A stretch of 32,000 bases of DNA. It comes from an archaeon (GTDB lineage: Archaea; Asgardarchaeota; Thorarchaeia; Thorarchaeales; Thorarchaeaceae). The translations under genes and the position numbers were made by a program. Numbering within the stretch: position 1 is the first letter of the stretch; the number at the start of each line of letters is the position of its first letter. Below, piece after piece: positions 1-32,000 of the stretch. The stretch is taken from assembly GCA_024275415.1 (NCBI GenBank), contig JAJRZD010000089.1:1-32000 (forward strand). Reading direction: 5' to 3'. The notes beneath the pieces are model-generated. The model saw only the letters and a list, made by a program, of their open reading frames with translations, was not told where the DNA came from and did no database searches.

Positions 1-2418
1 AAGGTCTGTGACTCTTTCTGAAAGTATTGTAATGCTCTCTCCAAGACTGCTCACCTCAGCCCGTTTTGCAGCTTGATCCCTCTCGGCAGTTTGCAGGTTG
101 CTCTCGACCTCAGCAAGCTGTTCCCTCAGTTCCCTGTACCTCATACGTATTGCTGATTGCTCTGCGACGAGCCTGCTTCGTTCAGGAGGCTGTGAGGCAT
201 CTAGTTTCTTCAACTCCCTTTCAGCCCTGGCTATTTTAGACTGGAATTCCTTTATCTCATCATCGAGCGCAACGATGCGCTCCTGTTGCTCAGGTATCAT
301 ATCTCGAAGTTTCTTTCGTCTCTCCCAAGTACCACTCCATCTGGTAATCCGGCTGATGAGATCCATCACTTCTTCTCTCTCACGAGCATTCTTCTCAATT
401 TGGCTCATGATATCTGAAACCTGTTTCTGGGCGCCTTTCAACTCCTTCTCTGACTCTTCAAGGCGTGTTTGAAGCGGAGCAGTAGCGATTACCCCTGTGG
501 GTTCTTGTCTAGGATAGCTGACCAGTCGGGATGAAGATGGCTCTACCCTTTGGCCCACGAGTGAAACTGACAAGATGCCATCTTTCAGAGACGTTCGTTC
601 GGAGTCCTGATATTTGGAAGTGACTAGATAGTGTCCGAAGGCCCGTCCCAGTTTATCTACGATTTCAGTATCAAGTTCAATGAGATCCCAAAGCCATCCG
701 ATAGTACCCTTTCGTTTTGGCACATCAGGTTTTTCTACCACATCCACTTCGTCTTTCAGCAGGATGATAGGTGCTTCTGCGCCGAGTTCGTTCCTTATCT
801 TCGTAAGCAGAACATATTCTCTTTCGTCCTCAACAATGAATGAGAACGCCATATGATAGGGGATGACAGCTTCAACGGCGCGGGCATACTCCTCTTTGAC
901 TGATATCACTTCAATGATTGGGCCTAATACGGATTCGAGGTTGTGTTCCTTGACAGCCTTCTTCAGTTCCAGTACATTGTCCGGTATCCTTTTCGTGCTC
1001 TCAGAGAGTTTGATTCTGATATCATCAATTTCCTTCTGGAGCTGTGCTGTCTGACTCACCAACCTGAACCGTTTCTCATTCAGGGACGCCATTTCTCGTT
1101 CGAGGTGTGCCTTCCTTGCCACGAGTTCCTTTTCATCGGTTTTTTCCATGGCACTCCAGACATGTTTCCATTTGTTCTCGATGGAATGGAGTTCTGCCTC
1201 GTCAAGTTGCAGTTTCTCTTGCAGACTCCTGTAGAGAAGATCCTTTCCTCGCAAGTCAGCTTGGAGAGCTCGAAACGTGCTTAGCACCTCAGACCTCTGG
1301 GCGTTCCATTCTGCAAATGCAGCAAGTGAGTTCTCTATCCTTGTCCGCTCTTCGTCTATCTCATCGATACTCTGGGAGAGGTTATGTTGCTCCTCCATCA
1401 TCATCTCCTTTGTTGCACTAATCCGACGCAGGTCTTCTTTTGCCCGTTCTCTCTTTTTCTTGTCAGCAGATACCCTCTTCTCCAGCTCTTTGATCTCATC
1501 CAACGTGGACTTTGTTTCTGCCTCTATCTTTGCGAGCCTTCGTTCTTCTTCCTCAATGCGTGTCGTGATACTGCCCATCTCTCTTTGTAGTTGAGAAACC
1601 TCGGTATCCAATACGTTCTGCCGTTCCTCTTCATTGACTATCTCGGACTCTAACTTGGAGATCTCCTCAAGAATCTCGCCGAGTCCTTTCTCTTTCTCTT
1701 CAATCTCGTCTTTGATGGTATTAATCTTAGATGACAGATCATCCACGGTGGCCCATTTCACTTCTATGTCAAGAGTCCTTTCTTCTTTCAGTAGTTCACG
1801 TTTTCGTTTGAGTCGTTCTATATCCCCCTGAAGCAGCTCGATTTCCCTTTGGACCATCTCAGCCTCTGCTGAAGTAGCATCAAGCCGTTCACGAGCGAAC
1901 TGAACCTTTGTTTCTTCCATGATGATCCTGTCGCGAAGGGAACTCAAACCAGTTCCTTCTTCGATAAGCTTCCTGACTTCCACCGGATCCATATCCCGCA
2001 GAGCATTGATTCGTTCCTGTGGCATGAACACAAGCGGGTTGTCGATATCAAAACCAAGAGTATCCACCAGTGTCTGCAGCTCGGCAGCCTTTACCCTTTT
2101 ACCATCGACATAGGATCTTGGTACTCCGTCCCTTGATATTTTTCTCACAAGACTACGATGTTGTCCATTGACGCGTACTCGTATTTCTACTTCTGCAAGG
2201 TTAGCCCCATGACGAATGAAATCACTCCATTTTGAGTATCGGTTCTCGCGTTGGTTCGAACCTAATGCGAACTTTAGTGCATGGAAGATGGATGTCTTGC
2301 CTGAGCCATTGGGTCCAACGATCACAGTCAAACCTGAATCGAACTGTACCTCTCCCTCGTAAAAGGAGAGGAAATTCTTTAGTCTGACCGACTCCACACT
2401 CACGTTGAACTGCTTCAC
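1..2418 (-). CDS. smc: SMC-family ATPase, SMC5/6-like (5' part, about 806 codons; runs off left edge)
   Basis: Hand translation, not in the ORF track. GTG at 2418 after GGAAGGT gives MKQFNVSVESVRLRNFLSF, then Walker A GPNGSGKT, SDFIRHGANLAEVEI and Q-loop DNPLVFMPQERI. A long coiled coil leads to a hinge (VLGPIIEVISVKEEYARAVEAVIPYHMAFSFIV, about 930-830) and the return coil. The frame was open in every segment I translated; Ser-rich antisense shadow ORFs across the region fit the same frame. Confidence 0.9.
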   Translation of the reverse strand, partial: MKQFNVSVESVRLKNFLSFYEGEVQFDSGLTVIVGPNGSGKTSIFHALKFALGSNQRENRYSKWSDFIRHGANLAEVEIRVRVNGQHRSLVRKISRDGVPRSYVDGKRVKAAELQTLVDTLGFDIDNPLVFMPQERINALRDMDPVEVRKLIEEGTGLSSLRDRIIMEETKVQFARERLDATSAEAEMVQREIELLQGDIERLKRKRELLKEERTLDIEVKWATVDDLSSKINTIKDEIEEKEKGLGEILEEISKLESEIVNEEERQNVLDTEVSQLQREMGSITTRIEEEERRLAKIEAETKSTLDEIKELEKRVSADKKKRERAKEDLRRISATKEMMMEEQHNLSQSIDEIDEERTRIENSLAAFAEWNAQRSEVLSTFRALQADLRGKDLLYRSLQEKLQLDEAELHSIENKWKHVWSAMEKTDEKELVARKAHLEREMASLNEKRFRLVSQTAQLQKEIDDIRIKLSESTKRIPDNVLELKKAVKEHNLESVLGPIIEVISVKEEYARAVEAVIPYHMAFSFIVEDEREYVLLTKIRNELGAEAPIILLKDEVDVVEKPDVPKRKGTIGWLWDLIELDTEIVDKLGRAFGHYLVTSKYQDSERTSLKDGILSVSLVGQRVEPSSSRLVSYPRQEPTGVIATAPLQTRLEESEKELKGAQKQVSDIMSQIEKNAREREEVMDLISRITRWSGTWERRKKLRDMIPEQQERIVALDDEIKEFQSKIARAERELKKLDASQPPERSRLVAEQSAIRMRYRELREQLAEVESNLQTAERDQAAKRAEVSSLGESITILSERVTDL

Positions 2419-2422
2419 ATAC

Positions 2423-3493
2423 TTACCTTCCCATCAGTCTGCTCAATCTGTCCCTTGTGCGCTTGGCTCTCATCAATCGTGTCAACCTGTCTTCGGGATT
2501 TCCAGTAAGGAGAAATGGATACCTGCTCAGGAATTCGCTATCTCCCCGAGTGAGTGGGAGGCTCCCGTTGAGGGTTTCGATGACCCTCTGGGTCTGTTGA
2601 AAGTCGTCCCCCACGGCCAACAGGTACAGCTGGTCCAAAAAATCATCGGGAAACTGCGCGTCAACTGTCGGATATGCGGGGATGTGACTCCCTTTTGCGG
2701 TGATGTTGATGTACTCGCGGGTTTCTTTCCTTGTAAGGGCAACGATGCCTATAGACTGAAGCATCTTCTCAAGTTCTGTCCTCGAGTACGGCTTTGTTTC
2801 CTGTGGGACATCTGTCAGGAATGCCGTTGCCAGATGAAGGATGTCCGAGAAACCCCATCCCTCTGTCAGCTCTGAAACCAGCGCTGGATCGAGGTCTTTC
2901 CTCTCGCCTAGTAATTGTTCAATGATAGTCTTCCGTTCTTCGTAAGTGGGGGGCTCAAATAGGTATACGCGGTCAAAGATGGACAGCACTCCCTCTTCGA
3001 TTCTTTCAGGGTGCAATGTAGCTCCCACAATCAGAATCTCGTCATTGTCCCATAAGGATTCTTTCAGGATGTCCATGAATGAAGATGCATGTTCCGTATC
3101 TTTCCGTGCAATCACATCGACCTTATCGAGATAGATTATGGCTGGAGAGTTGCGTTTTGCCACCTCTATCAAGGTTCTGAGAGAGTTGGTCATCTGTTGG
3201 GTATCACCCAGCGACTGTTCGATTCTTAGCCTGATGAGATTCATTGGCATCTCATATGCAACATGGTGAGCAAATGCTTCAAAGTCGGTTCCCGGGTTCC
3301 CGATAAGCAGTACTCTGCCACCGAACACAAGTCCCTTTGAGTGTACTTTCTCCTTAGTCGTCCCAAACTGGGTTAATGCCGAATGGAATGCCTTTGCCCT
3401 TGATATGACAGTAGGTTGCCCTACTCTGTTTGGATCGAGTTCCTCCGGCTCCTGTATGAGTATGTTCTCAGTCATGTCATGTGAATCACTCAC
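2423..3493 (-). CDS. Degenerate (pseudo-ATPase) classical AAA+ domain protein with C-terminal extension
   Basis: CDC48/Vps4/PAN-type AAA layout: VLLIGNPGTDFE (Walker A remnant), IIYLDKVD (Walker B remnant), ILIVGATLHPERIEEGVLSIFDRVYLFEPPTYEER (SRH), LTEGWGFSDI (lid). GTG start after GAGGGGTG. Confidence 0.8.
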   Translation of the reverse strand: MSDSHDMTENILIQEPEELDPNRVGQPTVISRAKAFHSALTQFGTTKEKVHSKGLVFGGRVLLIGNPGTDFEAFAHHVAYEMPMNLIRLRIEQSLGDTQQMTNSLRTLIEVAKRNSPAIIYLDKVDVIARKDTEHASSFMDILKESLWDNDEILIVGATLHPERIEEGVLSIFDRVYLFEPPTYEERKTIIEQLLGERKDLDPALVSELTEGWGFSDILHLATAFLTDVPQETKPYSRTELEKMLQSIGIVALTRKETREYINITAKGSHIPAYPTVDAQFPDDFLDQLYLLAVGDDFQQTQRVIETLNGSLPLTRGDSEFLSRYPFLLTGNPEDRLTRLMRAKRTRDRLSRLMGR

Positions 3494-3645
3494 TATTGCA
3501 CCCCTCGGCAGTTAATCTATTGAAACCTGAATACATATTATCTCTTCGAAGTAACCTTTTTTCAGCGCCATTTAGAATATCCATTTCGCGCCTGATGGTA
3601 TCAATCTTAAGAGGAAGTTCCTAATCTTGAATATGTTGTGAGGTC

Positions 3646-5361
3646 ATGACCAAAACGAGCGAACCCCTGCGTGAGAGCATCTGGAACGCGATTGCTACAG
3701 TCGAAAGTAGGGGACTCTTTGTTCACAGTGAAGAGCTTCCCCTCAAGTTCAAGCAAAGTTCTCGTTCGAGTTCAAAGACCCGTACAGTCAAGTTGCCTTT
3801 AATCGTTGGTGCTTGCATCCTGAACTCGTTGGTTCCTCGCTCAGCGATGCTTCTTGTTGGGGGACACGGTGGTGGGAAGACAACCCTGATCAAGTTACTT
3901 GGGAGAATGCTCACAGGCAAGACCCTCGATGAGATTGACGGCGGTGTACTCAGGGGACACCCGCAGCTCACCGAAGAGAAGATGGTAGCAACGCTCCGTC
4001 CTGGTCCTCTAATGAAGGACGGGCTCGAAGTAGTGGTGTGGCGTCAATTCATCACGAATTTCTGGAAGATAATCGATGAGGTCAATCGACTTACCCCCCA
4101 CGCCCAGAACATCCTCCTCTCAATGCTTGCCGAGGGTGAGTTGAAGTATTATGATGAAGTCATGCATTGCGATGACTATTGTCTGTACGCCACGATGAAT
4201 CCAACAGATAGCGGGACATTTGACTTGGCGCCCCCATTTCTGGATCGATTCGGTATCGCTGTCCCCATTACCATGCCCACTGTGAACGACCTCGAGCTGA
4301 TACTTGCATCTCGCGACGAACGGCTTTTTGGGTACGACGAGTTATGGCAAGTACCTGCGATTACGACTGAGGAAGACCTGCTCACCATATGGAATCTGGC
4401 GGACAAGGTCGCTGTTTCCCCTGATGCCTCCGAATTCATGCGTTCTCTGGTCCGTGAGTTTGGTGCCTGTATACGAGTCGATAAGAGCCAGAGTCACAGT
4501 CTGACTGTCGAAACTGGCCTTTGTGATGGCTGTCACTATAACACTGCAAAGAGCGTGTGCAACAAGGTCATCATTCCTCTAAGTGTGCGTGCGGTGAAAG
4601 ATCTCAACAGGTACTGCAAGGCTGCTGCTTGGCTGGTCGGAGCTTCTGAAGTGGGCATCGAACTGGTAAAATCCATTGCACCTCTTGTCTTCTGGCATAG
4701 AACCAAGTACGTTTCTGAAGGGGTCGAGAAGTCTCCGTATTTCGGGAATACCTACGAGTACACAAAACATCTGGTTGAATTAGCCACACAGCGATTTGCC
4801 CAGCGCAAGTCTGCAATTCAGTTGATGGACCGATTGAAACAGGGCGATGGTGGCAAGGAACTGCTCAAAGAGCTGGCGGAGATGGGAAAGAGTGACCTGC
4901 TTGTACGACTCGATTACTTGAGGCTGGCAAAGGATCTGAAGCGTCCGGTATATGCTACTATGGTGAAGAACATCGAGAAGGCAATCAAGTCAACCAATGT
5001 GAAGAACCTGACAAGACTCCAGCAAGACTTGCTTGGGAAACCTGACTTCCCGAACCGAAGCATGTTACTTGGTCGGATCTCTGAAGAGTTACATCGGTTG
5101 ACGCTCTCGCAGTTCACGTTGACCTTTGAACAATGGCAGGAACTCTGGACAGATATCAGCCTGAGAATTCCGAGAGCAACGAGCATCCTGAAGGATACCC
5201 TGAACCCTCCGCGAAGAAAGGTCGTACGAACTGATGGTATCACCCTTGTTATCTACGTGACTGGCAGTTCTCCGGAATCTCCAGTATTCATCGAGGTTTC
5301 TGGGAGTGCTCAAGCATTGGAGATAAAGAAGCAAATCGAGAAACACCTGAATGAGGGATGA
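3646..5361 (+). CDS. moxR: MoxR-family AAA+ ATPase
   Basis: Walker A GGHGGGKT, Walker B IIDEVNRL, ATMNP sensor and FLDRF arginine finger. A VWA partner lies directly downstream. Confidence 0.85.
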   Translation: MTKTSEPLRESIWNAIATVESRGLFVHSEELPLKFKQSSRSSSKTRTVKLPLIVGACILNSLVPRSAMLLVGGHGGGKTTLIKLLGRMLTGKTLDEIDGGVLRGHPQLTEEKMVATLRPGPLMKDGLEVVVWRQFITNFWKIIDEVNRLTPHAQNILLSMLAEGELKYYDEVMHCDDYCLYATMNPTDSGTFDLAPPFLDRFGIAVPITMPTVNDLELILASRDERLFGYDELWQVPAITTEEDLLTIWNLADKVAVSPDASEFMRSLVREFGACIRVDKSQSHSLTVETGLCDGCHYNTAKSVCNKVIIPLSVRAVKDLNRYCKAAAWLVGASEVGIELVKSIAPLVFWHRTKYVSEGVEKSPYFGNTYEYTKHLVELATQRFAQRKSAIQLMDRLKQGDGGKELLKELAEMGKSDLLVRLDYLRLAKDLKRPVYATMVKNIEKAIKSTNVKNLTRLQQDLLGKPDFPNRSMLLGRISEELHRLTLSQFTLTFEQWQELWTDISLRIPRATSILKDTLNPPRRKVVRTDGITLVIYVTGSSPESPVFIEVSGSAQALEIKKQIEKHLNEG

Positions 5362-5367
5362 TATACA

Positions 5368-7056
5368 TTGGACGCGTCTGGAGATTTTGAATCGGCTGCA
5401 AGACAGGCATGGTCGCAGGCTATCTCGGATTTCTATCACCCACCACTACCCGAGCCTGTCATCGAGCATGATGAGAAGGCATCTTCATTCTTCTACATTG
5501 ACTCTGGGTCTTGGACAGTCCACCTGAATACGGCTGGAGTCCCCCAGAGTATGGATGCCGAGACCGCAGAGCCATTCCTTCGTTCCATCAGCCACCATGA
5601 GATCCAACATTACCTTCTCTGCCCCTTCGATGGCGTGACCAATGGGATGATGTTCTCGGCAGCAAGGAAACATCTGCCTGATGACCTTGCCATGTTCGTG
5701 TGCAATGTCTTTGCCGATCTGGTGGTGGATTCGTTTCTTCTCAAGAGATACCAAAATATCACATGGTCACGAATAACAGAGTCAATCCGTGACTCAGCGA
5801 TTCGTACGCAGGATCATAGCCCTCTTTGGATTCTTGTAATTGCAGTGTATCATCATATGTGGGGTTTTCCACTACCAGATATTCGCATAGATGATGAAAC
5901 ACTTCATCGGGTCGCTAAGGACATAGTAATAATCGCTTCAAAGCACATCGACACAGAACGCAAGTGGCCAAAGGCAACTGATGAGATAGCGAAAGTGATT
6001 GCAGAATGGCTACCTGACCCCGAGGACGAATTGGGAGGCACTGGGTTAAAGGAATCACCAGGGGACGGTTCGTTGTTAGTCCCTTCAGACCTCGATGGTG
6101 TGATGGGCAGTCCTGTTGAGAATAGGAACGGTGACCGTGCAAGGAAGTGTCTTCATCCAGAAGAAATGTCGATATCTGAGGATGAGTTGGAACGTCTGGC
6201 GCGAGAAGTAGAGGCTCGTGGAGGTTCGTTCAAGGATCTTGAGGCTGTCTATATGATCTCGGGCGGAGGCACAATGACTAAGGACTGGATACGGTTCTGG
6301 TATAGGGCAAAATCCCGAGGACTGTTGCGATTCCATGTCACATCACTACGTCCCAGTGGGGAAGTTCCTCTGACACCTAGCGCATGGCGATTGGGAGACC
6401 CTATTGAAGAACTGGATATCGTGCAATCCCTTCAGGCGTTCCCTGTGCTTGTCCCGAATATGTCTACCCGACGATGGATACGCACGGTTTCATACGGAGA
6501 GTCAAGCCACAAGTCATTGCCTGATCTCCTACTAGTATTGGACTCAAGCGGTTCGATGCAATGGTCGATGGGGGCAAAGGATCTTCGAGGTGAATATCAC
6601 GTCGCTCTAGTTTCTGCATTTGCTGCGATGGACACCTCTCTCAGAAGAGGCTGCAAGGTCGCAGCCATAAACTTCTCAGGAAGCATCCTGAAGTCGGGAT
6701 GGACTCGGGAGCGTTCTGAGCTGGAACGAGTTCTCATGGCATACCAAGGTGGGGGCACAGTCATGCCAGTCAAGGACATCAAAACACTCTGCAATGAATC
6801 CGTTTCGCCAGTAATGAGCATCATTATCACTGATGCTGGTGTCTCGAATTGGAACCCCTTTGTCAAGACAATAGCCAGTCTTGCCAAGAATGGCCATAAG
6901 ATGTTTATCTTCCATATAGGGGGGAATGCAAAACCTTCAAAGTCCATTCAAGAACTTGAACGCGCTGGAGCAACTATCATTCCAGTTTCTTCGGCGAAGG
7001 AATTGCCCGGATTGGTGGTGTCTGAAGTCCGTCGTGTGTATTCTAAAGACACCTAA
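5368..7056 (+). CDS. VWA (MIDAS) protein with N-terminal HEXXH putative metallopeptidase domain
   Basis: HEIQH motif (5596-5610) followed by NVFADLVVD. C-terminal VWA with DSSGS, GGT and IITD. TTG start after GAGGGA. Confidence 0.85.
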   Translation: MDASGDFESAARQAWSQAISDFYHPPLPEPVIEHDEKASSFFYIDSGSWTVHLNTAGVPQSMDAETAEPFLRSISHHEIQHYLLCPFDGVTNGMMFSAARKHLPDDLAMFVCNVFADLVVDSFLLKRYQNITWSRITESIRDSAIRTQDHSPLWILVIAVYHHMWGFPLPDIRIDDETLHRVAKDIVIIASKHIDTERKWPKATDEIAKVIAEWLPDPEDELGGTGLKESPGDGSLLVPSDLDGVMGSPVENRNGDRARKCLHPEEMSISEDELERLAREVEARGGSFKDLEAVYMISGGGTMTKDWIRFWYRAKSRGLLRFHVTSLRPSGEVPLTPSAWRLGDPIEELDIVQSLQAFPVLVPNMSTRRWIRTVSYGESSHKSLPDLLLVLDSSGSMQWSMGAKDLRGEYHVALVSAFAAMDTSLRRGCKVAAINFSGSILKSGWTRERSELERVLMAYQGGGTVMPVKDIKTLCNESVSPVMSIIITDAGVSNWNPFVKTIASLAKNGHKMFIFHIGGNAKPSKSIQELERAGATIIPVSSAKELPGLVVSEVRRVYSKDT

Positions 7057-7139
7057 ACCTTTATCTAAGCCACTGAGGGGCGTCGGCGACGTGTCTCAAT
7101 TCCCATTCATGGACACCTCCGACACGAGGCAGTGTTACA

Positions 7140-7991
7140 ATGTACGAGATTACAAAAAAGAAGGTGCTAGCCAATGTTGGCGGTGCACGTACAACACTAA
7201 TGGTCGTGAAGGCCCCCGATGTGGCGCGAGTATGTCTACCCGGACAATTCGTTATGATTCGCGTCAATGAAACCGGGGAACGAATTCCTCTTACTGTGGC
7301 TGATTTTGATAGGGATCGAGGAGAGGTGACAATCGTCTTTCAGGAAGTAGGAAAGACGACCAAGCTTCTTGGAACGCTTGAAGAAGGCGAATTCATCCAA
7401 GACTTCGTTGGACCGCTCGGAAAGGCCACTCCAGCCGATAAGAAGTATGGTACAGTCGTCGCTATCGGTGGTGGTTGCGGAAGTGCGATAGCATATCCTG
7501 TCGCCAGAGCTTTCAAGGATGCTGGCAACTATCTCATTACAATCAACGGCGCACGTAGCATGGACTTCCTTATCTATCGTGATGAGATGAAGTCCATCAG
7601 CGATGAGTGGTACGAGACCACTGACGATGGTTCCTGTGGCGTCCATGGATTTGTTACTACTGTGCTGGCTGACCTTATTGAAAAGGGACGCGACATTGAC
7701 TTGGTCTTTGCAGTGGGCCCGGTTCCAATGATGAAGTTCGTAGCGAAGACGACCGAGTCTAAGGGGATTCACACGATTGTGAGCCTGAACAGTATCATGG
7801 TCGATGGTACAGGGATGTGTGGTGCTTGTCGTGTGTCAGTAGGAGGTCAGATGAAATTCTCATGTGTTGACGGACCCGAGTTTGACGGTCATCAAGTCGA
7901 TTTTGATGAACTCATGAGACGATTGGAAGCCTACAAGGAAAAGGAAGCTATCTCCTTGGAAGAATGGGAGAAGCAGGCTGGAGGTAGATAA
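7140..7991 (+). CDS. nfnA: NfnA/SudB: NADH-dependent ferredoxin:NADP+ oxidoreductase small subunit
   Basis: PGQFVMIR, ERIPLT, GPLG, GGGCG, and the [2Fe-2S] motif DGTGMCGAC...CVDGP. Confidence 0.93.
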   Translation: MYEITKKKVLANVGGARTTLMVVKAPDVARVCLPGQFVMIRVNETGERIPLTVADFDRDRGEVTIVFQEVGKTTKLLGTLEEGEFIQDFVGPLGKATPADKKYGTVVAIGGGCGSAIAYPVARAFKDAGNYLITINGARSMDFLIYRDEMKSISDEWYETTDDGSCGVHGFVTTVLADLIEKGRDIDLVFAVGPVPMMKFVAKTTESKGIHTIVSLNSIMVDGTGMCGACRVSVGGQMKFSCVDGPEFDGHQVDFDELMRRLEAYKEKEAISLEEWEKQAGGR

Positions 7992-7993
7992 GG

Positions 7994-9412
7994 ATGGCAG
8001 ATGAGAAGCCGAAACGCAAACGAAAGCCTCCCACAAAGAAGGTTCCTATGCCCGAGCAAGATCCTGATGTTAGAAGACGAAACTTTGAGGAAGTAGCATT
8101 GGGCTACACCGCCGAGCAGGCAATCGAGGAAGCAATGAAATGCTTACAATGTCGGAACCCGAAATGCATCAGTGGGTGTCCTGTTGAAGTGCCAATCAAG
8201 CAATTCGTTGAGTTGGTACAAGAAGGCAAATTCGTCGAGGCTGCAATGAAGATCAAGGAAACAAACAGCCTTCCTGCTGTCTGTGGTCGAGTCTGTCCAC
8301 AGGAAACCCAGTGTGAGGCATCATGCATCTATGGGATCAGGAACGAGCCAATCGCTATTGGCAGACTTGAACGCTTTGTCGCAGATTTTGCCCGGCAGAA
8401 GGGTGAGGATCTCCCCGAGCTTCCGCCAAAGATTGGCAAGAAAGTGGCTGTGATAGGGTGTGGTCCCGCAGGCTTGACCTGCGCTGGAGACCTCATTCTG
8501 CTCGGCTATGATGTGACTATCTTCGAAGCCTTCCACAAGGGCGGTGGTGTACTCCAGTATGGTATTCCCGAGTTCCGGTTGCCAAAGGATATTGTCGATG
8601 CTGAGATAGAGTATCTACAGAGGCTCGGTGTCGATATCAAATACAACTTCGTTATCGGGAAGATTCGTACCATCAAAGAGCTGATGGAAGTTGATGGATA
8701 CGAGGCTGTGTTCATTGGTTCAGGCGCTGGTGCTCCAAACTTCATGCACATTGAAGGGATGAATCTCGTGGATGTCTTCTCAGCCAACGAGTTCTTGACC
8801 CGTGTGAACCTCATGAAGGGCTATCGGTTCCCTGAATATGACACGCCCGTTAACATCGGGAATAAAGTTGCAGTCATCGGTGGTGGCAATGTCGCCATGG
8901 ACGCAGCTAGAACCTCATTGAGACTGGGTGCCGAGGAAGTCTACATAGTGTACCGCCGTGCTCGTGAACAAATGCCTGCACGAGCAGAGGAGATCCATCA
9001 TGCTGAGGAGGAAGGTGTTCAGTTCAAGCTCCTCATGAATCCTGTAGAGGTTCTCGGTGACGGTGCCAAGCATGTGATTGGCATGAAGTGTATCCGGATG
9101 GAACTCGGAGAACCCGACGCTTCCGGACGACGCAGACCTGTGCCCATTCCCAATTCCGAGTTTGTGCTGGACGTTGACATGGTGATTGTAGCGATTGGAA
9201 ACTCTCCAAACCCCATCATCCCCTCGACGACCCCGGGTCTGTCTGTAAGCAAATGGGGCACGATTGAGATTGACGAAGAAACAGGGATGACAACCGTTCC
9301 TGGTGTGTTCGCCGGTGGTGATATCGTCACTGGTGCAGCTACTGTGATTAGCGCGATGGGCGCTGGCAAGAGAGCTGCAAGAGGGATACATGAGTATCTG
9401 TCAAAGAATTAA
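7994..9412 (+). CDS. nfnB: NfnB/SudA large subunit (GltD-like flavo-iron-sulfur protein)
   Basis: CLQCRNPKCISGCP and CGRVCPQETQCEASC Fe-S motifs, GCGPAG FAD site, GGGNVAMD NADPH site and FAGGD. Lies 2 nt after nfnA. Confidence 0.93.
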   Translation: MADEKPKRKRKPPTKKVPMPEQDPDVRRRNFEEVALGYTAEQAIEEAMKCLQCRNPKCISGCPVEVPIKQFVELVQEGKFVEAAMKIKETNSLPAVCGRVCPQETQCEASCIYGIRNEPIAIGRLERFVADFARQKGEDLPELPPKIGKKVAVIGCGPAGLTCAGDLILLGYDVTIFEAFHKGGGVLQYGIPEFRLPKDIVDAEIEYLQRLGVDIKYNFVIGKIRTIKELMEVDGYEAVFIGSGAGAPNFMHIEGMNLVDVFSANEFLTRVNLMKGYRFPEYDTPVNIGNKVAVIGGGNVAMDAARTSLRLGAEEVYIVYRRAREQMPARAEEIHHAEEEGVQFKLLMNPVEVLGDGAKHVIGMKCIRMELGEPDASGRRRPVPIPNSEFVLDVDMVIVAIGNSPNPIIPSTTPGLSVSKWGTIEIDEETGMTTVPGVFAGGDIVTGAATVISAMGAGKRAARGIHEYLSKN

Positions 9413-9415
9413 GTC

Positions 9416-9466
9416 AAGAGATGAGTTAGCAGGACAATGTCGTCTTGCTAACCTCTTCCTCTTTTT
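9416..9466 (+). terminator. Hairpin plus pyrimidine/T tract after nfnB
   Basis: GTTAGCAGGAC (9425-9435) pairs with GTCTTGCTAAC (9442-9452) with one G-U, followed by CTCTTCCTCTTTTT. Confidence 0.7.
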
Positions 9467-9526
9467 GAGTACGCTGTTTTTGAAAGGTTCATTAGACACA
9501 ATGTCATATCTCCGTTCGGTGATCCT

Positions 9527-11035
9527 GTGCAAGAAGTTCCATTATCCACCCTTGAGATGCGAGTCCTTGAACTGAATGCAGAACACCTTGGGATTAGATT
9601 GGGAACCCTGATGGAGAATGCTGGTAGAGAGGTCGCAAGGACAATTGCATCCCATCTTGATATTTCAAAGAAAAAGATTGCAATCTTTTGCGGTATTGGA
9701 GGCAACGGCGGTGATGGGTTTGTTGCTGCTCGTCATCTCAGCGAGGCTGGAGCTTCTGTGGAGGTTTTTCTAGTCGGAAACCCGCACAGGATATCGGCTG
9801 AGCATACCCGCACGAATTGGGACATCCTTCAGAACATGATATCCATTCCCATTCACATCTTTAGTACAGAATCTGATGTGAAGCGCATCGACATCAAACA
9901 GTTCGATATCCTAGTCGATGGTCTGTTGGGATTCGGACTGACCTCGAAGGTGCGTGAGCCCATTGCCACCGCAATAAAGGTGGTTAACAAGGCCCCTGGA
10001 ATCAAGTACTCCATAGACATCCCCAGTGGACTTGATAGTGACACCGGAAAGATTCTCGGCACCGCAGTAAGAGCGGATCACACGATAACGATGCATGCAC
10101 CAAAGCCCGGACTGTTGAAGAACCCAGAGGTTGTAGGAACATTACATGTGGTAGCCATTGGGATTCCAGAGGACGCATACCATATCTGCGGGAAAGGAGA
10201 CCTATGGCTCTTCAACCGACCTCGACCAAAGACGGCGCACAAAGGGGAGTTCGGACGTATCCTGATAGTCGGTGGTAGCGATACATACTCGGGCGCTCCG
10301 GCATTGGCTGGGATGGCCGCCCTGAGAACTGGGGCTGACCTTGTAACGGTGATCGCACCAGAATCAGTTGCGTCATCGATTCGAAGCTACAGCCCGAATC
10401 TGATGGTCAAGGTTGTAGACTCTCCTAATCTGGATAGAAGTTGTTTGGATATCGTGCTTGATGAAGCATTGCGAAATGATATCATCGCTCTGGGGCCAGG
10501 GATGGGTACAGCATCCGATACTCAAACGTTCTTCAAGGAGCTGGCTGAGAGTCTTGCATCTCTCGGTAAGCCTCTGGTGATTGATGCTGATGGCCTGAGG
10601 GCTCTTGCTGAAACAGGGCAGGTATTCGAGCCCAACAAGGCAATCCTTACACCACATTGGGGTGAGATGAAGGCACTCTTGAAGAAGAAGATCAAGACTA
10701 CCTTTTCGCTCGATGAGCGACTCGACTATGCAAAGGAAACAGCGTTGCGTTATGGTGCCGTGGTGCTTCTCAAGGGGCCAGTCGATGTGGTCGCAGCACC
10801 AGACGGGCGATACAAATTCAATCACACCGGAGACCCTGCCATGACAGTCGGTGGGACTGGTGATGTACTGACCGGTATCACTGCGGCATTGTTTGCTCAC
10901 AAGCATGATGCATTCTATACCGCTTCCGCTGCTGCTTTTATCTCAGGATTGGCTGGCGAAAGAGCAGCAGATGAGCTTGGGGGTAGGATAGTCGCAACCG
11001 ACTGCATCGAGAAGATTCCAAAAGTCATGGCATAA
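9527..11035 (+). CDS. nnr: Bifunctional NAD(P)H-hydrate epimerase/dehydratase (NnrE-NnrD)
   Basis: LMENAG, GGNGGDG, DGLLGFG, DIPSG (YjeF_N); YSGAP, GPGMG, VIDADGL, LTPHWGE, GGTGDVL (carbohydrate-kinase fold). Confidence 0.93.
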   Translation: MQEVPLSTLEMRVLELNAEHLGIRLGTLMENAGREVARTIASHLDISKKKIAIFCGIGGNGGDGFVAARHLSEAGASVEVFLVGNPHRISAEHTRTNWDILQNMISIPIHIFSTESDVKRIDIKQFDILVDGLLGFGLTSKVREPIATAIKVVNKAPGIKYSIDIPSGLDSDTGKILGTAVRADHTITMHAPKPGLLKNPEVVGTLHVVAIGIPEDAYHICGKGDLWLFNRPRPKTAHKGEFGRILIVGGSDTYSGAPALAGMAALRTGADLVTVIAPESVASSIRSYSPNLMVKVVDSPNLDRSCLDIVLDEALRNDIIALGPGMGTASDTQTFFKELAESLASLGKPLVIDADGLRALAETGQVFEPNKAILTPHWGEMKALLKKKIKTTFSLDERLDYAKETALRYGAVVLLKGPVDVVAAPDGRYKFNHTGDPAMTVGGTGDVLTGITAALFAHKHDAFYTASAAAFISGLAGERAADELGGRIVATDCIEKIPKVMA

Positions 11036-11041
11036 TATCTG

Positions 11042-12031
11042 CTACTCTATGATGGGCATCATCTGAAGGAACTCGTTCGCAATCCTCTGGTTATCCTCTG
11101 TCACGGGAACCCAGACAATCCCCTCATCCGGTTGTCCATAAAGCATCACTGACCCCTCTTTTGCCAACAGCACAGCTGGAAAGCCCATCAAGTCCTCTTC
11201 TCCCTCGACGGTAATGATCGACCTGTAACCGTCTTCGAGGGCTGTTGCCATTGTGGACCATGCTTCAGGATATAGCATTGCCGGAGGGTTGTAGATGACA
11301 TATTCCTTCTCCCCAACGAGCTGCGCGTCATAGGAGCCTCGTTTCGTTATACCGTCCACGACACAGACATCAGGAGTGAATCCTTCACGGATCAAGGTGA
11401 CACTGGTGACATCACCAACTGCAATTACACACGGAGGTTCCTCTTTTTCGAGTTTCTTTACCACAGCGACCTCTGGTCTTCCATCTCGCACTGAGAAGAG
11501 CTCCCCTTTTGGTGACTTCAATCCATCACGATTGGATTCGGGCAATTTCCTCGCAGGTTCGGTCGTTCCTCTTAATGGGTTGCCCTCCCTATCAATCTCT
11601 CCTTTTCTGATTCGTGCTGAGGATATCTTACCACCATCCAGCGCACGAACAGGTGTCAGTTTAACCAATTCATCTTTGATTCCCATCTGCTTAAAACGTA
11701 TCGCCAGAGCCCTAATTTCAATCTCCTTACAGCAAGGGCCATCGAATAGGACGAACGTGCATTTGTCTTCTATGTTCAGCAAATCCTTGTATGAAGAGAA
11801 TTCTGCTACTGAGATATGCTCTAAATGATTCGCTGTCGCGAGGTAGTCCCTAAGATTTCTTTCTCTGAAATCAACTGGTTGTATGATCTCTCTCAGTTCA
11901 AGGTTTTTCGATATCAAATCTCCATCTGTAATACCTACAACAGGGTTTGGCATGTTTCGTAGTTTCTCGATCAGGAAGCGATGACCGTGATGCAGTCTAT
12001 CAAATATATTCAAACCGATGGTAAGCGCCAT
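11042..12031 (-). CDS. coaD: Fusion of phosphopantetheine adenylyltransferase and GTP-dependent dephospho-CoA kinase (DUF359)
   Basis: N-domain: FDRLHHGH (HxGH), VGITD, KISSARIRKGEIDREG. C-domain: VGDVTS, VDGITKR, VEGEEDL, YGQPDEGIV. Confidence 0.85.
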   Translation of the reverse strand: MALTIGLNIFDRLHHGHRFLIEKLRNMPNPVVGITDGDLISKNLELREIIQPVDFRERNLRDYLATANHLEHISVAEFSSYKDLLNIEDKCTFVLFDGPCCKEIEIRALAIRFKQMGIKDELVKLTPVRALDGGKISSARIRKGEIDREGNPLRGTTEPARKLPESNRDGLKSPKGELFSVRDGRPEVAVVKKLEKEEPPCVIAVGDVTSVTLIREGFTPDVCVVDGITKRGSYDAQLVGEKEYVIYNPPAMLYPEAWSTMATALEDGYRSIITVEGEEDLMGFPAVLLAKEGSVMLYGQPDEGIVWVPVTEDNQRIANEFLQMMPIIE

Positions 12032-12338
12032 TGTCCTCTTTCCTTTTTGTGTATTAGTCCTACAATGTGAAAGTCAGTTTTAAATTAACATTCAGTTGAT
12101 TTGGCAATATGGGGTTTAGACTCCTCCTGGCTATTGGATTTTCGTTGTTCACTATGAATTCTTTGGTTCTTGGGGGTCTGTCCTACAGCTTTCAGAAACT
12201 GGTGATGGAAGATCAGTTCCAGATGTCAATAGCATTACAATATCCTATTAGGATTTCAAGAATCAGGGGGATCTCTGAAGAATCCTCCTGCCCAGCAACT
12301 TTATGAATCTAGTAGTATCCTTTGGATTGTGGTAAGAT

Positions 12339-13265
12339 ATGGGATTGCCGATAATTCAGATACAAAACCTCTCTAAATCCTTTGGGAGTATTGATGCCCT
12401 AAAAGGAATATCAATGAATGTTGACAAAGGTATTTTTGGATTAATTGGACCAAATGGGGCAGGAAAGACCACTTTGTTCAGAATATTGCTCAACCTGATC
12501 ACCCCAAATACCGGGAGCGCACGTATATTCGGGCTGGACATCGTGAAAGATTCTCTTCAGATTAGAAAACGGGTTGGTGTTTTGCACGAACGTCCAATCT
12601 ATCTTCCATCCTTGACTCCTTTAGAATATCTATCGCAGGTAAGTAAGATTTACGATAAGCAAAGAGATCCCCATGAATTACTAGAAATGGTTGGTCTTGA
12701 GAATGCAAAAAAAAGACCGATTGGACACCTTTCAGCTGGAATGCGTCAGAGGCTAGGAATTGCACAGAGCTTGATGGGATGCCCTGAATTGATACTACTG
12801 GATGAACCAACATCGAATCTGGACGTTAGTGGAAAGTCACAAGTACTTGATTTGATAATCCGGATTCATGAGGAACTTGGGACAAGTTTTCTCATCTCAT
12901 CTCATGTTCTTTCTGAACTTCAGAAGATATGTACAGGACTCGCATTCCTTGGAAACGGCAAATTACTTGAACAAGGGAATATTGCAGAGATTATGGAGCG
13001 TTACTCAAAGGATCGAATTAGGATCATCACATCAGATGCGTCAAAGCTGGCGGATATTCTTAGGGATGTATCATGGGCTGAGAATGTCCGTGTTACAGGA
13101 ATAAGCACAGTTATTGTTACATCATCTTTGGATCTGGAATCTGTGCGATCTAGTGTCATAGACATTTCAAATCATCAGTCTATCGACGTTTTCAATGTCG
13201 GTATGGCAACGGATCTTGTGGATATCTATACGGAGGTTTTCGGAGATGAAGGAACGTCTCTTTAG
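12339..13265 (+). CDS. ABC exporter ATP-binding subunit (DrrA/CcmA-like)
   Basis: GPNGAGKT, LSAGMRQR, ILLDEP and SSH motifs. Confidence 0.92.
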   Translation: MGLPIIQIQNLSKSFGSIDALKGISMNVDKGIFGLIGPNGAGKTTLFRILLNLITPNTGSARIFGLDIVKDSLQIRKRVGVLHERPIYLPSLTPLEYLSQVSKIYDKQRDPHELLEMVGLENAKKRPIGHLSAGMRQRLGIAQSLMGCPELILLDEPTSNLDVSGKSQVLDLIIRIHEELGTSFLISSHVLSELQKICTGLAFLGNGKLLEQGNIAEIMERYSKDRIRIITSDASKLADILRDVSWAENVRVTGISTVIVTSSLDLESVRSSVIDISNHQSIDVFNVGMATDLVDIYTEVFGDEGTSL

Positions 13266-14073
13266 GACGAGTCGGTATTTGAAAAAACTGCTGTTCCTGG
13301 AAATAACCACCTCATACTCCTTCCCAATGATCATTGGTTTTTTTGGAATCATTTGTATTCTGACTGGATTAAGTGCTATGAACATAGGTTTTGTTCCTTT
13401 GCTCTTTGGATGGGATTCTGAGGAGCCCTTCAATGGGGTTGAAGATGTGCAAAGATATCTTGGAGACTTCTCATTTAGGCGGGGGCTTATTCTCAGCGAG
13501 TCGTTCACTTATAGTCTTCTGGCGCTGTCGTTTTTGATACCTTTGATCATTGCATTCAATCTTTCTAGGATGCTTGAGGATGGAACTATGCGAACAATTC
13601 TCTCATATCCAGTCGAAAGGACTCGCTATCTTACAATAAAAATCAGTCTTGTTACCACTCTCTTATACATCCTAGTGCTATCCTCCACCATCTTTTGGAT
13701 GTATTTCTGGTATCCACTTGGAATTGGCGTTGACAATATGACACTACTCTTAGCCTCATCATTTGTCACTTTATTGATGATCGTTTCTAGTACTACATTC
13801 TTGGCTGTTCTCACGAAGAATATGTTCAGGACAGCAATCATCGGAGCATCCTTTTGGGGTTCCATTTCATATCTTATTGAAACAACGACGGATGCTGTCC
13901 CATTTGTAATTGTTCAACTCGTTAGTCCATTTAGAGTTCTGAAAATTTACCTTGCTGGATACATCATGGATATCAACTTGATCGATGTATATCTATCATT
14001 GGCTGGTTCGGTATTCATTAGTCTGGTCTTTATGCTTCTTGCAGTAATCATATTCAGGAGAACCGAGGTCTGA
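13246..14073 (+). CDS. ABC-2 type permease
   Basis: About six hydrophobic segments and the EDGTMRTILSYPVER motif. Start placed at ATG 13246, 8 nt after GGAGGT, rather than 13195. Confidence 0.85.
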   Translation: MKERLFRTSRYLKKLLFLEITTSYSFPMIIGFFGIICILTGLSAMNIGFVPLLFGWDSEEPFNGVEDVQRYLGDFSFRRGLILSESFTYSLLALSFLIPLIIAFNLSRMLEDGTMRTILSYPVERTRYLTIKISLVTTLLYILVLSSTIFWMYFWYPLGIGVDNMTLLLASSFVTLLMIVSSTTFLAVLTKNMFRTAIIGASFWGSISYLIETTTDAVPFVIVQLVSPFRVLKIYLAGYIMDINLIDVYLSLAGSVFISLVFMLLAVIIFRRTEV

Positions 14074-14075
14074 AC

Positions 14076-14576
14076 TTGAAGATTGGAAACATACTTTTGG
14101 TTGTTATGACGCTAGGTCTTGTATTAATTGTCTTAGGGATGAATCCGTATTCAAGCGGAATCTATTTAGATGAACGACTTGGATCTGGTGAAACGACGGG
14201 CATGATGTATGCGTTTTCGGGGGACGCTTACTACACTCTTGAAGTAAATGACCCCAATAAGTCAATATCCTTCTATGTTTTAGACATAAGGGATACGCTT
14301 TCATTTATTGAACATCACAACATTAGCAGTACTAATCCAGTTTTTTCTCTGAGGAACGTCAGTAAGGACGAAGGACTAATCCATCTAGATATTCCAGGAG
14401 TCTATTCCTTTGTAGTAATGAACCCCACAAACACTTCTGTGGGTTACTACTTGCTTATCGACAGGTTATATCCTCAAGCAGGTCTATTTACATTTGGAGT
14501 TGTACTATTTGCTTTCGGAGGTGGAGGAATGTGTCTTCTCAAAGTGGCACCGCGTACTAGGAACTGGTCTTCATGA
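14076..14576 (+). CDS. Small membrane protein (N- and C-terminal TM helices around a beta-rich external domain)
   Basis: Hydrophobic termini, several N-x-S/T sequons, TTG start after GAGGT, directly after the permease. Confidence 0.7.
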   Translation: MKIGNILLVVMTLGLVLIVLGMNPYSSGIYLDERLGSGETTGMMYAFSGDAYYTLEVNDPNKSISFYVLDIRDTLSFIEHHNISSTNPVFSLRNVSKDEGLIHLDIPGVYSFVVMNPTNTSVGYYLLIDRLYPQAGLFTFGVVLFAFGGGGMCLLKVAPRTRNWSS

Positions 14577-14588
14577 AAGACCATCTGA

Positions 14589-14928
14589 ATTGACTCGAAT
14601 ATATCGTTTCTCAGGTTGCTAGTTGCTATACAGAGACTACACATATAATTCTCATTAGGCCAAGACTTCAATATTGCTGAATCAAATCATCTGATCGCAC
14701 TTGTGTGCTGATTGATATTGAACTTGTGGGCATGGATTAACGCCTGGGTTATACTCAATTGTGGCTGAAAATCCGACCAACAAGACACTCATTTTCGAAT
14801 TGGTTTTATACAGAGAGCGTCCTCTTATGGGCATCTTTCTTCCTGGTTTCGTGCTATCGGCAATCAGAGCTGCTGGAATAGCGGGATTATCACTGTCTTT
14901 GGTCATGAGGAGGAGCATAGCTAGATGA
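14589..14928 (+). pseudogene. Decayed tandem paralog of the 14076-14576 membrane protein
   Basis: Frame 14722-14928 reads PGLYSIVAENPTNKTLIFELVLYRERPLMGIFLPGFVL, matching PGVYSFVVMNPTNTSVGYYLLIDRLYPQAGLFTFGVVL in the neighbour. Upstream fragments (NISF; FNIAESNHLIAL vs HNISSTNPVFSL) lie in another frame with stops. Confidence 0.65.
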
Positions 14929-15065
14929 CAATGCTAATTCCATGCTGAACTTGGGAGGGAAATCATCTCCTTCCAATTTCGTTCTATCCTTTTCATCAAC
15001 TGCCAATGCAAAAGGTTCAATATCCTTGATTCACTTCACATACTCTGACCAGTTGGTACTGCGAT

Positions 15066-15776
15066 ATGAAGCTCTACGCGATTGCTGATGTGCATTATCC
15101 GAGATTTTCGGAAGAGTTTGCAGAGGCCCTGGCCAATCTTCCCCCACCTGATTTGTTCCTATTGGCGGGTGACATGGTGAATAGAGGCAGTGCAGAGGAG
15201 TTCCCAAATGTCTTGGATATCATCACTGATACCTTAGGCTGCGATTTCCCGGTTGTTTCTTGTTTTGGGAATGAGGAGTACACAGAAGTCCGCAAGCATA
15301 TTCAGAAACTGGTAAGAGGACGAGCTATCATCCTTGATGAGCAATCCACGATAATGGAAATTGATAACACCAAGGTTGGAATTGTGGGGACACAAGGATC
15401 GCTCGATAAACCCACCACATGGCAGAGAAAGAACATGCCCGGAATCAAGGACGAGTTTGGGCGTAGAGCTGATAGGGCTGAGATGCTCTTGAAGCGAATT
15501 CTGACCAAGACAGATATTCGCATTCTCCTTATGCACTATAGTCCATGCATAGAAACTTGTGAGGGAGAGAATCGTCGCGCATTTGCATGGCTTGGCAGTA
15601 GGAAGTTCTACACAGTGATCGCAAATACGCAGCCTGATCTGGCAATTCACGGTCATGTACACAACTCGGTGATACATGAGACAAAAATAGGAGCGACGCT
15701 CGTCAAGAACGTCGCTCTTCCTGCTGTAGGCAAGGTCACGGAAGTCGAGCTAGACTTTGCTAGTCGTGCCCGGTGA
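15066..15776 (+). CDS. Calcineurin-like metallophosphoesterase
   Basis: DVH, AGDM, GNEE, MH and HGHVH motifs. Confidence 0.88.
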   Translation: MKLYAIADVHYPRFSEEFAEALANLPPPDLFLLAGDMVNRGSAEEFPNVLDIITDTLGCDFPVVSCFGNEEYTEVRKHIQKLVRGRAIILDEQSTIMEIDNTKVGIVGTQGSLDKPTTWQRKNMPGIKDEFGRRADRAEMLLKRILTKTDIRILLMHYSPCIETCEGENRRAFAWLGSRKFYTVIANTQPDLAIHGHVHNSVIHETKIGATLVKNVALPAVGKVTEVELDFASRAR

Positions 15777-16182
15777 CTTCCATCGTTGGTTCGAACTTGT
15801 ACCCATAAACGATGATTCCTTCATGACCCTGTTCGGATATCTTCCTGAAGCACGCCCTCACCCGCATACCTATCTCGACTTTATCCACATCTACGTTGAC
15901 GATTTGCGCGGTGAGCCGTGGCCCTTCGTCAAGTTCCACCTGAGCTATGACATAAGGCATCTGTCGTTTGAAATGGTCAGGGGCTTGTCGAACGATGGCG
16001 AACGAATAGATCTTGCCGAGACCCTTGAACTTGTGTATCTCAAGCTGACCCTTTCGTCTACATGTAGGACACACGAGCCTTGGAGGGAAGTAATAGTTCC
16101 CACAGGTCTTGCACTGGTTGCCTTGAATGTTGTAGATGGCCCTGATCTTTCTCCAGACGCCTGCTACTCCTTTCTCTGCCAT
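15760..16182 (-). CDS. DUF35 Zn-ribbon/OB-fold scaffold of the thiolase-HMGCS complex
   Basis: CKTCG...CPTC zinc ribbon plus OB fold. ATG 16182 follows GGAGG, directly after the thiolase stop. Confidence 0.9.
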   Translation of the reverse strand: MAEKGVAGVWRKIRAIYNIQGNQCKTCGNYYFPPRLVCPTCRRKGQLEIHKFKGLGKIYSFAIVRQAPDHFKRQMPYVIAQVELDEGPRLTAQIVNVDVDKVEIGMRVRACFRKISEQGHEGIIVYGYKFEPTMEVTGHD

Positions 16183-16183
16183 T

Positions 16184-17347
16184 TTAGTCCCTCCCAAGAA
16201 TGTGGACGATAGATGTCGCACCCGTGCCGCCTGTATTGACAGCCATTCCTTTCTCTGCGCCGTCCACCTGACGTTTCTCACATTCTCCTCGCAGCTGAAG
16301 GGCGATCTCCACTACCTGCGCTACTCCAGTTGCACCTACTGGGTGTCCTCTCGCCTTGAGCCCACCGCTCGGGTTCACTGGGAACTTTCCTCCAAGCTCG
16401 GTCAGTCCTTCTTCAACTGCTTTTCCACCTTGTCCTTTCTCGACAATCCCAACATCCTCAGTCAACATGATCTCACTGATGGTGAATGAATCATGTAACT
16501 CGAAGACATCGATATCGTTGATGCTCAACTTGGCTTTTTCAAGTGCCTGTCGGGCTGAGATCTTTACTGCCTTCATCTCAGTGATGCTTTCTCTGTCATG
16601 TAATGCAAGCGTGTCGCTTCCTTGGGTTGAAGCATCGATGTATATCGGGGTGTCCGAATATTTCTTCGCCACATCCTCATTGCACATAACCAACGCTGCA
16701 GCTCCGTCAGTCACAGGAGACGAATGAAGGATTCTGATCGGGTCAGCAAGTAATCCTGAGCCCATGACCACTTTGAGTGGGACCGGACGCTGGAACTGGG
16801 CGAATGGGTTGTGGGCAGCATTCGCATGGTTCTTTACCGTGACCAAACTCAACTGTTCCTCAGTTGTTCCGTATTCCATCATATGACGACGAGCCATCAT
16901 TCCAAACAGGGCTGGAAATGTCGCACCAAAGAGACCTTCCCATTCCCAGTCGCTGGCAACGCTGATTGTATTCATCGCTTCGGTCTGGTTGACATCGCTC
17001 ATCTTCTCGCAGCCAAAGACCAGCATGGCATCATGTTCGCCTGACTTGATTGACATGTATGCCTGTCTTACGGCCGCACCACCACTGGCACATGCCGCCT
17101 CGACACTATAGGCTGGTAGGTTCCCAAGTCCTCCGACATCGGCAGCAAGTGCACCAAGATGTTCTTGTCCTGTAAATCTCCCAGCACTCATATTTCCTAC
17201 ACAGATAGCGTCAATATCCTTCCCGCTAATCTGTGAGTCAAATATCGCCATCATCCCGGCTTCCAATGTTATCTCACGCAGGTTCTTTTCCCACAGTTCT
17301 CCGAACTTGCTCATTCCTACACCGATTATCGCTACTCGATTTCCCAT
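16184..17347 (-). CDS. Acetoacetyl-CoA thiolase (archaeal type)
   Basis: VEAACASGG, FELHDSF and GHPVGATG motifs. Start at ATG 17347 after GGAGGT. Confidence 0.93.
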   Translation of the reverse strand: MGNRVAIIGVGMSKFGELWEKNLREITLEAGMMAIFDSQISGKDIDAICVGNMSAGRFTGQEHLGALAADVGGLGNLPAYSVEAACASGGAAVRQAYMSIKSGEHDAMLVFGCEKMSDVNQTEAMNTISVASDWEWEGLFGATFPALFGMMARRHMMEYGTTEEQLSLVTVKNHANAAHNPFAQFQRPVPLKVVMGSGLLADPIRILHSSPVTDGAAALVMCNEDVAKKYSDTPIYIDASTQGSDTLALHDRESITEMKAVKISARQALEKAKLSINDIDVFELHDSFTISEIMLTEDVGIVEKGQGGKAVEEGLTELGGKFPVNPSGGLKARGHPVGATGVAQVVEIALQLRGECEKRQVDGAEKGMAVNTGGTGATSIVHILGRD

Positions 17348-17360
17348 TGCTTCAACCTCC

Positions 17361-18404
17361 TTATCCCAATGCCTTAATCTTGCGTCGATATTTCGCATAG
17401 GTGGCATATTCGACGTATGTCTTCCGTGCGATATAATCGTCCACAGTGGGCACTTCTCCTCGATGCTTAGTTATCTCATCTTCAACCGTTATTGCAAAGG
17501 CATCACTTCCAGCACCAGACCCGTACGAAACCATGAATATCTTGGATCCTGGCTCAGCGATATCAAGAATTCTTGCGAGTCCCATCATAGCAGACCCTGA
17601 ATAGGTATTCCCAATCTGTCTGACCACCAGACTGTCCTCAAGCTTCTCGTTTGGCACTTTGAGTTGTCTCCCCATCGCAAGGGGGAATTTACCATTGGGC
17701 ATGTGGAATACGAAATAGTCCCAATCATCCACGGTTGTACCCGTCTTCCTGAACAGCAGATTGGCTGCCGCCCCGACATGTCTGAAGTATGCAGGCTCAC
17801 CAGTAAATCGAGCCCCGTGGCTTGGAAAGTCCTCTCCTTCACGACGCCAGAAGTCAGGAGTGTCTGTTGTGAACGAAACAGTGGTTTCAATCGTAGCAAC
17901 AGGTTTGCCTTTCCCGACCAGTATCGCTACGCCTCCGGCAGCAGCCGAATACTCTAGGGCATCGCCTGGTCTTCCCTGGGCCGTATCCGACCCGATTGCC
18001 AGTCCGATTTTTATCATGTCTGATGACACAAGACCCATGCATGTTTGAATGGCTGCTGTTCCTGCCTTGCAGGCGAACTCAAAATCCGCACATGTCATCT
18101 CAGAGGTGCATTCTATTGCCTCGGCAACAATCGTTCCTGTTGGTTTAACTGCATAGGGATGTGATTCAGAGCCTACATATATTGCACCAATATCTTTTGG
18201 ATCTATGCGCGCATACTTGACAGCGTTGCGTGCCGCCTCGACTGATATTGTTGCCACATCCTCATCCGGCCCGGGAACGGATTTTTCAAAGACACCCAGA
18301 CCCTTAGCAAGCTTCTCGCCTGGTTCGCCCCAGACGCGAGCTATTTCTTCGGTCTTTATCCGATATCGGGGAATGTAGACCCCATATCCTATAATTCCGA
18401 CCAT
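17361..18404 (-). CDS. mvaS: Hydroxymethylglutaryl-CoA synthase (archaeal)
   Basis: [19 protein letters not shown] (catalytic Cys), [24 protein letters not shown]. Confidence 0.95.
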
Positions 18405-18691
18405 AATATTCTCTCCTTGTATAATACGTTAAATGTCGAATCGGTTTACGTCACTTTCCCTGACCCGTTGCTCTGCCCTATATAGAGGTTGTCATTTGTT
18501 TCTAGCGTGTCCAACGACTTTCACCGAACCTTACCTTCTTTCTTGTAGAGGTGTCGTTGCATCATATTTAACCCTCTCTTCCTATTTATGATTGGTGTCG
18601 TGTTGGGGTTCTGGTTTTGTCGATGCACCCGAAAAGGTCATTTGAAGTAAGGCTATAAGGAGAAATAATGTAATACTACACGGTGGAACGA

Positions 18692-18886
18692 ATGGCTAGC
18701 ATCTCCCAAAAGACAAGAATACGTGAACTGAATCTAACCGAATCCAAGACGGTCGCCCAACTCCTTGATGAACTAGACTTATCTCATGACCATATCGTGC
18801 TTGTCGATGGTAAACGACTATCACTAGACAACGTTGTAGACGAGAACGAAACAGTGGTTGTTCTTCCGCTTATCGCTGGTGGCTAA
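18692..18886 (+). CDS. Ubiquitin-like beta-grasp protein (SAMP/MoaD/ThiS family)
   Basis: 64 aa ending LPLIAGG, with a TVAQLLDEL helix and VLVDG strand. ATG 18692 after GGTGG; alternative GTG at 18683. Confidence 0.85.
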   Translation: MASISQKTRIRELNLTESKTVAQLLDELDLSHDHIVLVDGKRLSLDNVVDENETVVVLPLIAGG

Positions 18887-20352
18887 TATCTTGGATATTC
18901 TTTGATCTTGGATGCCGGTGTCAAGTCTATCCCCAATGGATTTTCTTTATCATATGCTACTGGCAAACCAAGTACTCCTCCAATCGTATCAAGTACTTGT
19001 TGAGCGATACTATCTACCTCTCTTTTTGACATGTTTGCACATGCCTCAACATTCCCTGAGATTGCTGATGTGAGACCTCTGGATGACCCAGAGCTGAACT
19101 GAGTCGCTTTCTTTGGTGTTGTAGCCAGGTCTGGAGGTAGTCCTAGACCCATTGCGAGTTTCCTGAAAATGAGTTTTCTTTGTGGCACACTATTCAGTTG
19201 TATCTTCCATGACACTGGTAGTGATTGCGCTAAATCTGTGAACTGTGGGTCAAGGTATGGGAATGCTACAGGTAATCCTATCGAGGCAATAACTCTCTCG
19301 TCACGAGAGATATTGGCTTCGTGTGTGATTGCAAGCTCCTCTTGCAAACACCTTACGACAGCTTCTTCTCCTTGAGATTCTAGGATCCTAACATGCCGAG
19401 CGTATCCCGCAAATTGCTCGTCGGGCCCCTGACCTGAAACCATTATCTCTACACCCGCGTTCTTTGCGGCCGTTGCTGAAAAAAAGAATGGCAATGCGAT
19501 TTCCACATCCATCCTGTTCGTTGTTTCTATGGCAAGGATAACTCGGGGGATAGCCTTCCAGATATCAGTCGGTGTGAGTGTTTCAATTACCACAGGTAGT
19601 CCAAGTCGTTCAGCTGCACTCTTGACATGTTTATGGTCTCGTGATCCAATCATACTTGCTGAGAAAAGACAAGTGCTACCAGCAATCTGCCTGATGATGT
19701 GTGCAAGCAGAGAACTATCCACTCCTCCAGAGAACAGGATACCGCATGACCGTCCCCGCAGATTCTCGATAGATGCTCGAAGATATCGTTCCAGAAGACC
19801 CAGCGCCTGATATTTTGTGTCTGACCATAGATCCCTTCTGGGCTCTGAATTATGTAAAACTGTGGTATTTCCAGTTTGGTCTACACCGAGGATACATCCC
19901 GGTTTCACAGGACTGGCATCTTTACATCCCACGTTCCAGAGAACTTTCTTCTCAGTGGCGAACACCGTTCTCTGAGAAACACGACCGTAGTATATAGCTC
20001 GCTGTCCGTCAGAAGATCTCCAGACTTTTGCATCAGTGGGACTCACTTGGATGACAACAAGTCCCTGTGTTCTCCGTAGCCCATTGGCTATTGCACCGTA
20101 CAGCATTGACCTATTTGAAATGACTTTCAGTATTTCTTCAGTTAGACCATAAAGACTGTCAATTATGATGATGCCATTATCACGCTCGATAATCGCCCTC
20201 TCGTTCTCTGTATGTACCACAGCGCATCTGAACTGGGATCTATTGAATGTCATCTCTTTTTTTGATATATAATCCCCTCGATGATCCATCAGTTCTATAA
20301 GATGGTCTATCTCACCAGAGGCCTCTCCGAAAGAACAGAAAATCCCTGCCAT
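18883..20352 (-). CDS. Asparagine synthetase B-like protein (Ntn domain lacking the N-terminal Cys, plus PP-loop domain)
   Basis: MAGI...HRGD N-terminus, FATEKK, LFSGGVDSS PP-loop, SGQGPDEQFAGY, PYLD, KLIFRKLA, KKATQFSSG. Confidence 0.85.
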   Translation of the reverse strand: MAGIFCSFGEASGEIDHLIELMDHRGDYISKKEMTFNRSQFRCAVVHTENERAIIERDNGIIIIDSLYGLTEEILKVISNRSMLYGAIANGLRRTQGLVVIQVSPTDAKVWRSSDGQRAIYYGRVSQRTVFATEKKVLWNVGCKDASPVKPGCILGVDQTGNTTVLHNSEPRRDLWSDTKYQALGLLERYLRASIENLRGRSCGILFSGGVDSSLLAHIIRQIAGSTCLFSASMIGSRDHKHVKSAAERLGLPVVIETLTPTDIWKAIPRVILAIETTNRMDVEIALPFFFSATAAKNAGVEIMVSGQGPDEQFAGYARHVRILESQGEEAVVRCLQEELAITHEANISRDERVIASIGLPVAFPYLDPQFTDLAQSLPVSWKIQLNSVPQRKLIFRKLAMGLGLPPDLATTPKKATQFSSGSSRGLTSAISGNVEACANMSKREVDSIAQQVLDTIGGVLGLPVAYDKENPLGIDLTPASKIKEYPRY

Positions 20353-20419
20353 CGCCCATCAATTTCTCTATGAGCATTATGCTACCTATACAACAACCGT
20401 TTAGCATCAAAAGAGGTCT

Positions 20420-20833
20420 CTATGTTGGCACGTTGACCAATTTTGCCTCTTGGACACCAGTCATGTTCCCTAGACGTTCATGCAACTCATCAATGGACAT
20501 CTTGAGCTGTTCAGGAGTGAAATAGCATTCGTAATAGCACTGATTCGCTGACTGGCATATTCCGCTCGTGAACAGGATATCGTCAAGCCCGGCTTCCTCA
20601 AAAATAGTAGTCAGCTCCTCAAGAAAGCTCTTGCTCAGCTTCTCAATGCTCAACCGAAGGTAGTACACGTTCTCAGAATTGACCGGATATATCTTCACAT
20701 TCTTGTCCTTGACGACCATAATCGCAAGACCAAATGATTCCGATATTCCGTCGACAAATTCGCTGGGTAAAGTGATTGCATCACCCCTCGTGATCTTCAG
20801 AACTCGCGCACGAGTCATATCGTTTTTACTCAT
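20420..20833 (-). CDS. AbrB-like N-terminus plus ACT-like domain protein (putative regulator)
   Basis: KITRGDAITLPSEF resembles an AbrB swapped hairpin. LRLSIEKLSKSFLEELTTIFEEAGLDDILFTSGIC fits an ACT fold. GGAGG RBS. Confidence 0.55.
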   Translation of the reverse strand: MSKNDMTRARVLKITRGDAITLPSEFVDGISESFGLAIMVVKDKNVKIYPVNSENVYYLRLSIEKLSKSFLEELTTIFEEAGLDDILFTSGICQSANQCYYECYFTPEQLKMSIDELHERLGNMTGVQEAKLVNVPT

Positions 20834-20924
20834 TGAAATTCCTCCGGGCTTGTGAAGTTCTAAGTCATCTAATGCGATATATCTGTTACGGGAGGATACT
20901 TAATAAATCGGCTGATATACCATC

Positions 20925-22511
20925 TTACTTGCCAAACCATGAACGGATTCGTCGAACTGCGCTGCTGTCTGGCTTTTTGACGATTCGCAGCGTCCAAGGC
21001 TGTCGCTTCATATGAGCATAATACTCCAGGAAAGCGACTTTTCCGTCTGTTCTGACTCGATCCATCTCTTGCAGTCTGACCTGAAGCCATGCCTTTTTTG
21101 ATACTGGCATTCTTGCTGTTACCAGATCAAATAGCATAGGATGGAGGTCAAATACAAGTGCACGCTCTCGCATGTACTCCAGCACGCCCTCCTCGAACGT
21201 GTCAGTGATTTTCTCGCGATTGGTGAAGAACGAGGCTGCAACAGACACGTTAGGATAGCGATCAGGAATACCCAGCGCGAACTTGAAGGATCGTCTGAAC
21301 TTGGAGAGATGTGTTGCGGCATCAAGGAACAACAGAGTTTCGGGCTTCCCTTCGAACTCGTCGTCGGAAATCTCGATCTTTGAAACCATCTCTTCTTGAT
21401 GCTTCTCGATGAACGATTGGATTAACTGGTCTGTCACAGGAGGCAAGCCTTCCTCAGTCGGTTCCTCGAACTCCATCTCTGCGCTCTCGGATACGTCCTC
21501 TGGCTCCTTCTTTTTCTGTTCGTCAGACTTTGGCTTTTTCCTCCTGCGAAACTTGGGTGCGAGATATCCGATGTCTGACACCAAATGTTGAAGGACTAGC
21601 GGTAGGAATAGATCGTAAAGGCTCCCACGGGTTTCTGTGATGAGCAATACTGGCCTGTATTGGCCGATAGCTTCAGTAATTCCTGAATCATAATCAGGGT
21701 CGTCGTCAAAGAACTTCTTCAGATTCTCTATAGAGTACCCCTCAGTCACGCGCTCTTCCCACTCTCGATATACCTCCTTGACCTCCTGTCGCCGTCTATC
21801 TCTGACAAGGCTAGCGAATTTGCTGAGGTACTTGACTCCTCGGGACACAGCCGTAGTCGGGCTGATGAACACAGTCATCAAGCCAACGGCTTCACCTGCA
21901 TAGTCGCTTGCCTCTGCACTCCGTATCTTGCTGAGCACTTCCTCTGTGAGAGATGGAGGTCCAAGTTTCTCCACAAGAACCTCGTGCATCCCCTCATAGT
22001 TCTCGAAGGATGCGTCGCCTGGGCCTATCTCTTCTCCTACTGGGGATGCATCAGATAGCACCTCCGCGAAGACATTGGGGCGTTTTATGAGCCAATCAAG
22101 AGGTATTTTCAATTGCGTGAAGCCGTGCAAGAACGTCCTGTCCGATTCCTTGGGTCCCATGTAGTACTTTACAGCATTTGGGAAAAGACCATCGAAGAGT
22201 TCCATGAACTGATTGAAACCCTGCTCTGTGCTAAGCCCCATTTCTGCCTTTTCAAGAGCGTCTGCCACGAAGACCAACGCTTTTTCGCCTTTCTTTGCTT
22301 GGTGTGCCATGACCGCCATGACCTGTTTCGGTGATAGATATAGCAGGTCACTAGCAGCGAATGGGGCGTCGTAGAATGAGAAGATTCCTAATCGTTTCCA
22401 GGGCCTGTTTGACATCTCACTTATAGCCAAATGTGAGAACCATTCAAAGCCTCGCTGATATCGTGGGATATTCTCTTCATCACTGTATCCTGAGGAATCA
22501 ATCATCATCAC
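20925..22511 (-). CDS. Hypothetical 528-aa cytoplasmic protein, possibly a degenerate P-loop/HerA-like fold
   Basis: Long ORF with normal amino-acid composition, co-oriented with its neighbours. TLLFLDAATH is Walker-B-like; no intact Walker A. Family call is weak. Confidence 0.75.
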   Translation of the reverse strand: MMMIDSSGYSDEENIPRYQRGFEWFSHLAISEMSNRPWKRLGIFSFYDAPFAASDLLYLSPKQVMAVMAHQAKKGEKALVFVADALEKAEMGLSTEQGFNQFMELFDGLFPNAVKYYMGPKESDRTFLHGFTQLKIPLDWLIKRPNVFAEVLSDASPVGEEIGPGDASFENYEGMHEVLVEKLGPPSLTEEVLSKIRSAEASDYAGEAVGLMTVFISPTTAVSRGVKYLSKFASLVRDRRRQEVKEVYREWEERVTEGYSIENLKKFFDDDPDYDSGITEAIGQYRPVLLITETRGSLYDLFLPLVLQHLVSDIGYLAPKFRRRKKPKSDEQKKKEPEDVSESAEMEFEEPTEEGLPPVTDQLIQSFIEKHQEEMVSKIEISDDEFEGKPETLLFLDAATHLSKFRRSFKFALGIPDRYPNVSVAASFFTNREKITDTFEEGVLEYMRERALVFDLHPMLFDLVTARMPVSKKAWLQVRLQEMDRVRTDGKVAFLEYYAHMKRQPWTLRIVKKPDSSAVRRIRSWFGK

Positions 22512-22538
22512 TAAAACCCCCTATCATGAAAATAGGTC

Positions 22539-22581
22539 GGATGAGGTATCTCGTTCGCTGACGAGATAAACCTATTCATCC
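22539..22581 (-). promoter_or_regulatory. Intergenic imperfect stem-loop (about 16 bp)
   Basis: On the plus strand, GGATG-AGGT-ATCTCGT / loop TCGCTG / ACGAGAT-aa-ACCT-att-CATCC. Confidence 0.5.
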
Positions 22582-22582
22582 C

Positions 22583-23803
22583 CTAGTCTATCCGAAGAGC
22601 CACCAACCCAATCATTGCAGCACCGATAATCAATGCAGCAATGAACAGGAGCCTCCAGTCTACAAGTGGTTCGGTGGGGTTGCTTGTATCGACGGTATTG
22701 ATGAGTTCGAGATACGAGTGATTGACTGGATCGAGCATATTCAACATCTTCAATGCCAAACCCGCATAGAACAGAGCACCCTCTTCCATCCCCGGAACAT
22801 TGCCCCATGTCCCATCGGCCGCCTGACTATCAATGATGAACTGAGCAGCTGCGTCAGCATCAATTGATTCAATCCCTCCAATCAAATCGAGCACTTCCAA
22901 GGCATGGAAGGTCGATTCTAGATTCGTATCGTTGGTCAAGATAGATTCCGTGAAGCCGCCGGTTGGCTCCCCTGCAATACTCTCGGTGACTTGTCGCTGT
23001 ATAACCCAGTTTCTGATATTTTGTTGTTCAGTGGCCGTTAGAGCAGACAACTGGTTTAACTCTTTTAATGCCAATAGCCCAGCAGCCGTAGCTGACAAGC
23101 TTGGAATATACGATTCTGGCGTGAGTTTGAATGCTGATCCCTCAGTGCAATTCAGTATCCATTGAGTCGTGCGAGTGGCGTTCCAAAGCCAGTCTTCGAC
23201 AGAGTCGCCAGTTATATCCACCATCTTGTTCAGGATATAGAGAGCGTAATAGGTCGAGATGAGGTCTGGGGGTGTACCATCCTCTGCTCCAAACCCTCCC
23301 TTTTCGGACTGTGTCTTATTGATGTACACCAGGGCCGCTGTTGCATTGATAGAGGTGATATCATCCATGCCCGGAATATCACTTTGCGCATCGAGGATGT
23401 CCCACAACTTGATTGCCCAATATGAGTTCTCGATGCTTACTGGTCCTGCAATGTACAATGAGAAGCCTCCCCAGCGTTCGTAGTCTTCTCCTCCGCTCTT
23501 CCATTGGAGCTTTTGAGTGAAGTTCTTCGTCTTGACCAGATCTATGACCGGCGGTCGGATACTCAACATGTCCATTTCCTGATATGCCATTATGGCACCG
23601 ACAGTCGGGTATAGTCGTGCCGTATCAGAGTCTGGGAATGTATACCCGCCTTCTCCATTGTTCACTGGGTCATCGTAGTTCTCTTTCATGTAATTCTCCA
23701 GATTCTGCCATCGTGTATTCTGTACTGGCATTGATAATACTACGAAGGATGTTGCAATTAAGGAGAGTATGACTACAATACTCACAGCTTGGACCTTATT
23801 CAT
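22583..23803 (-). CDS. Membrane-anchored alpha/alpha-barrel (prenyltransferase/squalene oxidase repeat) protein
   Basis: Repeats QxxxGGF/QxADGTWG...STYYAL, an N-terminal signal/TM helix and a C-terminal TM helix. Confidence 0.8.
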   Translation of the reverse strand: MNKVQAVSIVVILSLIATSFVVLSMPVQNTRWQNLENYMKENYDDPVNNGEGGYTFPDSDTARLYPTVGAIMAYQEMDMLSIRPPVIDLVKTKNFTQKLQWKSGGEDYERWGGFSLYIAGPVSIENSYWAIKLWDILDAQSDIPGMDDITSINATAALVYINKTQSEKGGFGAEDGTPPDLISTYYALYILNKMVDITGDSVEDWLWNATRTTQWILNCTEGSAFKLTPESYIPSLSATAAGLLALKELNQLSALTATEQQNIRNWVIQRQVTESIAGEPTGGFTESILTNDTNLESTFHALEVLDLIGGIESIDADAAAQFIIDSQAADGTWGNVPGMEEGALFYAGLALKMLNMLDPVNHSYLELINTVDTSNPTEPLVDWRLLFIAALIIGAAMIGLVALRID

Positions 23804-24045
23804 TTGATCATCCCGGTCAGTTATGATATCATCTAGAGCTTTTGCTCTGTGAGAGAGCCAACCCTTGAATTGGAGTTATTAACGTTTCCCCCGTTTTAGA
23901 AATGTACTGCATCTCGTCCAGAGAAGAAGAAAACTCTAAGGTCGCACATTGCCGATCTCCATCGGGCCTGTATTGTAGTGTGCTTTCGAGCTTGTGCAGC
24001 ATTATGGAAAAAAGCGGTATGAATGACAAACCTCGATCTCATCAA

Positions 24046-25050
24046 CTATCCGCCGTAGCCTCGTACATCTGTTCTCTGAAGCTCTCTGACATAAAGGTAC
24101 GCAGAGTCAGCAGCTATCGCCCCATGACCCACAGCAACAACGATTTGTTTCATAGATTCGACAACATCACCAGCAGCATAAAATCCAGGAATGTTGGTCG
24201 TTTGGTTTGCCTTTACAAGGATTTCTCCATTCTTATTGACATTGACTCCAAGGTCAATTGCCAGTTTACTGTTGGGAGACGAACCAAGCGCAATGAATGC
24301 CCCATCAACCTCCAAGACCTTCTCTTCTCCGGTCTTGAGATTTTCAACGACAACCTCTCGGAGAAGGTCTTCCCCTCGAAACTCCTTGACGACATGACTC
24401 CACATGATATCGACGTTGGAGTCAAACAACATGTCCTGCATCGCCTTTTCTGCTCGCAGCTCATCTCTTCTATGGATGAGTGTCGTGCTCTCTGTCAGTT
24501 CTTAAAGGTATACTGCTTCCACTGCGGCAGTGTTCCCTCCCCCAATGACTACGACTTTCTTGTTCCTGAAAAGCGGGCCATCACATGTGGCACAGTACGA
24601 AATTCCTCTCCCCGTATATTCTTCCTCTCCGGGGGCATTCAGTCGTCTGTGTCCTCCTCCTGTGGCAAAGATGACCGCTTTGGCTGTGTAGTTGCCTCTT
24701 CGTGTTTCCAGAATGAAGTCACCTGAGTTTCCGTTAGCTCTTGTGATACTCTTAACTTCTGTAATCTCCCTGATTTTTGCTCCAGTGGCCTGCACCTGCT
24801 CTTTCATTCGTGATGCAAGATCAATACCTGTTATGAATTTGAAACCTGGATAGTTCTCGATTGCAGGACTCGTCGCCTGTGCACCACCAAGAACGGCTGA
24901 TTCCAAAAGCAAGGTCTTCAGCCCATACCGCGCTGTGTATATCGCCGCGGTCATCCCAGCTGGACCTCCACCAACAATCACTACTTCCCAGTCAAGGTCT
25001 TCGTCTGCCTTAGTTGCTGTTGATATCCCCGTGATTTTCATATCCAACAT
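24046..25050 (-). pseudogene. trxB: Thioredoxin reductase interrupted by one in-frame TAA (24504-24502)
   Basis: [14 protein letters not shown] and GGGNTA lead into VYL*ELTESTTLIHRRDELRAEK in the same frame, continuing to AAGDV...A. The two track ORFs are one frame. Confidence 0.88.
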
Positions 25051-25062
25051 CTCGCTTAGGTG

Positions 25063-25935
25063 TCAATGTCTAATCATTCTTTCTAGGAGTAATCCTACTC
25101 CTTGCGATTCAATGCCTACTGTCTTATACTCTGGAGTAACATGTATTCTTTCTATCGATTTGACCATCTCAATCACTCTTGATACTGTTGTTTCTCTGAT
25201 CGGCTGACTACGATAGCGTGTGAGATCCACTGCTTTCCTGAACCGCTCAGGGTCGTATGCGAACACATGTCCAGGTCCTACTACCAGTACATGATCCACA
25301 TCAATCAGTCCTTCCCATGGCCATGCAGAATCGTTGAAGCCCTCAATGATAACAACATCAGACTGTCCATCAATATATTGCAACGTATCGTCGAGGATGG
25401 ATTCCACTACCTGCTCTGAGTACGAATAGATTTCCTGTTCATTTACAACCGGGACGATTTCTGTGTTTCTGGTGAAACACTCGACTTCTTCCTTTGTAAT
25501 CAGCAGTTTTCTGTCATTAATCAACTGCTTGGCAAGCAGGATTACAGATTGGATCACTCCCTCTGAGATATGCGAGAACCGCTGCATTGCAAAGACCGAG
25601 TCCCATCCTCCAAACACCAAGTTTGCCCTGTATTTCTCCTCTGGAGCATGAAGACGCGCTGGAACGAATAGCGTGTGAATTGGATTCATGACCTCGACAG
25701 GAATGTCTGTATCAATACCCTGTCTGACCTCACGGACATCACTGGAAAAAATAATCCCTTCTTCCATGCACATCCGCGTGTGCGTATATTTCTGCCAGTA
25801 GTTGTGACCGCTTATTGGTTTGAAATACTCGACTCTTTGACCTTCGGAAATCATATGTCGTATCAGGCTCTTACTGAGCAACGTCTTTCCAGAGTCGAAC
25901 GAGTTCAGTCCCAGAACCAAGATGTGCTGTGTCAT
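25063..25935 (-). CDS. Archaeal P-loop NTPase, dethiobiotin-synthase-like (COG4028-like)
   Basis: ILVLGLNSFDSGKT, YFKPISGHNYW and VVIIEGFND motifs. ATG 25935 after AGGTGG. Confidence 0.7.
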   Translation of the reverse strand: MTQHILVLGLNSFDSGKTLLSKSLIRHMISEGQRVEYFKPISGHNYWQKYTHTRMCMEEGIIFSSDVREVRQGIDTDIPVEVMNPIHTLFVPARLHAPEEKYRANLVFGGWDSVFAMQRFSHISEGVIQSVILLAKQLINDRKLLITKEEVECFTRNTEIVPVVNEQEIYSYSEQVVESILDDTLQYIDGQSDVVIIEGFNDSAWPWEGLIDVDHVLVVGPGHVFAYDPERFRKAVDLTRYRSQPIRETTVSRVIEMVKSIERIHVTPEYKTVGIESQGVGLLLERMIRH

Positions 25936-25947
25936 GGAATCCCACCT

Positions 25948-25981
25948 GAAAAAAGAAAATGAAAGGAGCCTTTTAGGCTCC
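25948..25981 (-). terminator. Hairpin plus U-tract terminator of the thermosome gene
   Basis: Minus strand reads GGAGCCT-AAA-AGGCTCC then TTTCATTTTCTTTTTT. Confidence 0.75.
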
Positions 25982-25999
25982 ATTGTACTACTTCTGTCA

Positions 26000-27670
26000 T
26001 TACATCATGCCGGGCATTCCGCCCATGCCACCCATGCCGCCCATACCGCCGCCCATGCCGCCACCTTCACCCATATCGGATGGTGAGCTAGCCTTGGCTG
26101 CGATGACATCATCGATTCTTAGGATCATCTGGGCTGCTTCAGCTGCGGAGCGAATCGCCTGGTGCTTGACACGCACGGGCTCGATGACTCCCTCTTTCAT
26201 CATATCGACAGTCTTACCCTTGATGACATCAACACCGACCCAGAGTCCCTGCTCTCCAGCATGCTCCTTGTTCAAGTCCGTGATGATATCGATGGGGTCA
26301 TGACCGCCATTCTCTGTGAGAGTCTTTGGTACGATTCTTAGTGCCTCAGCGAATGCCTCAATGGCAAGCTGCTCGCGTCCCTTCACTGTGCCGGCGTATT
26401 CTTCAAGCCGTCGTGCGACTTCGATCTCAGTTGCACCGCCTCCAGCGACATAGACACCGTCTTCCACAACATTCCTTACCACACAGAGTGCGTCGTGGAG
26501 TGCTCTATCTGCTTCATCAACGACATGCTCGGTGCCACCGCGTATCACGATGGATACGGCCTTGGGGTCTTTGCAGTTCTTGACGTAGACCAACTTGTCG
26601 TCGCCAATCTTGACTTCCTCGACAATACCTGCTTCGCCGATGTAGTCTGAAGAGATCTCGTCAAGGCTTGACGCGACCTTGGCACCGGTAGCTTTTGCCA
26701 GCTTCTCTAGTGTGCTTTTCTTGGCTCTGCGGATTGCCATTACTCCTGCCTTGGCAAGGTAGTGCTGTGCCACATCATCGATGCCTTTCTGACAGATGAG
26801 CACGTTGGCTCCAGAGTTGACGATTTTGTCTACCATGTCCTTAAGCATCTTCTCCTCTTGGTCGAGGAATGCCTTGATCTGGTCTGGACTCTCGATCTTG
26901 ATCTCCGCATCGAATTCTGTCTTCTCGACCTCGATGGCTGCGTTCACTAGGGCAATCTTTGCACCCTCTACCTTTCTGGGCATGGATGCGTGGACGACCT
27001 CCTTGTCAATGACCATCCCGTTCACGAGCTCAGTTTCGTCAAGGCTCTTGCCCTGCTTCTTGATAATCTCGATCATATCGATGTCTGCCTTTGTCTTGCC
27101 GTTGACTTCCTCCTTTACTTGGAGTACTGCGTCCACAGCAATCTTCCCAAACAGATCCTTTGAGCCCATGACGGACTTGCTGTTCATCGAGGTCTCTGCA
27201 ATCTTGAGCAAGACCTTCTTGTCCATCCCTTCCATGGACACACCGATTTCTTTCAAGATGTCAGATGCTTTCTCAGCAGCCTTCTGATATCCTCCCACTA
27301 TGATGGTCGGATGGATCTTCTTCTCTAAGAGATCCTGTGCTCTCTTGAGCAACTCGCCAGCAATGACTACGCTTGTTGTAGTACCATCGCCTGTTTCCTG
27401 ATCTTGGCTCTTAGCAACCTCGACAAGCATCTTGGCCGCTGGATGCTGGACATCGATTTCTTTGAGGATGCTAGCACCGTCGTTGGTGATAGTGACATCA
27501 CCAAGACTGTCCACGAGCATCTTGTCCATGCCGCGTGGTCCGAGTGTGGACTTCACGGCGTCCGAGATCACGATACCGGCCATGATGTTATTGGATTGAG
27601 CTGACCTTCCACGGGTCCTGCTCGTTCCTTCTTTCAGTATGAGTACAGGTGTACCTGATAACTGTGCCAT
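26000..27670 (-). CDS. ths: Thermosome (group II chaperonin) subunit
   Basis: [21 protein letters not shown] and GGGATE motifs, with a C-terminal GGM tail. Alpha versus beta not resolved. Confidence 0.97.
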
Positions 27671-27743
27671 TTGTAACGCCTCTTGTTCCTTTCTTTTCAG
27701 ATCCGTCCACTTCCCACAGTGGACTGACCTCTTACGTTTTGTT

Positions 27744-27814
27744 AAAACTGTACATGCACTTCAACATGTACTTCTAAGAAAACTGTGCATGGACTTCGTA
27801 TAAAAACCTTATCT
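27744..27814 (-). promoter_or_regulatory. Predicted thermosome promoter (BRE-TATA) with repeated operator-like motifs
   Basis: Minus strand AGATAAGG-TTTTTATA (27814-27799). Three CATGNACTTC copies at 27753, 27765 and 27788. Confidence 0.6.
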
Positions 27815-28004
27815 TACAACACAAAAGGTAGTGTACGACAATGTTGTGCAAGATGTGGGCATATGTTGGATTGTGTAACGTCCGTGCAGTTACATTTTCA
27901 TTTACAATTCGTCGTGTTGGGATTACAGCGAGATACGCGGCTGCTTGAACGCATGACTAGACAATTTTTGAAACGTGCGGGGAATATGGAATGACCTACA
28001 ACAA

Positions 28005-28023
28005 TGCATCCATCACGGATGCA
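28005..28023 (-). terminator. Possible terminator hairpin after the V4R gene
   Basis: TGCATCC-ATCAC-GGATGCA 7-bp stem, 27 nt past the stop. No strong U tract. Confidence 0.35.
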
Positions 28024-28049
28024 ATATGGCGGCCTACGGCAGAGTGTGG

Positions 28050-28538
28050 TCAGACTCGGAAGAACATACGTTTCTTACAGGCGAGGGGTCCAGCATGCAG
28101 GATTTCCATCCCGACTTTCTCCCCCATTATCTCCTCTAGCATACCGCAGAGATACCCGTTGCTCAGGAAACAGAGCGGGCCACATTGCTTTAGGTTCTTC
28201 TGAGTGATTGCAGCACGAACCGGGCAGTCCCGTACTATGATATCAAAGGATGCACGTCCGAGTTCATCTTCATAGAAGTAAGCATCGGTACTATCGTGTT
28301 TTCTCAACTCGATGTGCCAGACACCTTCGTATGCTTTGTTGAGCAGATCCACAGCTGGTTTGAGAGAGTTGGTCTTATGGAGATTCTCTGCAAGACGCCG
28401 TCCTTCTTTGACGCCTGTGCCCATGATGAGACCCTTGGATGCAGGCCCCAATAGGTCTTCAATGCCGTTGTTGATTGTCGCTAGGAGCGAGAGATACGCA
28501 TCAACTCGCCTAGACTCACTATCTCTCGATGGTTCCAT
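28050..28538 (-). CDS. Stand-alone V4R-like small-molecule-binding domain protein
   Basis: IVRDCPVR...GPLC...GYLCGMLE...GPLAC pattern. TATA-like TTATAT about 27-32 nt upstream of the ATG. Confidence 0.7.
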   Translation of the reverse strand: MEPSRDSESRRVDAYLSLLATINNGIEDLLGPASKGLIMGTGVKEGRRLAENLHKTNSLKPAVDLLNKAYEGVWHIELRKHDSTDAYFYEDELGRASFDIIVRDCPVRAAITQKNLKQCGPLCFLSNGYLCGMLEEIMGEKVGMEILHAGPLACKKRMFFRV

Positions 28539-28748
28539 GATGGTTTTCGAGCTTTTGTGAATGGATATAATACATTCGGATATTCATCCACTCATTTATA
28601 CAATTGAGATGATAAAAAAATCAATTGAGGGATGGCTGTACGAAGCGGAGAAGTGAGGATTGGGACTTGCATTCCGAACCATTTAGTAAAACACATATTC
28701 CCCCAGTGCGAGATGGCACAATAGTTTCAATAGAGGAGAGGCAAGTCA

Positions 28749-30464
28749 TTGGATATTTCTTTCAACATCGGCGGAGAAGCTGGTCAGGGTATTGACACCA
28801 TTGGTGACCTGCTGGCACAGATTTTCGTCAAACAGGGATTCTACACGTTCACACACAAGGATTTCATGTCTCGGATACGAGGCGGTTACAATTTCAATGT
28901 GATACGGGTGTCAGACCGACCAGTTCATGCACCCTCCCACAAATACGATGTGATAATAGCCCTCACAGAGGATGCTATACGGAGGCCAAGGGATTCTCTT
29001 GTGGAGGACGGTGTCATCATATTTGAGGACTCCATCGAGTTCTCCGACCTTGAGCCGTGCCATTTTCCTGCACCACTGCTAAAGACTGCACGAAAAGTTG
29101 GCGGCAACATCAGAATGATGAACGCAGCAGCGCTTGGTGCCATTCTATCTGTCCTGAAATTTCCGTTCCATCTTGCACAGGATACGCTTGCTGAGATATT
29201 TGGCAGGAAAGGTCAGAAGATTGTCGAGGGAAATATCGCAGTTGCAAAGGCGTTGTTCGACTTGACCGCTAAGGAGTTCTCACGTTCATGCAGTGAAAAC
29301 CTCAGTACTATCAAAAAAGGCCCCTGCAGTGATCGGATGATGATCACTGGCAATCGGGCAGTCGCTCTGGGAGCAATGGCTGCGAATGTCAAGTGGGTAT
29401 CATCTTACCCCATGAGTCCCTCAACATCAGTCTTTCAGGATATTGTATCAAATGCTGAGAAGCTACGGATAGGTACCATACAGACTGAAGATGAGATCGC
29501 TGCTCTTCTTATGGCGATAGGTGCATCTTTTGGCGGAGTACGATCGTTGACAACCACATCAGGCGGGGGCTTCTCACTTATGGTGGAGGCACTTGGATTT
29601 GCTGCTATGACCGAAACGCCTGTTGTGATATATAACGCTCAGCGCCCTGGCCCTAGCACAGGGCTACCCACTCGCACTGAGCAGTCAGACCTTCTGTTTT
29701 CGGTGTTTGCGAGCCAAGGCGAGTTCCCAAGAATCATTCTTGCACCGAAAGACCCCTTAGACGGGTTTGATGTCACGGTTCGCGCTTTCAACCTTGCAGA
29801 GAAATACCAAGTTCCTGTGATTATTTTGGGCGACCAATACTTTGCTGACTCGGTGATGAACTTGCCTCGAATAGACGTATCCACTGTATCGATTGACAGA
29901 GGTAAATTGGCTAAAGATGATGACGGGGAGTACAAAAGACACAGGCTGACGGATGATGGGGTTTCACCGAGGGCTTTTCCCGGAGACCCTGGCAAGATAG
30001 TCGTTTCGACAGGGAATGTCCATCTTGAGGATGGGCATATTACAGAAGACCCCGAGATACGGAATGCGATGGTTCATAAATTCATGAACAAGATTCCATT
30101 CATCCTAGAGGATTTGAACCACCCGACACTTGATGGAACCAGCGATGCTGAAATGACCCTGTTATCGTGGGGTTCATCATGGGGTGCGACGAACGAGGCT
30201 ATGAGTATCCTGAGCGAGGATGGCGTGTCCATCAACCACCTCCACTTCACTGATGTCTATCCCTTACGGGATGAGGTACTCAAAGAGGTCTTCGCACGAG
30301 CCTCGAAGGTCATCGCTGTGGAACAGAACACTCTTTCCCAATTTGCCAAGCTCGTGCGTATGGAGGTCGGTCTGAGTGTCACTCATCATGTGAACAGATA
30401 CGATGGGAGGCCTCTTACTGCAAGATGGATCATTGACAAGCTTGAGGAGGTTGGCGCATTATGA
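28749..30464 (+). CDS. korA: 2-oxoacid:ferredoxin oxidoreductase alpha subunit (gamma-alpha fusion)
   Basis: GGEAGQG, YPMSPS, QTEDEIAA, TTTSGGGFSLM, QRPGPSTGLPT. TTG after GAGGAG. Substrate not determined. Confidence 0.93.
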   Translation: MDISFNIGGEAGQGIDTIGDLLAQIFVKQGFYTFTHKDFMSRIRGGYNFNVIRVSDRPVHAPSHKYDVIIALTEDAIRRPRDSLVEDGVIIFEDSIEFSDLEPCHFPAPLLKTARKVGGNIRMMNAAALGAILSVLKFPFHLAQDTLAEIFGRKGQKIVEGNIAVAKALFDLTAKEFSRSCSENLSTIKKGPCSDRMMITGNRAVALGAMAANVKWVSSYPMSPSTSVFQDIVSNAEKLRIGTIQTEDEIAALLMAIGASFGGVRSLTTTSGGGFSLMVEALGFAAMTETPVVIYNAQRPGPSTGLPTRTEQSDLLFSVFASQGEFPRIILAPKDPLDGFDVTVRAFNLAEKYQVPVIILGDQYFADSVMNLPRIDVSTVSIDRGKLAKDDDGEYKRHRLTDDGVSPRAFPGDPGKIVVSTGNVHLEDGHITEDPEIRNAMVHKFMNKIPFILEDLNHPTLDGTSDAEMTLLSWGSSWGATNEAMSILSEDGVSINHLHFTDVYPLRDEVLKEVFARASKVIAVEQNTLSQFAKLVRMEVGLSVTHHVNRYDGRPLTARWIIDKLEEVGAL

Positions 30465-31327
30465 TTACGGCAGAGCAACTAGAAGGAAAACAGAAGATTA
30501 CTTGGTGTACAGGTTGTGGAAACTTCGGCATCCTTGCATCCTTGAAGAAGGCGGTAATTGGGCTGGATATCCCCCACGAGAACATCGTGTTGGTATCGGG
30601 CATCGGTTGTTCCAGTAAGACCCCGCACTACATCAATCTGAACGCGATGCACACTATCCATGGCAGACCCATACCCGTCGCAACTGGTGTACATATGGCT
30701 AACAATGATCTTACTGTGATTGTCAACACAGGCGATGGCGATTGCCTTGGTGAAGGTCTCGGACATTTCATCCATGCTGCACGGCGTAATGTGAACATTG
30801 CCGTCTTCATACACAACAACGGTGTCAATGGACTGACAAAGGGACAGTTCTCTCCCGCAGCGCGAAGGGGTTATGTATCAAACACATCCCCACCTCCCCC
30901 TGGAGCTCCGATGGATCCAGTCAATCCCGTCGCATTAGCACTCGCTTCTGGCGCAAGCTTTGCAGCACGCGGGTTCTCAGGCGATCAGAAGAACCTTGTT
31001 GATATCATGATTCGCGCTATCAGGCATAGGGGATTTGCGGTCGTTGATATACTGCAACCTTGTGTCACATGGAACAAGTCCCTCACATGGGGCTTCTACA
31101 ACAAACGCATTTACAATCTTCAAGAGGAAGGCCATGACACGGCAGACCGGATAAAGGCACTCGAAGCGTCTCGTGAATGGGGCGACCGAATCCCGACTGG
31201 GATCTTCTTTGACACGGAATGTGCTGACCTTGCACAGGACATTTTCCTTCCCGAAGATGGGAATCTGAAGGATCATATCAACGATCTCTCATTGGTGCAG
31301 CAGTTAATTGATGACCATATCCTATAG
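30461..31327 (+). CDS. korB: 2-oxoacid:ferredoxin oxidoreductase beta subunit
   Basis: WCTGCGNFG, SGIGCS, HGRP, the GDGD...NN TPP motif and QPCVT. ATGA overlap with korA. Confidence 0.93.
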   Translation: MITAEQLEGKQKITWCTGCGNFGILASLKKAVIGLDIPHENIVLVSGIGCSSKTPHYINLNAMHTIHGRPIPVATGVHMANNDLTVIVNTGDGDCLGEGLGHFIHAARRNVNIAVFIHNNGVNGLTKGQFSPAARRGYVSNTSPPPPGAPMDPVNPVALALASGASFAARGFSGDQKNLVDIMIRAIRHRGFAVVDILQPCVTWNKSLTWGFYNKRIYNLQEEGHDTADRIKALEASREWGDRIPTGIFFDTECADLAQDIFLPEDGNLKDHINDLSLVQQLIDDHIL

Positions 31328-31328
31328 C

Positions 31329-31360
31329 CAAGAGTGGGAGTGTTGAACCTCCCCTCCTTG
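31329..31360 (+). terminator. Possible terminator hairpin after korB
   Basis: GGGAG (31336-40) pairs with CTCCC (31349-53), with flanking CAAG/CTTG. Confidence 0.4.
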
Positions 31361-31425
31361 TGCCATAGATAAAGCGATATGTACGAGATTGCAGAGGGGA
31401 ACACGAATACTCGGAGGGTTTGCCA

Positions 31426-32000
31426 ATGGTGAAGATGAGAAAGGAGCGAGACCTTCTTGGTGAGATCGAAGTCCCCGAAGATGCTTATTATGGCATCAAC
31501 ACCGAACGCGCGATTCGCAACTTCTCAATAAGTGGCCACAAGATGCCTACGGCGTTCATCATTGCATTGGCAAAGGTGAAGAAGGCATGTCTGCTTGCCA
31601 ACTTGGAAAGTGGTGATATTGACGATGTGATTGGGAACGCACTCAAGACTGCAATAGATGACATCCTTATTCATGATAGACTGCTTGACCAGTTCCCTGT
31701 GGACATCTACCAGACCGGATCCGGCACTCAGACCAACATGAACATGAACGAGGTTCTTGCAAACCGGGCCAATGAAATCCTGGGTCATCCGAAGGGCAAG
31801 AAGAGCCCTGTCCATCCGAATGACCATGTGAACTTGGGTCAGTCAAGCAATGATGTGATTCCTACGGCAATGCATATCGCCGCACTTGAGGCGCTGTCGA
31901 AGGATCTTTTCCCTGCAGTGGAGAAGCTCATGCAGACATTGGACAACAAGATATCCGAGTTCGAGGAGATTGTCAAGATAGGCAGGACACATCTTCAAGA
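31426..32000 (+). CDS. fumC: Class II fumarate hydratase (5' part; runs off right edge)
   Basis: Hand translation from ATG 31426 after GGAGGG: [43 protein letters not shown]. Aspartase is the less likely alternative. Confidence 0.88.

Follow-up and report, generated by a model that had tools for sequence, protein, structure and literature searches.

A pseudo-ATPase heads the operon of the 'second' SMC protein in Asgard archaea and, on genomic evidence, is most likely a non-catalytic accessory subunit or regulator of the SMC complex. Because its gene always lies directly in front of the second SMC operon, the protein probably represents a fourth, hitherto undescribed partner of the SMC5/6-related complex. 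We analysed a window of 32,000 nucleotides from a member of the Thorarchaeaceae (contig JAJRZD010000089.1), near the start of which the gene, here termed pseudo-AAA, is situated (Table 1). The initial annotation had read the protein as an adaptor, scaffold or regulator dedicated to the SMC; conserved synteny, conserved replacement residues and purifying selection, all of them genomic observations, support this reading.

Table 1. Features of the pseudo-AAA locus, in coordinates of the window.
Feature	Position	Strand	Evidence or remark
Pseudo-AAA gene, 356 codons plus TAA stop	2423..3493	-	ORF, translation, PF00004, AlphaFold2 model/Foldseek, orthologues
Family-specific C-terminal helical domain, residues 274-356 (helical part 274-353, about 80 aa)	2426..2674	-	Conservation, dN/dS, relatives
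Walker A remnant GNPGTDFE, residues 65-72	3278..3301	-	Asp-Phe in place of Lys-Thr
Walker B remnant IIYLDKVD, residues 119-126	3116..3139	-	Catalytic Glu replaced by Lys
Sensor-1 remnant GATLH, residues 157-161	3011..3025	-	Asn gone
Second-region-of-homology remnant GVLSIFDR, residues 168-175	2969..2992	-	Both Arg fingers gone
Non-canonical SMC paralogue, first 806 codons (head N-half, coiled coil, hinge)	1..2418	-	Cut by contig end
Junction pseudo-AAA/SMC	2419..2432	-	SD-like GGGAAGG in last codons, TAA stop, 4-nt spacer, SMC GTG
Divergent intergenic region, 152 bp, shared with MoxR gene	3494..3645	.	ORF map
MoxR-type AAA_5 ATPase (3646-5361) and 562-aa partner (5368-7056)	3646..7056	+	Pfam, divergent

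The pseudo-AAA reading frame is intact, with a GTG start, a TAA stop at 2425-2423 and a product of 356 aa; more than 200 orthologues have a length of about 356 aa. The initial annotation had located this gene correctly but had set its lower bound at 2418, where the GTG start codon of the SMC begins. PF00004 (AAA) was the sole Pfam family match of the protein, covering residues 61-179 with an E-value of 2.7e-12 and a score of 47.7 bits (curated cut-off 21.2). When the AlphaFold2 model (pLDDT 87.7) was used in Foldseek, Msp1, PAN, p97, FtsH, spastin and Vps4 were retrieved with E-values of about 1e-11. In a shape search of the ESM Atlas, the protein's own cluster from Thorarchaeota came first, followed by generic FtsH-like AAA clusters. 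Pseudo-AAA has the fold of the classical AAA clade, with a large subdomain and a lid, and has lost all motifs for the use of ATP. It shares this fold and detectable sequence homology with Vps4/CdvC, Msp1/ATAD1, spastin, PAN/Rpt, Cdc48/p97 and FtsH, but differs from them in lacking all of the motifs and an N-terminal MIT, Cdc48-N or OB domain, and in carrying an extra C-terminal helical domain. In the model, residues 1-55 form only one short strand and one long helix, consistent with the earlier remark that no MIT or Cdc48 N-domain is evident.

The motif positions of pseudo-AAA were fixed by alignment with motif-intact relatives, in which Walker A reads GPPGTGKT, Walker B LFLDEFD, sensor-1 ATN and the arginine-finger motif WRRFD. 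D70 occupies the position of the Walker A lysine, K124 that of the Walker B glutamate, L160 that of the sensor-1 asparagine, and S171 and I172 those of the two arginine fingers. Conceivably, D70 and K124 might pair in a salt bridge that would plug the pocket. The claim that every catalytic element is substituted was accurate, all four remnants (Table 1) reading exactly as described. A further loss that had escaped the earlier reading concerns the pore-loop-1 aromatic, the motif being SLGD in pseudo-AAA and YLGE in active relatives. None of the classical AAA ATPase features (Walker A, Walker B, sensor-1/arginine fingers, pore-loop aromatic) is present. Conservation of the degenerate residues had been suggested as a check, and the replacements proved to be near-invariant among 97 family sequences: the P-loop G-x-x-G-[TS]-D-F is kept family-wide (G in 96 and 95, [TS] in 95, D at the lysine position in 96 and F in 94). 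The position of the Walker B glutamate holds K or R in 83 of the 97, and the sensor-1 position T or S in 92. At the arginine-finger positions we found S/T/A and L/S/A/V, and no sequence in this tally possessed arginine fingers or a pore-loop aromatic.

Strong conservation of the replaced residues, together with a retained P-loop glycine frame (G-x-x-G) and pocket architecture, would be compatible with an unusual enzyme that still binds or hydrolyses nucleotide through a non-canonical pocket. We consider this very unlikely. The phosphate-binding lysine has become aspartate and the Mg-coordinating threonine phenylalanine, a basic residue replaces the catalytic glutamate, and sensor-1 and both arginine fingers are missing; in AAA+ enzymes any single one of these changes abolishes hydrolysis.

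The median NG86 dN/dS of pseudo-AAA was 0.094 (44 pairs with dS of 0.05-1.5), indicating purifying selection as the proposed dN/dS check had envisaged, and values for the C-terminal domain were 0.01-0.08. Internal stops were found in none of 53 orthologous coding sequences. Pseudo-AAA is a retained, selected pseudoenzyme, held under purifying selection despite the loss of its catalytic residues. The disappearance of all catalytic motifs and an in-frame stop in the adjoining SMC gene of this assembly could also point to a former AAA ATPase gene in decay, without a present role. However, with replacements conserved family-wide and nearly invariant themselves, a dN/dS of about 0.09 and no stops among the 53 sequences, the gene is no decaying relic. 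The family has moreover been kept across lineages with saturated dS, including a Loki-type branch beyond Pfam detection, and we regard decay as almost certainly wrong. The initial annotation had named intact homologues combined with relaxed selection on this copy as evidence for decay; motif-intact homologues do exist, yet selection on this copy is not relaxed. For a pseudoenzyme of this kind there is precedent. In the torsin activators LAP1 and LULL1 and in the clamp-loader subunit delta-prime, nucleotide binding has been lost but selection has kept the AAA+ fold as a scaffold for protein binding, and pseudo-AAA may analogously keep its fold as a selected scaffold.

About 100 C-terminal residues had previously been left unassigned. 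They instead contain a discrete helical domain (residues 274-353), which is the most conserved region of the protein and carries the signature QLY..A...Y..(x)..L...PL..D..L..PF.L...........L..AK..D......G[RK]. The domain is common to Loki-type, Hel-labelled, Odin-labelled and f16 relatives. Folded alone, it gave a model of three main helices with a pLDDT of 82. Foldseek against the PDB returned nothing better than an E-value of 3, a wide VIA-align search gave a best Z of 5.5 to unrelated helical proteins and no clear fold match, and a Pfam search with the C-terminal 132 residues yielded no family above noise. As the domain has no recognisable solved relative, a role for it in docking is a guess.

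Pseudo-AAA is translationally coupled to the SMC paralogue and is the conserved first gene of the operon, followed by the non-canonical SMC, a kleisin-like gene and a kite-like gene, to which Thorarchaeota add a small Zn-ribbon/winged-helix gene. At the junction, the spacer GTAT (2422-2419) places the stop 4 nt from the SMC GTG and the SD-like GGGAAGG (2432-2426) overlaps the last codons, both as originally described. The SMC paralogue of the window goes on in contig C45 of the same assembly, and its full-length orthologues measure 1121-1139 aa in 46 of 46 loci. It is distinct from the canonical SMC (on C120), which scores 870 bits with TIGR02169, compared with 183 bits for the paralogue. In a quick tree the SMCs linked to AAA genes in Thor, Loki, L027 and L024 grouped in one clade (SH-aLRT 99) apart from the canonical SMC. 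Walker A, the Q-loop, the signature SGGE, the Walker B DE, the D-loop and the H-loop of the paralogue are invariant or nearly so and mark the SMC partner as a functional motor. A phmmer search of the PDB ranked prokaryotic Smc heads at the top and Smc5/6 lower; the label 'SMC5/6-like' is taken from the literature.

The in-frame stop of the SMC paralogue in this assembly is a TAA, and the operon may therefore be non-functional in this strain. Across the assembly, a rough count of long-ORF pairs sharing a frame gave 48 separated by TAA, 67 by TAG and 67 by TGA, with no excess of TAA. Most such pairs are ordinary adjacent genes, and the count thus gives no sign of TAA recoding.

Identities of the kleisin-like and kite-like genes downstream of the SMC paralogue are suggested by weak matches. 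The profile of the 213-aa downstream protein weakly matched the ScpA C-terminal winged-helix domain (4i99_C, E 0.007; 5xns_C, E 0.16). The kite-like protein gave weak winged-helix matches and, in 2 of 20 members, DUF4194 (E 0.0019), which we take to be the JetB/MksE-type kite. Neither the kleisin-like nor the kite-like protein matched a Pfam family above noise.

SMC5/6 is the least understood of the eukaryotic SMC complexes, and its archaeal relatives have been recognised only recently. An SMC-kleisin-kite operon of TACK and Asgard archaea has been published as 'SMC5/6-related', with three subunits (van Hooff, Raas, Tromer and Eme, bioRxiv 10.1101/2024.01.07.573240; Yoshinaga and Inagaki 2021, PMC8665677). 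Supplementary Table 3 of the former lists a Thorarchaeia genome with an SMC5/6-related SMC and an Nse1/3-related kite (bioRxiv 10.1101/2024.01.07.573240). The term AAA is absent from both main texts and occurs in the van Hooff supplements only within taxon names (bioRxiv 10.1101/2024.01.07.573240; PMC8665677). The operon described here resembles the published ones in that it has a second SMC, which differs from the canonical protein and is followed by kleisin-like and kite-like genes, but in Thor- and Loki-type lineages a fourth gene, pseudo-AAA, stands at its head. Our literature searches found no AAA subunit of an SMC operon described, in line with the earlier statement that no described SMC system is known to have such a subunit. 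Since the published lists of subunits omit a fourth gene that is strictly linked to the operon and under strong selection, the description of the archaeal SMC5/6-related complex may be incomplete. Eukaryotic Smc5/6 has the non-SMC regulators Nse5 and Nse6, which are alpha-solenoid proteins. Pseudo-AAA is possibly their functional analogue, as an accessory subunit that is neither kleisin nor kite and serves only an SMC5/6-type complex, although no sequence or fold relation between them was found.

Synteny of pseudo-AAA and SMC across related genomes had been proposed as a test of the association, and it held. In Thorarchaeota the SMC paralogue directly follows pseudo-AAA in 53 of 53 loci having downstream DNA, with gaps of 0-45 nt, and the kleisin-like gene comes next wherever the DNA extends that far. 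Stop-to-start gaps in 40 orthologous loci were 0-22 nt, 10 of them being 0 nt. Taken alone, synteny within Thorarchaeota is weak evidence, because gene order tends to be stable in this region, where MoxR, its partner and NfnAB are conserved neighbours too, and the linkage argument therefore depends on cross-lineage cases. Outside Thorarchaeota, AAA-SMC linkage holds in Lokiarchaeia-type, Helarchaeales-labelled and Odinarchaeota-labelled relatives, the same gene order being observed in L024, L026, L027 and the Loki-type loci L121-L124.

A pseudo-AAA family gene is present in about 215 of 400 sampled Asgard genomes. Among 86 genomes of the window's own family, 61 encode both the AAA and the kleisin and 14 neither. 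The remaining 11 are discordant, and in all of these, three of which were inspected directly, contig ends or short contigs were involved. Genomes of genus g16, up to 96% complete, contain only the canonical SMC; the AAA, the kleisin and the SMC paralogue have been lost together. Gene neighbourhood alone is no proof of interaction, and with the high local synteny of Thorarchaeota, pseudo-AAA could be a passenger whose transcription together with the SMC genes has regulatory or historical causes and whose function lies in an unrelated process. This is improbable, given that the adjacency persists across lineages with wholly different flanking genes, that start-stop spacing is tight or overlapping, and that the gene is lost with the kleisin and the SMC paralogue in g16.

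The Loki-type family, which heads the same operon, comprises more than 600 'hypothetical' proteins without a Pfam match. Comparison of its profile with that of the pseudo-AAA family by hhalign aligned 303 columns with a probability of 99.2% and an E-value of 2.9e-19, demonstrating full-length homology, and the Loki-type proteins have the same G-T-D P-loop. All 14 genomes of family f21 encode them, as do 123 of the 135 of family f22. P0171, the AAA protein of L024, retains GPPGTGKT, DEFD, ATN, WRRFD and the pore loop YLGE as well as the C-terminal domain. An ATPase-competent ancestor of pseudo-AAA is plausible. Like classical-clade AAA proteins, the motif-intact relatives have the Vps4/spastin-type 'RRF' arginine-finger motif and the pore loop. 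A search with P0171 returned only generic AAA-domain matches covering 50-75% of the query. Motif-intact, partly degenerate and fully dead AAA proteins within one operon constitute a clean natural case of pseudoenzyme evolution. SMC-like genes adjoining a motif-intact AAA gene were also seen in G117 (835 aa) and G069 (1067 aa); these formed long unplaced branches and were not counted as the same operon.

As an accessory subunit, pseudo-AAA would have descended from an active AAA ATPase of the Vps4/Msp1 kind whose target was the SMC complex. The present protein would dock on the complex through its C-terminal domain, with the AAA shell now serving only as a rigid scaffold. What the analysis demonstrates is the fold, the loss of motifs, conservation under purifying selection, linkage within the operon, co-loss and homology with the Loki-type family; physical binding, C-terminal docking and any influence on SMC loading or ATPase activity are what we infer. 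Co-folding of L009 proteins with alignments supplied gave an ipSAE of 0.00 in both runs, which were made without controls and count neither way; the set covered the SMC head N-half (1-215), the head C-half (915-1123), the kleisin-like protein and pseudo-AAA. As a speculative scenario, which we hold to be rather unlikely, the ancestral Asgard SMC5/6-type complex had a dedicated AAA+ unfoldase that opened, loaded or unloaded the kleisin-SMC ring, and the Thor and Loki lineages froze it into a permanently bound pseudo-ATPase gating SMC loading or ATPase activity. Such a frozen pseudo-ATPase would be the archaeal counterpart of Nse5/6-type regulators in function, not in ancestry. The operon raises the testable question of whether an AAA-type module loads, unloads or gates the SMC ring.

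A different partner might be sought among other AAA proteins. Known pseudo-AAA+ regulators partner another AAA+ ATPase, as LAP1 and LULL1 do with torsin, and often donate an arginine finger, whereas pseudo-AAA has none and its genetic linkage is to an SMC, an ATPase of the ABC type. By this precedent, pseudo-AAA could be an inactive partner or activator that links another active AAA protein (a Cdc48 or Vps4 paralogue, or MoxR) to the locus with no direct action on SMC. Several active AAA proteins of the classical clade are found in the genome, and a MoxR gene is the divergent neighbour of pseudo-AAA in all 48 Thorarchaeota loci whose upstream DNA is long enough. The MoxR gene of the window matched PF07728, PF07726 and PF17863; its 562-aa partner had no Pfam match. 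We nevertheless hold such a role to be unlikely: besides the missing arginine finger, MoxR is a member of another AAA+ clade, and the MoxR pair is absent beside the operon in four Loki-type loci and in L024, where the AAA-SMC link is universal. An obligatory linkage of pseudo-AAA to the pair as part of a MoxR-VWA system is contradicted by this absence. The MoxR pair is a lineage-specific neighbour and no general part of the module. In the window, the intergenic region between the two divergent genes presumably holds the promoters of both pseudo-AAA and MoxR.

The window is the opening 32 kb of contig C71, part of a 3.5-Mb, 93%-complete assembly, and its protein matches assign it to Thorarchaeota. 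The pseudo-AAA gene ends 4 nt before the GTG of a gene for a non-canonical SMC (the SMC paralogue), and its translation carries the motif remnants GNPGTDFE, IIYLDKVD, GATLH and GVLSIFDR. The initial annotation, which had read Walker A as GNPGTDFE, Walker B as DK, sensor-1 as ATL and the arginine-finger region as GVLSIFD, was borne out in each motif, and a catalytically dead AAA gene directly before the SMC is confirmed. PF00004 (AAA; residues 61-179, E 2.7e-12) was the sole Pfam match; the weak NCBIfam matches to CDC48, PAN, CdvC and FtsH models all fell far under cut-offs. The AlphaFold2 model (pLDDT 87.7, input alignment of 99 sequences) consists of an N-terminal short strand and single long helix, followed by the AAA large subdomain, the lid and an extra helical domain at residues 274-353. 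Foldseek placed it with classical-clade AAA proteins (Msp1, PAN, p97, FtsH, spastin and Vps4; E about 1e-11). Folded by itself, the C-terminal domain formed a three-helix unit (pLDDT 82), for which structure searches gave no convincing solved relative.

Loss of every catalytic element could reflect simple decay. Thorarchaeota-type MAGs contain >200 orthologues, very close to 356 aa in length, and the replacement residues are in turn conserved in the 97 family sequences compared. Walker A follows G-[PS]-x-G-[TS]-D-F, with D in 96/97 and F in 94/97; K or R stands in place of the Walker B Glu in 83/97, and T or S occupies the sensor-1 position in 92/97. Arg-finger positions hold small or aliphatic residues, and the pore-loop-1 aromatic is missing across the family. 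The median dN/dS was 0.094 (pairwise NG86, 44 pairs with unsaturated dS), giving no sign of relaxed selection, and none of 53 coding sequences had an internal stop. These observations rule out decay. Values of 0.01-0.08 for the C-terminal domain, against 0.05-0.2 for the AAA core, make this domain the most constrained part of a selected, catalytically dead AAA fold.

We located 55 orthologue loci in species-representative genomes. The synteny was strict, with the SMC paralogue immediately 3' of the pseudo-AAA gene in all 53 that have downstream DNA; stop-to-start gaps were 0-22 nt, and 0 nt in 10/40 loci. The coupled SMC is ATPase-competent: its ORF was complete in 46/46 loci (1121-1139 aa), and its ATPase motifs were all invariant or nearly so. 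The window's genome also encodes a canonical SMC (870 bits to TIGR02169), and a quick ML tree put the AAA-linked SMCs in a clade of their own (SH-aLRT 99), separate from canonical SMCs. Next after the SMC, in every locus with enough DNA, comes a protein of 210-220 aa; a protein of 165-175 aa and a Zn-ribbon protein of 119 aa are encoded directly after it or about 2 kb on. The profile of the 213-aa protein has a weak match (E 0.007) to the C-terminal winged helix of ScpA, and the 171-aa protein gives weak winged-helix and DUF4194 matches; these matches fit, without proving, a putative kleisin and kite, respectively. An MFS transporter gene separates the kleisin-like from the kite-like gene in many Thorarchaeota loci, splitting the operon by about 2 kb; the genes are contiguous in the window's own genome. 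The zinc-ribbon protein, P0274, also has a probable winged helix, and its gene closes the cluster in Thorarchaeota and at locus L027. With 64-82% identity it surpasses every other gene of the cluster in conservation, which makes it a candidate additional subunit or dedicated regulator.

Coordinates of the pseudo-AAA gene, its operon and associated features
Feature	Location	Strand	Remarks
Pseudo-AAA ORF	window 2423-3493	-	356 codons, GTG start, TAA stop
SMC paralogue gene	window 1-2418	-	806 codons, GTG start, runs off contig end
MoxR-type AAA_5 ATPase and 562-aa partner	window 3646-7056	+	divergent to pseudo-AAA
P0274, 119-aa zinc-ribbon protein	L028:11421-11780	-	TFIIB-type zinc ribbon PF08271, E 1.3e-7
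MFS transporter insertion	L009:15175-16413; L012:15233-16582	opposite to operon	
Third SMC-like gene	L126:1141-5604 (G135); L129:1393-5844 (G189)		
In-frame TAA, SMC paralogue	L028:13525-13527 (G000:C45, continuation of the window's SMC gene)		context ELK*AETT
In-frame TAA, canonical SMC	L016:3595-3597 (G000:C120)		context LQGLE*ILAD

On its other side the pseudo-AAA gene adjoins a divergent MoxR pair, whose 562-aa partner has no Pfam match, in 48/48 Thorarchaeota loci with enough upstream DNA. NfnAB is also conserved near these loci, so synteny in this region is high in general. Beside the examined Loki-type operons and at L024, the locus of the distant relative P0171, the MoxR pair was absent. 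As the linkage is not general, we treated it as a lineage-specific neighbour outside the core module. Sequence identity is far higher for MoxR (64-82%) than for the pseudo-AAA protein (35-60%).

Among 86 genomes of the window's family, the Thor-type AAA gene was found in 67; AAA and kleisin genes were both present in 61 and both missing in 14. The 11 discordant genomes, three of which we checked directly, all had the relevant genes at contig ends or on short contigs. In genus g16, genomes as much as 96% complete have kept the canonical SMC alone, and therefore AAA, SMC paralogue and kleisin were lost together. Six of the seven g16 genomes (G390-G395) lack both the pseudo-AAA and kleisin-like genes, and the four of these that were searched gave canonical SMC matches only, pointing to an apparent loss of the entire module.

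Beyond Thorarchaeota, MAGs labelled Lokiarchaeia/Promethearchaeota contain a Loki-type protein family with >600 'hypothetical proteins' about 416 aa long; its gene was present in 14/14 genomes of family f21 and 123/135 of family f22. The alignment between this protein family and the Thor family spans 303 columns (hhalign probability 99.2%, E 2.9e-19) and takes in a P-loop remnant, N-P-G-T-D-I. Three distant AAA relatives occupy the same operon: P0171, from an Odinarchaeota-labelled MAG, is a deep relative with intact ATPase motifs (GPPGTGKT, DEFD, ATN and WRRFD), a YLGE pore loop and the C-terminal domain; P0158 (Helarchaeales-labelled) has kept Walker A and lost Walker B; and P0132 is fully degenerate. 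G135 and G189, complete genomes from other Asgard families, carry the orthologous SMC paralogue, preceded by a gene of the Loki-type protein family that has no Pfam match but resembles the window's pseudo-AAA protein in its C-terminal half. The four-gene order recurs on two further Loki-type contigs. Both also encode a third SMC-like protein of about 1485 aa, a tight sister pair within the canonical SMC clade, giving G135 three SMC-type genes. Two motif-intact AAA genes adjoining SMC-like genes in G117 and G069 were not counted, because those SMC-like proteins sit on long, unplaced tree branches. Overall, about 215 of 400 sampled Asgard genomes have a family member, a few motif-intact or intermediate forms included. 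Several other Asgard families in this sample yielded none at the thresholds used, which may reflect true absence or further divergence. In one MAG submission series, near-identical proteins bear the labels Thorarchaeota, Promethearchaeota, Hodarchaeota or Hermodarchaeota; the taxonomy given for such proteins cannot be relied on.

The protein probably descends from an active Vps4/Msp1-like remodeller acting on the SMC paralogue complex, which in the Thor and Loki lineages would have become a non-catalytic subunit. Asp in place of the Walker A Lys and Lys/Arg in place of the Walker B Glu form a paired charge swap, which suggests a possible self-filled pocket. The protein may dock on the SMC complex through its C-terminal domain and, once docked, could modulate loading, ring opening or SMC ATPase activity. 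The SMC-kleisin-kite trio has been published as an 'SMC5/6-related' archaeal complex (10.1101/2024.01.07.573240; PMC8665677), a label we take from that literature. Neither paper describes an AAA gene next to the operon: their main texts do not use the term AAA, the van Hooff supplements (10.1101/2024.01.07.573240) contain it solely as part of taxon names, and full-text searches with related term combinations returned no description of an AAA gene of the SMC operon. The initial annotation's remark that no described SMC system has such a subunit agrees with both papers and these searches. Its proposal of a dedicated pseudo-ATPase partner is supported at the genomic level by operon linkage, selection and co-loss, making the protein a new putative accessory component of a known kind of system.

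The window's assembly contains one in-frame TAA in each of its two SMC genes. That in the paralogue lies just before the C-terminal head half, where nearly all 29 other aligned sequences have Glu; the gene is intact in 46/46 other loci, and 34/34 full-length canonical SMC matches from other family genomes searched are stop-free. A canonical-like SMC of G189 is likewise interrupted by one in-frame stop. The cause could lie in sequencing error, in strain variation or in a genuine feature. The start of C71 (window 1-320) and the end of C45 (L028:13976-14295) share about 320 nt of SMC-gene sequence that differs by a single amino acid (YRE versus YRK), and the assembly break there is probably due to strain heterogeneity.
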